Source of the DNA: Labilithrix sp. | Lineage (GTDB): Bacteria; Myxococcota_A; Polyangia; Polyangiales; Polyangiaceae | Direction of reading: 5' to 3' | Assembly: GCA_044227045.1 (NCBI GenBank) | Contig: JBGAFW010000002.1 | Span: forward strand, 67,457-131,456 | DNA length: 64,000 nucleotides | In this document: in pieces, positions 1-64,000 of the stretch | How the letters are laid out: every line of letters starts with the position of its first letter | Position numbering within the stretch: the stretch's first letter is position 1 | Position numbers and translations under genes: made by a program | The notes under the pieces: model-generated | What the model saw: only the letters and a program-made list of their open reading frames with translations | Database searches by the model: none | What the model was told of the DNA's origin: nothing

Positions 1-392
1 TTCGCCTTCGTTGTGGGCGTCTTCTTCTTCGCCGGCTTCGAGGAAGCGACGAGCTCGGGATGATGCTTCGCGACCAGCGTCTTCGGCGCGGAGTATGCCC
101 ACGATCCGATCATCAGCTCGCGAAGGAGCGCGGCGTCGGCCTTCGCGAGGCGAATCCCGAGCGAGCAGTTCTTCGTCGTCCAGCCGCCGAACGAGAAGAA
201 CACCTCGGGCTGCCCCTCGAGGAGCAGCATGAGCTCTTCGAGCGGTGACACGCGCACCATCGCGGTCGCGTCCTTCTCGAGCATGGTCGCGAAGATCTTC
301 GTGCCGATCCGAAACGACGTGCGATCGAAGTGAGGCTCCTCGTGCGCGTCCGGCATCGAGAGCGCGAGCTTGCGAAACTGCGCGGGTGTCAT
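1..392 (-). CDS. MmcQ/YjbR-family (DUF419) DNA-binding protein; the 3' end is cut off by the window edge
   Basis: The reverse-strand translation from the ATG at 392 reads MTPAQFRKLALSMPDAHEEPHFDRTSFRIGTKIFATM..., a typical MmcQ/YjbR N-terminus. A GGAGG lies 9 nt upstream. The ATG overlaps the stop of the upstream PHP gene (ATGA). No stop codon is reached before position 1, and the ORF track does not list this gene. Confidence 0.55.
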   Translation of the reverse strand, partial: MTPAQFRKLALSMPDAHEEPHFDRTSFRIGTKIFATMLEKDATAMVRVSPLEELMLLLEGQPEVFFSFGGWTTKNCSLGIRLAKADAALLRELMIGSWAYSAPKTLVAKHHPELVASSKPAKKKTPTTKA

Positions 393-2065
393 GACGACTG
401 GCCTCCCGTCTTCGGCTTGCGTGAACGGGCCGCGAGGACGCCCGCGATGGAGAGCGCGAGCGCGATCGCCCACGAGCCGCCGTCGCTCGACGCGCCGCGC
501 GTGACCCGGCACCCGTCATCGTCGTCGTTCGTGCCGGCCGCCGCGTCCACGGCTTGGGGCCCGTTCGGGTCGCTCTTCAGCCAGATGTGGCTCGTGACCG
601 TGCGCGGCTTGTCGTCGACGAGCGCCTCGGCGCGCCAGCGGTCTTCGCCCGACGCAGGCGGCGTCGCGACGATCTCGTGCACGAAGGGGTCGCTCGTGAC
701 CGCCACGGGATCTTCGGGGACGCCGTTCTTGACGAAGCGCACCGTCTGGCCGTTGCCCTTCGTGACGCGCGCGCGGAGCACGATCGATCGGACGCCGATC
801 GTATCGCCGGGGAAGCCGAGCGCGTCCGGGCCAGCGCCGCCTTTGGCTGGCGCCGCCTCGAGCTCCACCATCGCGTCATCGGGGCTATCGAGCTTCACGA
901 CGGTCGCGCCCTTCCTGATCCCGTCGAGGATGCCTTGGACGCTCAGCTCGGTCGCGCGGACGAGCGTCGTCGGGCTGCCGATCTTCGCGGGGAAGAGGCC
1001 GGTGCTGAGGCCGGCGCGGTGATCGTCGCTCCCGCCGAGCGCCGGCACCTTCGCGCCTTTGTCGAGGATGGCGTCCCAGAACGCGATCGCGCGCGCGCTG
1101 AAGAGCGAGGCGCCTGCGGTGATGCCGAGCGTGCCGATCTCGACGCCGCCGATCTTGCTCGGGTCGAGCTCGTGCTTCCACGCGCAGCCGATGCAGAGGT
1201 CGCCGATGTCGAGCACCGGATGGTTGATGCTCATGATCGCGCCCTGCGCTCGGATCGCGTCGGCGGCGCCGGCGATCGTGACGTTGGGCTGGCCGATCTT
1301 GTGATCGACCCACTTCGTCGCGCCGATCGCGTTCGCGTGGCCCTGGTACGTCGTGTACTCGATGCCTGGGATCAGCAGAAAGCCGGGCTCCTTCGCCTGG
1401 ATGTCGTTCATGAAGTCGAGCTGCGTGATCGTGTTGTGATCGGACAGCTCGATGAAGTCGAGGCCACGCTGCTTGGCGAGGGTGATGTTTGCCTCGATCG
1501 TCGCGTCGGCGTCGGTCGACTCGCGATCGTGAACGTGGAAATCACCTGCGTAATACCGCGTCTCCACCTTGCGCGCGGGCGCTGGCTTGTAGGCGCTGCG
1601 CGGGATGGCTTGGAGCGTCGGCGCCGTCCGCAGCTCCACCTCGACGTGATACCGCGCGGGAGACGCGACGACCTTGGCCTTGCCGACGACGACGCGCCAC
1701 TTGCCGGCGACGATCGGCCCGGGCACGTAGGCACGCGTCGCCGCGGTCGCGTTGAGGACGACGTTCTCCGACGTGCCGCCGCCCCAACCGCGATAGCCGT
1801 TCGGATCGTCGAGGCCGAAGTCGAGGATGTTCGCGTCGGACTGGTCGTCGTGGCGAATCTCGATCTCCTGGGTGCCCTCCGGCACGTCGAAGTCGAGGAA
1901 GAAGTGGTCCGGGCCCGTGGCCGGTACGTCCGCGTCGAAGACGATCGGCGCCGCCAGGGCGATGCTCGGATACGCGAGCGCTGCCGCGATGCCCGAGCAA
2001 GCCGCAAATGCGACGAATCGGGCTGAAATACGGCGGGATCGAAGGGGGAGGGCGCGGAAGCTCAC
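389..2065 (-). CDS. Secreted PHP-domain metallo-phosphoesterase with a MYXO-CTERM-like C-terminal sorting tail
   Basis: A signal-peptide-like N-terminus. PHP His/Asp motifs (GDFHVHD..., ELSDHN, INHP, GGSDDH). The C-terminus reads DDDDGC-RVTRGASSDGGSWAIALALSIAGVLAARSRKPK, i.e. Cys, then a hydrophobic stretch, then a basic tail. Confidence 0.75.
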   Translation of the reverse strand: MSFRALPLRSRRISARFVAFAACSGIAAALAYPSIALAAPIVFDADVPATGPDHFFLDFDVPEGTQEIEIRHDDQSDANILDFGLDDPNGYRGWGGGTSENVVLNATAATRAYVPGPIVAGKWRVVVGKAKVVASPARYHVEVELRTAPTLQAIPRSAYKPAPARKVETRYYAGDFHVHDRESTDADATIEANITLAKQRGLDFIELSDHNTITQLDFMNDIQAKEPGFLLIPGIEYTTYQGHANAIGATKWVDHKIGQPNVTIAGAADAIRAQGAIMSINHPVLDIGDLCIGCAWKHELDPSKIGGVEIGTLGITAGASLFSARAIAFWDAILDKGAKVPALGGSDDHRAGLSTGLFPAKIGSPTTLVRATELSVQGILDGIRKGATVVKLDSPDDAMVELEAAPAKGGAGPDALGFPGDTIGVRSIVLRARVTKGNGQTVRFVKNGVPEDPVAVTSDPFVHEIVATPPASGEDRWRAEALVDDKPRTVTSHIWLKSDPNGPQAVDAAAGTNDDDDGCRVTRGASSDGGSWAIALALSIAGVLAARSRKPKTGGQSS

Positions 2066-2176
2066 GCGTTCACTTTAGCTGTCCTGCCGGTCCCCGTGCT
2101 ACGAGAGCGTCGTCGGCGCGCAAAGGCGAACCGGCGCGGCGCCGACAGCCCGCGAACGAATAGGGCGAAGAGACAT

Positions 2177-3352
2177 ATGGAACGCATTCAGAAGATCCTC
2201 GCGCACGGCGGCATCGCGTCACGTCGCGCCGCCGAGCAGCTCATCAAAGCGGGTCGCGTGCGCGTGAACGGGCGCGTCGTGACGGAGCTCGGCACCAAGG
2301 CGGATCCTCGTCGCGACCGTGTCGAGGTCGATGGCAAGCGCGTCGTCGCGGAGGACCCGGTCTATGTCGTGCTCCACAAGCCGCGCGGCGTCGTCTCGAC
2401 GATGAACGATCCGGAAGGTCGTCCGACGGTGCAGGAGCTCCTCTCGAGCATCGGCGCACGCGTGTATCCGGTTGGCCGGCTCGATTTTGCGACGAGCGGC
2501 GTCCTCCTCGCGACGAACGACGGCGAGCTCGCCGACGGTCTCCTTCACCCGCGAAAGACCGTGCCGAAGAAGTACGTGCTCAAGGTGAAGGGCATCATGA
2601 GCCCCGAGGACATCGACGCGTGGCGCAAAGGCATCCGCCTCGAAGACGGCATGACGCTGCCGGCAGAGGCGACGCTCATCCGTCACGAAGGTGACAAGAC
2701 GTGGCTCGAGCTGACGATCCGTGAAGGTCGCAACCAGCAGATCCGCCGCATGGGCGAGGCGACGGGCTTTCCGGTCATGCGCCTCGCGCGCGTGTCGTTC
2801 GCCGAGATCTCGGTCGAAGGTCTCGCGCCCGGCCGCTGGCGGCATCTCACGCGCGACGAGCTCATCGATCTGAAGAAGACGTACGGCGTGCCGCGATCGA
2901 TCCCGTCGGCTGGGTCGATCCCGGAGAACCCTTCACGCGCGGCACGCGCACGCGCGATTCAGCCACGCAGCGCCGCGGAGTCGACCGCGGCGAGCTCTTC
3001 TTCTTCTTCGCCGCGCTTTGGCGGCGGATCGCCGGGACGCCGCTCCTACGACGTCACCGACGATTGGGGCGGAGGCGCAGGCCGCGGCTCCACGCGAAAC
3101 GATCGCGCGGGCTCCAGCGGCTCGAGCACCGGCGATCGTCGAGGCGCGAGCCGGAGCAGCGGTGGACGCAGCGGAAGCAGCGATCGCGGCGCGCCGCGCG
3201 CGAGCCGAGGCGGCGCCGTGGGAGGCAGCGAGGAACGTCCGCGCAGCAGCGTCGGCGGCGGTCGCTTTGGTCAATCACGCACGACCGGAACCGGCGGTGG
3301 GATCGGCTCGCGCGAAGAGGCCCCGCGCGTCAAAGGGCGCCGCGGACGCTAG
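2177..3352 (+). CDS. rluB: 23S rRNA pseudouridine synthase RluB, with a long Arg/Gly/Ser-rich C-terminal tail
   Basis: An S4 domain (IASRRAAEQLIKAGRVRVNG). The RsuA/RluB core (LHKPRGVVSTMNDPEGRPTV, YPVGRLDFATSGVLLATNDGEL, GRNQQIRRM). ATG at 2177, in frame with the longer ORF 2096..3352. Confidence 0.85.
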   Translation: MERIQKILAHGGIASRRAAEQLIKAGRVRVNGRVVTELGTKADPRRDRVEVDGKRVVAEDPVYVVLHKPRGVVSTMNDPEGRPTVQELLSSIGARVYPVGRLDFATSGVLLATNDGELADGLLHPRKTVPKKYVLKVKGIMSPEDIDAWRKGIRLEDGMTLPAEATLIRHEGDKTWLELTIREGRNQQIRRMGEATGFPVMRLARVSFAEISVEGLAPGRWRHLTRDELIDLKKTYGVPRSIPSAGSIPENPSRAARARAIQPRSAAESTAASSSSSSPRFGGGSPGRRSYDVTDDWGGGAGRGSTRNDRAGSSGSSTGDRRGASRSSGGRSGSSDRGAPRASRGGAVGGSEERPRSSVGGGRFGQSRTTGTGGGIGSREEAPRVKGRRGR

Positions 3353-3393
3353 CCTCACGCACGCGCCCGTCACGCACGTCACGCACGCGCCCG

Positions 3394-4287
3394 TCAGTAG
3401 TCGTCGCTCGAGCCGCCGCCACCGAACGTGCCGCCGCCGCCCCCGTAGCCGCCGCCTCCGCCGCCACCACCGCCGCCGCCTCCGCCACCGCGCCCACCAA
3501 AGCGGCCGAAGAGAAGGACCCAGAAGAGGATCTCGCGGAACGTGGGTGAGATGATCGCGAGGATGATCACGCCAAGGATCACCGCGCCGATGATCCCGAT
3601 CTGAATCCACTGCGGAAGCGCGGCGAACCCGGTCTTCGGCGCGTTCGGATCGGGGATCGCTTCGCCGTTTCCTCGCCGCGATCTCGTCTTCGACGATTGG
3701 CCTGCCGAGTCGCTCTTGCCGCCGGGCGTGTTCTCGACGAGCTCTTTCAAGATCGCGTCGGTGCCGCGATCCATCGCCTCGTACGTTCGTCCCTCCTTCA
3801 TCAGGGGGCCGATCACGTCGCGGTTGATGTGGCTCGACTGGACGTCGGTGAGCGCGCCGCCGACGCCTTTGCCGGTCTCGATGCGGAGCTTGCGATCGCC
3901 GAGCGACGCGATGAGGAGCACGCCGTCGTCTGCGCCCTTCGAGCCGACGCCCCACTGGTTGCCTGCCATGTAGCCGACGTCGTCGATCGTCAGCCCGTCC
4001 GGCAGCTTCGGCAGAAGATAGACGACGATCGCGAAGCCCGTCTGCTTGCGCGCGCGGTCGAGCTTGCGGTCGAGCTTCTGCAGCTCCTGCGGCGACAACG
4101 CTCCCGCTTGGTCGACGACGTGGCCGCTCAGCGGCGGCGGATTCCACTTCGCGGGTGCCGTGTCGTCCGCAAAGGCCGACGAAGGCCACGCCGTCGCGAC
4201 GAGCAGGACGACGAACGCGACCATCGCTCCGACGAAATTTCCCCATGTTTTGGAGAGAGACGACGTGGAAGCGGAGCCTCGAAGCAC
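3394..4287 (-). CDS. TPM-domain (YgcG-like) protein with a TM segment and a poly-Gly C-terminal tail
   Basis: Signal peptide, then a TPM fold (GHVVDQAGALSPQELQKLDRKL...GFAIVVYLL...NQWGVGSKGADDGVLLIASLGDRKLRIETGKG), then a TM segment and the run G(14)YGGGGG. Confidence 0.8.
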   Translation of the reverse strand: MLRGSASTSSLSKTWGNFVGAMVAFVVLLVATAWPSSAFADDTAPAKWNPPPLSGHVVDQAGALSPQELQKLDRKLDRARKQTGFAIVVYLLPKLPDGLTIDDVGYMAGNQWGVGSKGADDGVLLIASLGDRKLRIETGKGVGGALTDVQSSHINRDVIGPLMKEGRTYEAMDRGTDAILKELVENTPGGKSDSAGQSSKTRSRRGNGEAIPDPNAPKTGFAALPQWIQIGIIGAVILGVIILAIISPTFREILFWVLLFGRFGGRGGGGGGGGGGGGGGYGGGGGTFGGGGSSDDY

Positions 4288-4368
4288 CGCAGGAATGTAA
4301 TCCCACTCCCGAGGCGCGTCACGCGCTCGCTCACCTTCGAGGTGGATTGTTGCTCTTCGCCACTCCGC

Positions 4369-7300
4369 TCAAGGCGTCGACGTCATCTCGGCCTGCGGTG
4401 ACGCTGTCGCAGCGGCCGGACGGATCTTCGCGAGAGGATCGACGATCGACGCCGGCAGAGACCAGTCGTTCCGGAAGGTGCCCGCCGCGCGAAAGCTCGC
4501 GCCGTTCAGCATCAGCTGACCGCGCGCCGGCGTGATCGATTCGTCCCACACCATGAAGTCGGGGAGCAGCTCGGGCAGCGAGAGGGCGCGCAGCGTGCCG
4601 AGGGTGTCGGCGCCTTCCACCACGACGACGTAGCGATCCTCTCGCGCCGGGTTCGGATGAACGAAGGCGGCGCCGAGCTCCTTTCCGATGATCTTCTCTT
4701 TGCCGATCGTGACGCCGGTGCTGTCGACGTGGATGGGGAAGGGAGCGCCGTTGCTCGTGGCGAGCGCGTCGAGCGCGGCGAGCACCTTGTTCGTGCGCCC
4801 GACGAGGAAGAGCACGCGATCGTGGGCGAGCGGCTCCTTCTTCGCGAGGAACTCCTCGTCGCTCATCACGGGATAGGACATCGGAATGCCGCCGGGTGGG
4901 TTCGCGAAGGCGCGCGCGACCCGCTCGTTGGCGCGCGTCTCGTCCGTGCCGGGCTCTTTGCCGCGCGTTGAATCGTCACCGGCGCCATAGACGAAGAGGA
5001 GCGGCTCGTGAAACGCGTCGCGAAGCGGACCGGCGACGTGACCGCTCTTCACGGGATGGTGCACGGGATGAAACGCGGGGCCCTTCTCCCAAACGCCCGC
5101 GCCGTTTTTGTGGAGGATGACGGGCTCAGCCTCATCGAAGGAGAGGGACGTCCCGTCGGCGCTCACGCTGAGCGTCGCGTGCGGCTCGATCAGCTTGTCG
5201 TCGCGCGTGAGCGTCATCGCGCTCACGCCCGTCGTCGTGAGCGTGATCGCGGACTTGGTCTTCACGCGCGCGTCGACGTCCGCCCAGCCGCCCGTCGCGC
5301 TCGTCGGCTCGCTTAGCTCGTCGATGCGCACCCACGCGCTCGTCCCGTAGCGTGGCTTCATCGTGCGAAAGCGCACGTGCGAAGGATGCGGATCGAGCCG
5401 CTGCGAGAGGAGCCACTTCATCCCCTTCAGATCGGCGTAAGTGACGCCCCACACGTTGTGACCCGCGTCGGGGTGATCGTGCTTGATCGAGTATTTGAGC
5501 TTCTCGTAGCGCTCGATCAAGACGCCGCTGTTCGTCTCGGGGAGATCGCGCGTGCCGTGGATGATCCAGAGCGGGAGGTGCTCGCCGTTCTCCGCCCAAT
5601 ACACGTTCGAGCGCTCTTCGATCGCGAGCTTCTCCCACGGGCGCTTGGGTCGCGGTCCGATGTCGGGCCGGATCATGTAGCTGTGGTAGCCGCACAGCGG
5701 CTCGGCGCTCGAGAAGACGTGCGGGAAATGGAGCGGGATCGACGCGGAGCCGATGCCGCCCATCGACGGACCCGTGATGCTGATCCGCGTGTCGTCGATC
5801 GGGAAGACGCTGCGCGCCCACTGGATCATGTGGAGGACATCGTCCTCGCCGATCTCGCGGTACATCGTGTTGCCGTGGGCGTACGGCGTGATCACGAACG
5901 CGTCTATTACGTTGGGAACCAGTGCCTGGTTCCCAAACCCTCCCGCCGTCGGTGGCGGAACGAGCGGCCGGCGATCTTTCCAGTAGGGCTCCTTCTTCTC
6001 TTCGTCGAGGCCGAAGAGCGCGCGCATCATCGAGATCGGGTAGCTGTTCATCCCGTGAAGGCCAACGACGAGCGGGAGCTTTCGCGTGTCACCTGGCTTG
6101 TAAGAAGGCGGCACGTAGAGCCCAAGCTCGCTCGGCGCGCCATCGAGCGGCGTGACGACGGCGCGGCGCATCATTCCGGTGCGACCTTCGTACGGGTCGA
6201 CGCCCTTCTCGAGGTTGGCCGCGAGCCGATCGATCTCCTTGGCGTCTTCGAGCTGCGCTTCGGCGTCTTGATCGCCGCGCGCGACGAACCGCGCGAGGCG
6301 CTTGACGAGGAAGTGCACCGAGTCGAGCGAGCCCGGCACGAGCCACGGCTCATCGCCTTTGATCTTCGCGAGGGCGCGATCCATCCGCGCGAGCGCCTGC
6401 TCCGACTGCGGGCGCGCGAAGATCGACGACTTGACGACGCGACCGGCGACGTTGGCTTCGAGCGTCGCCGTGCCGCTCCATGGATCGATCGCTGGTAGCG
6501 CGACGACGAGGTCGGTGACGCCCGACGACGTCACCGCCACGGAGCCAGCGCGCACGTCGAACGCCGAGGCCTCGGGGACGCCGGAGAGCTTCACCGAGAC
6601 GGGGAGGGGGACGCCGCGTGGCGCGCCTTCGGGGTAGCGAACGGTGACGAGCGGCCGGTAGCGCGGCGGCGTCGAATGAGCGTCGAACGCGCGATCGACG
6701 ACGAGCCACGACATGCGCGCCGCCAAGGCCTGCGCGTCGGTCGCGCTCGTCCCCGGAAGCGTCAGGTAGGCGCCGATCGGCGGCGCGAGCGACCCATCGA
6801 CGATCTTCGCGCGGAATCGCCAAGCGCCGTCGCGTTGATGGAGCTTGAGGACGATGTCGTGATCGCCCGCCGTCAGATCGAGCGGGACGATGTCGTCGTC
6901 GTCACGCACGGGCCGCGCGTCGTCGCGTGTGTACACGACCGCGCCATCGACGAAGATGCGAATGCCATCGTCGACGCCGAGCATCAGGTAGTGGCGACCG
7001 GCTCGCTCGACGTGAAGGCGTCCCGCGGCGTACGCGATGAGCTCCGATCCGGTCGCGTCTTCGAGCGTCGTCTTGAGGTCAATCGTGCGGCTGCCATCGC
7101 TGCCGGGATCTTGGCTTGCGCCGCCTCCAAGCAGCGGAGGTCCGGCGGACCCGACGATCCACTTCGCGGGTGGCCTCTGCTTCGTCCCGAGATCGCGGGC
7201 GCCTCCGAACGCGGTCCCGAGTGACGCGGCGATCTTCTTCTCGTCGACGCTGAGCCCTGCCGGCAGGCTTGTGAGCGGCTGCGTGGCGGCGGCGCGAAAG

Positions 7301-7623
7301 GGACCGGCGAGGAGCCATGCGCCGAGGACGCCCGCAGCGGATGGAGCGAGGCGCACCTCCGTGACCGGCGCGCGCGCCTCCTCGTCGAGGCGGGCGATCT
7401 CTGCGGCGCGCTTCGATGCGGGAGCGATCGCGGAGGGAGAGACCGTGCTGGGAGACGACGTTTCGACCGGGAGGTCATCGCCGTCCGCGGCGCTGCTCCG
7501 CTCGGGAGAGTCCGTGCCCGCGCCGAGGAGGCTCAGCAGGAGCCCGAGCGCGAGGACTCCTCCGCTGCCGGCCGATGCGCCGAGCAGCGCACCGACAGGG
7601 AGTGGATAGAGCGCGCGGGTCAC
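4369..7623 (-). CDS. Large secreted multidomain alpha/beta-hydrolase (S9 peptidase or esterase-like), 1084 aa
   Basis: GTG start with a signal peptide. A nucleophile elbow (ITGPSMGGIGS). LPLVVGLHGMNSY and WIIHGTRD are hydrolase-like. Co-directional, 6 nt downstream of the cupredoxin gene, and upstream of the TPM gene. Confidence 0.7.
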   Translation of the reverse strand: MTRALYPLPVGALLGASAGSGGVLALGLLLSLLGAGTDSPERSSAADGDDLPVETSSPSTVSPSAIAPASKRAAEIARLDEEARAPVTEVRLAPSAAGVLGAWLLAGPFRAAATQPLTSLPAGLSVDEKKIAASLGTAFGGARDLGTKQRPPAKWIVGSAGPPLLGGGASQDPGSDGSRTIDLKTTLEDATGSELIAYAAGRLHVERAGRHYLMLGVDDGIRIFVDGAVVYTRDDARPVRDDDDIVPLDLTAGDHDIVLKLHQRDGAWRFRAKIVDGSLAPPIGAYLTLPGTSATDAQALAARMSWLVVDRAFDAHSTPPRYRPLVTVRYPEGAPRGVPLPVSVKLSGVPEASAFDVRAGSVAVTSSGVTDLVVALPAIDPWSGTATLEANVAGRVVKSSIFARPQSEQALARMDRALAKIKGDEPWLVPGSLDSVHFLVKRLARFVARGDQDAEAQLEDAKEIDRLAANLEKGVDPYEGRTGMMRRAVVTPLDGAPSELGLYVPPSYKPGDTRKLPLVVGLHGMNSYPISMMRALFGLDEEKKEPYWKDRRPLVPPPTAGGFGNQALVPNVIDAFVITPYAHGNTMYREIGEDDVLHMIQWARSVFPIDDTRISITGPSMGGIGSASIPLHFPHVFSSAEPLCGYHSYMIRPDIGPRPKRPWEKLAIEERSNVYWAENGEHLPLWIIHGTRDLPETNSGVLIERYEKLKYSIKHDHPDAGHNVWGVTYADLKGMKWLLSQRLDPHPSHVRFRTMKPRYGTSAWVRIDELSEPTSATGGWADVDARVKTKSAITLTTTGVSAMTLTRDDKLIEPHATLSVSADGTSLSFDEAEPVILHKNGAGVWEKGPAFHPVHHPVKSGHVAGPLRDAFHEPLLFVYGAGDDSTRGKEPGTDETRANERVARAFANPPGGIPMSYPVMSDEEFLAKKEPLAHDRVLFLVGRTNKVLAALDALATSNGAPFPIHVDSTGVTIGKEKIIGKELGAAFVHPNPAREDRYVVVVEGADTLGTLRALSLPELLPDFMVWDESITPARGQLMLNGASFRAAGTFRNDWSLPASIVDPLAKIRPAAATASPQAEMTSTP

Positions 7624-7629
7624 GTCTTC

Positions 7630-8004
7630 TTATTGAACGGTGATGGTACCGGTCATGCCGGCCGTGCAGTGGGGCTCGCAGTAGTACTTAACGACCTGGG
7701 CCTTGTCGGCCTTCCACTCGAACGTACCGCCGGCCTGCGCCGCGCCGCTCCGAAAGATTCCGTCGCCTTGACCGCACGTCGCGCCGGAGACGACGTTGTG
7801 GGCGCCGCCTGCCCAGGTCCAGCGCACCGTCTGACCCACCTTGACCGTGACGTCCTTCGGCGTGAACGTGTTGCCGTTCGCGCCGCCGACCTGAACGTTC
7901 ACCACCTGCGTATCGTCCGCCGGCGTCGTGTCTTCGCTGCTGCATGCGGGAACGAGCACGAATCCCGCGAGCGCCATTCCGAGTCCAAGCAAGATCTTCT
8001 TCAT
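7630..8004 (-). CDS. Small blue-copper (cupredoxin/plastocyanin-like) lipoprotein
   Basis: An internal start (MKKILLGLGMALAGFVLVPAC, a lipobox) with GGAG upstream. Cu-ligand motifs (YYCEPHCTAGMTG, GAHNVV). The longer ORF 7630..8253 has a non-coding-looking N-terminal extension. Confidence 0.7.
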   Translation of the reverse strand: MKKILLGLGMALAGFVLVPACSSEDTTPADDTQVVNVQVGGANGNTFTPKDVTVKVGQTVRWTWAGGAHNVVSGATCGQGDGIFRSGAAQAGGTFEWKADKAQVVKYYCEPHCTAGMTGTITVQ

Positions 8005-8149
8005 CACGTTCTCCTCGGCAGTCCGCTCAGGCAGTGAGCGATCGGCCAGTCGACGAGCGTTCGCGCGCGCGAGCCAGCCATCGACGACGACTACCGTCTC
8101 GTTGGTGGCCTTGGCAAGGTCTGGACAGGTACGATCGGCCGCGATTGTC

Positions 8150-9187
8150 GTGCGTGGCTCTCTTCTGACGTCGTTCGTGCTCGCCGGTGCCGCGGTCGCC
8201 CTCGGCGCGAGCGTCGTTTTCGAGCGCGAAGCGCAGGCGAGCCCGTCGGCCAAGCTCGTCTATGTGCGTGGGGCGGGGGCCGATTCGTGTCCAGGGGAGG
8301 CCGAGCTGCGAAAGGCCGTGGCGCAGCGCCTTGGCTACGATCCGTTCTTTCCGGTCGCGCAGAAGACCGTGATCGCGCAGGTGCAGCGAGCACCGAGCGG
8401 CTTCACCGGCCGCGTTCAGATCGTCGGCGATGACGGGAACATTCGCGGCGAGAGGGAGCTCGCGACGAAGGGCGACGACTGCAAGGAGCTCGCCCTCGCG
8501 CTGGCGCTCGCGGTGAGCCTCGCGCTCGACGACCTCGACGACGCGCCCGCGAAGCCTCCGGCCAAGCCCGACGAGCCGCCACCACCACCACCGCCGCCGC
8601 CACCACCGCCGCGTGATCCACCGCCGGTCGTCATGGAGCCGAAGGACGACGGCGGATCGCGCGCGCCGGTTCGCGTCGTGGACGGGCCTTCGATGCAGCT
8701 CGCCGCGTCGCTGGGTCCGATCGCGACCTTGGGAACCGCCCCCGACATCGCGGCGGGCGCGAGCTTGGCGATCGCGCTCCGCTGGCCGGCGTCCGCCTTC
8801 GCGCTTCGCGTCGACGTACGGAGCGAGCTTCCGTCGAGCAAATCGCTCGCGCAGGGAGGGAAGGTGTCGACCAACGACGTGGTGGGGACGGTCGCTGCAT
8901 GCCTGCGCGGCAAGATCCCGTTCGGCTGCATCGGCGGAGGCGCAGGCGTCCTCTTCTCGAGGACCGAGAACATCACGAGGCCTGCCAGTGATCGCGCGTC
9001 TCTCATCGTCGGCGTCGCGCGTGGCGGCGCGGACATCGCGCTCGGCTCGCGTCTCTACCTCGAGCCGTTCGCAGAGGTGGGCCTCAACGTCCTCTCCCGT
9101 ACGGTCGAGGTCGACGGCCGGGCCGTCTACGAGACCTCTCCCGTGTGGGCCGCCGTCGGTATCCACCTGGGCGGTCGTTTCCTTTAA
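8150..9187 (+). CDS. Hypothetical secreted protein with a poly-Pro linker; its stop overlaps the ECF sigma start
   Basis: High GC3. A GTG start gives a signal-like N-terminus (RGSLLTSFVLAGAAVALGASV). A P(12) run. The stop TAA overlaps the ATG of the ECF sigma gene (TAATG). The antisense ORF 8027..9166 is Arg-rich junk. Confidence 0.5.
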   Translation: MRGSLLTSFVLAGAAVALGASVVFEREAQASPSAKLVYVRGAGADSCPGEAELRKAVAQRLGYDPFFPVAQKTVIAQVQRAPSGFTGRVQIVGDDGNIRGERELATKGDDCKELALALALAVSLALDDLDDAPAKPPAKPDEPPPPPPPPPPPPRDPPPVVMEPKDDGGSRAPVRVVDGPSMQLAASLGPIATLGTAPDIAAGASLAIALRWPASAFALRVDVRSELPSSKSLAQGGKVSTNDVVGTVAACLRGKIPFGCIGGGAGVLFSRTENITRPASDRASLIVGVARGGADIALGSRLYLEPFAEVGLNVLSRTVEVDGRAVYETSPVWAAVGIHLGGRFL

Positions 9188-9819
9188 TGGATTCCTCCTC
9201 GAGCCGCCAAGGACCCGAGGTGACGGGCGTACCCAGCGCGATGTCGGGGTCTTCGGAAGGAGCGGGCGCGTCCTCGCCTCCTCGATCGGCGATCGTCGAC
9301 TTTCGCGCGGTGTTCGACGAGCACGCCGCGTACATCTCGGCGTCGCTCGGTCGCCTCGGCATCATGCCGAGCGATCGCGACGACTTGGTCGTCGAGGTGT
9401 TCGTACGCGTTCATCGCGAGCTCGCGCGCTTCGACGCGACGCGTCCTATCCGGCCGTGGCTCTTCGCCTTCGCCGCGCGCGTCGCCTCCGAGCATCGCCG
9501 GCTCGCGCGTCATCGCCGCGAGGTGCTTGGCGGAGAAGAAGGACAAGATGCCGGCAGGCTCGAAGGCGCTGGCCATGTGCAGACACCGGACAAAGCGATG
9601 GAGAGCGCACAAGCACGGCAGCTCGTCCATCGCGCGCTCGAGGCGCTCGACGACGACAAGCGCGCGGTGTTCGTCCTGCATGACCTCGATGAGACACCCG
9701 TCCCGGAGATCGCCCGCGTGCTCGGGATTGCCGAGGGCACGGCCTACTCGCGCCTCCGCGCCGCACGCGCGGACTTCACGGCGGCCGTCCGAAGACTTCG
9801 AGGAAAGGAGGTGAGCTGA
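9187..9819 (+). CDS. ECF-family RNA polymerase sigma factor
   Basis: Sigma-70 region 2 (LVVEVFVRVHRELARFDATRPIRPWLFAFA) and region 4 HTH (FVLHDLDETPVPEIARVLGIAEGTAYSRLRAAR). Confidence 0.8.
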   Translation: MDSSSSRQGPEVTGVPSAMSGSSEGAGASSPPRSAIVDFRAVFDEHAAYISASLGRLGIMPSDRDDLVVEVFVRVHRELARFDATRPIRPWLFAFAARVASEHRRLARHRREVLGGEEGQDAGRLEGAGHVQTPDKAMESAQARQLVHRALEALDDDKRAVFVLHDLDETPVPEIARVLGIAEGTAYSRLRAARADFTAAVRRLRGKEVS

Positions 9820-9821
9820 TC

Positions 9822-10646
9822 ATGCCGACCGATCGCGACGATTCGACCACGCATGAAGCGGAGCATCTCGAGGCGTTGCCCGAGGACGTGCTCACCCTCT
9901 TGGGGGAAGAGAAGCGAGCGCCGGTGCCCGAGCTCGCGGAGCCCGACAAGGCCGCGCTCTTCGCGGCGATCTCGACACGCCTCGGCTTCGTTCCGCCCGA
10001 TGGAGGAGGCGAGGGCGGCGGAAGCAGCGGGGGAGAAAGCGGAACGAGCACGGGTCTTGGCGGCGCCGGCACTGGGGTCTCCTCGGGCGGCGGGTTCGTC
10101 CTCGCGGGCGGTAAGGCCGCCGCGGCGTTGATCGCCACGCTCGCGATCGGTGTCGTGGCGGGCGTGGTGATCGATCGCCAGGTCGCCTCCTCGCCTGCGC
10201 CGTCGCCGATGGCCGTGAGCGCGGTGCCTGGGCCGTCACCGGTCGCGATCGAGCCGGCCGCGCCGAAGGTCGAAGACTCGGCGGGCGTTCCCGTCGGCGC
10301 GCTGCCTTCGGCGCCGCGGGTCAACGCGACCCAGGTCGTGCAGGCGCCGAGCGTGAGCCCGACGCCGTCGAGCCGGGGCCTCGCCGCCGAGCGTGCGCTC
10401 CTCGACGTCGCGCGCGGGGCGCTCGCGCGCGGCGAAGCGACCGAGGCGCTTCGGGCCGCGGACCGTCACGCGTCGGAGTACCCAAGCGGGGCGCTCGTCG
10501 AGGAGCGCGAGGCGATCGCGATCAAGGCGCTCGTCGCGCTTGGCCGCAACGACGAGGCGCGACGGCGGTTCAAGGAGATGGAGCGCCGCTTCCCCAACGG
10601 CCTGATGCTCCGCGCTGTGAAGAACGCCGTCGATCAGGCGCCCTGA
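9822..10646 (+). CDS. Putative anti-sigma factor (single-pass membrane, TPR-like C-terminus)
   Basis: Starts 3 nt after the sigma stop. Gly-rich linker, a TM segment (LIATLAIGVVAGVVI), then a C-terminal helical repeat domain. Confidence 0.55.
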   Translation: MPTDRDDSTTHEAEHLEALPEDVLTLLGEEKRAPVPELAEPDKAALFAAISTRLGFVPPDGGGEGGGSSGGESGTSTGLGGAGTGVSSGGGFVLAGGKAAAALIATLAIGVVAGVVIDRQVASSPAPSPMAVSAVPGPSPVAIEPAAPKVEDSAGVPVGALPSAPRVNATQVVQAPSVSPTPSSRGLAAERALLDVARGALARGEATEALRAADRHASEYPSGALVEEREAIAIKALVALGRNDEARRRFKEMERRFPNGLMLRAVKNAVDQAP

Positions 10647-10691
10647 AGCGCGTAACCCAGCGAAACACTTGGTGAGCAGGAACCCAAGCAC

Positions 10692-10828
10692 GCCCTTTCT
10701 GGGCGCCCAGGAAGTCCCTCGGCACGTTTCTGGGCGAGTCCTCGACTCCATTTCTGGCCTCGGCGCCGTTTCTGGGTGCGCAGGAAGTCCTCGGCGCCCT
10801 TTCTGGGCGCCCAGGAAGTCCCTCGTCG
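10692..10828. repeat. Array of about 5 imperfect direct copies of a roughly 30-bp unit; the core is a palindrome (TTTCTGGGCGCCCAGGAAGTCCCTCG)
   Basis: Read directly: 2 full copies, 1 near-full copy and 2 degenerate copies. The core CTGGGCGCCCAG is a perfect palindrome. Intergenic, between the anti-sigma gene and the lipoprotein gene. Confidence 0.65.
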
Positions 10829-10944
10829 CGGATTTCCGGTGGACAGCGCGGCGTTCCGCGTCATGGTCGGACAAAGTCGCGCGCAGGTGCGTTTTTCGAA
10901 ATGGACGGATCGGGTCACCGCCAAGGCAGAGCACGAGGATTCGC

Positions 10945-11580
10945 ATGAACCAACACCTTCGCTCTCTCCTTAACATCACACTTCCCATCGTCGCGGCCTC
11001 CGCGGCGGTCGTCCTGACGGCCTGCTCTGGCCAAACGCTCGATGGAGGCTCGAACGCGAGCGGCAGCTCCAGCGGATCGGACGGCACGACGAGCTCCGGC
11101 GGACAACCGGGCGACGGCACAGCGTCGAAGGGATCGTCCGGGACGGTTGGCAACGGCATCCCGAGCACGCCAGTCGGAGGCGAGATCAAGGGCAAGCCCT
11201 TCTCGCCCAAGTCGGTCGACGTCGAGTTCAGCAAAGCGCAAAACCAGTGGTTCTTCGCGATGCGCAACTACGAGACGGACTGCCGGACGATCACGAACAA
11301 GCCCACGCCGAGCGACGCGCTCCTCGTGAACATCGGCGGCATCGAGCCGGCGGCCGGCGAGTTTCCGATCGCGTACGCCGACGGCCACGGCGCCTCGTTT
11401 CAGGTCGGCGTCTTCGAGTCGGCGCAGAAGGCCGACGTGACGCCCGCGCAAGCCGGCGTGCTTCGCTTCGACACATGGAGCAGCGAGCCTGGCGCGACGA
11501 TCACGGGCGCGATCAAGCTCACGAACGACGACAGCAATGTCGCCGGCACGTTCACCGCCAAAGTCTGCCCGGCACACTGA
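10945..11580 (+). CDS. Hypothetical lipoprotein
   Basis: MNQHLRSLLNITLPIVAASAAVVLTAC gives a signal plus lipobox, then a Gly/Ser-rich linker. The longer track ORF (10669) would run through the repeat array. Confidence 0.6.
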   Translation: MNQHLRSLLNITLPIVAASAAVVLTACSGQTLDGGSNASGSSSGSDGTTSSGGQPGDGTASKGSSGTVGNGIPSTPVGGEIKGKPFSPKSVDVEFSKAQNQWFFAMRNYETDCRTITNKPTPSDALLVNIGGIEPAAGEFPIAYADGHGASFQVGVFESAQKADVTPAQAGVLRFDTWSSEPGATITGAIKLTNDDSNVAGTFTAKVCPAH

Positions 11581-11622
11581 CGCCGCGTCGACGCCGCCAC
11601 GCTGTCTCTGCTCGTTACGGCG

Positions 11623-12090
11623 TCAGTCCGTGAGGCCTTGGGCGAGCGTTCGCGGCTCGTCCTTGAAGAGGATCTCCACCTTCTTCGGATCGAGCACCCG
11701 CGTGACGATGCCTTCGCCGAACTTCTTGTGACGAATGAGGTCACCTTCGGAGAAGATCTGGTCGACGCGGTAGTTCTTGAACTCGCTGACCGCCTTGCCC
11801 AAGACGGCCTTTTCCCACGACTTTTCGCGTTCGGCGGCGGCCGCGGCGGCCTTCGTGACCGTCATGCGCGTCGACTTCGGAGCGCCTCCCGACGACGCAC
11901 GCGTGGTGGTCGCGGCCGGAGCCTTGTCACCGGGCGCGCGGGCGCGGAAGTTGTGATGAGACATGCAGGTCGAGCACTCGACGCGCACGGGGACACCCTT
12001 GACCATCGCGATGATTCGATGATTCAGGACCAGCTTGCACTTCGTGCACCAGCTGTCGACTTCTCCCCCCGTAGAGAGCGGTTTGCTCAT
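11623..12090 (-). CDS. Hypothetical zinc-ribbon protein
   Basis: A CxxC...CxxC ribbon (CTKCKLV...VECSTCMSH), then a C-terminal KOW/Tudor-like segment (FSEGDLIRHKKFGEGIVTRV). High GC3. Confidence 0.5.
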   Translation of the reverse strand: MSKPLSTGGEVDSWCTKCKLVLNHRIIAMVKGVPVRVECSTCMSHHNFRARAPGDKAPAATTTRASSGGAPKSTRMTVTKAAAAAAEREKSWEKAVLGKAVSEFKNYRVDQIFSEGDLIRHKKFGEGIVTRVLDPKKVEILFKDEPRTLAQGLTD

Positions 12091-12190
12091 GGTCGGGCAG
12101 CATACTCCACAGCGGCGATCTCGGGTTTGTCGATTCGCGCTTTTTGAAGACGCGCGGGCTCGAGATCCGTCGCGATCAGGCAGGACGCGA

Positions 12191-12844
12191 TCAGGCGCGA
12201 TCGCGTCGCCGGCTCGAGCGACCTTCGCGGCGGATGTGCACGGCCGTCTTCACTTCGGGTCGCGGGAGCGGGGTAGGGCGCTTCGCGTTCGGCTCGTCCT
12301 CGCGGCCGTTTTTGTTGGGCTCGCGCTCCCGGTCGTCGCTTCCACCACCGCCTTCGCCGCCGCTGCCCTTGTCGTCATCGTCGTCGTCGTCGGAAGCGGC
12401 GCCCTTCTTCGGCGGCTCGCTCTTGCGCTTCTTGTCGGCGCCGTCGTTCGGCGTGAAGCGAATGGTCGTGTTCACTTCGAACTGCACGGTCGTGAGGAGC
12501 TTCTGCACCTCGCCGGCGAAGTTCGTGTGCTCGAGGAAATCTCGGATCTCTTTGGCGACGACGCGGAAGAGGCCGTTCTTCGTCTCGTCGATCTGCGCGA
12601 GCAGGTAGTGCGCGATCTCTTTTGGAAGCTTCATGTCGCCGACGAACTGCTTCAAGTTGTCGGGCGCTTCGGTCGCCTTCTCGACGCCGAGCTCGACGGC
12701 GCGACGAACGATCTCGGGGATGACTCCCTCGAGGCGACGGCGACGGCTCTCCTTCGTCGCTCCCGGAAACGTGCTTCCACGTTCCGTCGGGGGACTGTCC
12801 GGCGGCGCGCTGTCCGGCGGAGTCTCGTCGTCGCTGCTCATCAT
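12191..12844 (-). CDS. Hypothetical acidic protein with a poly-Asp/Gly tail
   Basis: Clean codon usage on the minus strand. Same strand as, and between, the roadblock-like and zinc-ribbon genes. Confidence 0.5.
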   Translation of the reverse strand: MMSSDDETPPDSAPPDSPPTERGSTFPGATKESRRRRLEGVIPEIVRRAVELGVEKATEAPDNLKQFVGDMKLPKEIAHYLLAQIDETKNGLFRVVAKEIRDFLEHTNFAGEVQKLLTTVQFEVNTTIRFTPNDGADKKRKSEPPKKGAASDDDDDDDKGSGGEGGGGSDDREREPNKNGREDEPNAKRPTPLPRPEVKTAVHIRREGRSSRRRDRA

Positions 12845-12916
12845 AGCAGGTTGTAGTCGCCAGCCCGCGTGCCGTCAACGCGGCGCGTTATCAAAGCGCG
12901 ACGGGCCGGCTGCTTT

Positions 12917-13321
12917 TCAGGCTGCTTCCGTAAGGATGCGGCTGACGCCCCGGGCGGCCTCGTCGATGTGGCGCGCGGTGCCCTCGATCGCCTCGATCGC
13001 CTCGGCCTTCCGCTTCTGGCGGGTGCAGAGGAGAACCTGCTGGTTTCCGACGATGACCTCGCGGACGCTCACCTCGGAGCGGAGCGCCTCGACCCGCGAG
13101 GAGACCTGCGAGGTCATGACACCCCACGAGCCGTCTGCGAGGAGGGGCGCATAGGCAGCCAGCTCCTCGCAGACAGGCCAAGAACCGGCCCCAGCGACGA
13201 CGACTCCCGAGGGATCGGCCACCACGATGGCATCGAGGTCACCCCGCGCCCGCGCGGAGCTGAGTTGATAGTGAAGCGCGATGAGCGGATCCGAGCTTCG
13301 GCGGAGACGTCGTTCGTCCAT
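12917..13321 (-). CDS. Possible roadblock/LC7-fold protein
   Basis: DLDAIVVADPSGVVVAGAG ... VREVIVGNQQVLLCTRQ resembles the roadblock pattern. ATG at 13321 is chosen because the upstream part of ORF 12917..13390 has an AT-rich third position. Confidence 0.35.
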   Translation of the reverse strand: MDERRLRRSSDPLIALHYQLSSARARGDLDAIVVADPSGVVVAGAGSWPVCEELAAYAPLLADGSWGVMTSQVSSRVEALRSEVSVREVIVGNQQVLLCTRQKRKAEAIEAIEGTARHIDEAARGVSRILTEAA

Positions 13322-13511
13322 AGGCGAAGTGTTCCAAACCGCTCCGTCTGCGGTCAAAAAACACGTCCATCCACGGGCGCGACCCAACACGATCGCCGCA
13401 CCCCATCGTTCTTCGCAGGACCCTGCCGGCCCGACGGGAACGCGGGCGACGTGGGTCGTTCTCGGTGGTTGGGGTCGGGCTTCGAACGTGCGAGACTAGG
13501 CGTTCAGAACC

Positions 13512-14576
13512 GTGCATCTCGTCGTCCCTCCCGGAGGCTCGTTTCGTGAGGCGCGCCGCATCGAGCTCGACGCGCGCGTGCTCACGATCGGACGAGCAGA
13601 AGCGTGCGATGTCCGGATTGACGTTCCGGGCGTCGACGACGAGCACGCCAAGATCAGCGAGGTCGCGCTGATCGCCGTCGGAAACGACTGCGCGGTGGGC
13701 GACGTCCCGCTCGACGCGGGCTGCCGCCGCCTCGTGATGCCGGGCGACGAGATCCAGATCGGCAGCGTGGTCCTCGGGCTCGACGGCACCGATCCGAGCA
13801 CCGCGCACGACAAGCCACGCGTTCCTGGACCGCGCATTCGCGTCGTCGAAGGTCAGAACTTCGGCGATGAGCTCGTGCTCGAGGCGGAGAACCGCGAGTA
13901 CGTCATCGGACGAAGCCCGAAGGCGGACCTGCGGCTCGAAGATCGCGAGGTCTCCCGCGAGCACATCAAGATCGTCCGGCGCGGGTTCTCCGTCTTTCTG
14001 TTCGACGCGGCGTCCACGCGCGGATCGTGGATTGGACGATCGGCGGTCTACCAAGGGTCACGAGTCGAGTGGCAGCGACCACGCATGCTGAAGCTCGGCG
14101 CGACGGTCCTCTCCCTCGAGCTGCCCGTCGAGGCAAGGCAACGTGCAGCGCCCGTGCAGGTCAGCGCGCCGATGACGCCGCCTCCCCGCGTGCGATCCGA
14201 GCGGCCCGCGATGCCGATCCCCGAGCCGACGCCACAAGGCGCGAGCCCGATCGTCGCCTACCACTACGAGGCCGCGCCGCAGCCGCCGACCCCCTCGCCG
14301 AACATGCCGTCGAGCCCGCCGATCGGAATGCCAGCGCCAGGCGTCGCGCCACCTGCCGCCGCGATGCCGCCGATGCCGTTGCCGATGATGCCCGGGCAGC
14401 CCGAGGTCGCGATTCATCCCTCGGTCCCGCCCGCGCAGATGCCGAACCGCGGATCGCGTACCGCGTGGAAGAAACAAGGCGCGACGATTGGTCGCGGCTC
14501 GGGGATCTTGCTACTCGCGCTCGCCGGCATCGCGATCCTCGGCGTCCTGTTCGTCGTCTTTTCGCTGATGGAGTGA
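13512..14576 (+). CDS. Membrane-anchored protein with two FHA domains
   Basis: Two FHA cores (LTIGRAEACDVRI...DDEHAKI; YVIGRSPKADLRLEDREVSREHIKI). A Pro-rich linker and a C-terminal TM segment (ILLLALAGIAILGVLFVVF). Confidence 0.8.
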   Translation: MHLVVPPGGSFREARRIELDARVLTIGRAEACDVRIDVPGVDDEHAKISEVALIAVGNDCAVGDVPLDAGCRRLVMPGDEIQIGSVVLGLDGTDPSTAHDKPRVPGPRIRVVEGQNFGDELVLEAENREYVIGRSPKADLRLEDREVSREHIKIVRRGFSVFLFDAASTRGSWIGRSAVYQGSRVEWQRPRMLKLGATVLSLELPVEARQRAAPVQVSAPMTPPPRVRSERPAMPIPEPTPQGASPIVAYHYEAAPQPPTPSPNMPSSPPIGMPAPGVAPPAAAMPPMPLPMMPGQPEVAIHPSVPPAQMPNRGSRTAWKKQGATIGRGSGILLLALAGIAILGVLFVVFSLME

Positions 14577-14748
14577 CGTTTTCGGAAGCGAATGGCCACG
14601 TGGTCGCGCGACGATTCGCGCAGACCGCGCGTCTCAATGCGTCTCATCTTCTCCGAAATGCACCAATAGCGCAGACGGCTGTTGTCAGCGGATGGGGAGG
14701 GGGCTACTCACCGTGAGGCCGGAAAACAGCGGCCGGTGAAAAGCCTAC

Positions 14749-15096
14749 GTGAGCGACGAAGACCGAAAGACCCCGAACCCGGGACGTAAAGTGATGTTTG
14801 GCAACAACGAAGTCGTCGAGATCGAGACGTCCCAGTATCGCGCCATCGCGCGCGTCCGAAATATCCAAGGGGATCGCATTCATGTGGCCGTCGAGAGCGG
14901 GTATCTCCCGTGGATCGACGACCCGGTGAACGTGCGCAGCGCCAACGCGCCGAACAGCGCCGGCTTTGGTGCCCGCATCGTCCACGCGAGCGGGTCGACC
15001 GCGCTCATCGAGATCCTCGATGAGGTCGAGTCGCCCGCCGTCACGAGCACCGCGCGGATGCCCGCGATGCGCGACACGAAGCCGGATCTGTCGTAG
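14749..15096 (+). CDS. Small hypothetical protein (weakly PilZ-like)
   Basis: Looks more like coding sequence than the antisense ORF 14704..14985. No firm motif. Confidence 0.3.
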   Translation: MSDEDRKTPNPGRKVMFGNNEVVEIETSQYRAIARVRNIQGDRIHVAVESGYLPWIDDPVNVRSANAPNSAGFGARIVHASGSTALIEILDEVESPAVTSTARMPAMRDTKPDLS

Positions 15097-15106
15097 GGCG
15101 CGCGCC

Positions 15107-16312
15107 TTAGGTCGTCGGCAGCACGAGGCTCGGGTGCTGGTTGGCGCCGAACGGGCTGGTCGTCGGGCGCGTGACCGTGCCGAGGAGCGACCAGAACCCG
15201 GGGATGCCGGGCGTGTTCGCCGACAGAGACACGGCGCCCTGCGCGGTCTTGCCGGTCGTACCCTGCTTGACGTACTTGCCGATGAGCGTCGCCGACAGGT
15301 TCGGCTGGTGGTCCGAGCCCGGAAGGCTGCGCGCGAAGTCGCCGATGATCGCCACCACGACGTTGCGGGTCGTATCTTGGACCATGCGCGTGAGGAACGT
15401 GTTCAGCGGCGCGAGGATCGACTGCGTCATCTTGTTTCGGACGGTCGTTCCTTGCGTGTCGCCGTGCGTGTCCCAGCCCGCGTCGAACGCCGCGACGACG
15501 TTCGTGCCGGCGCGAACCATGAGCTCGGCGGCCGCCATCTTCGACTTGAAGTCCCGCACCGCGGTCGCGTTGCCGAGCGCGTAGGCCGTCTTCAGATCGT
15601 CGAGGGAGATTTGCTTCACCGGTTGCTTGAGCGTGTCGACCGCGGCGGTGTAGCCGTTCGCGAGCGAGTCGAGCGACTCCGGGCTGCCCGCGAGCACGTT
15701 CGCGCTCATCGTCTGCGCGCCCGTGACGCCCGCCAGGGCGATCGTGCGGTCCGGAACGCGCGGGTTGGCGACGCCGCCGCCGAGCGCGTCGATCGTCTTC
15801 TGCATGTCGGTGATCGACTGGAAGGAGACGCCCCCGACGGCAGCCTTCGGCGCTTCGGCGATCAGGTTGCCGCCGACGACGGCGGCCTTGATCGACGCCG
15901 TGCCGCCGATCGCGTTCGCGAGCGCCAGGCCGGCGTTGACGTTGTTCATCGTCCAGAGCGACTGGCGCGCTCCAGGGTGGTTCGAGATGCCGTGACGGAC
16001 GCCCACCGTCGCCATGTGGTTCTTGGCGAACGCGCTCATCGAATTCGCGAACGTGTTGTCGACCGCGAGGCCGTTGCCGAGGACGGTGTGGTTGCCGGCG
16101 GTCACGCCGAACTTGCCGACGAGGGAGTCTGCGCTGCCGAAGAGCGCGTTGTACCCACCGACGAGGTGAAGAATGACGAGCGACGTCGGCTCGGCGGTCG
16201 CGGCCTTTGCCTCGCCGATCCAGCCGGCGCCCGGGATGCGCGATCCCACCGCGGCGCCGACGCCGATGCCGAGGCTCTTGAGAAACCCACGTCGTGAAAA
16301 TCCTGTGCTCAT
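15107..16312 (-). CDS. DUF1501-family protein with a twin-arginine (Tat) signal
   Basis: MSTGFSRRGFLKSLGIGVG is a Tat motif. The DUF1501 signature is present (FDAGWDTHGD). The start is an internal ATG of ORF 15107..16570. Confidence 0.8.
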   Translation of the reverse strand: MSTGFSRRGFLKSLGIGVGAAVGSRIPGAGWIGEAKAATAEPTSLVILHLVGGYNALFGSADSLVGKFGVTAGNHTVLGNGLAVDNTFANSMSAFAKNHMATVGVRHGISNHPGARQSLWTMNNVNAGLALANAIGGTASIKAAVVGGNLIAEAPKAAVGGVSFQSITDMQKTIDALGGGVANPRVPDRTIALAGVTGAQTMSANVLAGSPESLDSLANGYTAAVDTLKQPVKQISLDDLKTAYALGNATAVRDFKSKMAAAELMVRAGTNVVAAFDAGWDTHGDTQGTTVRNKMTQSILAPLNTFLTRMVQDTTRNVVVAIIGDFARSLPGSDHQPNLSATLIGKYVKQGTTGKTAQGAVSLSANTPGIPGFWSLLGTVTRPTTSPFGANQHPSLVLPTT

Positions 16313-16332
16313 GGCTTGGCTTCTCTCTGTTC

Positions 16333-17010
16333 TCAGTAGGTCAGGAATCCGGCGGAGGAGAGGACCGACGCGCATGCGTAGGCCCACTTGCGTCGGGGCT
16401 GCGGCTCGGTCGCCGTGCCCGTCGTCGCGACGTCGACGCACGCTTGCACTTCTTGCGGCGCGGGCGTCTTGCTCCAGAACTTGCGCGCCATCGCGGCGCA
16501 TTGGGTCGCGGCGGACGCCGCGTCGGGCGCGGCGGCAAACTCCGGCGCCGTCTGCGTGTACGTGAGGCACCCGTCGAACGCGATGCCGTACGCCGTTTGG
16601 AGCGCGACGGCGTTTGCCTGCGGCTCGTCGTACCAGCGCGCGGGCACCTGGCCGAACGTCGGACCCGCGCCTTGGAGCGACGCGGGCGCCGCGCCGAGCA
16701 CGCGTGCATACTCGGTCTGCAGCGCCGAGAAGGGCTTCACGCGACCGCGATCGACGCCGAGCTTCGCGACGACGCGCGTGCTGTGGAGCGGGATGTTGTC
16801 GAAGCCTGCGTACTCCTTCGAGGTGCAGAGCGCCGGGTCGGTCGGATCGGTCGGCGCGTTGGGATCGCCTTGCGCGTTCGGATCGTTCGGATCGTTGCCG
16901 GGATTGTTGCGGCGACCGGTGAGGTTTTCGGGATCGTCACCGCATGCCGCGATGAGAAGAGCGCCGAGGCCGAGATAGAACAGGATGGTGAGCTTGTTCG
17001 TGTTCATCAT
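16333..17010 (-). CDS. Hypothetical lipoprotein (Asn/Pro/Asp-rich linker)
   Basis: MMNTNKLTILFYLGLGALLIAAC gives a lipobox. Lies between the CxxCH-protein gene and the DUF1501 gene on the same strand. Confidence 0.6.
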   Translation of the reverse strand: MMNTNKLTILFYLGLGALLIAACGDDPENLTGRRNNPGNDPNDPNAQGDPNAPTDPTDPALCTSKEYAGFDNIPLHSTRVVAKLGVDRGRVKPFSALQTEYARVLGAAPASLQGAGPTFGQVPARWYDEPQANAVALQTAYGIAFDGCLTYTQTAPEFAAAPDAASAATQCAAMARKFWSKTPAPQEVQACVDVATTGTATEPQPRRKWAYACASVLSSAGFLTY

Positions 17011-17042
17011 GTTGGCTGTCTTTCGTTCGTTCGCGCTCGTGC

Positions 17043-18011
17043 CTACTGGCAGAACGAAGCGTCCTTCGCGATGGCGGATAGGGCAGCCTGAATGGTGCCG
17101 GTCTGGGTGAACGCATCGACGCACTTGTCGAACACTTGTCCTTCGCAGGTGCTCTCCGGCCGTCCGTAGAGGAACTCGAAGCCGAGCCGGCACGCGTTGA
17201 AGCGGAAGTTCTCCGACGCGACGAGCGCTTCGACGAGGTCCTTGTCGTTCGCGATTGTCTTGCCGCTGAGGATCGTCTGCGGACCTTCGGTCGGCGGGAG
17301 GTAGGTGATGTTGTCACCGGTGCCCTTGCGCTTCGAGAGGACCTTCGACACGAGGTCGAGCGCGAACCAGCCGTTGTAGTGGCAGCCCGCGCACGCCGGC
17401 GCCTTGCGGCCGTCGGCGCTGAGGTCGACGCCTTCGACGTTCGTCGTCGCGGTGAGCTTGAGCCCCGTCGTGTTCTGGAGCATGCGGTAGCCCGCCGAGA
17501 TGCGGTAACCGTCCTTCTCGTTGCCCGCGTACCGCTTCATCCACGCGGCGCTGCGGAAGTAGCCGAGGCCGTTCGGGTCGGGCGTGACCGCGTCGGCGAC
17601 GCTGTACTGGCCGACGAACATGTCCTTCCAGGGCTTCGTGCCGTCCGTCAGGATGAACTTCGCGAGCGTGTACGACGCGTCGTCGGCGATCTCTTCGCCG
17701 GGCTCGGGGTTGAACTGCGAGTTCACGAAGCGCGCGAAGCGATCGATGAACTGCGGATCCTTCAGGATCGTGTCGACCGCGTCTTGTGGGTTCGCCGACG
17801 CCATGAGCTCGGGCGTCGCGCTCTTGCCGAGCAACGCCACGGACACGCGCGTCGCGCAACGCTCACGCTTCTCGGTCGCTTCGGCTTCGCCGTCCGCGCG
17901 TGCGTGCTGGGGCTTCGCCAAACCGATCGAGAGCGCCAGCGCGCCGACTGCCAGCGGGGCAACGGCCTTTGCGACTCTCTTCAGGGATGTCGTCCATGTC
18001 CGCATGATCAT
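17043..18011 (-). CDS. Secreted protein with a single CxxCH (c-type haem-binding) motif
   Basis: GGAG, then ATG, then MIMRTWTTSLKRVAKAVAPLAVGALALSIGLA (signal). The motif is KAPACAGCHYNGWF. First gene of the three-gene operon that ends with DUF1501. Confidence 0.55.
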   Translation of the reverse strand: MIMRTWTTSLKRVAKAVAPLAVGALALSIGLAKPQHARADGEAEATEKRERCATRVSVALLGKSATPELMASANPQDAVDTILKDPQFIDRFARFVNSQFNPEPGEEIADDASYTLAKFILTDGTKPWKDMFVGQYSVADAVTPDPNGLGYFRSAAWMKRYAGNEKDGYRISAGYRMLQNTTGLKLTATTNVEGVDLSADGRKAPACAGCHYNGWFALDLVSKVLSKRKGTGDNITYLPPTEGPQTILSGKTIANDKDLVEALVASENFRFNACRLGFEFLYGRPESTCEGQVFDKCVDAFTQTGTIQAALSAIAKDASFCQ

Positions 18012-18415
18012 CGAGCTCCTGTCTTTCCGTCCGTCTGCCGCATTGCAGCGCGCGTTCCTGAAATCGATCGCGGCCGAATCGGCAATTCCTTCGTGATTTC
18101 GCCGGTCATTCCGCGATCCAGAGACCTCGTTTCGGAACGAGACGTTCGTTGTCGCGAACGTTTCGTTCGCGACGCCATGCCCATCCGGAACGTTCTGGGC
18201 GTCTTCTCCGACCGCGCCGTGCATCACGCGCGAACGAAGTGCAGGAAGATGGCCGCGCGCGCATCGAGGGATCCTGCACGCAACGTTGCGCAACTCGCGC
18301 ACGGCGCTGCGCGTACTGATTCAGGCCACGCCGCGCGTCCGTGCGAGCGCTGTGGATCGCCCGCGAGCGTTGCTCACGCGCGTCGTCTCATGCACGTGCG
18401 TGCATCGAAGACAGG

Positions 18416-19867
18416 TCAGCGGTGGCTACGTGCCTTGAGCTTCTGAAAGTAACGTCGGCCGATGCCGGACGCGGCGGCCGCCTTCGCGACGTCGCCGCCG
18501 TGGCGTTGAAGGAGGCGCGCGACGAAGCGAGCCTCGAACTCCTCGAGGATGCGGTCGCGCGCTTGCGGGTACGGCACGTCCATGTCGACGAAGCGATCGA
18601 TCGCGTCGGGCAGCGGTGGAGGCTGCGAGGGTGAGCCGCCGAGGCCTGGCGGCGCGAACGGCGTGCTCGGCGTGCCCGACGGATAGCCCATGCTCATCGC
18701 CGGCGGGGGAACGCTCGCCGGCGCGGAGAACGAGGGCTGCAACGACGCCAGCTCGCCGAGCGCGAGCTGTCGCGCGATCGTGTTGCGAAGCTCGCGCACG
18801 TTGCCGGGCCACGCGAAGTCTTCCCATTTCTGGAGGAGCTCGCGCGGGATCGCGTTTGGGTCGCCGCCCATCTCGCGCCAGAAGTGCATCGCGAGCGCGG
18901 TGATGTCGCCCTTGCGTTGGCGGAGCGGCGGGAGCTCCACGCGCGCGACCGCGAGGCGGTGAAACAGGTCGTCACGGAAGCGACCGACCTGCACCTCGCG
19001 ATCGAGATCCCGTCGCGTCGCGGCGAGGACGCGCACGTCGACCCGCATCCACTTGTCGCCGCCGATGCGGCGTACCTCGAAGCGCTCGATCGCGCGAAGG
19101 AGCTTCGGCTGGAGCGAGAGATCGAGATCGCCGATCTCGTCGATCAGGAGCGTGCCGCCTTGCGCCTGCTCGAACACACCTCGGCGTGCCTGCATCGCGC
19201 CAGTGAAGGCGCCGCGCTCGTGCCCGAAGAGCTCCGCCTCGACGAGGCTCGGCGGCACCGCGGTGCAGTCGAACACGACGAACGGACCTTGCGCGCGCGG
19301 TCCCATCTCGTGGAGCGACTCGGCGAGCGCTTCCTTGCCGGTGCCCGTCTCGCCTTCGATGACGACCGGCACGGTGGTCTGCGCGAGGCGCTCGAGCAGC
19401 GGGTAGAGGCGGCGCATCTCACGGCTCGCGCCGACGACGCGACCGAACGACACGGCGGGAGAGAGCGGCGGCTCGGCCGCTTCGTAGGCGTCGTCGACGT
19501 CGACGCGAAACATCGTCGACCCGATCCGGAGAAACTCACCGCCTTGAAGATCGGCGAGCACCACCTTGACGCGATCGACCCAGGTCCCGTTCGTCGAGCC
19601 GAGATCGCTCACGCGGAGCGCGTCGCCGATCACCTCGAGGGCGACGTGGCGGCGTGAGACCTCGGGGTCGCTCAGCCGGATCTCGCACGCGGGGCTCGTC
19701 CCGACGAGCGCGCGGACGGCGAGGGAAGAGTCGAGTCGGTACGATCGCCCGCGCTCGGGCCCTTCGGTGACGACGAGCGTGAACGCGGTGGGTCCCCCAG
19801 ATCCAGCCTCTTCCGCGTCGCGTCGCTGGACGACGGTCGCGAGGAGATCGCGGTCGCTGTCCCTCAT
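18416..19867 (-). CDS. Sigma-54-dependent transcriptional activator with an N-terminal FHA domain (enhancer-binding protein)
   Basis: FHA (LVGTSPACEIRLSDPEVSRRHVAL). AAA+ sigma54 domain (VVIEGETGTGKEALAESLHEMGPR, ELFGHERGAFTGA, GAFT loop, GNVRELRN). C-terminal HTH. The start is an internal ATG (MRDSDRDL). Confidence 0.85.
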   Translation of the reverse strand: MRDSDRDLLATVVQRRDAEEAGSGGPTAFTLVVTEGPERGRSYRLDSSLAVRALVGTSPACEIRLSDPEVSRRHVALEVIGDALRVSDLGSTNGTWVDRVKVVLADLQGGEFLRIGSTMFRVDVDDAYEAAEPPLSPAVSFGRVVGASREMRRLYPLLERLAQTTVPVVIEGETGTGKEALAESLHEMGPRAQGPFVVFDCTAVPPSLVEAELFGHERGAFTGAMQARRGVFEQAQGGTLLIDEIGDLDLSLQPKLLRAIERFEVRRIGGDKWMRVDVRVLAATRRDLDREVQVGRFRDDLFHRLAVARVELPPLRQRKGDITALAMHFWREMGGDPNAIPRELLQKWEDFAWPGNVRELRNTIARQLALGELASLQPSFSAPASVPPPAMSMGYPSGTPSTPFAPPGLGGSPSQPPPLPDAIDRFVDMDVPYPQARDRILEEFEARFVARLLQRHGGDVAKAAAASGIGRRYFQKLKARSHR

Positions 19868-19919
19868 GCGTCCAGCATAGCCGGTTTCGTGCGTCTCGAT
19901 CGCCGCGAGTGGCGCCGTG

Positions 19920-21566
19920 TTAATCGAAGCGGCGAAATCCAGAGCTCGAGCTGGTCTGCGGCGCGGTTCGTTGCCCCTTGCTACCGTCGTTGCTGCGCGG
20001 TGGTCGAACGGCGGGACGACCGACGTGCACGACGACGGGCGTGAGGCCCACGAGCACCTTCTGATCGGCGTCGGGCACCACCTGCTGCGTCGCCGTGACG
20101 TAGCCTTGGCGGCGAAGCTCGAGGACGAACGGCTCCTGTCCGCGCAAGACGAGCAGATCGATGGGCGTTTCGCCGCGTTCCTGGTTGTTGACGAGCACGC
20201 GCGCGCCCGGCGGCTTCGTCTCGACGTGAACGAACACCTCGTCTGCGCCGGCGTCGGGGCGTGCGCCCGGGGTAGCGAGTGACGAGGGCGCGGGCAGCGC
20301 CGGCAGAGGACCATCCGCCGTCGCCTCCCTCGAAGACCGCGCTTGGCGTAGCGCCATCCCGACGCCGAAGACGATCACCGCGAGGACTCCGAGCGACGCG
20401 ATCGCCACGACGCGCCAGCGTCGCGCGTGGACGACGGCGAGACGTGGATCGGTCTGCACGATCGTCGCCGCCTCCGGCGCGACCGGGACGTCGACGTTCT
20501 CGTCGGTCTCACCCGCAGGCACGTGCGAGAGCCCTTCACCGGCGCTGACCTTACGAAGGAGGTCCTCCTTCTCGGTGATCCGATCCGGAAAGAGCCTTCG
20601 CATGCGCTCGGCGAGCGCCTCGACCGGTGAGGTGAGCTCGCGGGTCACCTCGAGCAGCTCGAGACGCATCTCGGCGGCGGTCGCATGGCGATCGTCGGGG
20701 CTCTTCGCGAGCGCCTTCATCACGATCGCTTCGAGCTTCGCGGGGTACTTCGCCGCCAGCTCGCGGGAGGAGATCGCGCGTGAAGGAGGGACGATCGGCT
20801 CGCGGCACACCGCCTCGATCGACTTCGCCGCGCTCGCGCGCTTGAAGAGGCGCCGTCCGGTCGACAGCTCGTAGAGCACGATCCCGAGCGAGAACAGATC
20901 GCTCCTTCGATCGAGCGGCTTGCCGAGGCCTTGCTCGGGCGACATGTACTCGAACTTGCCTTTGACCTCGCCGGGCTCGGTGCGCGCGTCGCGTCGATCC
21001 ACGAGGGCGACGCCGAAGTCGACGAGCTTCACGTGACCGTCGTAGGCGACGAGGAGGTTCTGCGGAGACACGTCGCGATGGACGAGGTTCTGCGGTTGCC
21101 CATCGTCATCGGTGAGCTCGTGCGCGGCGTGGAGGCCCGCGCATGCCTCGGCGATGATGTGCGCGGCGAGCCGTGGGTCGAGCGGATCGCCGGAGGCCGT
21201 GCTGCGCTTGAGAAGGCTCGAGGCGTTCTCTCCCGCGACGTACTCCATCACGAGGAACGCTTCCTTCGTGTTCGCCTCCGCGTCGACGTGCTCGCCGAGC
21301 TCCTGCACGTGGACGACGTTCGGATGGCGAAGCGACGCGACGATACGTGCCTCGTCGAGGAACATCTTCACGAACGAGGTGTTCGCGGCGTACGACCGGA
21401 GGATGCGCTTGATGACGACCGCGCGCTTGAAGTCCGCCGGCCCCGAGAGCCGAGCGAGGAGGATCTCCGCCATGCCGCCAGCGGCGAGCTGACCGAGCAC
21501 TTCGTAGCGTCCGATCCTCTTTGGCGCTGCCGTCGTCGCGGCTTCTGTCGTCGTGGGGCTCGTCAC
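19920..21566 (-). CDS. Membrane Ser/Thr protein kinase with an extracytoplasmic PEGA domain
   Basis: Hanks kinase motifs (GGMAEILLAR, VVIK, HRDVSPQNLLV, DFGVA, SPEQ). A TM segment (VVAIASLGVLAVIVFGVGMAL). C-terminal PEGA (VETKPPGARVLVNNQERGETP). Confidence 0.85.
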   Translation of the reverse strand: MTSPTTTEAATTAAPKRIGRYEVLGQLAAGGMAEILLARLSGPADFKRAVVIKRILRSYAANTSFVKMFLDEARIVASLRHPNVVHVQELGEHVDAEANTKEAFLVMEYVAGENASSLLKRSTASGDPLDPRLAAHIIAEACAGLHAAHELTDDDGQPQNLVHRDVSPQNLLVAYDGHVKLVDFGVALVDRRDARTEPGEVKGKFEYMSPEQGLGKPLDRRSDLFSLGIVLYELSTGRRLFKRASAAKSIEAVCREPIVPPSRAISSRELAAKYPAKLEAIVMKALAKSPDDRHATAAEMRLELLEVTRELTSPVEALAERMRRLFPDRITEKEDLLRKVSAGEGLSHVPAGETDENVDVPVAPEAATIVQTDPRLAVVHARRWRVVAIASLGVLAVIVFGVGMALRQARSSREATADGPLPALPAPSSLATPGARPDAGADEVFVHVETKPPGARVLVNNQERGETPIDLLVLRGQEPFVLELRRQGYVTATQQVVPDADQKVLVGLTPVVVHVGRPAVRPPRSNDGSKGQRTAPQTSSSSGFRRFD

Positions 21567-21593
21567 GAGAACGAGCCAGAGCCTAGCACCAAG

Positions 21594-22415
21594 TCACTCG
21601 CAGCCCGGCATACCCTGACCTTTGCCGATCGCGCACGGCAAGCAGATCTCGGTGATCCCGCATCCGCCGCGCATGACCTGCTTGGTGCCGCGGAGCATCG
21701 AGGCGAAGCAGACGTCGAGGCAAACGCCCGGGACGCCGAGGACGTCGCACTTGACCGGCGCGCCGTCGACCATCGCCGCCGGGGCGCACACCTTCTGGCT
21801 CGGGCATGCGTCGCGCTGCATGTTTTCGCGCTGATCTTCGGGGATCGCGTCGAGCTTCGAGCAGACGCCGGCGCCGTGGCAGCACGACTCGGCGCTCGAC
21901 CCGTCGACTCCGCCGACGCAGTCCTTCTCGTGCACGCCGGTCTCGTCGCAGACGTGCGTGTCGGTGCCGTCGAGCGGGTTGATGCAGGGCGCGCAGCGCT
22001 CGTTTTCGTCGCAGACGTCCTTCTGGAGCTCGTTCTCGTGCGCCTTGATGTCCTTCAGGAGGAGGCTGACGCATGCGCCCGGCTTCTGCTCCATGAAGAA
22101 GGTGCACGCCTTCAGCTTCGTGCCGTTCGCGCTGAGCACCTTGTCCGGGACGCAGACCTCATCGCCTTCGCACGCCGGGAGCTGGGAGGCCGCGATCGGG
22201 ACCTTGGCGTTGTTGTAGCAATGCCCTTTGCCGTCGCCGCATGCCTTGAGCGATCCGAGGTCAGCCTTCACGTGCGGTGACTCGCACGTGCGCGTCTCCT
22301 TCTTCGCGCGGACCGGGAGCGTGACGGTGGCGTACGTGGTCTCGCCGACCGAGCATGCCACGCCGAGCAAGGAGAGCGCTGCGGTGACGATCAAGAGCTT
22401 CGAGAGGGAGTGCAT
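21594..22415 (-). CDS. Cys-rich secreted protein, paralog A (unknown family, about 16 conserved Cys)
   Basis: Signal peptide (MHSLSKLLIVTAALSLLGVAC). Conserved blocks shared with paralog B: ACGDGKGHC, VCVPD, ANG, CAPCI, GVHEK.C, KC.P.AMV.G.PV.CD, GVC.D.CF..ML, GCG.TE.C.PC. Confidence 0.65.
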   Translation of the reverse strand: MHSLSKLLIVTAALSLLGVACSVGETTYATVTLPVRAKKETRTCESPHVKADLGSLKACGDGKGHCYNNAKVPIAASQLPACEGDEVCVPDKVLSANGTKLKACTFFMEQKPGACVSLLLKDIKAHENELQKDVCDENERCAPCINPLDGTDTHVCDETGVHEKDCVGGVDGSSAESCCHGAGVCSKLDAIPEDQRENMQRDACPSQKVCAPAAMVDGAPVKCDVLGVPGVCLDVCFASMLRGTKQVMRGGCGITEICLPCAIGKGQGMPGCE

Positions 22416-22449
22416 GGTCGTTCTCGCGAGGAGTTCTCGTGAAGGGCGC

Positions 22450-23406
22450 TCAGGGGGTCGCGGCGCAGCCGGGGACGCCCTGATCGGCGACGAGCTTGCA
22501 CGGGATGCAGAGCTCCGTCTCACCGCAGCCTTCGCCGTCGAGGATGCCGATGCCACCCGCGATGCTCAGCATCTTGTTGAAGCATTTGTCCATGCACACG
22601 CCCGCGCCGAGAATGCCCGCGTCGCACGTGACGGGCTTGCCTTCGACCATCGCCTTCGGGACGCACTTGTTCGCGTCCGCGCACGTGTCTTGAACGGCCT
22701 TGTCGCGCTGCGCCTCGGGGACGCCGCTCTCGCTGATGCAGATGCCGTTGCTCTTTCCCTTCGTCGTGCAGCACCCGGGCGCGGCGGTGGCTGCGCCGGT
22801 CGATCCGCCGGCAGGGGCCGCGGCGCACGGCTTCTCGTGGACGCCGATCGGCTGGCAGAACGGCGTCGGCGCGTTGTTGTTCGTCGGATCGATGCAGGGT
22901 GCACAGACTTGTCCGGCGGAGCAGGTGTCTTGCTTGAGGGCGCCGGCCGCGCGCTTCTCGCCTGCGGGCAGGAGGCTCATCGTGACGCATGCGCCCGGTC
23001 CGATGATCGACTTGCAGCTCGTCAGCGGGCTCCCGTTGGCGGCGAGGATCTCGTCGGGGACGCACACCTCGTTGGCGTTCGCGCACGCGACGAGCTGATC
23101 GGCCATCGGCGTCTTCGTCTTGTCGAAGCAGTGACCTTTGCCGTTGCCACACGCCGTGAGCTTGCTCACGTCCGCTTTGACGAAGTCGTTCGTTCCGCAC
23201 GTCGCGCCCGCGCCGCCCGAGGGCGAGGCGGAGGAAGACGAGGGCGACACGCCCGCGGCTCCGGCGTCGGCTGCCGTCTGCTCGCCTTCCTGGGTCGTGA
23301 TGTACGTGGGGCTCGCGAGCGTGCAGGCCTGGGTTCCGATCAGGGCGAACAGAGCGCCACCGAACGCGAGAGTCGCCATCACCCGAGCACTGCTTGTCGT
23401 CGACAT
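22450..23406 (-). CDS. Cys-rich secreted protein, paralog B (tandem duplicate of A)
   Basis: AGAGGA RBS, then ATG. Signal peptide MSTTSSARVMATLAFGGALFALIGTQAC. Colinear with paralog A (same Cys framework). Confidence 0.65.
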   Translation of the reverse strand: MSTTSSARVMATLAFGGALFALIGTQACTLASPTYITTQEGEQTAADAGAAGVSPSSSSASPSGGAGATCGTNDFVKADVSKLTACGNGKGHCFDKTKTPMADQLVACANANEVCVPDEILAANGSPLTSCKSIIGPGACVTMSLLPAGEKRAAGALKQDTCSAGQVCAPCIDPTNNNAPTPFCQPIGVHEKPCAAAPAGGSTGAATAAPGCCTTKGKSNGICISESGVPEAQRDKAVQDTCADANKCVPKAMVEGKPVTCDAGILGAGVCMDKCFNKMLSIAGGIGILDGEGCGETELCIPCKLVADQGVPGCAATP

Positions 23407-23662
23407 TTCGATCCTCTTTGTCTTTCGAGTGGCTGATCGACCTGACCAACCGTTCCGAGCGATGGAGGTAAGTGCGAGCTTCGTACCGCTCCCGACACGG
23501 CGCCCGCACGGGTCCTTGTTTGAGTAAATTGTCTCGTTAAAACGATGGCTTACGCTCTTTTGGGGACACGTCGAGCGACCATGAGAAGGCCACGCGCGCA
23601 AAGGACGTCCTGATCGCGTTGATCGGCACAGAGAGATCCGACCTGCTAGAACGAGCGTCTCG

Positions 23663-24511
23663 ATGGCTCGCCTCCATCGCGTCTTTTCGCAGCTTGGATG
23701 GCTGCTCGTGGTCGCGCTGACGCTTCACCCAACGTCAGCGTTTGCGGCTCCGACTGCGCCTGCGCCGCGATCTGGATCGACGATGGACCGGGACCACGCG
23801 CCGGCGCCCGCGCCGGCGTCGACGAGCGATCCGAGCCGTGATCGCGCCCTCGACTTGTTCGAGCAGAGCATGCGATCGTACCGCGAGGGACGTTTCCAAG
23901 AGGCCGTCGACAAGCTGATCGAAGCAAGGAAGCTGAAGAGCGAGCCAGTCCTCCTCTACAACCTCGCGCGAGCGTACGAGGCGCTCGGGCAGTCGAAGGA
24001 GGCGGCCGACGCGTACGCGCAGTATCTGAACGAAGAGCCCAACGCGCCCGATCGCAAGGCGATCGAAGGCCGGATCACGACGCTTCGCGCGCAAGCCGCG
24101 CAAGCCGCCGAGCTCGCCGCTCGCCAGTCGTCGCCACCCAGCGGCGAGGACGGATCGAAGGAGAAGGACACCAAAGACAAGGACGTCGTGGCGGAGCCGC
24201 GCGAGTCGACGACGTCGGTGGTGCCGTGGGTCGTCGTCGGCGCAGGCGCGCTCACGATCGGCGCGGGCTTCGTCATCTACGGCTTGGCGCAAGGCAAGCA
24301 CGACGACGCCACGCAGGATCCCGTGCAGCTCTCGGCGGCGGGAAAACAAGACTCCGCCGAGGGCCTCGCGACCGCCGCGACGGCGACGATCTTGGCAGGC
24401 GCCGTCGTGACCGTCATCGGCGCTGCGTGGGTCGTCGTCCGGATGACGTCGTCGTCTTCCTCCACGAGGGCGTCGGCGCGCTTCGACCCTCCCTTGCGCT
24501 GGACGTTCTGA
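23663..24511 (+). CDS. Secreted/membrane TPR-repeat protein (paralog of the 34675 and 44343 proteins)
   Basis: Signal peptide. A TPR-like block (LLYNLARAYEALGQSKEAADAYAQYL). A TM segment near the C-terminus (VVPWVVVGAGALTIGAGFVIYGL). Confidence 0.6.
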   Translation: MARLHRVFSQLGWLLVVALTLHPTSAFAAPTAPAPRSGSTMDRDHAPAPAPASTSDPSRDRALDLFEQSMRSYREGRFQEAVDKLIEARKLKSEPVLLYNLARAYEALGQSKEAADAYAQYLNEEPNAPDRKAIEGRITTLRAQAAQAAELAARQSSPPSGEDGSKEKDTKDKDVVAEPRESTTSVVPWVVVGAGALTIGAGFVIYGLAQGKHDDATQDPVQLSAAGKQDSAEGLATAATATILAGAVVTVIGAAWVVVRMTSSSSSTRASARFDPPLRWTF

Positions 24512-24513
24512 CG

Positions 24514-25701
24514 ATGCGCGCCTCGACGTTCCTCCGCCCTGCGCGATCGCTTGCTTTGGCGATCGCGGCGGCGATCGTGCTCGTGCGTGGCGTGGCGTGC
24601 ACCGTCGACGATCTCTCGCTCGAGGGAAAACAGTGCCCGTGCACGACGGGGTACACCTGCGATCTCGCGACCAACACGTGCGTGGTCGGGCTCGACGCGA
24701 ACGCGCTGCCGACGAAGGACGGCGATACCACGACCGACGCGCCGGTGGGCGGGTTCGTCGTCCAGCGCTTCGTCGCGACGTGGCGCACCTCGAAGAGCAT
24801 CCGCTGGGACTTCGACGTCTCCGGCGACGCGAGCGAGTTCGCCGAATACCAGCTCATCGTCGGCGCGACCGAAGACGCCGTCCGGCGACAAGACTCGTCG
24901 ACCGGGCTCTTCGACCGCCGCATCAACCCCGAGCTCGGCAGCTTCGGCGGGCGGGACCCGGTCGCGCCCGGCGCGGTCGCTCGCGCCTGGACGGTCACCG
25001 ACAAGCATCCCGTCGGCAAGACGGTGTTCGCGCGGCTCATCGTGCGCGACAAGCAAGGCCGCGAGAACGCGAGCAACGTCATCTCCGCCGACACGCGGCT
25101 CGAGAGCCGTGCGCTCGTGCTCTTCGGCGATCAGCTCCTCGACGGATCGGCTCCGACGCCGGTGGATCTGAAGCGCGTCGCGAACGACTGCTTCAACGCG
25201 AGCGCGGGCTGCCTCCAGATCGGGAAGGTGACCTGTCCGGCCGTCGACGCAGGGCCCGACGCGGCCGCGGACGCCGCGACGTCGTGCGGCTTCGAGATCG
25301 GTCTTCAGAGCTTCGAGAAAGACGTCACCGCCAACACGCTCACGCAGGCGGACTTCGAGGGCGCGTTCGTCGAGATCGGCGTCCGCGGTGGACCTGCCGC
25401 CTCACCCAAGCCGCAGTCGGATTTGATCTTGTCGATCGGCGCGCCGGCCTGCCGGATCGGCGGCCAGAAGTGTCGCTTCCGCTGGTCGAACGGCTGGTCG
25501 TTTCGCCCCGGCCCGAAGGAGTTCCGGCTCGTTCAGGTGCCGCTCGGCTCGCTCTTGCTCGACACCCCGGGCGGACCTGGTCAGCCGCTCAAATACGAGG
25601 ACTTCGCGGCGAACGCGCTCCGCGTCGAGGCGATCACGATCGACGGGACCTGGGCGGTCGGCGCCAACATCGGCCTCGACCAGGCCACCATTCGCTGGTG
25701 A
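24514..25701 (+). CDS. Hypothetical secreted lipoprotein
   Basis: ATG 3 nt after the upstream stop. MRASTFLRPARSLALAIAAAIVLVRGVAC, then a Cys-rich N-terminus. The longer track ORF 24226 has an Arg-rich, non-coding-looking extension. Confidence 0.5.
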   Translation: MRASTFLRPARSLALAIAAAIVLVRGVACTVDDLSLEGKQCPCTTGYTCDLATNTCVVGLDANALPTKDGDTTTDAPVGGFVVQRFVATWRTSKSIRWDFDVSGDASEFAEYQLIVGATEDAVRRQDSSTGLFDRRINPELGSFGGRDPVAPGAVARAWTVTDKHPVGKTVFARLIVRDKQGRENASNVISADTRLESRALVLFGDQLLDGSAPTPVDLKRVANDCFNASAGCLQIGKVTCPAVDAGPDAAADAATSCGFEIGLQSFEKDVTANTLTQADFEGAFVEIGVRGGPAASPKPQSDLILSIGAPACRIGGQKCRFRWSNGWSFRPGPKEFRLVQVPLGSLLLDTPGGPGQPLKYEDFAANALRVEAITIDGTWAVGANIGLDQATIRW

Positions 25702-25770
25702 AAACCGCCGCCCGGCTCCCGTTTGCTGCCGCGGTTGTGCTCTTCGGGGCGCCGTGGCAAAAGAATCACC

Positions 25771-27087
25771 ATGTGCACGTGCCATAGCGAGCTGTACACC
25801 AAACGTCGTCGCGCGTTCCTCGAAGCCATTCACGCCAAGGGCGATGACGGCGTCGCGGTCTTCGCGTCTGCCCCGGTCTTCACGCGCAACAACGACGTCG
25901 AGCACGAGTACAGGCAAGACTCCGATCTCTTCTACCTGACGGGCTTCGCCGAGCCGGGCACCGTGCTCGTGCTCGACGCGAAGGACAAGAAGTCGACGAT
26001 GTTCGTCCGCCCGCGCGATCCGGAGCGCGAGACGTGGGACGGACCGCGCGCAGGCGTGGACGGGGTGAAGGAGCATTTCGGCGCAGACGAGGCGTTCACG
26101 ATCGACAAGGTCGCCGAGGAGCTGCCGAAGCTCTTCCAGAACAAGAAGCGTCTCTATTACCGCCTCGGCCTGAACCGCCAGATGGACGACAAGATCCTCG
26201 AAGGGATCGATCGCGCGCGCGCCCGCGCGAAGCTCGGCTACTCGTGGCCGGTCGAGATCGTCGACCCCGGCACCATCCTCCACGAGATGCGCCTGTTCAA
26301 GAACAACGAAGACCTGAGCACGATGCGCAAGGCCGCCGACATCACCGCCGAGGCCCACCTCCGCGCGATGAAGGCCGCGAAGCCCGGCATGCACGAGTTC
26401 CAGGTCGAGGCGATGCTCCTCGAGACGTTCCGCATGCACGGCTCGGAGCGCCCCGCGTACGGGAGCATCGTCGGCTCCGGCAACAACGCGACGATCCTCC
26501 ACTACCGCCTCAACAACCGAAAAATGGAGGACGGCGACCTCCTCCTCATCGATGCGGGCTGCGAGTACGACTACTACGCGAGCGACGTGACGCGCACCTT
26601 CCCGATCAACGGGAAGTTCTCGAAGGAGCAGCAGGCGATCTACGAGCTCGTCCTCGACGCGCAAGAGGCAGGCATCGACAAGACGCGCAAGGGCAGCTCG
26701 CTCGAGCAGATCCATGCGACGTGCGTCGACGTCATCACGCGCGGCCTCGTGAAGCTCGGGTTGCTCACCGGTGACGTCGAGCAGCTGATCAAGGACGAGG
26801 CCTACAAGCCGTTCTTCATGCACAAGACGAGTCACTGGCTCGGCATGGACGTCCACGACGTCGGCAACTACTACGTCGGCGGCAAGGCCCGCGCGCTCGA
26901 GCCCGGCATGGTGCTCACGGTGGAGCCCGGCATCTACATCTCGAAGGACTACGACAAGGTCGCGCCCGAGTGGCGTGGCATCGGCGTCCGCATCGAAGAC
27001 GACATCCTCGTCACCGAGGGCGATCCGGACAACCTCACGCGATCGATCCCGAAGAAGGTCAGCGAGCTCACGAGCGCGATGGCCTGA
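25771..27087 (+). CDS. pepP: Xaa-Pro aminopeptidase (M24B)
   Basis: Pita-bread fold motifs (DAGCEYDYYASDVTRTFPING, HGTSHWLGMDVHDVG, EPGIYI, GIRIEDD). Confidence 0.85.
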   Translation: MCTCHSELYTKRRRAFLEAIHAKGDDGVAVFASAPVFTRNNDVEHEYRQDSDLFYLTGFAEPGTVLVLDAKDKKSTMFVRPRDPERETWDGPRAGVDGVKEHFGADEAFTIDKVAEELPKLFQNKKRLYYRLGLNRQMDDKILEGIDRARARAKLGYSWPVEIVDPGTILHEMRLFKNNEDLSTMRKAADITAEAHLRAMKAAKPGMHEFQVEAMLLETFRMHGSERPAYGSIVGSGNNATILHYRLNNRKMEDGDLLLIDAGCEYDYYASDVTRTFPINGKFSKEQQAIYELVLDAQEAGIDKTRKGSSLEQIHATCVDVITRGLVKLGLLTGDVEQLIKDEAYKPFFMHKTSHWLGMDVHDVGNYYVGGKARALEPGMVLTVEPGIYISKDYDKVAPEWRGIGVRIEDDILVTEGDPDNLTRSIPKKVSELTSAMA

Positions 27088-27139
27088 TCGCCGCGGCAGC
27101 AAAGTGGCTCGGCGCCTCCATTGGCGCTAGCGTGGACGT

Positions 27140-28126
27140 GTGGCGCAGACTCTCTCCGAGCTGAAGAGCGCGTTCATGACGCACCTCGAGTCGGAGAAGC
27201 ACGCGTCACCGAACACGGTGCTCGCGTACGGCCGCGACCTCGACGCGATGCTCTCGTTCCTCGAGGAGCGCACGAAGGACCGCCCGGGGCCGCGCCGCGG
27301 CCGATCGCAGCTCGACGTGTACGTGCTCCGCGGGTGGCTCGGCGATCTCGCGCGCACCTGCAAGCCCACGAGCGTCGCGCGGAAGATCGCGAGCGTGCGC
27401 GCCTTCTGCCGATGGATGAAGCAGAAGGGGCACGCCGAGACGAACCCCGCCGCCGAGCTCGCGCTGCCGAAATCGCGACGCGAGCTGCCGATGTTCTTGT
27501 CGGCCGAGGACGCCGCGCTCGTCATCGAGGCGCCCGACGCCGACAACACAGGCGCGCTCCGCGCCGAAGAGGCCGTCGCGCTTCGTGATCGCGCGCTGCT
27601 CGAGCTGCTCTATGCCGGCGGTCTTCGTGTCTCGGAGGCCTGCGGTCTCGACCTCGGCAGCCTGTCGCTCTCGGAGCGGACGGTCCGCGTGATGGGCAAG
27701 GGACGCAAGGAGCGCATCGTCCCGATCGGATCGAAGTGCGAAGAGGCGCTGAAGGCCTACCTCGCCGTGCGCGCCGACCTCACGCATGCGCGCACGCTCT
27801 TCCTCGACAAGCACGCCGTCTTCGTGTCGACGCGTGGCCGCCGGCTCGGGCCGCGCGCCGCGCAGCTCATCGTTCGCCGCTACGGCCTCCTCGGCGCAGG
27901 CCGCGCCGACCTGCATCCGCATGCGCTTCGCCACACGTGCGCGACGCATCTCCTCGACGGCGGCGCCGACCTCCGCGCGATCCAGGAGATGCTCGGCCAC
28001 TCCTCGCTCTCGACGACCCAGCGCTACACCCACGTCTCGGTCGCGCACCTGCTCTCGGTCTACGACGCCGCCCACCCGCTCGCGCGCACGCGCGGAAAAC
28101 AAGAAGAGAAAAACAAGAAGCGCTAG
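27140..28126 (+). CDS. xerC: Tyrosine site-specific recombinase, XerC/XerD family
   Basis: N-terminal SAM-like domain. Catalytic R...HxxR...Y (HPHALRHTCATHLL, LGHSSLSTTQRYTHV). The genomic context is housekeeping, not phage. Confidence 0.8.
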   Translation: MAQTLSELKSAFMTHLESEKHASPNTVLAYGRDLDAMLSFLEERTKDRPGPRRGRSQLDVYVLRGWLGDLARTCKPTSVARKIASVRAFCRWMKQKGHAETNPAAELALPKSRRELPMFLSAEDAALVIEAPDADNTGALRAEEAVALRDRALLELLYAGGLRVSEACGLDLGSLSLSERTVRVMGKGRKERIVPIGSKCEEALKAYLAVRADLTHARTLFLDKHAVFVSTRGRRLGPRAAQLIVRRYGLLGAGRADLHPHALRHTCATHLLDGGADLRAIQEMLGHSSLSTTQRYTHVSVAHLLSVYDAAHPLARTRGKQEEKNKKR

Positions 28127-28647
28127 GGCTGGCTGCGCGGCTCGTCGGTGACGACAGGCTCGTCCTTGCGCGGCTCGGGCTCGGGCTCAGCTTCCGCTTT
28201 CACGTCCTTGCCGGCGGCGCGGCGGCGATCGCGGCGGAGGGCGATGCCGTACGAGGCGAAGCCCATCACGCTCGCGATCGCGAGGCCGACGGGGATCGTC
28301 CCGAGGCACCAATCGAGCACGAGCGAGCCGGCTTGATCGATCGCGTGCTCGCGATCGAGCACGACCCATTCACCGGTCCTCAGGCGGTGAGACACCTGGA
28401 CCTCGGCGATCGTGATGAACGGGAGGAACAGCATGTTCGAGATGCGCGTCCCGAGCCAGGCGAAGAGGCGGTTCTTCTTGAAGAGCGTGGCGAGGCCGAT
28501 CCCAAGCCAGCCATGGATGCCGACGGCGGGCGTGCATCCCGCAAACGCCCCGATCGCGACAGCCCAACCGATCTCACGAGGGGAAGCCCGTTCGCTCTTG
28601 GCGAGCTTCCAGAGCAGTTTGATCTTCTCCCACAGGCGACGAAGCAA
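28123..28647 (-). CDS. DUF2062-family membrane protein
   Basis: AVAIGAFAGCTPAVGIHGWLGIGLATLFKKNRLFAWLGTRISN is the typical DUF2062 core. Confidence 0.6.
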   Translation of the reverse strand: MLRRLWEKIKLLWKLAKSERASPREIGWAVAIGAFAGCTPAVGIHGWLGIGLATLFKKNRLFAWLGTRISNMLFLPFITIAEVQVSHRLRTGEWVVLDREHAIDQAGSLVLDWCLGTIPVGLAIASVMGFASYGIALRRDRRRAAGKDVKAEAEPEPEPRKDEPVVTDEPRSQP

Positions 28648-28808
28648 GCCCCTCGAAGACTAGCAGCTTCGTCCGCAGAATCGCGCCGCACGAGGGAGGA
28701 CAGGCCTCGATGACGCTAGGAGCGTGAGAGAGAAGGATTGATGGTAAAGAGCGAAGCAAGCTCGCGCTGATAGCGGCTCTTTAGTAGATCTTTCCCCGGG
28801 TCCTCACG

Positions 28809-31286
28809 ATGCTACGCGCGGCCATGCGCCTCTTACTTGCCCTCGGTGGCGCCGCCGTCGCGGCTCTGCTCGTAGCGCTTCTCGAAGCGCGGGCAGTGTC
28901 TGCGGCTGCGTCCGACGCGGGGCAACAGATCCTTCCGCCATTCGGCGCGCTTCTCACGAGCGAGCTTGGCATCCTCTCGCCGGTCACGCTCCTCATCGGA
29001 GGCGCGATCGGTGTCCTCACGATCTTGCTCCAGCCAAGCGGCGCGGTGAGCCCGTTTCGATCGCTTGGCGCGCTCCGCGAGGGAGATCTCCTCATGAGGC
29101 TGCGCGTCGCGGCCGCCGCGCCGATCGCGATCTTCGCGGCGTTCGGTTGGTGCGTGACGTGCGCCCACGTCGCGCGCAGCGCGATGGCGACGGGCAAGCC
29201 GGCCGAGGCGGGGCTCTCGGTGGGCATCGGCGCCGTCGGCGCGCTCATCGCGGCGGTGGCGGTGGGGCTCGCGTCGTTGCCGCTCGTACGGCGGATCATC
29301 GTCGTCGGGAGCGAGTCGATCCCGCAGCTGCTCGATCCGGCGCTCACCGGGAGCGTCGCGCTGATCATCGTCGTGATCCTCTTCGGCATCGGCATCCTGA
29401 TCGGTGACACGAGCGGCTCCGAAGGTGGTCTCCTCGGTATCTTTGGTGTGCTCAAGCGACCCGAGCTCGATCTGCGACCGCTCGCGAACGCCAGCCTCCT
29501 CGCCCTCGGCGCCTACGTCGCGCCGATCGCGCTCGCGCGGAAGGCGCCGCCTACGCCAGAGCCGCCGCAGGCCGACAAGGCGCCGGATCTTCGCGCCCCG
29601 GGCTTCGCGGCCCTGGCGATCGGGCTTCACCTCCTCTTGGCGGTGCTGTGCGGCTACGCGTCGTCGCACATCGCCGAGCCGATCACGGTCGTTCGTGGGA
29701 TCGAGAAGAGCGCGCCGCTCGGCAAGACGTCGCTCGCGCTCCTTCGCAAGCTGACCGATCACGACAAGGACGGGTACTCGGCGAGCTTCGCCGGCGGGGA
29801 CTGCAACGACAACGACAAGAAGATCAACCCGAACGCGCTCGACATCCCCGGCAACGGGATCGATGAGGACTGCTCGGGCGCCGACACGCCGCTCGAGATC
29901 ACGCCGCCGGTGAACCCGGTCATCGCGGATGCGGGGCCTCCGTCGACGCGTCCGAAGAAGACGTTCAACGTCATCTTGATCACGGTCGACACCCTCCGTC
30001 CGGACCTCGGCTTCATGGGCTACAAGCAGCAAGGCACGTCGCCAAACCTCGACAAGGTGGCCGAGAAGGCGACTGTGTTCGAGCACGCGTATTCGATGGC
30101 GTCGTACACGGGCAAGGCGGTGGGGCCGATGCTCATCGGGAAGTACCCGAGCGAGACGCTCACCGACTTCAGCCACTTCAACACGTACGCCGAGGGCAAC
30201 ACGTTCGTCGCCGAGCGCGCGAAGGAGGCGGGCATCCGCACGTTCGCTGGGATGTGCCACTGGTACTTCCGAAACCCGACGGGCCTTCGCCAAGGCTTCG
30301 ACGTCTGGGACACCTCCGCGATCCCTCCGGGGATGGGCGACAACGACAACGCGATCACGAGCGATCGCATGTCGGAGCTCGCGCTGAAGCTCCTCTCTCG
30401 TCCGGAGAACGTCGGCGAGACGACCACCGGCCTTCCGTCGAACGATCAAGGAAGCGACGCGGGCTCACCATCGCCCGCGCCGTCACTCTCCGCGAGCGCA
30501 GCGCCGAGCGGCGCCGACGCGGGCAAGCCGGAGGGAGCAAACGGCGAGAAGAACAAAGACGGCGAGGACAAGCCGCATCGCTTCTTCGCGTGGTTTCACT
30601 TCTTCGACCCGCACGCGCAGTACGTCCCGCATCCCGGCGCCCCGGAATTTGCGGGCGGAAATGGGCCTTCGCGACCGATCTACGATCAAGAGGTCTGGTA
30701 CACGGACAAGCACATCGGCAAGGTCCTCGACTACATCGCGTCGCAGCCGTGGGGTGAAGACACGGCGATCGTGATGACGGCCGATCACGGCGAGGCGTTC
30801 TACGAGCACGGCATGCTGTGGCATGGCTCGGAGATCTGGGAGGAGCTCATTCACGTTCCGCTCTTCGTCTATGTCCCAGGCGCCGAGCCGCGACGGGTGT
30901 CGCAGAAGCGATCGCACATCGACATCGTCCCGACGATCATGGAGCTGCTCGGTGTCCCGCTCCCCGAAGAGGCGAACGAGCTCCGCGGCAAGAGCCTCCT
31001 CACCGACGTGTACCTGCCGAAGGGCACCGAGCCCGAAGAGCGCGACGTCTACGTCGACATGCCGCAAGGTCCGTTCAACGATCCGAAGCGCGCCGTCATC
31101 TGGGGACCGACGCCAGGGATGAAGCTCATTCACTCGGGCGGATATCGCTACCAGCTCTTCGATCTCGCGGCCGACCCCGACGAGAAGAAGGACCTCTCGA
31201 GCGACAAAGAGAAGCTCCAGTCGGCGATCGCGAAGATGAGCTCGATCCGCGGTCGCCTGAAGGAGATCGAGGTCAAGCCGAAGTAG
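28809..31286 (+). CDS. Membrane-anchored sulfatase / alkaline-phosphatase-superfamily protein (LtaS/MdoB-like), with a MopE-like Cys/Asp metal-binding motif
   Basis: Multi-TM N-terminus. DGYSASFAGGDCNDNDKKINPNALDIPGNGIDEDCSG is MopE-like. The AP-superfamily core follows (VILITVDTLRPD, TADHGEAFYEHG). Confidence 0.75.
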   Translation: MLRAAMRLLLALGGAAVAALLVALLEARAVSAAASDAGQQILPPFGALLTSELGILSPVTLLIGGAIGVLTILLQPSGAVSPFRSLGALREGDLLMRLRVAAAAPIAIFAAFGWCVTCAHVARSAMATGKPAEAGLSVGIGAVGALIAAVAVGLASLPLVRRIIVVGSESIPQLLDPALTGSVALIIVVILFGIGILIGDTSGSEGGLLGIFGVLKRPELDLRPLANASLLALGAYVAPIALARKAPPTPEPPQADKAPDLRAPGFAALAIGLHLLLAVLCGYASSHIAEPITVVRGIEKSAPLGKTSLALLRKLTDHDKDGYSASFAGGDCNDNDKKINPNALDIPGNGIDEDCSGADTPLEITPPVNPVIADAGPPSTRPKKTFNVILITVDTLRPDLGFMGYKQQGTSPNLDKVAEKATVFEHAYSMASYTGKAVGPMLIGKYPSETLTDFSHFNTYAEGNTFVAERAKEAGIRTFAGMCHWYFRNPTGLRQGFDVWDTSAIPPGMGDNDNAITSDRMSELALKLLSRPENVGETTTGLPSNDQGSDAGSPSPAPSLSASAAPSGADAGKPEGANGEKNKDGEDKPHRFFAWFHFFDPHAQYVPHPGAPEFAGGNGPSRPIYDQEVWYTDKHIGKVLDYIASQPWGEDTAIVMTADHGEAFYEHGMLWHGSEIWEELIHVPLFVYVPGAEPRRVSQKRSHIDIVPTIMELLGVPLPEEANELRGKSLLTDVYLPKGTEPEERDVYVDMPQGPFNDPKRAVIWGPTPGMKLIHSGGYRYQLFDLAADPDEKKDLSSDKEKLQSAIAKMSSIRGRLKEIEVKPK

Positions 31287-31295
31287 CGCGCGCCG

Positions 31296-32054
31296 TCACG
31301 CGCGATGGATCCGCGCGAGCGCAGCGACGTCGTGGAGCGACTCGAGCACGAGATCCGGGCCGGCGGCGAGGACGCGGTCACGCTCGGCGATGCCGGGCAC
31401 AGCGATGGTGAAGCAGCCGGCGGCGCGTCCGGCGAGGACGTCTTGCGGTCCGTCGCCGACCATCCACGTCTTCGCGGCGTTCGCGCCGAGCTCCGCGATG
31501 AGCGCGTGAAGGCCGTCGGGCGAAGGCTTCATCGGTCCGTCACCGCCCGCACGAACGAGACGTCCAGGAAAGAGTGACGTGAGCGACAAGCCCTCGAGGA
31601 CGAGCAACGTGAGCATGCGCGGCTTGTTCGTGATGATCCCCTTTGGGACCTCGATCGCGATCGCCTCGGCCGCTCCAGGCATCAACGTCGTGTGGACGCA
31701 CGGCCTCGCCGCGTAGGCGCGCTCGAAGATCGACCTCGTGTGGTCGACGAGCGCGTGGTCGTCGCTCTCCGCGAGAGGTCGCGAGGCGACGCCGTGAGAA
31801 TGCTCTCTCGAATCGGGGGCGGCCAAGGCTCGCGCGACCAGCGCGCGGGCGCCGTCTCCGATCATCGGAAGGATGGCCTCGAGGGCCAAGGTCTTCCGAC
31901 CCATCTCGGCAAGCGCGGCGTTCAGCGCCTCGGCGATGTCACGCCGTGAGTCCACGAGCGTTCCATCGAGATCGAAGAGCAGCGCCTCACATGACGGGAC
32001 TCGGACGCCCCCTCGAGAGACCCCATCGGATGGGGAAGGGGCATCGACACCCAA
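31296..32054 (-). CDS. HAD-family hydrolase (phosphoglycolate-phosphatase-like)
   Basis: Motif I (LLFDLDGTLVDS), motif III (K), motif IV (MVGDGPQDVLAGRAAG). Confidence 0.7.
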   Translation of the reverse strand: MGVDAPSPSDGVSRGGVRVPSCEALLFDLDGTLVDSRRDIAEALNAALAEMGRKTLALEAILPMIGDGARALVARALAAPDSREHSHGVASRPLAESDDHALVDHTRSIFERAYAARPCVHTTLMPGAAEAIAIEVPKGIITNKPRMLTLLVLEGLSLTSLFPGRLVRAGGDGPMKPSPDGLHALIAELGANAAKTWMVGDGPQDVLAGRAAGCFTIAVPGIAERDRVLAAGPDLVLESLHDVAALARIHRA

Positions 32055-32092
32055 TGTGGGATCGACGGTTTCGGGAATGGGGCGGTCCTGGC

Positions 32093-32719
32093 TCAGGCCG
32101 CCGTAGAATACGTGTCGAGCTCGCGCTTTTCGAGCAGTGTTCGAAGGCGCGTACGTGCTCGGTGAAGGCGCGACCGCACAGCGCTCTCTGTGATCGAGAG
32201 GCGATCGGCGATCTCCTGAAGGCCGAGGTCCATGTGGTAGTGGGCGATGACGACGTCGCGGTAGTCCTCGGGGAGCTCGCCGAGCGCATCGCGCACCTTT
32301 TCGTCACGCTCGCGCGCCGTCACACCAAGGTCGGCGTCGACGTCGGTGTCGTTCATCGCCGGGAGCATCGCGAGCTCCTCCCAATCGAGCCCCTCGATGA
32401 AGCGGGCGCGATGACGACGGCGTGACCGCATGAGCATGAGGGCTTCGTTCGCAGTGACGCGGAAGAGCCAGGTCGAAAAGCTCGCTTCGGCGCGGAAAGA
32501 CCCGAGACGCCGGACGATTTGCATCATCGTAGCTTGGAGGAGGTCGCGGCGATCTTCGTCACTCACCGGGTAGCGCAGGAGCTGTCGCTCGACGTGCGGC
32601 TTGATCGTCTTCAGCACATGATCGAGGGCCGTGCTGTCACCGGAGACCGCTGCATCGAGGATGTCACGCTGGATTACGAAGGCCATTCGAACGAGTCCTT
32701 TCGAGGTGAGAGGCTCCAT
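32093..32719 (-). CDS. ECF-family sigma factor (start uncertain: 32719 or 32686)
   Basis: Region 2 (LLQATMMQIVRRLGSFRAEASFSTWLFRVTANEAL) and region 4 (DYRDVVIAHYHMDLGLQEIADRLSITESAVRSRLHRAR). Confidence 0.7.
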   Translation of the reverse strand: MEPLTSKGLVRMAFVIQRDILDAAVSGDSTALDHVLKTIKPHVERQLLRYPVSDEDRRDLLQATMMQIVRRLGSFRAEASFSTWLFRVTANEALMLMRSRRRHRARFIEGLDWEELAMLPAMNDTDVDADLGVTARERDEKVRDALGELPEDYRDVVIAHYHMDLGLQEIADRLSITESAVRSRLHRARTRLRTLLEKRELDTYSTAA

Positions 32720-33076
32720 TGCGATGGTCATGCCGTCGACCCAAGGGCGGGTCATGGACGGACGGGCTGCCAAATCCCCCAATGATTTTCGCGGCCGTCT
32801 CCACGCCTGCGGTTGTTTGGGCCTGTAGGGATTCCGACAGCTGAAGCCGGTCCCAACAGACAGGTCGATGTGCGTTCCGACAAATCGACCGCACCGGTTT
32901 TTTTTTGGTCGGACGCCTTCCGCGGAGCCACGCGATGCTTAGGGCACGAGAGCGCTGCGGGCGCACGAGGTGCCACCTCGATGATGGATGTGCGCCGGCC
33001 GCGGTAGAACCTTCTCGTTTTCTCTCGGTTTTCTTGCTTGGAGGCGGCCCTCCACCAACGCTACGCTTTGGCTCTG

Positions 33077-34678
33077 ATGGCGGCGAAGCTCGCGCGATCG
33101 CAGCGGACTGCTACGCGGGGATCCATCCCCGACGTGGGACGGTCGACGCTCAAGGTCGGTGACCTGCTCGCCAGCAAGTACCGCGTCGAGCGCGTGCTCG
33201 GCGAAGGCGGCATGGGCGTGGTTGTCGAAGCCTATCACGAGCTTCTCGATCAACGCGTCGCGGTCAAGCTCCTCTACCAAGACATCGCCGACCGTGAAGC
33301 GCAGTCGCGCCTCCTGCTCGAAGCGCGCTCCGCGGCGAAGCTCCAGAGCGATCACGTCGCGCGCGTCATCGACGTCGACGTCGGGCCGGACGGATTGCCC
33401 TTCATTGTCATGGAGCTGCTCGAGGGCTCTGATCTCTGCCAGATCGCCGATGCGCGCGGTGCGCTGCCTCGATGGTTGGTTGTAGATTACATGCTTCAGG
33501 CGCTCGAGGGGCTCGCGCACGCGCATGGTCGCCAGATCATCCATCGCGATCTGAAGCCGTCGAATCTCTTCCTCACCAACCGCCCGGACGGAACGCAGAT
33601 CATCAAGATCCTCGACTTCGGGATCTCGAAGTCTTCGGGTGATCCGGGAGATCGAAGGCAAGCGCAGCTCACCGGCGGGCGCAGCGTCCTCGGCTCGCCG
33701 CCGTACATGTCACCGGAGCAGGTACGAAGCCCGAAGAGCGTCGATCACCGCACGGACATCTGGTCGCTCGGGATCTGCATGTACGAGCTCCTTACGAACT
33801 CGATGCCGTTCGGCGGCGACGAGCTCCAAGAGACGTTCGCGCAGATCCTCGAGAAGGAGCCCACGCCCATTCGTGCGCTCGTCACGGGCGTCCCGGAAGG
33901 CCTCGAGCAGGTCGTGATGAAGTGCCTCGCCAAGAACCGCGAGAATCGCTTCAGCGACGTGGGCGAGCTCGCCAAGGCGATCGTTCCGTACGGCTCGGGC
34001 ACGTGGATTCAATCGGCCGATCGCGTGCAAGCGACGCTCGCGCGTGCGCTGATGGAAGACCTCACGAGCGGCACGCGTCTCCGCGGACCGTCCGCGCCCT
34101 CGTCCGATCGCATCCCGATCCCGTCGTCGCGTCGCCTCGACTCGATGCAGCCCGAGCTCACCGGCACAGCGAGCACCGTCGCGCGCCGCTTTACCGTCTT
34201 CGAGTCGAAGAAGCGCTGGATCCTCGGCGTCGCGGCCGTCTCGGCGCTCGCAGGTCTCGGGCTCATCGGCGTCGGCGTCATGAAGTCCCAAGCGGTCGCG
34301 CCGGGCGCCGAGCTCGATCCGAGCGCGTCGGGTCGCCCGAGCGAGCCGCCGGCCGCCGCGGTCGATCCGTCGACCGTCACGACCGTCACGCCTACGCCCA
34401 CGGCTCCGAGCCAGCCGGCGATGGTCTCCGTCGAGAACGATCTGCCTTCGATGCCCACGAACGCGACCGGCACGGTGATCGGCGCGTCGTCCCCAGGCAC
34501 GAACACGCCCGCCGCCGCGACAGGCTCGGCGAAGCGCGGAGGCGCGGCTCCCACGCTCCGTGCTCCGCCGCCTCCCACGACGAAGAAGCCAAGCAGCAGC
34601 GGAGCGACACCGTCTGCCGCGGGTGGCTCGAAGCCTGGCTTGCCACCAGGTCTTCCGCAAAATCGCTCGGGTCAATGA
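33077..34678 (+). CDS. Ser/Thr protein kinase
   Basis: GEGGMGVVVEA, VAVKLL, IIHRDLKPSNLFL, DFGISK, SPEQ. Pro/Thr/Ala-rich C-terminus. The ATG at 33077 (MAAKLARSQ) is the first in-frame ATG. Confidence 0.8.
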   Translation: MAAKLARSQRTATRGSIPDVGRSTLKVGDLLASKYRVERVLGEGGMGVVVEAYHELLDQRVAVKLLYQDIADREAQSRLLLEARSAAKLQSDHVARVIDVDVGPDGLPFIVMELLEGSDLCQIADARGALPRWLVVDYMLQALEGLAHAHGRQIIHRDLKPSNLFLTNRPDGTQIIKILDFGISKSSGDPGDRRQAQLTGGRSVLGSPPYMSPEQVRSPKSVDHRTDIWSLGICMYELLTNSMPFGGDELQETFAQILEKEPTPIRALVTGVPEGLEQVVMKCLAKNRENRFSDVGELAKAIVPYGSGTWIQSADRVQATLARALMEDLTSGTRLRGPSAPSSDRIPIPSSRRLDSMQPELTGTASTVARRFTVFESKKRWILGVAAVSALAGLGLIGVGVMKSQAVAPGAELDPSASGRPSEPPAAAVDPSTVTTVTPTPTAPSQPAMVSVENDLPSMPTNATGTVIGASSPGTNTPAAATGSAKRGGAAPTLRAPPPPTTKKPSSSGATPSAAGGSKPGLPPGLPQNRSGQ

Positions 34679-35709
34679 GATCTCTCGCGCGGACGCTCAC
34701 CCTCGCCGCTGTCTCCTCGTCTCTGATCCTCGGTAGCGGCGTCGTACACGCGCAGGACAAGGATCAAGACGCCGAGCGCCTCTTTCGTGAGGGGCAGAAG
34801 CTCATGGAAGAGCGGCGCTACGGCGACGCGTGCCCGAAGTTCGAGGCGGCGTACCGGAAGGATCAGCAGCTCGGCACGTTGCTGAACCTCGCCTACTGCC
34901 ACAAAGAGCAAGGCGCGACGTGGCAGGCGTGGCTCGAGTTCAAGGACGCCGAGATGAAGGCGACCGAGCTACGCCGGAGCGACCGCAAGGAGTTCGCGCG
35001 CCAGAGGATGACGGAGCTCGAGAAGGAGAAGGCGCTCACGCGTATGGTGATCGAGCCCACGACGAAGGTGGAGCTCACCGAGGTGCTCGTCGAAGACCGC
35101 CGCATCCCCGAGGCGGAGAAGAGCGTCCCGTTTGCGGTCGAGCCAGGTCGAGAGCGCAAGGTCACGTTCCGCGCGAAGGGCAAGAAGGACAAGGTCCACT
35201 TCGTCAGCGTGTCGAAGAGCGACAAGCCGATGAAGGTCGCCGTCCCGGACATGGTCGACGAAGAGAAGGCGCCGCCTCCTCCTGCTGTGGTTGATCCGCC
35301 GCCGCCGCCGCCGCCGACCCATCAAGACGTGCGTCCCGTCGAGCCGCCGAAAGAGAAGAGCGACGGCTCGACCCAACGGGTCCTCGCCTATGGCCTCGGC
35401 GGGCTCGCGGTGGTGGGCATCGCGGTCGGGACGGTCGAGGGCCTCGCCGTCATCAACAACCCTTGCTCGAATCAGACACCCGAAGAGAAGGCAGGCACGA
35501 AGCCGTCGCCTTGCACACCCGACGAGAAGTCGAAGGGCGACACCGCATCGCTCGTCGCGACGATCTCGTTCGCGGCTGGCGGCGCCGCGCTCGTGGGCGC
35601 CCTCATCTTGTATTTCACCGCTCCGAGCAGCGACGCGAAGACGGGCAAGGGCTTTCACGTCACGCCAGAGATGGGTGTCGGTTGGGCCGGATTTCGCGGC
35701 GCGTTCTGA
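34675..35709 (+). CDS. Kinase-coupled signal-TPR-beta-domain-TM protein (paralog of the 23663 and 44343 proteins)
   Basis: Its ATG overlaps the kinase stop (ATGA). Signal peptide MRSLARTLTLAAVSSSLILGSGVVHA. TPR-like block (LLNLAYCHKEQGATWQAWLEF). A P(8) run. C-terminal TM segment. Confidence 0.65.
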   Translation: MRSLARTLTLAAVSSSLILGSGVVHAQDKDQDAERLFREGQKLMEERRYGDACPKFEAAYRKDQQLGTLLNLAYCHKEQGATWQAWLEFKDAEMKATELRRSDRKEFARQRMTELEKEKALTRMVIEPTTKVELTEVLVEDRRIPEAEKSVPFAVEPGRERKVTFRAKGKKDKVHFVSVSKSDKPMKVAVPDMVDEEKAPPPPAVVDPPPPPPPTHQDVRPVEPPKEKSDGSTQRVLAYGLGGLAVVGIAVGTVEGLAVINNPCSNQTPEEKAGTKPSPCTPDEKSKGDTASLVATISFAAGGAALVGALILYFTAPSSDAKTGKGFHVTPEMGVGWAGFRGAF

Positions 35710-35855
35710 TCGGTCGTATGCGCGGGGTTTGGGGCGGAGCCCCAACGTGAAGCATACGACGCGTGAGCGAGTCTTCGAGCGAAGGGGGATCCGTTTGCGC
35801 GGAGCGCAAATCGGTCGTATGCGCGGGGTTTGGGGCGGAGCCCCAATGTGAAGAA
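35690..35855. repeat. Intergenic hairpin-repeat element, locus 1 (about 1.5 tandem units), abutting the hisZ start
   Basis: The units contain TTTGCGC-GGAG-CGCAAA and GTCGTATGC-GCGGGGTTTGGGGC-GGAG-CCCCAA-YGTGAAGCATACGAC. The same family recurs at 51456..51666. Confidence 0.7.
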
Positions 35856-35856
35856 C

Positions 35857-37077
35857 ATGCTCGAACATCCGCTGCCGCCCGGAATGCGCGACCTCCTGCC
35901 CGAAGAGGCCAAGGAGCGACGGGATCTCTCACGCGCGATCCTCGAACGCTTCGCGCTTCACGGCTACCGGCTCGTCACGCCGCCCGCCTTCGAGCTCGCG
36001 AGCGTGCTCGAGCGTGGCCTTGGCGCGTCGTCGGTCACCGACGACGTCATTCGCTTCATCGAGCCCGAGTCGGGCGAGGTCGTCGTGCTTCGGCCCGACA
36101 TGACGCCTCAGATCGCGCGCATGGTCGCGACGCGCCTCTTCGATCGCCCGCCGCCGTTTCGGCTCGCCTACGAAGGCACCGTCATCCGCCGGCGCGCGTC
36201 GCGCGCGAAGAAGCAGAAGCAGATCCCGCAGGTCGGCGTCGAGCTCTGCGGCGTCGCGGGCGCGGAGGGAGACCTCGAGCTGCTCCGCCTCGCCGCCGAG
36301 GTCTTGCGTGACGCCGGCCTCGACGCCTTCATCCTCGACATCGGAGACGCCGGGATCGTCCGCGGGTTGCTCGAAGGCGTCGCGCCCGATCACGCGATGA
36401 GCATCTCGGCGGCGCTCGCGAAGAAGGACGAGGCATCGCTCGAAGAGCTGTGCCGCTCGCTCGACGAAGCGCTGGCCCATCGCGTGATGGCGCTGTCGCG
36501 CCTTCATGGCGGTCGCGACGCGCTCACGAGCGCGATCGAGCTGCTCTCGGGGACGAACGCCGAGCCGCCCGCGCGAAGGCTGCTCGCGCTCTTCGACGCG
36601 GCGACCGCGAGCGGTCTTGGCGACGTGCTCACGGCCGACCCCGGCGAGGTGCGCGGCCTGTCGTATTACACGGGCACGATCTTCTCCATCTACGCCGAAG
36701 GATCGGGCGATCCGCTCGGAGGTGGAGGTCGCTACGACGATCTGCTCGCGCGCTACGGCTCGCCGCAGCCCGCGATCGGCCTCGGGCTCGATCTCGACGC
36801 GCTCGCTCGCGCGATCCGCGCCGCGAAGGAGGCTCGCACGCGCTCGCAAGCGCCGCCGGAGACGCCTGCGAGCGTCGTCGTGGTCGGACCGAGCAGCGAT
36901 CCACGACTGGGCGAGCTGCGCAAGCGCGGCGTCATGGCGATCGCGATCGAAGACGCCGAAAAAGCGAAGGCTCACGCGAAGGCATGGGGTTTTGGCGTCG
37001 TGTGGACAGATTCTTCGACGTGGTCGTCGACCGACGAGGTCGTGGCCATGCTAAGAACGCCGCGTTCCAGACCGTGA
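35857..37077 (+). CDS. hisZ: ATP phosphoribosyltransferase regulatory subunit HisZ (HisRS paralog)
   Basis: Class-II aaRS core with the HisZ-type LRPDMTPQIAR motif and GGRYDDL. Directly upstream of purA, which is the classical arrangement. Confidence 0.75.
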   Translation: MLEHPLPPGMRDLLPEEAKERRDLSRAILERFALHGYRLVTPPAFELASVLERGLGASSVTDDVIRFIEPESGEVVVLRPDMTPQIARMVATRLFDRPPPFRLAYEGTVIRRRASRAKKQKQIPQVGVELCGVAGAEGDLELLRLAAEVLRDAGLDAFILDIGDAGIVRGLLEGVAPDHAMSISAALAKKDEASLEELCRSLDEALAHRVMALSRLHGGRDALTSAIELLSGTNAEPPARRLLALFDAATASGLGDVLTADPGEVRGLSYYTGTIFSIYAEGSGDPLGGGGRYDDLLARYGSPQPAIGLGLDLDALARAIRAAKEARTRSQAPPETPASVVVVGPSSDPRLGELRKRGVMAIAIEDAEKAKAHAKAWGFGVVWTDSSTWSSTDEVVAMLRTPRSRP

Positions 37078-37096
37078 CCCATCCAGGAGAAGACAG

Positions 37097-38380
37097 ATGC
37101 CGGCCGTCGTGATCGTAGGTGCGCAGTGGGGTGACGAAGGCAAAGGCAAGATCGTCGACATCTTCACCGAGCACGCCGACATGGTCGTTCGCTACGGTGG
37201 CGGGCCGAACGCGGGCCACACGCTCGTCGTCGGTGACGAGAAGATCGTCGTCCGTCTCGTCCCGAGCGGCGTGCTTCGTCGCGATGTCTCGTGCGTCCTC
37301 GGCCAAGGCATGGTCATCGATCCGAGGAGCCTCGTCTCCGAGCTCGACGACCTCGAGAAGCGCGGCGTGAACGCCAAAGAGCGCCTCATCGTGTCCGATC
37401 GCGCACACGCGATCTTGCCGTATCACGTCACGATCGACGGCCTGCGCGAGCAGGGCAAAGGGGCGATCGGCACGACGAAGCGCGGCGTTGGCCCGTGCTA
37501 CGAGGACAAGGTCGCGCGCCGTGGCATCACGCTCGGCACGTTCCGCGATCCGAAGAGGCTCCGCGAGCTCGTCACCCGCGCGCTCGAAGGTTGGGCGCCC
37601 GTCATGACGGCCCTCGGCGCGGACAAGGCCGCGTCCAGCGTCGACGAGGTGATGGCTGCGCTCGAGCCCACCCGCGCGCGGATCGTGTCGATGCTCGCGG
37701 CGACGCAGCCGATCGTGGCGCGCGCGATCGAAGCAAAGAAGAAGGTCGTCCTCGAGGGCGCGCAGGGCACGCTGCTCGACGTCGATCACGGCACCTATCC
37801 GTTCGTCACGTCGTCGACGCCCACGTCGGGCGGTGCATGTGTCGGCGCCGGCGTCGGGCCGAGCCGCATCGACGCCGTGATCGGCCTCGTGAAGGCGTAC
37901 ACGACGCGCGTCGGCGGCGGTCCGTTCCCGACGGAGCTCCACGACGAGATCGGAGAGCGCATTCGCAAGATCGGCGCCGAGTTCGGCTCGGTGACCGGAC
38001 GGCCACGACGCACCGGTTGGCTCGATCTCCCTGCGCTGCGCTACGCCGTGTCCGTCAACGGCCTCGACGGCCTCGCGCTGACGAAGCTCGACGTCTTGAC
38101 GGGGCTCGACGAGGTGAAGGCCTGCGTGGCGTACGACACGCCGTCCGGCCGCACGACCGACTTCCCGATCGACGATCTCCACACCGCGACGCCCGTCTAC
38201 AAAAGCTTCCCTGGATGGAAAGAGGAGCTCGGGAAGGCGCGCGCCATGGAAGAGCTCCCGAGCGCGGCGCGCACGTTCCTCCGCTTCATCGAGGAAGAAG
38301 CGGGCTGCCCGCTCAACCTCGTCAGCATCGGATCGCGACGCGACGAGACGATCGTCCTGCGCGATCCGTTTCCGTCCTGA
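37097..38380 (+). CDS. purA: Adenylosuccinate synthetase
   Basis: GAQWGDEGKGK P-loop, GGGPNAGHT, GTTKRGVGP, TGRPRRTGWLD. Confidence 0.95.
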   Translation: MPAVVIVGAQWGDEGKGKIVDIFTEHADMVVRYGGGPNAGHTLVVGDEKIVVRLVPSGVLRRDVSCVLGQGMVIDPRSLVSELDDLEKRGVNAKERLIVSDRAHAILPYHVTIDGLREQGKGAIGTTKRGVGPCYEDKVARRGITLGTFRDPKRLRELVTRALEGWAPVMTALGADKAASSVDEVMAALEPTRARIVSMLAATQPIVARAIEAKKKVVLEGAQGTLLDVDHGTYPFVTSSTPTSGGACVGAGVGPSRIDAVIGLVKAYTTRVGGGPFPTELHDEIGERIRKIGAEFGSVTGRPRRTGWLDLPALRYAVSVNGLDGLALTKLDVLTGLDEVKACVAYDTPSGRTTDFPIDDLHTATPVYKSFPGWKEELGKARAMEELPSAARTFLRFIEEEAGCPLNLVSIGSRRDETIVLRDPFPS

Positions 38381-38457
38381 GCGCCTCGCGCCGGAGCTCC
38401 GGAACACAGAGGCTGCCTCGAGCGCTGATTTGAGCTAGCTTTCCCGCTGCTGCCTCG

Positions 38458-39408
38458 ATGGACGCCTTCGCGCTCGCGGTCATTTTCTTCCTTCAACCGG
38501 CGCCGAGCCAAGGCGCGTACGGCACCGCACGTCCGACGGAATGCGGAATGAGCGAAGGCTTTCGAGCAGCGAACGCGTGGGAGCGCGCGAAGGAGCCAAA
38601 CCTGCGTCGCTACTGCGATCTCCTGGCGAGCGGGACGGCGAAGCTCGTCGGATCCGGGTCGGCGATCCTCGTGAAGGAGGTCCCGCAGATCGCGGACGAG
38701 GCGGACAAGCTCCTGCCTGGTCGCGCGGCGCCGAGCGTGCTGAAGGGCCGCGCGTTCCTCCGGCTGAACAAGGCCGACGACGCGCTCGCGGCGCTCAACG
38801 AAGCGAAGCGTCGCGACGAGCGCGCGCTCGACGATCCGGTCGCGCTGCTCGCGTGGGCGAGGGCCAACGCGCGAACGAACCATCTCGCGGAGGCGGCCCA
38901 AGCGTACCGCGCCGCGCTCCCGCGCACGTCGGCGCTCACCGCGCCGCTTCGCTCGGCCGCGTCGTTCGAGGCGGGGATGACGGTGATGGCGCAAGGCCCA
39001 GCCGGGATCGACGACTCGATCGCGATGTTTCGGCAGGCGCGTCGTGACGCGCAAGACGCGATGCAGGTCGCGTCCGTCGCCGGGCTCGCGCTCGCGCTCG
39101 ATCGATCGGGTCAGCGCGACGAAGCCAAGGCGATCCTCGCCGAGCGCGTGCGCGCAGACGCCAAGCCTCTCCTCGCCGACGCGCGCGTCGTCGAGTCGCT
39201 CGCCGACGCCGGCGTTCCGCACGAGAGCGACGCGCTCCTCGCGATCGCGCTCGAAGCGGTCGACGCCGCGGCGGCGCGGGAGGCATGGCGCCGCTACCTC
39301 GAAGGCGCCGGCGGCAAAGGCCCATGGGCCGATCACGCGCGCGAGCACGCGGGCGCCGCGCCGGCGAAGAAGACGCCCCCACGACCGCCGGCAGGAGGCG
39401 CGCGATGA
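38458..39408 (+). CDS. TPR-like repeat protein (N-terminal signal possible)
   Basis: Ala/Leu-rich helical repeats. Its N-terminus shares WERAKEPNLRRYCDLL with the next gene's WERAKDPEMAEAYELH. Confidence 0.55.
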   Translation: MDAFALAVIFFLQPAPSQGAYGTARPTECGMSEGFRAANAWERAKEPNLRRYCDLLASGTAKLVGSGSAILVKEVPQIADEADKLLPGRAAPSVLKGRAFLRLNKADDALAALNEAKRRDERALDDPVALLAWARANARTNHLAEAAQAYRAALPRTSALTAPLRSAASFEAGMTVMAQGPAGIDDSIAMFRQARRDAQDAMQVASVAGLALALDRSGQRDEAKAILAERVRADAKPLLADARVVESLADAGVPHESDALLAIALEAVDAAAAREAWRRYLEGAGGKGPWADHAREHAGAAPAKKTPPRPPAGGAR

Positions 39409-40421
39409 AGCGCTGGAGGCTCGGCGTCACGCTGATGGCCGCGGTCGTCGCGATCGCGACGCACGCGAGCGCCGACACGCCGCCGTCGGTGTGGGAGCGC
39501 GCGAAGGATCCCGAGATGGCCGAGGCCTACGAGCTTCACGAGGCCGTCCAGAAGCGCCTCGTCTCGACCGGCAGCCGCGATCTCGACGAGAGCGAGCTCC
39601 TTCGCGTGCTCGCGATGCTCGAGCGCGCGCAGGCGGAGCACAGCAAGAGCCCGCTCCTCCGCTTCGATCTTGCGTACGTGTACGAAGGCCTGAAAAACCA
39701 CGCGCGGGCAGGGGCGATCTACAAAGCGACGATCGCGGAGTTCCCCGATCACCCCGCGGTCGAGCGCGCGTGGCTGCGGCTCGCGTTCGCGTGCGGTCAC
39801 ACGGGCGATCACGCCTGCGAGCGCAACGCGTACATGCAGGTCCTTCGGATCGAGACCGAAGAGGTCTACCGCGCGACGCCGACGTTGAACCTCGCCGAGA
39901 CCCAGATGCACCTCGGTGATCTCAAGGACGCGATCGACGGCTACCGCGAGGCGCTTCGCATCGCAGGGCGCGTCGATCCGACACGCACCACCGCGCCGCT
40001 CGCGACGTGGGGGCTCGCCGTCGCGCTCGATCGCTCGGGCGATCGCGTCGCGGCCGAAAAAGAAGCGCGTTTCGCGATCGAGATCGAGCGATCGATGGGG
40101 ATGAGCCCGCAGCGTGGCAACGGGCTTCTTCGAAGCGCGGACGTCTTCTTCGTGCCGGCGTACGAGGTGAATTGGTACGAAGGGCTCGGCGCGATCGCGA
40201 GCGCACGCGCGGCGACGTCGTCACGCGATGCGCTCATGTTCTGGCGCTCGGCCGAGCGATCCTTCTCGGAGTACGTTCGCCAGGCAGAAGGCAAGAACGA
40301 CCGCTGGCTCCCGATCGCGAAGGCGCGCCTCGCGCAAGTGAAGGCGGAGCGCGAGCGCGCGGAGAAGGCGACGCCCCGCGAGCCGCCGCCGGAGCTCACG
40401 CCGGACGCCATTCGACTGTGA
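39405..40421 (+). CDS. Secreted TPR-repeat protein (tandem paralog of 38458..39408)
   Basis: Its ATG overlaps the upstream stop (ATGA). Signal peptide MKRWRLGVTLMAAVVAIATHASA. Confidence 0.65.
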   Translation: MKRWRLGVTLMAAVVAIATHASADTPPSVWERAKDPEMAEAYELHEAVQKRLVSTGSRDLDESELLRVLAMLERAQAEHSKSPLLRFDLAYVYEGLKNHARAGAIYKATIAEFPDHPAVERAWLRLAFACGHTGDHACERNAYMQVLRIETEEVYRATPTLNLAETQMHLGDLKDAIDGYREALRIAGRVDPTRTTAPLATWGLAVALDRSGDRVAAEKEARFAIEIERSMGMSPQRGNGLLRSADVFFVPAYEVNWYEGLGAIASARAATSSRDALMFWRSAERSFSEYVRQAEGKNDRWLPIAKARLAQVKAERERAEKATPREPPPELTPDAIRL

Positions 40422-41410
40422 CCGTCTCGAAGCGCGAAGCCGCCCGGCGCGCGAGGAGCGCCTCGGTGAAGAAGGCGCTCGACGCGGTTCGAGCGCGCGA
40501 AGACCTGCGTGCGCGACGGAAGAACGACCCGGTGGAGTTCGTCCATCGTTACGCGTCGCTGCACGATCGCGAGCTCGTCGCGCTCGTCGCGGCGAACCTC
40601 GCCTTCGGAAACGTGAAGGCGATCCGAACGAAGGTCAGCGAGCTGCTCGATCGGATGGAGCGTGTGTCGAAGAGCCCTGCGCGCGCCGCCGACGACGCGC
40701 GCGGCCTCCTGCGTGCGCTCGACGGGTGGAAGCACCGCGTGTTCCTCGGCGAGGACGTCGCAAAGCTCCTCGTCGGCGCGCGCACGCTGCAGCGAGACGA
40801 GGGCTCGCTCGGGCAAGCCTTCGCCAAGGAGCTCGCGAAGGCGGATCGGACGCTCGCGTCGAAGGAGGGAGACGACGCGGGCGGCGAAGCGCTGAAGGAG
40901 GCGCTCGCGAGCTTCTGCGATCGCATCCGCGTGGCAGGAGGCCTTCCGCTGCCCGGAGAGTCGAAGACGGGCCGGCGCGGTCCGGTGAACCTCCTCTCGA
41001 ACGCGAGGGCAGGGGGCGGCGCGAAGCGACTTCTCCTCTTCTTGCGTTGGATGGTGCGGCCCGAAGACGGGATCGACCTCGGGCTGTGGTCGGCGTGGGT
41101 GCCCGCGCGCCGGCTGCTGATGCCGGTCGACGTTCACATCCACAAGCTCTCGCGAAACCTCGGCTTCACGAAGCGCACCGACGTCTCGTGGAAGACCGCG
41201 GTGGAGATCACGACCGCTCTGGCGAACCTGGGGGGACCCGAAGCGCGCGAAGACCCCACCCGCTACGATTTTTCCCTCTGCCACATGGGCATGGTTCAGC
41301 GCTGTCCGTCGCGGAAGGACCCCGTTCGGTGCGAGGGCTGCGGTGTTCGCCCGGTCTGCATTCGCTGGGTCCAAAGAGCTATTAAGGAGGGAACAGCAAG
41401 AACGTCGTGA
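40418..41410 (+). CDS. TIGR02757/DUF2400-family conserved hypothetical protein (start uncertain: 40418 or 40466)
   Basis: The C-terminal region (LLLFLRWMVRPEDGIDLGLWSAWVPARRLLMPVDVHIHKLSRNLGF...DPTRYDFSLCHMGM) matches the DUF2400 pattern. A GTG overlaps the upstream stop (GTGA). Confidence 0.5.
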   Translation: MTVSKREAARRARSASVKKALDAVRAREDLRARRKNDPVEFVHRYASLHDRELVALVAANLAFGNVKAIRTKVSELLDRMERVSKSPARAADDARGLLRALDGWKHRVFLGEDVAKLLVGARTLQRDEGSLGQAFAKELAKADRTLASKEGDDAGGEALKEALASFCDRIRVAGGLPLPGESKTGRRGPVNLLSNARAGGGAKRLLLFLRWMVRPEDGIDLGLWSAWVPARRLLMPVDVHIHKLSRNLGFTKRTDVSWKTAVEITTALANLGGPEAREDPTRYDFSLCHMGMVQRCPSRKDPVRCEGCGVRPVCIRWVQRAIKEGTARTS

Positions 41411-41475
41411 CTTTACAGGCCACTTGATGAGATCCTACAGCCTGTCGCGTCTACGCGTTTCCTACGTTCGTGCTC

Positions 41476-42600
41476 ATGGCCGCAAAGAAACAATTTCCGC
41501 TCGATGCCCTACGAACCGACGGCTGGTTCGAGCGCATCGGTGAGGGCATCGGAAGCTTTCAGGCGCTCTGCGAGATCGTGGGCGAGCGCTTCTTTGCGTT
41601 CTCCATCATCGTCGGCGCGCGCATCACGGCCCTCACGATCGATCGCCGGAGCCCCGATCAGACGCTCGTCGACTTCGTCGTCGGCTCGGCGGAGGCGGAA
41701 GGCGATTTGGAGCCGCAGCGCCTCACCCTCGCGGACTTTCGCCGGCGTCTCGTCGGCGCGTTGCTCGTCGAAGAGGAGAAGCAGGCGCCTGCTCCCGAGC
41801 GCGACACGGACATCGAGGCGATCCAGCTCTTCGTAGGCGTTCGCTACCTCCTCCTCGCGCCGCTCTACGGCTACTCGCTCGTCACGCTCTCGCTCGAAGG
41901 CTCGCAGCCCGAGATCACCGTCCTCCACGACGGCGTCGAAGAGAAGCACGAGCTCGACGCGTTTCGGCTGCGCGTTCGCGCGCACGTCCGCGAGGAGCTC
42001 GATCGCGTCACCACCGGCGCTCGTTCGGCGATCGATCTCTCGAAGGTCGCCGACGCCGAGGCGTGCGCGCTTCGCAAGGAGTGGCCGAAGGTCATCGCGC
42101 TGCTCGGCACCTGGCCGGCGCCGCTCGCGATCTTCCTCCGAACGCCCGAAGGGCAAATGCTCGCGCCCGAAGCGCGCGCCCTGATCGCGAAAGGCCTCGG
42201 CCTCCTCGGCTCCGCGTGCGTCCACGTCGGAGAGATCGAGCAGGCGGAAGAAGTCTTCCGCATCGGCATCCAGTACGCCCAAGAAGGCATGGCCGCCGCC
42301 GAGCTTTTCCGCCGTCTCGGCGAGGCGCTCCTCTTGAACGACCGGCCTGGCGAGGCGATCGGCCCGCTCCGTCGCGCGCTGGCCTTTGGTGGACTACCGC
42401 AAGAGGTGTATCCACCTCTCGCACGTGCGTTCATCCAGCGTGGCCGCTACGTCGCGGCCTTCGCCTGCCTGAAAGACGCCCTCGCCGCGGGCGCCGCCGA
42501 GAAGGATCTCGCCGAAGACATTCGCGAAGTCGAGACGAAGCTCGGTCCTGCGCTGACGGCGTGGAAGGCGAAGCTTCTCACCGTCGACAAAGCCAGCTAG
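41476..42600 (+). CDS. Hypothetical protein with C-terminal TPR-like repeats
   Basis: Coding-like codon usage. No catalytic motif recognised. Confidence 0.5.
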   Translation: MAAKKQFPLDALRTDGWFERIGEGIGSFQALCEIVGERFFAFSIIVGARITALTIDRRSPDQTLVDFVVGSAEAEGDLEPQRLTLADFRRRLVGALLVEEEKQAPAPERDTDIEAIQLFVGVRYLLLAPLYGYSLVTLSLEGSQPEITVLHDGVEEKHELDAFRLRVRAHVREELDRVTTGARSAIDLSKVADAEACALRKEWPKVIALLGTWPAPLAIFLRTPEGQMLAPEARALIAKGLGLLGSACVHVGEIEQAEEVFRIGIQYAQEGMAAAELFRRLGEALLLNDRPGEAIGPLRRALAFGGLPQEVYPPLARAFIQRGRYVAAFACLKDALAAGAAEKDLAEDIREVETKLGPALTAWKAKLLTVDKAS

Positions 42601-42805
42601 CCGACGCGCAAGAGCGCGGACGTGAGCGCACACGGATTCTGGATGTGCGTCGAACCACCCGCGCTTCAAGCGAGAAGCGCGCGTGCGCGCGTGTAGGGCG
42701 CGTCGAGGCAAGGTGAGCGTCGCCACGCGAGAAGCGCGGACGCCGAATCGCTTCGAGATCTCGAGGATTCCCGTCGAAGAGGCGGGCGCAAACTGATACG
42801 TTGGG

Positions 42806-44320
42806 ATGATGGACGTCGACTGCGGTTCCGCTCGAGATCGACTCGGGCGGACACTCGGCGGAAAATATCACCTGAAGGAGGTCCTGGGCGCAGGCGGGAC
42901 CGCCGTCGTGTATCGCGCAGAGTCCATCACCGGCGAGCGCGTCGCGATCAAGGTGCTCCACGATCACCTGAGTCGGAGCGAGGAGGTTTGTCGTCGCTTC
43001 GTTCGTGAAGGCCAGCTCGGCAACGCGCTCGATCATCCGGGCACGGTGCGCGTGCTCGACTACGGCGGCACCGAAGAAGGTTGCCCGTACCTCGTGCTCG
43101 AGCTTCTCGAAGGCGAGTCGCTCGAAGAACGGCGCGTTCGCAGCGGCGGTCGCCTCGAGATGTGGGAGACGCTCGACTTCTGCGATCAGCTCCTCGCGGT
43201 GCTCGAGATCGCGCACGCCAAGAGCATCGTCCATCGCGACATCAAGCCGTCGAACCTCTTCGTGACGAAGACCGGCGTGCTCAAGGTGCTCGACTTCGGC
43301 ATCGCGCGATTCACCGACGACACCTCTTCGGCGACCTCGACGAAGACCGGAACGATGGTCGGGACCCCGGCGTTCATGCCGCCAGAGCAGGCGCTCTCGC
43401 GGCCTCGTGACGTCGACGCGCGCACGGATATCTGGTCCGTCGGCGCGACGCTCTTCACGCTTCTCTCCGGTGAGCACGTGCACATCGCCGAGACGAGCAG
43501 CGAGCATCTCGTCAAGGCCGCCACGCTCCACGCGCGATCGCTCGCGCGCGCGCTGCCCGGCGTCCCTGCCAACGTCGAAGCGCTCGTGGCGCGCTGTCTC
43601 GCGTTCGACAAGAACGAGCGCTGGTCGTCGGCCACGACGATGCGCGTCGAGCTCACGTTCGTCCGCGAAGACCCAGGTCGTCGCATCGGCACCTCGACGT
43701 CACCTCCGCCGGAGCGTTACCCGAGCAACCCGAACATGCCGACGATCATCGGCTCGATGCGCGCGCATCAAGAGGCCGGGACGATCTCTGCGACTGGCAG
43801 CGACCCGCCGGTATCCTCGCGCGGCGCGCGTGCGATCCGAAGCGATCGTCCGAGCGATCACAGCGACGTGAACATGTCGCTCAACTCGATGACGGGCGCC
43901 TACGAGTCGCGTCCGCGTCGCAAATGGCTTCTCCCATTCGCGATCACGTCCACGGTGATGCTCGGGATCATGAGCGTCGCCGTGTTGATGCTCGCCATCC
44001 GGACCACGAACCCGTCCCAGGCCGCCACGGTCGCCGCCGCGAACAGCAACAGCGGCAACACCGGCGCGCCCGCGAACACCGACGTCGTGCCCGCGAACGC
44101 CGACGTCCCGCCCGCGATCGAGCTGCCCGCTGACCCGACCGAGACGGCGCCGAAGACGGCGCAGTCTTCTGTAGCGGCTTCACGACCTGCTTCGACAACC
44201 ACGTCGATAACGCCGATGTCTTCCGCGCGGCCCACGACGACGATCACCGTCACGACGTCACCGAAGAAGCCTGCGCCCGCGAAGGGCCCGTTCAACAAAG
44301 ACCTATATCGCCCGTTCTGA
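42806..44320 (+). CDS. Ser/Thr protein kinase with a C-terminal TM anchor
   Basis: GAGGTAVVYRA, VAIKVL, IVHRDIKPSNLFV, DFGIARF, PPEQ. TM segment (FAITSTVMLGIMSVAVLMLAI). Confidence 0.85.
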   Translation: MMDVDCGSARDRLGRTLGGKYHLKEVLGAGGTAVVYRAESITGERVAIKVLHDHLSRSEEVCRRFVREGQLGNALDHPGTVRVLDYGGTEEGCPYLVLELLEGESLEERRVRSGGRLEMWETLDFCDQLLAVLEIAHAKSIVHRDIKPSNLFVTKTGVLKVLDFGIARFTDDTSSATSTKTGTMVGTPAFMPPEQALSRPRDVDARTDIWSVGATLFTLLSGEHVHIAETSSEHLVKAATLHARSLARALPGVPANVEALVARCLAFDKNERWSSATTMRVELTFVREDPGRRIGTSTSPPPERYPSNPNMPTIIGSMRAHQEAGTISATGSDPPVSSRGARAIRSDRPSDHSDVNMSLNSMTGAYESRPRRKWLLPFAITSTVMLGIMSVAVLMLAIRTTNPSQAATVAAANSNSGNTGAPANTDVVPANADVPPAIELPADPTETAPKTAQSSVAASRPASTTTSITPMSSARPTTTITVTTSPKKPAPAKGPFNKDLYRPF

Positions 44321-44342
44321 CCAGCGGCTGTAGAATGGCTCC

Positions 44343-45326
44343 ATGAGCAAGCGAGTCATCTTCGCGTCCCTCACGATGGGAGCGATGCTCGCGTGGCAGT
44401 CGACGGCGCTCGCAGGCGATCCGGCGGTCGCTCGAGAGCAGCTGAAGATCGGCTACGGCCTCGCGCAGGAAGGCAAATGCGAAGACGCGCTCCCTCACTT
44501 CATCGAGAGCCTTCGCCTCGATCCGAAGGCGATCACGCTCATCAACCTCGCCGACTGCGAAGAGAAGGTCGGCAAGCTCGCTGACGCGCTCGCGCACTGG
44601 GCCGATGCGCGTGCGCGTGCGTCGGCCGAAGGCGCTCGGCCGATCGAAGAAGAGGCGACGAAGCGCGCGGCGGCGCTCGACCCGCGCCTGCCACGCCTCA
44701 CGATCACGCTCGCGCCCGCCGTCCCGAAGGACGCGACGGTCGAACGCGACGGCATCGCGCTCGGGGCTCCGTCGCTCAACATCCCGCTTCCGGTCGACCC
44801 TGGCGCGCACACGCTCGTCGTGAAGGCGAAGGGCCGTGCCGAGAAGACGACGTCGCTCACGATCGCCGAGGGTGAGTCGAAGCGCGTCGAGCTCGACGTG
44901 GGGCCGGCGTCGACCACGGACGTCCCGCCGGCGAAGCCGCCACCCAGCGGCGCCGTCGACCGTCGAGAGCCCGAGAAATCCTCGCTGAGCCCGCTCGTCT
45001 ACATCGGCTTTGGGACGGCGGCGGTGGGCGTCGCCGTCGGTACCGCCACCGGCATCATCGCGCTCGGCAAGGGCAACGACGCCGAGAAGACGTGTCCGAA
45101 TCAGCAATGCGCTTCCCAGGAGGCGCTCGACAAGACGAACGACAACGTCGATTCGGGTCGCACCGTCGGGTGGATCTCGACGATCTCGTTCGGCGTCGCG
45201 GCGGTGGGCGCGGGCGTCGGCATCTACGGCCTCCTCTTCGCGCGTGAGAAGCCCGAGACGTCGACCTCCACCAGCGTCGGTCTCTCGTTCGCGCCGAATG
45301 GAGCGGTCCTTCGAGGGCGCTTCTGA
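44343..45326 (+). CDS. Kinase-coupled signal-TPR-beta-domain-TM protein (paralog of 34675)
   Basis: Signal peptide. TPR-like block (LINLADCEEKVGKLADALAHWADARA). Beta-rich middle. TM near the C-terminus (ISTISFGVAAVGAGVGIYGLLF). Confidence 0.65.
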   Translation: MSKRVIFASLTMGAMLAWQSTALAGDPAVAREQLKIGYGLAQEGKCEDALPHFIESLRLDPKAITLINLADCEEKVGKLADALAHWADARARASAEGARPIEEEATKRAAALDPRLPRLTITLAPAVPKDATVERDGIALGAPSLNIPLPVDPGAHTLVVKAKGRAEKTTSLTIAEGESKRVELDVGPASTTDVPPAKPPPSGAVDRREPEKSSLSPLVYIGFGTAAVGVAVGTATGIIALGKGNDAEKTCPNQQCASQEALDKTNDNVDSGRTVGWISTISFGVAAVGAGVGIYGLLFAREKPETSTSTSVGLSFAPNGAVLRGRF

Positions 45327-46342
45327 TGTCGCCTTCGCCCTCGCGGTCACCCGAGCCGCCCAGCAAAGCTCATCGGACGGTCGGCGCGATCGCCATGACG
45401 ATCGGCGCGCTCGCCGCCTGCAACGCGATCGCGGGGCTCGACGACGACTATGTCCTGGCCGACTCGGGCATCCCGCTTCCGAGCGACAAGGATGGATCGT
45501 CCGGCGGCTCCGAGACGTCCTCGGGGAGCGATGGGTCATCGAGCGGCGACGACGGCAGCGTCGACGGCGGCAAAGACGCGGCGAAGCCACCGGCCGACGC
45601 GAGCGCGCCGCTCGACTGCACGAACCCGCCCGGGCTCGAGCATGGCGACGTCCTCTTCTGCGACAACTTCGAAGACACGACGGGCACGCCGGCGAACAAC
45701 TTCGGCTGGACGAGCACGCTCCAGACCGGCGGCGCGCCGACCGTCGAGGCTGCGATCGGTCGCAACGGAACGCGAGGCCTCCGCGCGAAGGCGACGACGT
45801 CGAGCACGACGAGCGTGTCGACGGGCCTCAAGAAGTCCATCCCGCTCGACTTCCCGCTGAGCTCCACCTACTGGCTAAGCTTCTACTTCTCGGTGAAGAG
45901 CGTCGGGATCGACTACAGCGCGATCGGCGCGATCCAGCTCGCGACCGGCGGCCGTACGAACGCGAGCGAGCACGGCGTGGGCGTCTACAACAACGCGGTG
46001 TCGGTGCAGTGCCCGAACGACGGCGGCCCGCCCTGCTACAACGAGAACGATCAGATTCCCGGTCACAAGCACGACGCGTTTCGCGCCGTGCACGTCGAGA
46101 CCGATCGCTGGTACTACGCCGAGGTGTTCGTGACGCGTAACGCGAACGGCGCCGAATACGCCGGCAAGGTCGTCGTCGACGGGCAGACGATCAAGACGCA
46201 CACGACGTCGGCGCTGCTCGACGGTGGGCCCACCGGCAGCCCCGTCGACTTCATCGTCGGCGTCTTCTATTCGGGCACGACGAACCCGCAGTCGACCGAG
46301 GTCATCATCGATGACGTCGTCGTGCGCCAGCAGCGACCCTGA
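45326..46342 (+). CDS. Secreted lipoprotein, concanavalin/lectin-like
   Basis: Its ATG overlaps the upstream stop (TGATG). Lipobox (AIAMTIGALAAC). Gly/Ser/Asp linker, then a beta-rich domain. Confidence 0.55.
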   Translation: MSPSPSRSPEPPSKAHRTVGAIAMTIGALAACNAIAGLDDDYVLADSGIPLPSDKDGSSGGSETSSGSDGSSSGDDGSVDGGKDAAKPPADASAPLDCTNPPGLEHGDVLFCDNFEDTTGTPANNFGWTSTLQTGGAPTVEAAIGRNGTRGLRAKATTSSTTSVSTGLKKSIPLDFPLSSTYWLSFYFSVKSVGIDYSAIGAIQLATGGRTNASEHGVGVYNNAVSVQCPNDGGPPCYNENDQIPGHKHDAFRAVHVETDRWYYAEVFVTRNANGAEYAGKVVVDGQTIKTHTTSALLDGGPTGSPVDFIVGVFYSGTTNPQSTEVIIDDVVVRQQRP

Positions 46343-46354
46343 CCTCGGTGGCTG

Positions 46355-46930
46355 CTAGGAGCCGTACTTCGCGACGAGACCTTTGGCGCGCTCGACGAAC
46401 GCCGCCATGTGGAAGCGCTCGAAGTCAGCCCACGTCGTGAGCGTCTTCGTGTCCTCGACACGATCGACGAAGACCTTGCCGTCGAGGTGATCGAGCTCGT
46501 GCTGGAAGGTGCCGGCGGTGATGCCTTTGACCTCGAAGTCGAGGTCCTTGCCGTGACGATCCCACGCGCGCACGCGGACGTGCGTGAAGCGCCGCACCTC
46601 GCCGCGGAGATTCGGCACGCTGAGGCACCCTTCGTAGCTCATGAACGTCTCGTCCCCGATCGGCGTCACGACGGGGTTCACGAGGATCGTCAGCGGGTAG
46701 TTCGGCTTGTACGGGTACCGAGGGTTCTTGTTGATCTCGATCGCGGCGATCCGGACGGGGGAGTAGACCTGGTTCGCCGCGAGCCCCGCGCCGTTCGCGT
46801 CGTGCATCGTCTCGACGAGGTCGTCGATGAAGCGCTGCATCGGCTCGCCGAGGAGCTCCTCGCGCGTCACCTCACGCGCGATCTCACGAAGGACAGGGTG
46901 CCCGATTGTCGCAATCTTGAGGATGGCCAT
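46355..46930 (-). CDS. def: Peptide deformylase
   Basis: Motifs GAGLAANQV, EGCLSVP, QHELDHLDG. Confidence 0.9.
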   Translation of the reverse strand: MAILKIATIGHPVLREIAREVTREELLGEPMQRFIDDLVETMHDANGAGLAANQVYSPVRIAAIEINKNPRYPYKPNYPLTILVNPVVTPIGDETFMSYEGCLSVPNLRGEVRRFTHVRVRAWDRHGKDLDFEVKGITAGTFQHELDHLDGKVFVDRVEDTKTLTTWADFERFHMAAFVERAKGLVAKYGS

Positions 46931-47037
46931 CAGCGTCCACCCCAACGTAGCGCATCTGACGGGCGGAGAGCGGGCCCCGGATTCGCGCCTATAAGGGCAT
47001 AAGCGCTGCAATTTCGGGCCGATTCGCCGCGTGGTCG

Positions 47038-47067
47038 TTGACTTCTCACCTCGGTCGGCACTACAAA
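47038..47067 (+). promoter_or_regulatory. Candidate sigma70-type promoter for nuoA (TTGACT-N18-TACAAA)
   Basis: Read directly, about 70 nt upstream of the nuoA ATG in the def/nuoA divergent region. Speculative. Confidence 0.25.
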
Positions 47068-47138
47068 TCGGCAGCGTTTTTCCATGGAAAGCCTGGGATC
47101 TTCCTCAGCTCCTCCAGGGTGATCGCGACCGTAGACAG

Positions 47139-47501
47139 ATGATCCAAACCTATCTGCCGATGTTCTTGATGATCGCCACCGCGATCATCCTGGCTGCGCT
47201 CTTCTTCACCGGCGCGACGTTTCTTGGCGGAAAGCTCGAGAAGACGTCCGAGAAGATGAAGCCGTTCGAGTGCGGCTCCGAGAGCTCCGGAGGAAATCAC
47301 CTCAAGCTCTCCGTGAAGTTCTACCTCACGGCGATCCTCTTCGTCGTCTTCGACATCGAAGCGGTGTTCATCTACCCGTGGGCCATCCAGTTCAAGAATC
47401 TCGGCTGGTTGGGGCTCGGGTCCATGTTCGGGTTCCTCGCGGTGGTCATCGTCGCGCTCGTCTACGTCGTGAAGAAGGGAGCGCTCGAATGGGAGACATG
47501 A
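47139..47501 (+). CDS. nuoA: NADH-quinone oxidoreductase subunit A
   Basis: MIQTYLPMFLMIATAIILAALFF...PFECGSE...FDIEAVFIYPWA is the NuoA/ND3 signature. Confidence 0.9.
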   Translation: MIQTYLPMFLMIATAIILAALFFTGATFLGGKLEKTSEKMKPFECGSESSGGNHLKLSVKFYLTAILFVVFDIEAVFIYPWAIQFKNLGWLGLGSMFGFLAVVIVALVYVVKKGALEWET

Positions 47502-48085
47502 ACAAGCAGATCACGATCGAGGGAGGCGCCAGCGGCACCTCCGGGTTCGCGACGACGAAGCTCGACGCGCTCCTCGCGTGGGCACGCAAGTGGTCGCTCT
47601 TCAAGTACCCGTTCGTCACCGCGTGCTGCGGGATGGAGTTCATGGCGCTCACGAGCCCCCGCTTCGACGGCTCGGCGCGCTTCGGCGCAGAGGCCCCGCG
47701 CTTCTCGCCACGCCAGAGCGATCTGCTCTGGGTCGTCGGGACGATCTCGCAGCGCCAGGCGCCCGTGCTCAAGCGCATCTACGAGCAGATGATGGAGCCG
47801 AAGTGGGTCCTCGCGTTCGGAACGTGCGCGAGCTGCGGCGGCTTCTACGACAACTACACGACGGTGCCCGGCATCGACAAAATCATCCCGTGCGACGTCT
47901 ACGTCCCCGGATGCCCGCCGCGTCCCGAGGCGGTGCTCGATGGGCTCATGCTTCTTCAAGACAAGATCACGCACAACGCCTCGGGCGATCGCCGCCCGGG
48001 CATCGTGAAGCCACGCGAAGATCCGGTTCGCGAGCTCGTGCAGCTTGGCAAGAAGCCGTCGCGTAGGCAGACCGAGGAATCCTGA
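47498..48085 (+). CDS. nuoB: NADH-quinone oxidoreductase subunit B (20 kDa, N2 cluster)
   Basis: CCGMEFMA, GTCASCGGFYDNY, PGCPPRPEA. GGGAGA RBS. The ATG overlaps the nuoA stop (the alternative ATG at 47489 is also in frame). Confidence 0.9.
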   Translation: MNKQITIEGGASGTSGFATTKLDALLAWARKWSLFKYPFVTACCGMEFMALTSPRFDGSARFGAEAPRFSPRQSDLLWVVGTISQRQAPVLKRIYEQMMEPKWVLAFGTCASCGGFYDNYTTVPGIDKIIPCDVYVPGCPPRPEAVLDGLMLLQDKITHNASGDRRPGIVKPREDPVRELVQLGKKPSRRQTEES

Positions 48086-48086
48086 G

Positions 48087-48749
48087 ATGAGCATTCGCGC
48101 GCTCGAGACACTGAAAGAGAAATTCGGCGAGGCCATCCTCGAGACGCACTCCGAGTACGGCGATGACACCGCTGTGGTCGAGGCGTCTCGCTGGAAGGAG
48201 ATCTGCCGCTTCCTCCGCGACGACTCGCGGATGGCGTTCGACATGCCGGTCGACCTCTGCGGCGTCGACTACCCGGAGCGCACGCCGCGCTTCGAGGTCG
48301 TCCTTCACCTCTACTCGGTGAGCAAGCGCCAGCGCCTTCGTTTGAAGGCACGCGTCGGCGACGCCGAGGGTGAGTCGGCCGAGATCGACACCGTCTGTGA
48401 CGTGTGGGTCGGCGTGAACTGGTACGAGCGCGAGACCTACGATCTGATGGGGATCAGCTTCAAAGGTCACCCCGATCTCCGCCGCATCCTCATGTACCCC
48501 GAGTTCGAAGGGCACCCGCTCCGCAAGGACTACCCCGCGAACAAGGCGCAGCCGCTCGTCCCGTACCGCACGGAGGAGGAGGCCGGCCTTCCGCTCGGCA
48601 AGCTCGACCCGTTCCACGCGGACGAGGGCATGTCGTTCGGTCGCAAGCAATACGAAGGTCGCGAGCTCCACGAGACGCTCGCCGGCCAATCCGCGAAGAC
48701 CAGCACGTCTTCGTGGAATGGGCGAAGCCCCAAGGAAGGTGACAACTAA
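48087..48749 (+). CDS. nuoC: NADH-quinone oxidoreductase subunit C (30 kDa)
   Basis: NuoC core (DLCGVDYPE, VNWYERETYDLMGISFKGHPDLRRIL). Confidence 0.9.
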   Translation: MSIRALETLKEKFGEAILETHSEYGDDTAVVEASRWKEICRFLRDDSRMAFDMPVDLCGVDYPERTPRFEVVLHLYSVSKRQRLRLKARVGDAEGESAEIDTVCDVWVGVNWYERETYDLMGISFKGHPDLRRILMYPEFEGHPLRKDYPANKAQPLVPYRTEEEAGLPLGKLDPFHADEGMSFGRKQYEGRELHETLAGQSAKTSTSSWNGRSPKEGDN

Positions 48750-49963
48750 TGGAGCCCATCGATCTCGATCTCGACGACGACGAGCTCGAGCTCCCTGCGG
48801 AGCCGATGCATCTCAACATGGGCCCGTCGCACCCCGCGATGCACGGCACCGTGCGTATCGTCCTCGAGCTCTCCGGCGAGACGATCGTGAAGAGCGACGT
48901 GCAGATCGGCTACTTGCATCGCGGCTTCGAGAAGATGTGCGAGCGCGGGACCTGGGCGCAGGTCTTCCCGTACGTCGATCGCTTGAACTACGTCTCGCCG
49001 ATGCTCAACAACGTGGGCTACGCGCTCGCGGTCGAGAAGCTCTGCGAGATCGAGGTGCCCGAGCGCTGCAAGTGGTACCGCATGATCTTGGGCGAGCTCG
49101 CCCGCATCTCCGATCACCTCACGTGCAACGGCGCGATGGCGATGGAGCTCGGCGCGTTCACGCCGTTCCTCTGGTACATCAAGGCGCGCGAGATGGTGTG
49201 GGACATCCTCGAAGAGGAGACCGGCGCCCGCCTCACGCACTCGTTCGGACGCATCGGCGGCATGGCCAACCCGCCCACGCCCGCGCTGAAGGAGATGTGC
49301 CGCGAAGCCATCCCGGCGATCTTGAAGCTCGTCGAAGAAGGCGAGGGGATGCTCCTCAAGAACCGCATCTTCATCGACCGCCTCGAGAACATCGGGAACA
49401 TCTCGCAAGAAGACGCGATCGCGCTCTCGTGGACGGGCCCGTGCCTTCGCTCCACCGGCTGCGCCTACGACGTCCGCAAGGCGCACCCGTACCTCAAGTA
49501 CGACGAAGTCGACTTCGACGTCCCGGTCGGCACGAAGGGCGACAACCTCGATCGCTTCCTCTGCCGCCTCGCGGAGCTCCGTCAGAGCTGCAAGATCATC
49601 TTGCAGTGCTGCGAGCGCATGGCCGACGAAGGCCCGGTGAACGTCGATGACCCGCGCGTCATCTACCCGCCGAAGCAGGACGTCTACACGACGATCGAAG
49701 CCACGATCCAGCACTTCAAGCTCGTGATGGAGGGCGCGAAGGTCCCGAAGGGCGAGGTCTACTCCTACACCGAGGGCGGTAACGGCGAGCTCGGCTTCTA
49801 TCTCGTGTCGGATGGCACGGGGACGCCCGCGCGCGTGCGTATCCGCCCGCCGTGCTTCCCGATTACGTCGGGGCTCTCGATGCTGATCAACGGCGCCATG
49901 CTGAGCGACATCGTCCCCACGTTCGGGTCGCTCAACATGATCGGCGGCGAGTGCGATCACTGA
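48749..49963 (+). CDS. nuoD: NADH-quinone oxidoreductase subunit D (49 kDa)
   Basis: MHLNMGPSHPAMHGTVRI, GYLHRGFEKMCE, and the C-terminal RIRPPCF. Start by TAATG overlap. Confidence 0.95.
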   Translation: MEPIDLDLDDDELELPAEPMHLNMGPSHPAMHGTVRIVLELSGETIVKSDVQIGYLHRGFEKMCERGTWAQVFPYVDRLNYVSPMLNNVGYALAVEKLCEIEVPERCKWYRMILGELARISDHLTCNGAMAMELGAFTPFLWYIKAREMVWDILEEETGARLTHSFGRIGGMANPPTPALKEMCREAIPAILKLVEEGEGMLLKNRIFIDRLENIGNISQEDAIALSWTGPCLRSTGCAYDVRKAHPYLKYDEVDFDVPVGTKGDNLDRFLCRLAELRQSCKIILQCCERMADEGPVNVDDPRVIYPPKQDVYTTIEATIQHFKLVMEGAKVPKGEVYSYTEGGNGELGFYLVSDGTGTPARVRIRPPCFPITSGLSMLINGAMLSDIVPTFGSLNMIGGECDH

Positions 49964-50033
49964 GGCGATCCTCTCGCTTCTCGATCTCTCACTCCTCGTG
50001 TGACACCCGACGGTGACGCGGTACGCTGGGCGG

Positions 50034-51395
50034 ATGGCTCTTCCGCCCGGTCCGCGCACGCCGATGATCTGGCAGACGGTACGGTTCGTCATGCAACCGA
50101 GGTCGTACGCGTCCTCGATGCGCCAACACTTCGGCGACGCCGTCAGCTTTCACACGGCGCTCGGCAAGGGCATGGCTGTCTTCGAGGCTTCGCTCGCGCG
50201 AGAGGTCTTCGCCGCGCCTCCCGACACGTTCGAGACGATCGAGTCGGTGGGGGCGATCTTCGGTGAGCGCGCGGTCATCGCGACGTCCGGCGTGCTCCAC
50301 AAGAAGCAGCGAAAGATCCTGAATCCTCCGTTCCACGGGGCGCGGATCAAGGCGCTGCTCGGCACGATCCAGCGCGTCGTGAAGCGGCACGTCGACGCGC
50401 TCACAAAACCGCTCCGCGTCGGCGACGTCGTCAAGATGACGGACATCACGCAAGCGATGACGCTCGACGTGATCCTCGAGACCGTGTTCGGCTCGAACGC
50501 CGACGACGGTCGCCTCGATCGAGGTCGCGAGGTGCTCATCGGCATCACCCACGGCTTCAACCCCGCGATCATCACGACGAAGCGGCTTCACAAGCCGTGG
50601 TTCCCGCCGTGGCGCAAATACCTCGGGGTGCGCGCGGAGTTCGACGCGTGGGTGATGTCGCTCGTCGACGAGCGACGCAAGCAGGGTGACCTGGGCGAGG
50701 ACCTGCTCGGCCTCTTCTTGTCGACGCGCTACGACGACGGCGCCCCGATGAGCGACGCGGAGATCAAGGACCACCTCATCACGCTGCTCCTCGCGGGGCA
50801 CGAGACGAGCGCGATCGCGATCGCATGGGCGGTCTACTGGATGCTTCGCGAGCCGTCCGTCCTCACGCGTGTGCGCAAGGAGGTCGCCGCGCTCGGGCCC
50901 GCATGCACGGCCGAGCAGCTCGCGCGCCTCCCGTATCTGCAGGCGGTCGCCTCGGAGTCGCTTCGGATCGAGCCGGTCGTCACGGACGTCGTCCGCCGCT
51001 GCCGATCTCCGCTCACGATCCGCGACTGGACGGTGCCTGCGGGCGATCACATCGCGGTGATGATCGGATCGATCTTGAACGACGAGCGCGTCTTCCCAAA
51101 ACCGAACGAGTTCAAGCCCGAGAGATTTCTCGATCGCAGCTACCACGCAGGCGAGTTCCTTCCGTTCGGCGGCGGCCAGCGCCGTTGCCTCGGTGCGGCG
51201 TTCGCCGAGGCCGAGCTCGCGATCGCGATCGCCACGATCGCGTGCGACCTCGAGCTCGAGCTCGCCGAGCCGAGCTACGTCGAGCGATCGGTCCGCCGCA
51301 ACATCACGATGGGTCCCTCGCATGGCGTCCGCGTGCGTGTGCTCGGCGCTCGCCCAGCCGTCCACGAGACGACACGCATCGCCGCCGCATCCTGA
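50034..51395 (+). CDS. Cytochrome P450
   Basis: I-helix AGHETS. ESLR (ExxR). Haem loop FGGGQRRCLGAAFA. Begins 70 nt after nuoD on the same strand. Confidence 0.85.
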   Translation: MALPPGPRTPMIWQTVRFVMQPRSYASSMRQHFGDAVSFHTALGKGMAVFEASLAREVFAAPPDTFETIESVGAIFGERAVIATSGVLHKKQRKILNPPFHGARIKALLGTIQRVVKRHVDALTKPLRVGDVVKMTDITQAMTLDVILETVFGSNADDGRLDRGREVLIGITHGFNPAIITTKRLHKPWFPPWRKYLGVRAEFDAWVMSLVDERRKQGDLGEDLLGLFLSTRYDDGAPMSDAEIKDHLITLLLAGHETSAIAIAWAVYWMLREPSVLTRVRKEVAALGPACTAEQLARLPYLQAVASESLRIEPVVTDVVRRCRSPLTIRDWTVPAGDHIAVMIGSILNDERVFPKPNEFKPERFLDRSYHAGEFLPFGGGQRRCLGAAFAEAELAIAIATIACDLELELAEPSYVERSVRRNITMGPSHGVRVRVLGARPAVHETTRIAAAS

Positions 51396-51455
51396 ATCGG
51401 AGCGACCCGGCCGTTCGGTCCAACCCGTCGGATCCACCTCGCGCGTCCGCCGAGG

Positions 51456-51666
51456 AAGCATGCGACCCCTGAGCGAGTCTTCGAGCGAAGGGGGATCCGT
51501 TTGCGCGGAGCGCAAATCGGTCGCATGCGCGGGGTTTGGGGCGGAGCCCCATGTTGAGCGTGAAGCATGCGACCCCTGAGCGAGTCTTCGAGCGAAGGGG
51601 GATCCGTTTGCGCGGAGCGCAAATCGGTCGCATGCGCGGGGTTTGGGGCAGAGCCCCAACGTGAAG
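51456..51666. repeat. Intergenic hairpin-repeat element, locus 2 (about 2 tandem units of roughly 105 bp)
   Basis: Same family as locus 1. The outer stem is GTCGCATGC/GCATGCGAC here versus GTCGTATGC/GCATACGAC at locus 1, a compensatory change. The GGAG-looped hairpins are conserved. Confidence 0.7.
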
Positions 51667-51761
51667 AGCTTGCCCGACGCGCGAGAGGCGACTACACACG
51701 GCAGCACGAACCGGTAACGGGGAGCTGGTAGAAACGCCGCGCCTGCAAAACGCGGAGAGTC

Positions 51762-52406
51762 GTGTCCGAGAATCGTCGCGAGACGGAGTCCGAGTGGTTG
51801 GTATACCGAGTCGATGGGCCACCGATGGGGCCTATGACGACGTCGGCTGTGGCGGAGGCCATCCTGACGGGCAGGCTGCCGCCCGACGTGTGGATCGCCG
51901 CGCCGACCGCGATGCGGTGGCTCCGCGCGATCGACGTCCCGGTGATCGCATCGCTCGCGTTCGCCGAGCCGACGCGCCGTCCACGTGAGTCGGGCATGCA
52001 ACGCGTGCCCGCGCCGCCTGGCGTCGGGATCCCACCGCTCAAGCCGCCACCGCCGCCGCCGCGCAAGCTCGACGCGACGGTGAAGAGCGCCGGCACGCCC
52101 GCCGAGCCACCAAGCCTTGGGTCGCCGCCCACGCCCGTCACCGTCGACAGCAAAGACGCGCTCTTTGGCCCCGTCACCGATCGCGACTCCGAGCCTGCGC
52201 CGACGGTCCGATCGACGAACCCGCGCGGACCTGACGGCTTTCCGATCCCGACACCCACGCCGACCCCGACGCCCACGCCCACGCCGCCTCGGCCGATCTA
52301 CCGTGGCGGAGAGACGCTCGAGTCACCCGGTCAGGACCGCGGCCGCGAGGAGGGCGAAGGTGGAAGCAGCGGAGAGGTGCCGCGGAAGAAGATGCTCGCG
52401 TCGTGA
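51762..52406 (+). CDS. Hypothetical protein with an N-terminal GYF-like (DUF4339-like) domain and a Pro-rich tail carrying (TP)6
   Basis: EWLVYRVDGPPMGPMTTSAVAEAILTGRLPPDVWIAAPTAMRWLRAIDV. GTG start. Confidence 0.45.
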   Translation: MSENRRETESEWLVYRVDGPPMGPMTTSAVAEAILTGRLPPDVWIAAPTAMRWLRAIDVPVIASLAFAEPTRRPRESGMQRVPAPPGVGIPPLKPPPPPPRKLDATVKSAGTPAEPPSLGSPPTPVTVDSKDALFGPVTDRDSEPAPTVRSTNPRGPDGFPIPTPTPTPTPTPTPPRPIYRGGETLESPGQDRGREEGEGGSSGEVPRKKMLAS

Positions 52407-52437
52407 GGGCGATCGCACAGAAGCGCGCAGTCGTGAC

Positions 52438-53241
52438 TCAGTGAAAGGCGCTGCACACGACGCTGAGGACGAGCAGGCCCACGATCACGCCGACCGACCC
52501 GACGCGGCGAACGAACGGTGATGGCGTAGGCAGCCGCTTTCCGGTGAGCACCGAGAAGAGCATCGGCGACGCCGCGAGGACGTGAACGCCGTTCAAGACC
52601 GAGAAGAAGCCGCGCAGCTCGCCGTCCACGTGCACGATGCCGAGCGTCACGATGACGAACATGAGCGCGGAAGTCGCGACCGTGACGAGCGCGCCCCACA
52701 GCGCGACGCGGTAGAGGCCAAGAAACCCGATCAGGTACGCGACGCCGGAGAAGGCCATCAAGAGGCCCAAGCCCGCCGAGTCGCCACGACCGACGAGCGC
52801 GACGACGGCGAAGAGCAAAAACGTCTGCGCGTCGGCGAGCGCGAACACCATCAAGAGCAGCAGCGAGCTACGAAACGCAGCGGGCGCGTACGCGTCGGTC
52901 TCCGTCGCCTCGGCGAGCCCGTCCCTGCCGATCGCGAGCAGCGCGACACCGCACGTGCACGCGAGCTCGACGCCGCCCGTTCGCTCGCGACCGTTTCCAA
53001 CGACGGTGAGCACGACGCCGAGCGCGAGGTTCGACCACCACACCGCGCGCGCGAGGAGCTGCGGCCCGAGCTTCGTGACATGGACCGTGAACGCGGCGAC
53101 GACCAAGAGCGAGAGCGGAACGCCGAGGATCCACCAATCCGACGGGGCGGTCTGCGCGAGCGCGGCGAGCGCGCCAAGGCTGAGCGCGCTCGCGACGAGG
53201 CGTCGAGCGAGCCGCGCAGGGTTCATGAGCACCGTGCTCAT
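52438..53241 (-). CDS. Integral membrane protein (about 8 TM), hypothetical
   Basis: Internal ATG (MSTVLMNPARL), coupled by ATGA to the upstream zinc-ribbon gene. Multiple hydrophobic helices. Confidence 0.55.
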   Translation of the reverse strand: MSTVLMNPARLARRLVASALSLGALAALAQTAPSDWWILGVPLSLLVVAAFTVHVTKLGPQLLARAVWWSNLALGVVLTVVGNGRERTGGVELACTCGVALLAIGRDGLAEATETDAYAPAAFRSSLLLLMVFALADAQTFLLFAVVALVGRGDSAGLGLLMAFSGVAYLIGFLGLYRVALWGALVTVATSALMFVIVTLGIVHVDGELRGFFSVLNGVHVLAASPMLFSVLTGKRLPTPSPFVRRVGSVGVIVGLLVLSVVCSAFH

Positions 53242-53555
53242 CGAAACGGACCGTCCTTCGCGTTCGTCGTGTCGATCAACTTGATGCCTCGCGCTGGATC
53301 CGGGGTGAGGCCGCGGAAGCCATCGGCCCAGAGCTCCGAGTAGCCGCACCCATCGCAGAGGAAGAGGTCGAAGTGACCTTGCGGGCGGACGCGGCCCCAC
53401 TGCGCGCCGAGGACGCTCTTCGCGGCGGCTGGATCTGGCTGGTGCGGGACGACCGGAAGCTCGCGGCCGTCCGCGCTCTCACCCGGCACGCGGTACTTCT
53501 CGATCACCCAGATTCGCTTCGACGCACACTTCGGACAGCGGAGGAGGTTCTTCAT
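53238..53555 (-). CDS. Small zinc-ribbon protein
   Basis: MKNLLRCPKCAS...LFLCDGCGYSELW gives two CxxC pairs. The stop overlaps the downstream start (ATGA). Confidence 0.45.
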   Translation of the reverse strand: MKNLLRCPKCASKRIWVIEKYRVPGESADGRELPVVPHQPDPAAAKSVLGAQWGRVRPQGHFDLFLCDGCGYSELWADGFRGLTPDPARGIKLIDTTNAKDGPFR

Positions 53556-53829
53556 GACGATCCAGTCACGCTTCAGAGTAACGCACGTGGCGGATTGTTC
53601 CTGCACCTGCGCTCCTCTTTCGAACGCGCGAGATGGCCGGCATGTGCGCGAGCGTTGGTTGCGCCGCGATCCAAGCGCTCCCGGCGCGCAGATCCGGTGA
53701 GCATGTGAGCCTTGCGCAAGTCGCGCACGATCCGGACGACCTGGGTGGAACATTGTCTTCCCATGGTGAAACCGGTGCTCGTCCGACGGATCGCGCTTTG
53801 CACGGAGGGAGCGCGAAGGGAACGGTTGT

Positions 53830-54717
53830 ATGGTGCACAGAATTCTTCCATTCGCTGCGCTGCTGGTGGTCGCCGGTTGTGGCGTGAGCACTTCCGGAGG
53901 AATCGAGCCGCTCAGCGGAGACGACCCGACGGGCCAAACGCCCGCGAGCGGCGCGCCGAAGACCCCGGCGAGCAGCAGCTCGAACGGAAAGGCGCCAACT
54001 CCCATTCAAGACGTCCCGGCCTCGGAGATCCCGAGCGCGCCGCCTGCGAGCAACACCCCTGCGCAGCCGATGCCCACCGGCGAGCCTGCGACGGCGATCT
54101 CGCCATTTCATCCGAGCGGCAGTCTCACGTACCAGAGGCCGATCATCTGGACGATCAGCGCCTTCGACGAGATGACGCCCATCCATTACACGACGGACGG
54201 CAGCGCACCCGACTCGAGCTCGCAGACGGGGATCGGGAAGGTGACGCTCCAGAACCTCGCCGAAGGCACCCGCATTCGATGGGTGGCGGCGACGGGCTCG
54301 ACGATTCACGAGATGACGGTCCACGTCAACTCGTCGCTCGCGACCGAGACCCATCACATCGTCGAGAACGTTCGCTTCACCGCGTCCGGCGGACCCATCG
54401 TCCACGTGAAGCCCGGCGCGACCGTCGCGGGAAAGGCCGGCGCCGCGGTGTGGAACGGCCAGAGCAACTGCCCGACGTGCATCGATCAGATCACGCTTGG
54501 GATCTCCTCGGCGGCGACCTGCCTCGTGAGCGTTCAGCCCAACACGTTTCCTGGAAGCGCGGGCTCCGACGTGAGCTTCAGCATCAAGGCGCCGACCGCG
54601 CCAGGCGTCTACAAGATGCGGACCGGGTTCACGCAACAATACAAATGCGCGGACGCGATCGGCCAAGCGCTCCACGACACCGAGGTCGGTACGATCATCG
54701 TCGACGCGAACCCGTAA
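53830..54717 (+). CDS. Lipoprotein with a chitobiase/hexosaminidase-C-like beta domain
   Basis: Lipobox (LLVVAGCG). IHYTTDGSAPDSSS resembles a CHB_HEX_C-like motif. The antisense ORF 53566..55101 is Arg-rich junk. Confidence 0.6.
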   Translation: MVHRILPFAALLVVAGCGVSTSGGIEPLSGDDPTGQTPASGAPKTPASSSSNGKAPTPIQDVPASEIPSAPPASNTPAQPMPTGEPATAISPFHPSGSLTYQRPIIWTISAFDEMTPIHYTTDGSAPDSSSQTGIGKVTLQNLAEGTRIRWVAATGSTIHEMTVHVNSSLATETHHIVENVRFTASGGPIVHVKPGATVAGKAGAAVWNGQSNCPTCIDQITLGISSAATCLVSVQPNTFPGSAGSDVSFSIKAPTAPGVYKMRTGFTQQYKCADAIGQALHDTEVGTIIVDANP

Positions 54718-54734
54718 CGGCGTCCTGGCCGACG

Positions 54735-56102
54735 TCACACGAGCCGCGAGATCGGGCGCTTCGCGATGACGATGAAGCGCCAGAGGAGCGCGATCGCGAC
54801 GAGCGCGAGCCCCGCGAGGAGACCAATCCAGAGGCCCTTCGCGCCGAAGCCGGCGTAGAAGCCGAGCCAGATCGCGAGAGGGAAGCCGACGAGCCAGTGC
54901 GCGGCGACATTGGCGACGAACGAGAAGCGCACGTCGGCCGCGCCCCGAAGCGCGCCCGCCGCGACGCCCTGGACGCCGTCGAAGAGCTGGAAGGCCGCGG
55001 CGACGACGAGCAGGCTCGCGCCGAGCTCGATCACGGCGGCGTCTTCGGTGAAGGCCGCGACGAGCGGACGACGGAGAGCGAGGAAGGCGACCGCGCTGCA
55101 TGACATGAAGAGCGCCCCGAGGGCGATGCCGATGAGGCCGGGCGCGCGCGGCGATCGCCGCTCACCGATCGCATGGCCCACGCGAACGGCGGTCGCGCCG
55201 CTGATGCCGAGCGCGCCCATGAACGTGAAGCTCGCGAGGCCGATGGCGATCTGATGCGCGCTCACGGCGACGCGGCCGAGGCGTCCGGCGAGGACCGCGA
55301 CGAACGCGAAGACGCCGATCTCGGCGAGCAGCTGAAGGCCGATCGGCATGCCGATGCGAAGCACCTTGCGGATGGGCAGCTCGCTCCCTTCGGGCACCTC
55401 GGCGTTCGCGCCCTCTCCGTGGCCCGAGACGGGCCGCATCTTCCAGACGGAGGCGAGCACCCAGAGCGCGAGGACCCACGTCGAGATCGTGTTCGCGAGC
55501 CCGGCGCCGAACGCGCCGAGGCGCGGAAAGCCGACCGCCGGCAAATGGATCGCGACGAGCGCCTCGTCGCCCCGCACGAGGAGGTTGCACACGATGATGT
55601 TCACGACGTTCGCGACGCCCGAGGCGACGAGCGACGGCATCGTGCGCTCGTGCGCCTGGAGGAACGACTTGGCGCTGAGGAAGATGCAGAATGCAAGCAT
55701 CCCGGGGAGGTTCGGATAGACGAAGGCGCGCGCCGGCTCGATGAGCTCGGGCTCGACGCCGATGAGGCCGAGCGTGTACGTGGCGGCGATCGCGAGGACG
55801 GCGCATGGGACCCAGACGAGGAACGACGCGGCGAGCGTCGCGCGAAGCGAACGCCAGGCGTCGAGGCGATCGCTCGCGCCGACGGCCTGGGAGGCGAGCG
55901 GCTCGAGCGCCGAGGCCACGCCGATGCCCACGGCGATCGCCGCGAAGTTGATCGATCGACCGACGCTCGCGCCACCCAGATCGGTGGCCGAGGCATGACC
56001 GAGCACCGCGACGTCGACGAGGCCGATCGCCGTAAGCCCGAACTGCGCCATCGCGATCGGCGTCGCGAGGCGGGCGATCGTCCACGCTTCGCTCTTGAGC
56101 AC
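54735..56102 (-). CDS. MATE-family multidrug/oligosaccharide efflux transporter
   Basis: 12-TM MATE pattern (ARLATPIAMAQFGLTAIGLVDVAVLGH). A GTG start at 56102 gives 455 aa; the track ORF extends a further 162 aa upstream, which is implausible. Confidence 0.75.
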   Translation of the reverse strand: MLKSEAWTIARLATPIAMAQFGLTAIGLVDVAVLGHASATDLGGASVGRSINFAAIAVGIGVASALEPLASQAVGASDRLDAWRSLRATLAASFLVWVPCAVLAIAATYTLGLIGVEPELIEPARAFVYPNLPGMLAFCIFLSAKSFLQAHERTMPSLVASGVANVVNIIVCNLLVRGDEALVAIHLPAVGFPRLGAFGAGLANTISTWVLALWVLASVWKMRPVSGHGEGANAEVPEGSELPIRKVLRIGMPIGLQLLAEIGVFAFVAVLAGRLGRVAVSAHQIAIGLASFTFMGALGISGATAVRVGHAIGERRSPRAPGLIGIALGALFMSCSAVAFLALRRPLVAAFTEDAAVIELGASLLVVAAAFQLFDGVQGVAAGALRGAADVRFSFVANVAAHWLVGFPLAIWLGFYAGFGAKGLWIGLLAGLALVAIALLWRFIVIAKRPISRLV

Positions 56103-56569
56103 AGCGGCTGGGTTTAAGGTCGCCGCGGGAGTGGGCCCGGACGAGATAGGGGAGGACAACGGCCGTACATCGTAGCACTTGGGTCGATCCTCCGGCTCGG
56201 CCTGGACAGCGGAGCGACCAATTCGAGAAAGCGAACGGAGACGCGGTGTTCCCCTTACGATGTAAATCGGTGCTTGATAGCGACGATCTTCGCCCCACGC
56301 TGAACGCCGAACCGCGCGTGCCGTTTGGCTCCTTAGCAAGTGATCGCGCTCGTCATACCGCTGCAGCAGGAAGCCACGAGGGGAGTCCGCGCCCCGAGCA
56401 AAACGCCAAATTCGCCAGGAAAAATGTGGGTCGCGTCCGCGTCGCGCCTTGACGAGAACGCGAATTCGGCGCCTCATCGAAGAGGGCTTTCGCTTGGTGT
56501 CCGGCCAGGAGACACGGCGATCCATTTGATCGCTTCTGGTCGCGAGGCTAGTGGAGGGGAGACGAAGTA

Positions 56570-57184
56570 ATGCCGCCGAAGCCACCAACGAACAAGACGA
56601 AGACAGAGCCGGGTCTCGGCAGCGGCGGAGGAATGCCCCGCATGGACAGCGCCGAGATGAAGCGCGTTCGGGAGAGCTTTCGCAGCCACCCGGACGAGCC
56701 GGTCCCCGAGTCGCGCGACGCGTCGCGGCCCCGCCTTCGTGACAGCGTTCGCCGTGAGGATCCGGACGACGCTCCGATCCAGACGAAGGAGTCGGTCTCG
56801 CCGAACCCGCCGCGCGCGTCGCTGACGCCCGGGCAGGCGCCGCGATCCAACCCGCCGCGGAAGACGGCTTCGTGGGAGCCCGAGGCTCCGACGGGCACGC
56901 GCCGCAAGGCGCGGAGCGGTCGCCCGCCCGTGACGGTGGACGAGGTCGGCATCGGCGCCGTCAAGCTCGCGCGCAAGTCCGTTCGTGAGAGCGCCCCGAA
57001 GCTCGTCGCGTCGCGCGGAATGATCGCCAAGGCGCCGATCGACACGCGCGCTGCGTTCGTCCTCTCGCTCGTCGACGGACGAAACACGATGGGCGCGATC
57101 GTCGACATGTCCGGGATGCTCGAAGACGAGGTCAAGGCGATCCTCGAACGCCTCGCGCGTCTCGGCCTGATCAGCCTTCCGTAG
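56570..57184 (+). CDS. Hypothetical basic/Pro-rich protein with a conserved C-terminal domain
   Basis: Strong RBS (GGAGGGGAGACGAAGTAATG). C-terminus AAFVLSLVDGRNTMGAIVDMSGMLEDEVKAILERLARLGLISL. Confidence 0.55.
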   Translation: MPPKPPTNKTKTEPGLGSGGGMPRMDSAEMKRVRESFRSHPDEPVPESRDASRPRLRDSVRREDPDDAPIQTKESVSPNPPRASLTPGQAPRSNPPRKTASWEPEAPTGTRRKARSGRPPVTVDEVGIGAVKLARKSVRESAPKLVASRGMIAKAPIDTRAAFVLSLVDGRNTMGAIVDMSGMLEDEVKAILERLARLGLISLP

Positions 57185-57309
57185 GGACAGCCAGGATCCG
57201 GCTCGAAACGGCGCTGCGGCCGCCGGGATCCCCAGCAAAATCTTCGCCGGTCACGGAACAAGCTTCCAACCGCCAGGGATTCGTCGTAAATCCGGGCCCA
57301 GCGGAAGCT

Positions 57310-58911
57310 ATGCCCACCTTCAAGCTCGACGGAAAAGACATCCCCTTCGAAAAAGGGGACTCCATCATCAAGGCCGCGGCACGTCAGGGAATCGAAATCC
57401 CTCACTACTGCTGGCACCCAGGGCTCTCGGCGCCTGCGAACTGTCGCATGTGCCTCGTCGAGATCAAGCCCGCGGCGAACCAGCGCGCGATGATGCTCGA
57501 CATCCTCCAGTGGGATCCGGCGCTCGGCGACTACCGCCCGCAGCAGAAGCCGAAGCTTCAGCCTGCCTGCCAGTACCCCGCGACGGAAGGCCAAGAGGTC
57601 CTCGCCGACACGAGCAAGCACGTCGCCGAGGCGCGCTCCACCGTGCAGGAGCTGCTCCTCCTCAATCACCCGGTGGACTGCCCGATCTGCGACCAGGCCG
57701 GGGAGTGCAAGCTCCAAGACTACTGGCTCGAGCACCAGCACGCGCCGAAGCGCATGCGCGACGAGCCCATTCACAAGCCGAAGGCCGTCGTGTTCGGCCC
57801 CACGATCGTCTACGACGCCGAGCGCTGCGTCATGTGCACGCGCTGCATCCGCTTCATGGAAGAGGTCGCGAAGGATCCCGTCCTTGATATGCGCGAGCGC
57901 GGCAACCTGAACGAGATCTTCGTCGCGCCGGGTCGCCAGCTCGAAGGCCACTACACCTTCATGACCGAGCACGTGTGCCCGGTCGGCGCGCTCACGACGA
58001 AGGATTTCCGCTTCAAGGCGCGCGTGTGGTTCCTCCGCACCGCGAAGAGCATCTGCCAAGGCTGCGCGACGGGCTGCAACGCGCACCTCGACTTCGATCC
58101 GCGCTGGAACAAGGCGTATCGCTACCGCCCGCGCGACAACGAGGCGGTGAACAAGTACTGGATGTGCGACGAGGGCATGCTCTCGTACCGCGCCGCGCAC
58201 GTCGGCCGCGTCACGAACGCGAAGGTGAAGAGCAAGAAGGCGAGCGTCGACAGCGCCCTCGCCGAGATCACGAAGCGTTTCGGTGACACGCCGAAGGACT
58301 CGATCGCGTTCGTCCTCTCCGCGCAGCACTCGCTCGAGGACAACTGGGCGCTCCGCGAGCTCGCGCGTCTCGCCGGCTCGAAGACGATCTACGTCACCGG
58401 CGCAGGCCCCGGCTACAAGGACGACATCCTCATCGACGAGGACAAGAACCCGAACACCGCGGGCGTCGTCGAGCTCGTCCCCACGCTGCGTCCGTTCCCG
58501 CAGCTCATCGAAGACATCCGCCAGGGCAAGGTCGCGCACGTGATCGCGCTCGGCGGCGTCACGCCGCGAAACGACCCCGAGGACGCGACCGCGCTCGGCA
58601 TGGTCAGCGCGCTCGTGACCGTCGCGTCGCACGAAGGCGCGCTCACCGAGGCCGCGCACATCACGCTGCCGGCGACGTCGTGGGCCGAAGCCTCGGGGAC
58701 GTACGTCAACCGCCAGAATCTCCGCCAGCTCTCCGACAAGGCGATCGAGCCGCAAGGCTCGTCGAAGCCCGCGTGGGAGCAGCTCCGCGCGATCGCGATC
58801 GCGCTCGGCCTCGAGCCCACGTGGACGAAGCTGAAGGACGTCCGCTCGAACCTCATGGCCGCGGCGGCAGCGCCGTCGCAACCCACCCTCGAAGCACAGG
58901 TGACGCAATGA
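57310..58911 (+). CDS. nuoG: NADH-quinone oxidoreductase subunit G (short form, 533 aa)
   Basis: 2Fe-2S (CWHPGLSAPANCRMCLVE). 4Fe-4S His/Cys (HPVDCPICDQAGECKLQD, CVMCTRCIRF). Truncated molybdopterin-like domain. Confidence 0.85.
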   Translation: MPTFKLDGKDIPFEKGDSIIKAAARQGIEIPHYCWHPGLSAPANCRMCLVEIKPAANQRAMMLDILQWDPALGDYRPQQKPKLQPACQYPATEGQEVLADTSKHVAEARSTVQELLLLNHPVDCPICDQAGECKLQDYWLEHQHAPKRMRDEPIHKPKAVVFGPTIVYDAERCVMCTRCIRFMEEVAKDPVLDMRERGNLNEIFVAPGRQLEGHYTFMTEHVCPVGALTTKDFRFKARVWFLRTAKSICQGCATGCNAHLDFDPRWNKAYRYRPRDNEAVNKYWMCDEGMLSYRAAHVGRVTNAKVKSKKASVDSALAEITKRFGDTPKDSIAFVLSAQHSLEDNWALRELARLAGSKTIYVTGAGPGYKDDILIDEDKNPNTAGVVELVPTLRPFPQLIEDIRQGKVAHVIALGGVTPRNDPEDATALGMVSALVTVASHEGALTEAAHITLPATSWAEASGTYVNRQNLRQLSDKAIEPQGSSKPAWEQLRAIAIALGLEPTWTKLKDVRSNLMAAAAAPSQPTLEAQVTQ

Positions 58912-60332
58912 GCTTCGGAATGTCGGTCGTCTGGACCGCCGTAAAAATCCTCGTGATGGTCGGCTTCGTCGTGAACATCGGCGCGCTCCTCACGTGGTAC
59001 GACCGTCGCGGCGGCGCGATGATGCAAGATCGCGTCGGCCCGAACCGCGCAGGCTTCAAGCTGTTCGGGATCGAGATCCGGGTCGCCGGTCTCCTCCACA
59101 CCGCTGCCGACGGCCTCAAGTTCTTCACCAAGAAGGACTTCATGCCGCCGAAGGCAGACAAGCTCCTCTTCAGCCTCGCGCCGATGCTCGCGCTGGCGCC
59201 CGTCATCGCGCTCACAGCGGTCATTCCGTTTGGCGATGTCATCAGCCCCGAGTCGATCGTGCGCACGGTCTGCAAGAACGGCGCGCAGTACGCCGCGATG
59301 ACGAACGGCGCCTGCCCGCAAGGCTTCTCGCCCGAGACGGTGTGGCCGGCGGTCTCTCGCTACGGCCTCGCGAGCGCCGGCGGCTCCATCCCGCTCCAGA
59401 TCGCGCCGCTCAACGTCGGCATCCTCTACGTCTTCGCGATGGCCGGTCAGGGCATCGTAGGCGCCGCGATCGCAGGCTGGTCGAGCGACAACAAGTTCTC
59501 GCTCATGGGCGCCCTTCGCGCCGCGAGCCAGATGGTCAGCTACGAGGTCACGATGGGCCTCACGCTCATCGGCGCGATGATGATCTACGGCTCGGTTCGC
59601 CTCGAGGACATGGTGATGTGGCAGGGCGAGAACACGTGGGGCATCTACGTGCAGCCCGTCGCGTTCTTCTTGTTCTTCGCGTCCGCGATCGCCGAGACGA
59701 AGCGCATCCCGTTCGACCTCCCCGAGGCCGAGAGCGAGCTCGTCAGCGGGTACTTCACCGAGTACTCCGGCATGAAGTTCGGAATGTTCTACTTCGCCGA
59801 GTACATGGAAGTGGCGACGAGCTCGATGCTCCTCGTCACGATCTTCCTTGGCGGTTGGAACATGCCGTTCCTCCACCGTGACGGCCTCACGATCGCGTTC
59901 GGCGAGTCCGTGCTCCTCCACACGCGCCTGCCGCACATCTGGGTGACGATCATCGGCGTCCTCTCGTTCTTCGGGAAGACGATCCTCATCTGCTGGCTGC
60001 AAGCGTTCGTTCGCTGGAGCCTCCCGCGATTCCGCTACGACCAGCTCATGAAGCTCGGCTGGACCGTCCTCCTGCCGGCCTCGCTCGCGAACATCTTCGC
60101 GACGGGCATCGTGTGGCTGGCGCTCCAGTCTGCGGGCGACTCGACGGCGAACGGCCTCAAGGTCGCAGCCGACGTCACGCAAGGCATCACCGCCGCGACC
60201 CTCACGGGCCTCATCATCTGGGCGGTCATCGGCTTCGCACGAACACCTCCACACAACGAGTCGATCGTCGGCTCGAGCGCGAAGCTCGCGGCCGCAGCCG
60301 GCGGCACCAAAGAAGCGCCGATCACGGCGTAG
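58908..60332 (+). CDS. nuoH: NADH-quinone oxidoreductase subunit H, with insertions and a C-terminal extension (474 aa)
   Basis: VGPNRAG, GWSSDNKFSLMGALRAASQMVSYEV, IPFDLPEAESELVSGYFTEYSGMKFG, LPRFRYDQLMKLGW. The ATG overlaps the nuoG stop (ATGA). Confidence 0.9.
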   Translation: MSFGMSVVWTAVKILVMVGFVVNIGALLTWYDRRGGAMMQDRVGPNRAGFKLFGIEIRVAGLLHTAADGLKFFTKKDFMPPKADKLLFSLAPMLALAPVIALTAVIPFGDVISPESIVRTVCKNGAQYAAMTNGACPQGFSPETVWPAVSRYGLASAGGSIPLQIAPLNVGILYVFAMAGQGIVGAAIAGWSSDNKFSLMGALRAASQMVSYEVTMGLTLIGAMMIYGSVRLEDMVMWQGENTWGIYVQPVAFFLFFASAIAETKRIPFDLPEAESELVSGYFTEYSGMKFGMFYFAEYMEVATSSMLLVTIFLGGWNMPFLHRDGLTIAFGESVLLHTRLPHIWVTIIGVLSFFGKTILICWLQAFVRWSLPRFRYDQLMKLGWTVLLPASLANIFATGIVWLALQSAGDSTANGLKVAADVTQGITAATLTGLIIWAVIGFARTPPHNESIVGSSAKLAAAAGGTKEAPITA

Positions 60333-60357
60333 CCTTCGTAGGCTCAGAAGACAGGCG

Positions 60358-61398
60358 TCAGAAGACGTCAGTCTTGTCGTTCCGCGCGTTCGCGGTCCGC
60401 GGCGCATCCATCGCGACGCGGATCTCGCGAACCTGCTCGGGCGTGACCTCGACGGTGAGGCTCTTGCGCGCGCCGTTCGGCGCCGTGAGGACGAGCACGT
60501 GCCGTCCAGCGATGACCGGTCGATGGAAGACATGGCCGGGGCCGATCGGGACGCCGTTGTCGAAGATGGCGTCGCATTTCGGCAGGCACACCACCGTGAG
60601 CGCTCCCATGCGATTCGGCGCGGCCAGCGGCGCGCCGCTCATGTTCGCGCTCGCGTTCGGGTCGTCCTCGTCGGTGGGCGGAGCGACCATCGCAGGTCGT
60701 CGTCGACGGATCGCGGCGGTCGTGGTCGGCGGCGGGGAGGGGTGCGTGTCCGCCAGCGAGGCGCCGATCACGACGCCGTGCGGTGAGGGAGCCGACGGTT
60801 CGTTGTCGATCGACGCCGTCGCCGCGGGCGTGACGACCGGCAGGGCCGGCGCAGGCGTCGTGAACGGGATCGTCGAGGCATGCTCCGCCGGCGCAAAGGC
60901 GAGCTGATCGATCCCGAGGATCGTCGCCCCAAGGAGCGTCGCGGCGGCGGCACCTGCGAGCGCGACCTTCCACGCCTCGCGGCGTTCGAGCCGATGAAGG
61001 ACGCCCGTTGTCAGCGCGGTCGACTCCTGCCGCTTCACGCGCCGCTCGTCTCCGTCACCGGTGCGTTGAAGCTCTGCGAGGCGTGCGGCGATGGCTTGCT
61101 CCTCGGCCTTCGCCGCCTCGAGGTCGGCGCGCGCGCGGGCGATCGCAGCGCGAAGCGCGTCCGCACGTCGAGCGAGCGCATCGAGCTCGGCGTTGACGTG
61201 CTGACCGGAGGCTGCGGTGGTTGCGGAGGCTGCGGCGCTTGCGGAGGTTGCGGCGGCTGCGGTGCCTGCGGGGGCTGCGGCGCTTGTTGCGGCTGGGGCT
61301 GCGGCGCTTGTTGCGGCTGCGGTGCCTGCGGGGGCTGTGGTGTTTGTTGGGGCGAACGTGGTCTCGAGCTCGTGTTGCCGCCCGTCGTCGCTGCTCAT
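60358..61398 (-). CDS. PEGA-domain protein with Ala/Thr-rich repeats, a coiled-coil and a TM segment; antisense between nuoH and nuoI (start could be 61497)
   Basis: C-terminal PEGA ([43 protein letters not shown]). TM segment ([18 protein letters not shown]). Contains the 60-bp tandem DNA repeat. Confidence 0.55.
61207..61350. repeat. Imperfect tandem repeat of about 60 bp (2 copies) with nested GCGGCTGCGG-type 9-12 bp sub-repeats, inside the PEGA gene
   Basis: GGCTGCGGTGCCTGCGGGGGCTG recurs at 61255 and 61315. It encodes the [15 protein letters not shown] low-complexity segment. Confidence 0.5.
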
Positions 61399-61527
61399 GA
61401 GGTCATCGTATCCGTTCCTCGTTCGCGGGCGAGCGGCCACCTCGGCCGCGAAAAGCCCGCCCGCTGGCCGTGCCCGCGATCCATTGTGGAATTCCACGTG
61501 ATTTCTGGGTATGGTCGCCCCAAACCG

Positions 61528-62187
61528 ATGCCGCGAGCCTTTCCAAAGAAGCCTGCCTCACCGACCAACGCGAAGGTGGTCGAGTACGTCGAGAAGACCG
61601 CGACCGTGCAGTCTTACCTCCCGGAGATCTTCAAAGGTCTCGGCACGACGATGCGCCACTTCTTCAAGAACACGCGCGACATGGTTCGAGGCATCCGCCC
61701 CGACCCGGTGACGGAGCGATGGGAAGACGGCGTCACGACGATCAGCTACCCGGAGCAGAAGCGACCCTACCCAGAGCGCTTCCGCGGCGTTCACCGCCTC
61801 ACGCTTCGCGAAGACAACAGCCCGCGTTGCGTCGCGTGCCTCTGCTGCTCCACGGCATGCCCCGCGCAGTGCATCTTCATCGAGGCGGGCGAGTACCCCG
61901 AAGGCGACAAGCGTCGCGGCTACGAGCGCTTCCCGGTGAAGTTCGTCATCGACGAGCTGCGCTGCATCTTCTGCGGCTTCTGCGTGGAGGCGTGCCCGTG
62001 CGATGCCATCCGTATGGACACGGGCATCCACGCCGTGCCGTACGACTCGCGCGACCAGTTCATCTACGGCAAAGACATCCTCACCGGCATGACCGCGCGC
62101 GACGGCTCGAAGGAGACCGCGAATCCGCGTCACGAGCCGGGCGATCCGACGCACCCTGGTCTCACGCGCGACCATATCCATCACTGA
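61528..62187 (+). CDS. nuoI: NADH-quinone oxidoreductase subunit I (2x[4Fe-4S])
   Basis: [12 protein letters not shown] and [12 protein letters not shown]. Internal ATG (MPRAFPKKP); the upstream part of track ORF 60880 is antisense to the PEGA gene. Confidence 0.9.
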
Positions 62188-62223
62188 CTTGCGCTTTGGC
62201 CCGAGTCGCGCTGCGATCGGGTC

Positions 62224-62937
62224 ATGACGAGCGCCGATCTCACGGGACGTATTGGCGGCTACAAGGGCGTGGCGATCCGTTGTCCGGGTTGCGGCGAGCC
62301 GATGCGCCAACACAACCTCGAGGAGGCGAAGGCGGAGGTCGACGTCTGCGACGCGTGCGGCGGCATGTGGGTCGACTGGTTCGACGGCGAGGTCCGCGTG
62401 ATCGCGACGGAGACCTTGCGCACGAGCGATCCCGGCCCAGCGCCTGCAGCAGCCACCACAGCCACCACGGCCACGACCACGACCACGACCACGACCACCG
62501 TCGCCGCGCCTTCGTCGAAGGACGAAGGCCGCCCGTCCCGCAACGAGGCCGTCGCGATCGGCGCGTGTCCACGCTGTCATGCGCGCCAGCTCGTCGCGGA
62601 GCGCTACGAGGTGAAAGCGGAGGTCGCGAGCGCCCGCATCGAAGACCGGACTTCGATCGTCGCAGGAAAGACGGGCGCCGAGCTCCTCCGATGCGAGGAC
62701 TGCATGGGCTCGTTCGTCTCGCGATCGAGCGCGGAGGTCCTCTCGTGGCTCTCGTCGCACCATGACGAGCCGCCGCCGCAAAGCCAGGCGCGCCCCGACG
62801 CGACGAAGGCGCTCAAGCCCGTACCGTGGGATCGCTTCGTGGCCCTCATGAAAGGCCTGCTAGGCCTTCGCAAAGAGGGCGCAGCGAAGGCTGAAGCGAA
62901 GCCCGAAGCGAAGAAGCCCGCAGCCAAGCCAACGTGA
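62224..62937 (+). CDS. Double zinc-ribbon (zf-TFIIB-like) protein with a poly-Thr run and a Lys/Ala/Pro tail
   Basis: CPGCGEPM...CDACGGMWVDWFD and CPRCHARQL...CEDCMGSFV. The run TTATTATTTTTTTTT comes from (ACS)n at about 62452-62500. Confidence 0.6.
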   Translation: MTSADLTGRIGGYKGVAIRCPGCGEPMRQHNLEEAKAEVDVCDACGGMWVDWFDGEVRVIATETLRTSDPGPAPAAATTATTATTTTTTTTTVAAPSSKDEGRPSRNEAVAIGACPRCHARQLVAERYEVKAEVASARIEDRTSIVAGKTGAELLRCEDCMGSFVSRSSAEVLSWLSSHHDEPPPQSQARPDATKALKPVPWDRFVALMKGLLGLRKEGAAKAEAKPEAKKPAAKPT

Positions 62938-63093
62938 CCCGCACTCAACGTGACCCGCACCGCGATGCCCGAAGCGAAGCCAACGTGACCCGCACTGCGA
63001 TGCCCGAAGCGAAGCCAACGTGACCCGCACCGCGATGCCCGAAGCGAAGCCAACGTGACCCGCACCGCGATGCCCGAAGCGAAGCCAACGTGC
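62927..63093. repeat. Perfect 35-bp tandem repeat, about 4.5 copies (GATGCCCGAAGCGAAGCCAACGTGACCCGCACYGC)
   Basis: The period of 35 was verified at 62964, 62999, 63034 and 63069. Each unit carries ATGCCCGAAGCGAAGCCAACGTGA (M-P-E-A-K-P-T-stop). The last unit has TGA changed to TGC and reads through into the VOC gene. Confidence 0.85.
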
Positions 63094-63096
63094 GCG

Positions 63097-63498
63097 ATGC
63101 ACGTCGTCCTCTACGTCCGCGACCAAGCGGCGAGCCGCGACTTCTATGCGGCGGTGCTCGAACGAACGCCGCGCCTCGACGTGCCAGGAATGACGGAGAT
63201 CGAGATCGCGCCAGGAGCCGTCCTCGCGCTGATGCCAGAGTCTGGCATCACACGTCTACTCGGAGGTGCGATCGACCCATCGAAGCTCGAGGCGCCAGGC
63301 CGCGCCGAGCTCTATCTCCTCGTCGACGACCCGCAGTCGCATCACGCGAGGGCGCTCGCGTATGGCGCACGTGAGCTATCGCCGTTCGAAGCGCGCGACT
63401 GGGGCCATAACGCGGCCTACAGCCTCGACGCCGACGGGTACGTCCTCGCGTTCGCAGAGCCGCGCGCTCAATCGAAGGGGTTGTCAGGAATGCGGTAG
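63097..63498 (+). CDS. VOC-family (glyoxalase/bleomycin-resistance fold) protein
   Basis: MHVVLYVRDQAASRDFYAAVL...EIEIAPGAVLALM...YVLAFAE. Alternative upstream starts inside the repeat array (ATG at 63055 or 63076) are in frame. Confidence 0.65.
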   Translation: MHVVLYVRDQAASRDFYAAVLERTPRLDVPGMTEIEIAPGAVLALMPESGITRLLGGAIDPSKLEAPGRAELYLLVDDPQSHHARALAYGARELSPFEARDWGHNAAYSLDADGYVLAFAEPRAQSKGLSGMR

Positions 63499-63983
63499 AG
63501 CATCGGCGGCACGAAGTGCTTGTCCGGCCGAAGGACCGCGCGTCGAAACACGTACACGATCCCGTAGCTCCGCTCGAAGTGCCTGAGCAGCTCGTCGTCG
63601 GTGCGAAGGAGCCTGGTGAACACCCCCGCCACGACGCCCTGCTCGAACACGACGCGAAACGCACGCTCGAACGCCTTCAGCCCCATCCGTGTAAACTGCA
63701 CGTAAACGCGCCGCCGGTCCCAGTCGTCGCCGAAACGCCGCACGAACCCAAGCTCCGCGAGCCGCCTCGCCATCTTCGAAATCGTCGAAGGATGAAGCCC
63801 CAAGTGCTTCCGCAGCTGCCGCAGCGTGCACTGCTTCCCTTCGAGCGAAATGGCGTAGAGAAAATCGAACCGCGCCGGCGTCATCTCATCGACGAGCACC
63901 TGAAGCGCGTGCCGAATCCTCCGGCTCCCTAAACGCGCCTCCACGGCGTCGTCCCGAAAGACCTTCCGCCCAAGAGCGACCAT
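63468..63983 (-). CDS. MarR-family transcriptional regulator
   Basis: Winged HTH (LEGKQCTLRQLRKHLGLHPSTISKMARRLAELGFVRR). Confidence 0.8.
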   Translation of the reverse strand: MVALGRKVFRDDAVEARLGSRRIRHALQVLVDEMTPARFDFLYAISLEGKQCTLRQLRKHLGLHPSTISKMARRLAELGFVRRFGDDWDRRRVYVQFTRMGLKAFERAFRVVFEQGVVAGVFTRLLRTDDELLRHFERSYGIVYVFRRAVLRPDKHFVPPMLYRIPDNPFD

Positions 63984-64000
63984 GGCGAGGTGACAGTGCT

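Follow-up and report, generated by a model that had tools for sequence, protein, structure and literature searches.

What is the repeated hairpin sequence that lies in the gap between a cytochrome P450 gene, placed directly after nuoABCD in a Labilithrix genome, and the next gene downstream? A sequence-only reading of the 64-kb stretch of DNA analysed here (hereafter, the window) had suggested that it may act as a transcription terminator or insulator and that it may also mark an insertion or recombination junction. We examined the structure of the array, its surroundings in relatives and the distribution of its core hairpin among bacteria, viruses and plasmids. The array is probably a non-coding tandem composite hairpin repeat, one locus of a small family that is dispersed in this Labilithrix-like genome and acts like a mobile intergenic mosaic of the REP/BIME type.

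Structure of the repeat

The array (locus 2) was delimited by Tandem Repeats Finder at 51455-51658 (period 107, 1.9 copies, 98% matches, score 401), with similarity between its units extending up to 51666 (...CCCCAACGTGAAG), and it is flanked by the P450 stop codon on the left (TGA, 51393-51395) and by the GTG at 51762 of a GYF_2-like gene on the right. It contains an exact 88-nt duplicate (51455-51542 = 51562-51649; shuffle expectation 0), so that the two tandem units described between the P450 stop and the next gene are indeed there. Unit 1 (51455..51561, + strand, 107 nt) consists of GAAG, the inverted-repeat arm IR-R, a B module, the arm IR-L and an A module, and unit 2 (51562..51666, + strand, 105 nt) terminates in ...GCCCCAACGTGAAG; the two are 99% identical and differ by a short indel/substitution patch after the first A hairpin (CCCCATGTTGAGCGTGAAG vs CCCCAACGTGAAG) and at one loop base (GGA vs AGA). 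The second locus that the sequence-only reading had implied by its numbering proved to be an array of the same repeat 15.7 kb away (locus 1, 35710..35853, + strand, in the order A, B, A, with A cores at 35724-35743 and 35825-35844), which shares 96% identity with locus 2 across 97 nt.

The repeat unit is an alternation of the two modules, delimited by a 9-nt inverted repeat. Module A (GC-GGGGT-TTGGGGC-(GGA/AGA)-GCCCCAA-yGTGAA) combines a 5′ GGGGT tag with the hairpin TTGGGGC-RGA-GCCCCAA; its core in locus 2 (GGGGTTTGGGGC-GGA-GCCCC; tag plus a 7-bp hairpin, counting the following AA) lies at 51531..51550, with a second copy, loop AGA, at 51638..51657 (both + strand). Module B (...GAGCGAGTCTTCGAGCGAAGGGGGATCCG-TTTGCGC-GGA-GCGCAAA-TCG) carries the hairpin TTTGCGC-GGA-GCGCAAA at 51500..51516 and again at 51607-51623 (+ strand; DNA fold -9.2 kcal/mol, z = -3.7). 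The arms IR-R (GCATGCGAC; 51458..51466 and 51565-51573) and IR-L (GTCGCATGC; 51520..51528 and 51627-51635), all on the + strand and located from sequence and folds, pair with each other in the predicted folds, in which either A or B can be closed into a long stem. The 48-nt IR-A-IR and 71-nt IR-B-IR segments folded far more strongly than shuffled sequences, as DNA or RNA and on both strands, with z-scores of the modules from -3.4 to -5.4 (the exception being the locus-1 B module as DNA, z = -2.6). Between the loci the arms (GCATGCGAC/GTCGCATGC in locus 2, GCATACGAC/GTCGTATGC in locus 1) differ by one compensatory change that keeps the pairing, a single event. Locus 1 runs A-B-A and locus 2 B-A-B-A, the unit starting in a different phase; both arrays end in ...GCCCCAAyGTGAAG, and the four A cores of the window are all on the + strand, in direct orientation, with none alternating.

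Both arrays are extragenic, situated between open reading frames (ORFs). The two ORFs that cross locus 2 (51275..51622 and 51304..51822), dismissed as spurious in the earlier reading, are present on the minus strand and match no Pfam family; a protein-coding reading of the array was rejected on that ground. Given the lack of a Pfam match for these crossing ORFs, the indels between units and the lack of an Rfam family, the repeat is non-coding. Covariance models gave no gathering-level Rfam match in the window or in 34 motif-bearing loci (the sole match at the E-value threshold was a spurious lncRNA, E = 3), and a known RNA family was discarded as a candidate. So was a CRISPR array, the intervening B segments being themselves repeated (96-100% identical) and not unique spacers. 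Among the papers of the library searched with 12-15-mers of either strand, none contained them in a bacterial context, and the composite B+A unit had 0 matches in JGI metagenomes. Among viral contigs the B core had 0 matches and the B hairpin occurred at 2 loci, both coding-looking and unrelated by eye.

The idea of a canonical terminator fared poorly at this level. The GC-rich stem-loop of an intrinsic terminator is present, but the T-tract directly after the stem is missing from every hairpin at either locus (the stems are followed by CGTGAAG, ATGTTGAG or TCGGTCG), and a consensus scan of both loci found 0 terminator-like sites and no promoter-like site.

The repeat and its junctions in relatives

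In the window, nuoA, nuoC and nuoD stand 5′ of the P450 gene, nuoD (48749..49963, + strand) being the final gene of the nuoABCD block, and the P450 gene (50034..51395, + strand, PF00067; its ORF spans 50013..51395, with the likely true start at ATG 50034) is a lineage-specific insert after nuoD. Matches to NuoD were 87-98% identical, and all named ones were from Labilithrix. Five relatives (L199-L202 and L. luteola, L203; NuoD 87-94%) carry nuoABCD followed by GYF_2-like and/or MatE genes and later by nuoG-H-I; the same split nuo cluster in all five means that the split is ancestral. The GYF_2-like gene of the window (51762..52406, + strand) is the orthologue of the gene directly after nuoD in L199/L200. 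Neither the P450 gene nor the repeat follows nuoABCD in any of the five. Two closer relatives do have the P450 gene directly after nuoD: in one (L198; NuoD 98% identical) the contig ends inside it, and in the other (L208; P450 97% identical) the repeat begins 50 nt past the stop, after the window's 60-nt spacer minus a 10-nt deletion. The L208 contig then ends inside a repeat unit, at ...GCGCAAA, as is typical of assembly breaks at multi-copy sequence; the repeat is repetitive enough to have broken this relative's assembly. In the relatives, ~140 kb of DNA contained no copy of the repeat, P450 homologues at a greater distance (68-69% identity) stand in unrelated contexts without it, and a search of JGI metagenomes for the P450 3′ end in a close relative gave a single distant match only.

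The comparison of orthologous nuoD loci proposed in the sequence-only reading thus separates five relatives without either feature from two closer ones with the P450 gene, one of which also has the repeat. The array itself occupies the distal end of the P450-containing extra segment in the nuoD-nuoG gap, and ancestral spacer homology resumes 3′ of it: over the final ~21 nt ahead of the GYF_2 start, homology with the spacer of the relatives is clear and statistically supported, and MAFFT aligned an 8/8 match (GCTTGCCC), not statistically secured, immediately 3′ of the array. On both counts the suggestion of an insertion or recombination junction stands. The companion claim that the P450 gene looks acquired is upheld by synteny but not by composition, which gave no signal of horizontal transfer (GC 0.65-0.70, as in the neighbouring genes). 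Further along the same gap, 52400-54700 contains two long ORFs without a Pfam match, between the GYF_2-like gene and MatE, and MatE follows GYF_2 directly in L199/L200, so that a further lineage-specific indel lies in the nuoD-nuoG gap.

Locus 1 provides an empty site. It extends from the upstream stop codon (TGA, 35707-35709) all the way to a point 3 nt before the ATG of hisZ (35857..37077, + strand; ATP phosphoribosyltransferase regulatory subunit), which lies immediately 3′ of it. In two relatives with HisZ 97% identical (L204 and L205), the stretch that corresponds to the 147-nt A-B-A array is an operon-like spacer of 47 nt, and both flanks of the locus align with theirs base for base. As judged from this alignment, an empty site in 97%-identical relatives shows that the repeat family has been gained or lost very recently. 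Filled and empty sites revealed no target-site duplication, and the native 47-nt spacer has been replaced in what was not a clean insertion. In the aligned sequences the event looks like a replacement, for which recombination or gene conversion could be responsible in place of transposition. The native 3′ junction (AAGCATGC) is similar to the repeat's inverted-repeat arm (GAAGCATGC), which hints, from two junctions only, at microhomology or target preference. A derivation of module B from the native hisZ spacer was also considered and rejected, local alignment being no better than with shuffled sequences. Since an operon-like gap has been filled here and close relatives do without the repeat, strong termination or an essential regulatory role is unlikely for the locus-1 element on this comparison.

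Other tandem repeats occur in this DNA and in relatives. A 27-nt tandem repeat (GCTAGACGCGGCTCTCGTCGCTCGGCC) after nuoD is expanded in one Labilithrix metagenome-assembled genome (MAG; L202:11290-11394) and single in its sister (L201:11216-11313); tandem expansion in the post-nuoD spacer is, on these sequences, recurrent in the lineage. In the window, an unrelated tandem hairpin repeat (10690-10830; ~31-nt unit, CCTCGGCGCCCTTTCTGGGCGCCCAGGAAGT; hairpin GGCGCCC-TTTCT-GGGCGCC) starts ~45 nt past the stop of the ORF at 9822-10646, and a 35-nt tandem repeat (62946-63092; 4.2 copies, 98% identity) runs from the stop codon of a Zn_ribbon_TFIIB gene (62224-62937), re-using the gene's last codons and TGA as its unit.

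The A hairpin in other bacteria

When one genome per species was scanned for GGGGTTTGGGGCNGAGCCCC, at least 120 loci were recovered, in Acetobacteraceae, Clostridia, Rhodobacteraceae, Streptomyces, Planctomycetota, Chlamydiae, Bacteroidales, Acidobacteriota and others. The 20-mer core (GGGGTTTGGGGC-RGA-GCCCC) is unchanged in very distant bacteria, in single-stranded DNA (ssDNA) phages and in mobilisable plasmids. Chromosomal copies stand mostly at gene 3′ ends: among the matches listed, the upstream neighbour was on the same strand as the motif more often than not (46 vs 16), the downstream neighbour tended to be on the opposite strand (45 vs 24), and only 4 gene contexts were divergent. No gene family recurred beside the motif among the 120 loci listed, and 18 of these 120 matches lay 150 nt or less from a contig end. 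In IMG/VR, the motif with a free loop was found on 63 viral contigs, against 5 and 0 for two composition-matched hairpin controls, and a GGGG-N tag precedes ~70% of the TTGGGGC-NGN-GCCCCAA hairpins in viral contigs.

Across 175 distinct contexts, the base before the tag was C in 158 and the loop was most often AGA (104), followed by GGA (54) and AGC (11). In 39% of these contexts (0.9% in shuffles) the motif comes directly after a perfect hairpin of 6 bp or more, compared with 4% in which such a hairpin follows it. The companion hairpins have 60 different stem sequences with a GGGGT/GGrTT head, and the motif with its upstream partner is, by comparison of these sequences, a "double hairpin" whose first stem covaries strongly. 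The mismatch spectrum of the companion hairpins was tried as a means of telling RNA-level from DNA-level structure and did not discriminate between them (G.T 9 vs A.C 3; not significant, p = 0.15). Further sequences precede the motif in some groups: a conserved TGGCC-N-AAAGCGAYAAAT-NCC at loci of Acidobacteriota and Planctomycetota (L022, L048, L053, L004/L008, L086), CTGGyC-N-AAATAyyCC in Rhodobacteraceae (L015, L033, L039, L061, L068, L076, L112, L114, L115) and a similar AAAGCGTTAAACCTC in the phage group that carries the hairpin in a Rep gene leader.

In other genomes A hairpins are arranged in tandem (periods 45-190 nt) or inverted; in a Ruminococcus MAG (L095), for example, an inverted second double hairpin with the variant core GGGAGTTTGAGGGCAGCGCCCTCA lies ~110 nt upstream of the motif (in minus-strand orientation), a REPIN-like doublet. 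Two Eubacteriales MAGs share a homologous ~163-nt element that contains a first hairpin and the A hairpin (L002, minus strand, ~2750-3000; L011, minus strand, ~1570-1820). It has imperfect terminal inverted repeats (CAGGYTGCYGAC... / ...CAACGGTCTG) and is flanked by a 25-nt or a 24-26-nt direct duplication of the host gene's terminator hairpin, a hairpin whose sequence differs between the two genomes. The element thus sits between the terminator hairpin of its host and the T-run, which is found only after the right copy; it is unusual for a target duplication to be as large as a hairpin. These two genomes give direct evidence for movement of A-carrying elements, and the tandem and inverted arrangements and the matches near contig ends also speak for mobility. 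In the window, queries for IS110, Rep and MobV proteins found no transposase, and tblastn of the window and the fetched loci with approximate IS200 TnpA and E. coli RAYT queries gave no match.

Single-stranded DNA phages and rolling-circle replicons

The 63 viral contigs include 9 from microviruses, 3 from inoviruses and 15 with a rolling-circle Rep gene downstream of the motif, 27 of the 63 in all. On the microvirus contigs, where major head, pilot and replication-initiation proteins are present, the motif lies 9-24 nt past the stop of the gene preceding the pilot gene; on the 15 Rep contigs it lies 25-45 nt upstream of the Rep gene (PF23343). In GenBank, the motif was found in non-coding DNA of the inovirus Dulem virus 50 and of a microvirus. 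MobV (Mob_Pre) plasmids or modules of E. coli, Vibrio, Photobacterium and Providencia carry it on the mobV strand, ~190 nt upstream of mobV and ~70-100 nt 5′ of a putative pMV158-like oriT. Among 13 ssDNA phages, 12 carry the motif on the gene-coding strand, which in these phage families is the strand that is packaged. The packaged strand is also the transcribed strand, so strand choice cannot separate a role in DNA from one in RNA.

In the contig with the hairpin at L140:3657-3705 and in 14 similar IMG/VR contigs, the A hairpin stands in the leader of the rolling-circle Rep gene (PF23343, phrog_3584), between AACCTC and GGAGGTT, whose pairing could sequester the Shine-Dalgarno sequence. IS110-family transposases (PF01548 + PF02371) are encoded in the motif-carrying inoviruses Dulem virus 50 (L128:2248-3163) and L173:281-1033, a combination that suggests, by analogy, integration into hairpin repeats.

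A more tentative reading joins these occurrences. The A module with its GGGrT-tagged covarying hairpin may be an undescribed cross-phylum element with one conserved function or mode of mobilisation on single-stranded nucleic acid, of the form C-GGGG-N-TTGGGGC-RGM-GCCCCAA and often paired with the second, freely covarying GGGrT-tagged hairpin. Such an element would span microviruses, inoviruses, rolling-circle Rep elements, MobV oriT regions, terminator-targeting MITEs and chromosomal REP-like arrays, with the array in Labilithrix as one of its local expansions.

Weighing the explanations

Could the hairpins stop or strongly attenuate nuoABCD-P450 transcription ahead of the GYF_2-like gene, as a terminator or insulator? 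The array is in the 3′ region of a same-strand gene, its predicted stems are very stable, A-type hairpins elsewhere occur preferentially at gene 3′ ends and between convergent genes, and stem-loops without a U-tract have been reported at transcript 3′ ends that arise from Rho-dependent termination and exonuclease trimming (PMC13613805). We nevertheless regard this as unlikely, with no T-run after any stem and 0 consensus sites, and with locus 1 filling the stop-to-hisZ gap where relatives keep a short operon-like spacer without the repeat, a position at which a strong terminator would be hard to tolerate. Terminator stems, moreover, drift freely, so that identical 20-mers across phyla would be unexpected, and 15 viral contigs have the hairpin in the 5′ leader of a Rep gene. 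A lesser function, as a stable stem-loop at the 3′ end, is conceivable. The folds, the compensatory change between loci and a unit of ~100 nt, a size typical of sRNAs, would also suit a structured small RNA or cis-regulatory RNA gene that has been duplicated in tandem. That prospect is very slight: there is no Rfam match and no promoter-like site at either locus, both strands fold equally well, the orthologous site of the 97% relatives lacks the repeat, and locus 1, with its different phase, is flush with a stop codon and 3 nt from a start codon, leaving no room for a promoter or terminator.

Equally hard to credit is a local tandem duplication without any wider family, the cross-phylum 20-mer matches being coincidental. 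Other unrelated intergenic tandem repeats do occur just past stop codons in this genome and in relatives, but here the same modules recur in another phase 15.7 kb away, the 20-mer keeps its preceding C and following AA in at least 120 genome loci and 63 viral contigs, composition-matched hairpin controls hit only 5 and 0 viral contigs, and the tag accompanies ~70% of the viral hairpins of this type. A signal acting on ssDNA is a somewhat better candidate, still an improbable one: in that case the A hairpin would work as a site of priming or as something akin to a single-strand origin, or would offer an HUH or IS110-type enzyme a hairpin for recognition or attachment. That the chromosomal arrays are such sites or their relics, and the locus an integration hotspot, is likewise improbable. 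The 27 of 63 viral contigs from microviruses, inoviruses or Rep carriers, the gene-coding strand in 12 of 13 ssDNA phages, the position near the putative oriT of MobV plasmids, the transposases of Dulem virus 50 and L173, and the indel junctions marked by the window array all point this way, as do GGA loops closed by C-G, which we take to be GNA-type DNA triloops. Against it, the strand that carries the motif in ssDNA phages is also the one transcribed, AGA rather than GNA is the most frequent loop, a wobble-tolerant strand-specific structure (G.T 9 vs A.C 3, p = 0.15) fits RNA as well as ssDNA, and no gene for such an enzyme was found near the chromosomal copies.

We therefore return to a recently mobile intergenic mosaic as the probable identity of the array. 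Two loci with four A hairpins are visible in the 64-kb window, and a high genome copy number (>100 per genome in REPs) is an extrapolation from them and, indirectly, from the relative's contig that ends in the repeat. The spread of the repeat would take place at the DNA level, probably by way of single-strand hairpins together with an enzyme supplied in trans, or through recombination between copies. After its arrival it would be transcribed as the 3′ tail of nuoABCD-P450, where its stems may act at most as a 3′-end barrier to exonucleases, a stabiliser or a partial pause, a role that agrees with the reported U-less stem-loops at processed 3′ ends (PMC13613805). Repeat copies would supply homology for rearrangements, which would explain why the repeat is found at junctions.

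The array offers an explanation for a lineage-specific rearrangement of the respiratory nuo region, and it counsels caution: ORFs that cross the repeat should not be annotated, nor a terminator assumed there. It is of practical interest as well, as a hairpin repeat that breaks metagenome assemblies. What was not expected is that the hairpin crosses phyla and is enriched among ssDNA and rolling-circle replicons, an exact 20-base hairpin being common to Labilithrix, Clostridia, Acetobacteraceae, Chlamydiae, Planctomycetes, Streptomyces, microviruses, inoviruses and MobV plasmids, which is abnormal for REPs or terminators. If a common host factor or mobilising enzyme lies behind this, the hairpin would provide a handle on the conversion of ssDNA replicons to double strands across hosts or, alternatively, on a very broad class of non-autonomous mobile DNA.

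Comparison with known systems

The closest resemblance is to the REP/BIME sequences of Proteobacteria, which are mobilised by RAYT/TnpA_REP. Like them, the Labilithrix repeat is extragenic and GC-rich, has a conserved 5′ tag ahead of a short hairpin whose loop measures 3-5 nt, clusters into mosaics with conserved linkers, stands at gene 3′ ends and between convergent genes, and varies in presence or absence among close relatives; REPs are also known hotspots for IS insertion and rearrangement. To our knowledge, REPs are species- or genus-specific, whereas here the same 20-mer extends across many phyla, phages and plasmids. The 4 of 4 A hairpins are direct, while REPs alternate in orientation, and no RAYT was seen in the window or fetched loci (with approximate queries). 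The tag, too, is GGGGT (or GGGG-N) rather than the GTAG/GTGG of the REP consensus (PMC2817692). Given this tag, the direct hairpins and the absence of a visible RAYT, the repeat falls, by its sequence features, outside the REP/RAYT family as defined.

MITEs are similarly small, non-coding, structured and intergenic, and the ~163-nt A-carrying element of the two Eubacteriales MAGs, bounded by terminal inverted repeats, behaves in a MITE-like way. The window arrays, by contrast, lack a target-site duplication and replaced a native spacer, start in different phases of the unit, and have 9-nt inverted repeats that flank each module and not the whole array.

In Neisseria, dRS3/NIME repeats are the integration sites of filamentous phages with IS110-like (Piv/MooV) transposases. 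The likeness lies in a short hairpin-type chromosomal repeat that marks rearrangement junctions and in inoviruses that carry both a repeat copy and an IS110-family transposase (Dulem virus 50 and L173). The sequences are unrelated, however, no integration event was observed here, and the A motif also occurs in microviruses and MobV plasmids without such a transposase.

The ssoA/ssoU and ssi signals of rolling-circle plasmids and ssDNA phages are orientation-specific hairpins on the strand that exists as ssDNA, and the A motif resembles them in lying beside oriT/mob or in the intergenic regions of ssDNA phages. This likeness is one of position and strand only, no RS-B or CS-6 motifs having been identified, and multi-copy occurrence in chromosomes is foreign to sso elements. 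Finally, the GC clusters or double-hairpin elements of fungal mitochondria are GC-rich two-hairpin modules that invade intergenic DNA without encoding an enzyme. They belong to another domain of life and are unrelated in sequence, so the comparison is an analogy only; what the two have in common is a GC-rich two-hairpin module that has no enzyme of its own and can invade intergenic DNA even of AT-rich genomes, as with the A motif in phage contigs of 31-45% GC.

Follow-up and report, generated by a model that had tools for sequence, protein, structure and literature searches.

Bacterial VNTRs or minisatellites are runs of head-to-tail units of 10-100 bp that are nearly identical to each other and are made by slipped-strand mispairing or unequal crossover. 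Phase-variable contingency loci, for their part, turn genes on and off through frameshifts or through changes in promoter spacing. A further point of reference is provided by the mycobacterial interspersed repetitive units (MIRUs), which are 40-100 bp long and scattered over some 40-50 loci in each genome as a dispersed family (Supply et al. 1997, in PMC3184786). They have imperfect terminal and internal GC-rich inverted repeats, their insertion is regarded as probably transpositional, and their tandem units lie in polycistrons, where they contain small ORFs that overlap the neighbouring genes at their ends (PMC3184786). Junctions between neighbouring genes have also been studied with respect to translational coupling. 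In the majority of coupled pairs the two genes overlap, by 4 or 1 nt (PMC10666635, PMC6728339), and reinitiation drops steeply with distance: a stop-to-start gap of ~10 nt is marginal for coupling, almost no coupling is left at ~20 nt in the tested pairs, and a 38-nt gap entails an 80-100% loss of reinitiation in E. coli (PMC10666635).

The locus considered here lies in a 64-kb stretch of DNA from Labilithrix sp. (the window; G+C 67.4%), where a 35-bp tandem array occupies the junction of two co-directional genes. With a probability of roughly 0.78, we interpret this array as a lineage-specific minisatellite, in which a 35-bp segment across that junction was first duplicated in tandem and later amplified. 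The upstream gene (62224-62937, + strand) encodes a Zn_ribbon_TFIIB protein of 237 aa (Pfam PF13453, E 1.5e-11) with 136 homologues, and is itself preceded by a gene for a NuoI-like 4Fe-4S ferredoxin (61528-62187, + strand; Pfam Fer4) that ends 36 nt 5' of it. In 15 Labilithrix/Polyangiaceae loci, the gene directly 5' of the Zn-ribbon gene is a NuoI-like homologue of 81-90% identity. The downstream gene (63097-63498, + strand) encodes a VOC/glyoxalase-fold protein of 133 aa with a conserved MHVV start (Pfam PF00903, PF18029), and its 3' end is overlapped by 31 nt by a convergent gene for a MarR-family regulator (63468-63983, - strand; Pfam MarR), the promoter of which lies beyond the window. 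The identities that a sequence-only reading of this DNA had given to the two flanking genes, Zn-ribbon and VOC, thus agree with the Pfam domains. Homologues of the proteins of the locus come from Labilithrix, Polyangiaceae and other Myxococcota MAGs. No Shine-Dalgarno-like motif was found before the VOC gene, the ATGs of the repeat units or the two upstream genes.

The 3' part of the Zn-ribbon gene contains low-complexity repeats of 12 and 15 nt (62883-62928, + strand; family D2), which code for the AKAEAKPEAKKPAAK tail of the protein and which Tandem Repeats Finder (TRF) reports at 62883-62913 (period 12) and 62898-62928 (period 15). This tract is evidently prone to slippage and is the source of the left end of the unit. 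The array proper consists of four full 35-nt units, CAACGTGACCCGCACYGCGATGCCCGAAGCGAAGC, on the + strand with starts at 62946, 62981, 63016 and 63051 (62946-63085), flanked by a 16-bp short copy and a truncated copy. TRF describes it as a tract at 62946-63092 with a period of 35, 4.2 copies, 98% matches and a score of 287, the second-highest in the 64-kb window. A scan with the 35-mer CAACGTGACCCGCACCGCGATGCCCGAAGCGAAGC recovers the same four starts with 0, 1, 0 and 0 mismatches, in comparison to 0 of 100 dinucleotide-preserving shuffles. The existence of the array is thereby confirmed, and so is the exact 35-bp spacing that had been claimed for it; the description as a perfect array has to be softened to near-perfect, since a T replaces C at 62996, the sole difference among the four full units. 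A 15-nt core, CAACGTGACCCGCAC, occurs in five mismatch-free copies in the array, with the fifth at 62930, and elsewhere in the 64 kb has a single 2-mismatch match at 26583.

At the left edge lies the short 16-nt copy CAACGTGACCCGCACT (62930-62945, + strand), which TRF reports in a row of its own (62930-62960, period 16, 100%) and which equals the unit minus the 19 nt GCGATGCCCGAAGCGAAGC, with the T variant at its end. The final 8 bases of the Zn-ribbon gene (62930-62937) form the start of this copy, and the true stop codon of the gene, TGA (62935-62937), falls inside it, so the array indeed begins in the 3' end of the Zn-ribbon gene, as first described. At the right edge is the final truncated junction copy, CAACGTG^CGCG (63086-63096, + strand), with an 8-nt deletion, ACCCGCAC, relative both to the units and to the two close relatives considered below. 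From 5' to 3' the layout therefore reads ...GCC AAG C, the short copy, the four units, CAACGTG-CGCG, and the ATG CAC GTC... of the VOC gene at 63097. In the register of the gene junction there are five copies, of which the first is enlarged by the 16-nt short copy and by 15 nt belonging to the gene tail, the middle three are intact, and the last has the 8-nt deletion. Both TRF and the 35-mer spacing indicate that the units abut directly; the absence of unique spacers led us to reject a CRISPR array, and the period, not being a multiple of 3, is non-coding, on both of which points the sequence-only reading was right. It had overlooked the 16-nt short copy, and also that the unit includes an 11-nt intergenic spacer and the VOC start codon. 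The copy number was read from one assembly, and the count of identical middle units may be off by one, given a perfectly periodic stretch of 96 nt formed by units 3 and 4 together with the 7 nt that follow.

The composition of the unit accounts for its unusual coding properties. It comprises CCGAAGCGAAGCCAACGTGA, which is the 20-nt 3' end of the Zn-ribbon gene (TGA and the six codons before it, minus the opening base of the first), followed by the 11-nt spacer CCCGCACCGCG and by ATGC, the first 4 nt of the VOC gene. Where one unit meets the next, a new joint is formed in which ATGC runs into CCGAAG; this joint sets the VOC ATG in frame with PEAKPT-stop, so that the mini-ORFs are an automatic by-product of the duplication. 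As read from the DNA, the mini-ORF ATG is hence the VOC gene's own start codon, joined to the final six codons and stop of the Zn-ribbon gene. The units make MPEAKPT mini-ORFs, as had been noticed earlier, but three rather than four of them are terminated: MPEAKPT-TGA is encoded on the + strand at 62965-62988, 63000-63023 and 63035-63058, in three different frames. Each mini-ORF stop lies 11 nt upstream of the next ATG, whereas the gap from the Zn-ribbon stop to the first mini-ORF ATG is 27 nt.

The fourth ATG (63070) reads MPEAKPTCA and continues into VOC, giving an extended frame of 142 aa (63070-63498, + strand). The in-frame position of the last copy relative to VOC was correctly recognised by the sequence-only reading; its explanation, a change of TGA to TGC, does not hold, because the fusion results from the 8-nt deletion ACCCGCAC, which takes out the TGA and places the two ATGs 27 rather than 35 nt apart. 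Two VOC N-termini are therefore candidates, the extended MPEAKPTCAMHVV... and MHVV.... The 133-aa form with the MHVV start is the one called on the source contig and is present in the protein collection, from which the 142- and 147-aa forms are absent. The combination of an in-frame fusion with exactly kept 11-nt spacers could suggest selection, yet the chance of falling in frame is 1 in 3, and the spacers are identical because recent copying produces them. The Zn-ribbon and VOC genes also happen to share a frame in which only two TGA-C stops intervene (62935, 62986). Stop-codon readthrough from one into the other was set aside, as the shared frame is a coincidence of indels and the relatives are out of frame.

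Two close relatives preserve the junction as a single copy. One 83%-identical relative of the Zn-ribbon protein, P0002, is encoded on L001 (Logan assembly, SRR30350723), in which the Zn-ribbon gene spans 232-963 and VOC starts at 975, 11 nt past the stop; the junction reads ...AAG AAG CCA ACG TGA CGCGCAGCGCG ATG CAC GTT.... A VOC relative of 97% identity, P0121, is encoded on L025 (ENA ERZ28614430), where an 11-nt gap likewise separates the end of the upstream gene (115) from the VOC start (127), and the junction reads ...GCG AAG CCA ACG TGA CCCGCAGCGCG ATG CAT GTC.... In L025, as in the window, a convergent - strand gene overlaps the 3' end of VOC. The unit differs by one base from the L025 junction over the stretch from GAAGCGAAGCCAACGTGA through ATGC. 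VOC-gene DNA of the window is 95.0% identical to each of L001 and L025, which are 97.7% identical to one another, and the VOC proteins of both (95-97% identical) have the same start Met. In a pairwise alignment with L001 the entire array appears as one insertion. The comparison of copy number across relatives thus yields five junction copies in the window and one each in L001 and L025, so that the distance from the Zn-ribbon stop to the VOC start is 159 nt in the window as against 11 nt in the relatives. The AK/P/E tails at the Zn-ribbon C-terminus are AAKAEAKPEAKKPAAKPT in the window, AAKPDAKKPT in L001 and AAKPDAKKPDANNPEAKNHAAKPT in L025; their length differs in all three lineages, which shows the tract to be unstable.

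Beyond these relatives the two genes part company. No Zn-ribbon/VOC adjacency was detected by tblastn in those of the loci L002-L024 with DNA, nor among the called genes on the contigs of P0124, P0123 and P0008. In distant relatives the Zn-ribbon gene follows nuoI and VOC does not adjoin it (23 genome loci compared), and VOC homologues at ~80% identity are found in other gene contexts. The adjacency is thus confined to a small clade formed by the window, L001 and L025. Distant relatives cannot polarise the event because they lack the adjacency, and L001 and L025, being sisters of each other, amount to one comparison for polarity. We infer that the array expanded in the window lineage, rather than collapsing in the relatives, from the near-identity of its units (98-100%) set against the 5% divergence between lineages, together with that one sister lineage. 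The opposite course, with an older array already present in the common ancestor and later collapsed on the branch to L001 and L025, is a possible but less favoured history.

The likely sequence of events can be outlined as follows. The ancestral junction would have had the form ...AAG CCA ACG TGA, an 11-nt spacer and ATG CAC..., which is still single-copy in L001 and L025. An initial duplication of the junction segment, involving homology at the microhomology level, would then have been followed by a rise in copy number through slipped-strand mispairing or unequal recombination, seeded in the low-complexity tail GAAGCGAAGCC. Later small indels could account for the remaining irregularities, namely the 19-nt loss in the first copy, the 8-nt loss in the last copy, and a 15-nt difference between the unit and the present gene tail. 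With regard to the last of these, the unit lacks 15 nt, AAGCCCGCAGCCAAG, that are common to the present gene tail and L025, which calls for one additional indel or more. The mechanism, whether slippage or unequal crossover, is deduced from the structure of the array. A recent origin by one of these two processes had already been proposed, and it fits the single copy in two relatives of ~95% identity.

Searches for further copies and for signals in the DNA or RNA returned little. Scans with the 35-mer and the core found no second locus in the 64-kb window. The joint between units had no match in genome contigs, with one genome for each of 185,579 species, and none in JGI metagenome contigs, where a degenerate pattern that also fits the single-copy junction likewise had 0 matches; the prospect that the 35-mer might recur elsewhere was accordingly not borne out in the window or in any collection searched. 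Comparable arrays are rare in this and related sequence: at thresholds of period >=15, >=2.5 copies and >=85% match, only three others were found in ~219 kb (the window and 28 related loci), all of them with a period divisible by 3 and with greater divergence than the 35-bp array. A search of 58000-64000 against Rfam gave no match at the array and one chance-level hit elsewhere. The array RNA folds no better than its shuffles (z +1.22, with 178 of 200 shuffles equalling or surpassing it), and neither does the DNA of two units (z +1.38). In 62100-63600 there is no sigma-70-like promoter and no + strand terminator-like site; the one weak terminator-like site, on the - strand at 62331, does not exceed the shuffle background. 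The unit contains no inverted repeat or palindrome.

The arrangement of stop, 11 nt and ATG, met three times in succession, raises the question of whether the array affects translation of VOC. In principle, ribosomes terminating at one mini-ORF could reinitiate at the next, and the last mini-ORF would add a 9-residue N-terminal extension to VOC; a reinitiation relay of this sort along the array is possible in view of the layout. The lack of a Shine-Dalgarno-like motif implies that VOC initiation may depend partly on upstream translation. A stronger proposal would make the array a functional leader, that is, a copy-number-variable translational relay or attenuator that sets VOC output and whose last unit gives rise to an N-terminally extended isoform. 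In its favour one may cite the exact ancestral stop-to-ATG spacing of the three successive hops, VOC and unit ATGs that may need upstream translation for initiation, the unstructured RNA, and a layout paralleling the small ORFs of MIRUs that overlap flanking polycistron genes (PMC3184786). The same spacing is, however, expected from recent copying alone. The relay would also be weak at its first step because the first gap is 27 nt and reinitiation is steeply distance-dependent (PMC10666635). Moreover, L001 and L025 manage with one junction, variation of copy number within a population is hypothetical, and a change in copy number cannot turn the VOC frame on or off. We therefore consider a functional leader unlikely, and slightly less likely still a naturally evolved relay, a local analogue of MIRUs, in which unit number would tune the amount of VOC per Zn-ribbon protein and an extended VOC isoform would be made as well. 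Leader-peptide attenuation is rejected and uORF-dependent control is unsupported, as there is no alternative RNA structure (z +1.22), no + strand terminator and no Rfam match. Phase variation finds no basis either: every unit comes with an ATG and a TGA of its own and fusion is limited to the last copy, for which reason gain or loss of 35-nt units keeps the VOC frame and a classical phase switch is unavailable, nor is a promoter predicted in the array. It is most likely that the minisatellite is a by-product, near-neutral or mildly lowering expression, and not an evolved device.

Three further accounts of the array were weighed. An assembler looping through a short repeat might have made the array or its copy number, and the source is one NCBI contig with a 96-nt periodic stretch that exceeds short k-mers; but the array contains four distinct types of copy (16-nt short, T-variant, perfect and 8-nt-deleted), which assemblers do not invent, and the joint between units requires at least two real copies, so that we hold an artefact to be improbable. 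Regular direct repeats 5' of a gene that adjoins a MarR regulator might alternatively be binding sites, at which such a neighbouring protein or another regulator would bind cooperatively to control VOC. This we regard as very improbable: the unit is without a palindrome or inverted repeat, a spacing of 35 bp would not be an integral number of helical turns, a promoter-like site is absent, the relatives have a single copy despite a convergent - strand gene at the equivalent place, and coding tail, spacer and start codon fully account for the unit. Hardly more credible is the insertion of a dispersed element of the MIRU, REP or MITE kind between the two genes. An intergenic site in a probable operon, with small ORFs touching the flanking genes, does resemble the MIRUs; against this, no second locus was found in the 64-kb window or in the genome and metagenome collections, terminal inverted repeats and a stable fold are lacking, and the unit sequence is the local junction itself. 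The duplication and amplification of that junction hence remains the reading that we prefer.

The array offers a clean, datable case in which mini-ORFs and possibly an N-terminal extension arise, with no selection involved, from a tandem duplication that spans a gene junction, and it serves as a caution against assigning function to such mini-ORFs. It might also serve to type strains in an uncultured lineage of Labilithrix-like myxobacteria and, if its copy number proves variable, would provide a natural series for following the decay of reinitiation over repeated short hops. It has no bearing on any major open question.

Placed beside the systems named at the outset, the array shares something with each. 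Like a contingency locus, it is a repeat tract next to or inside a gene that is prone to copy-number change; it differs in that its unit is a self-contained ATG-to-stop cassette, with no predicted promoter in the tract, and was rejected as such a locus because the VOC frame is unchanged by the gain or loss of 35 nt and 62100-63600 holds no sigma-70-like promoter. It resembles translationally coupled pairs in its inferred ancestral gap of 11 nt, in having no Shine-Dalgarno-like motif, and in the repetition of that spacing between mini-ORFs, whereas a gap of 11 nt lies at the limit of the range in which coupling is effective, and the first one in the array measures 27 nt. As with the MIRUs (PMC3184786), the array is in tandem between co-directional genes, with the Zn-ribbon stop in its first copy and the last copy fused to VOC. 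In contrast to them, its unit is single-locus in the sequence searched, locally derived, 35 bp long and unstructured; membership fails on dispersal, inverted repeats and signs of insertion, and the MIRUs are the closest named analogue by layout only. The likeness to VNTRs runs deeper, extending to the period of 35, the 98% matches, a copy number that differs between close lineages and a low-complexity seed. What sets the array apart is a unit reaching from one gene's stop over a spacer to the start of the next gene, so that each copy remakes a start/stop module. The closest kind of known element is thus an ordinary bacterial VNTR or minisatellite, at a single locus, and the array is an element of this known kind, not of a new type.

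The Zn_ribbon_TFIIB gene lies directly downstream of the nuoI-like gene, which encodes a NuoI-like 4Fe-4S ferredoxin, both in the window (61528-62937) and among the related loci L001-L018. The order nuoI-like followed by Zn_ribbon_TFIIB recurs in 15 full-length Labilithrix/Polyangiaceae loci, and an additional partial match of 64 aa is found at the start of L001 (Logan, SRR30350723). A gene for a complex I subunit is thus paired, in a conserved arrangement, with one for a double zinc-ribbon protein that is uncharacterised. The glyoxalase/VOC gene comes next in just three cases: the window, L001 and L025 (ENA ERZ28614430). At its other end, the 3' terminus of the VOC gene shares 31 nt (63468-63498) with that of the convergent gene for a MarR-family regulator, and the VOC 3' end of L025 is likewise overlapped by a convergent gene on the minus strand.

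Within the zinc-ribbon gene, a run of ACCACG hexamers (62450-62498) encodes a Thr/Ala linker (TTATTATTTTTTTTT), whereas its relative P0002, encoded on L001 and 83% identical, has a different and longer Ser-Pro linker at the matching position. This segment is a second hypervariable low-complexity tract of the gene. Another dense but imperfect repeat tract, with periods of 9, 18, 27 and 36 nt and at most eight CGGAGGCTG-like copies, occupies 61206-61353; opposite it runs an Ala/Thr-rich ORF of 379 aa (60358-61497, minus strand), and the tract is probably a low-complexity coding repeat.

A further repeat, at 51455-51658, comprises 1.9 copies of a 107-nt unit at 98% identity. The ORFs listed for this stretch are all mechanical calls that overlap one another, and an Rfam search with the repeat returned no match. 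The predicted fold of each copy (-52 kcal/mol, z -2.74) has two hairpins: a long one, GCAUGCGACC...GGUCGCAUGC, which contains an inner stem, and a short one, GGGGC/GCCCC. It looks like a structured repeat element, putatively intergenic and comparable to REP or MITE elements, or else a duplicated small RNA.
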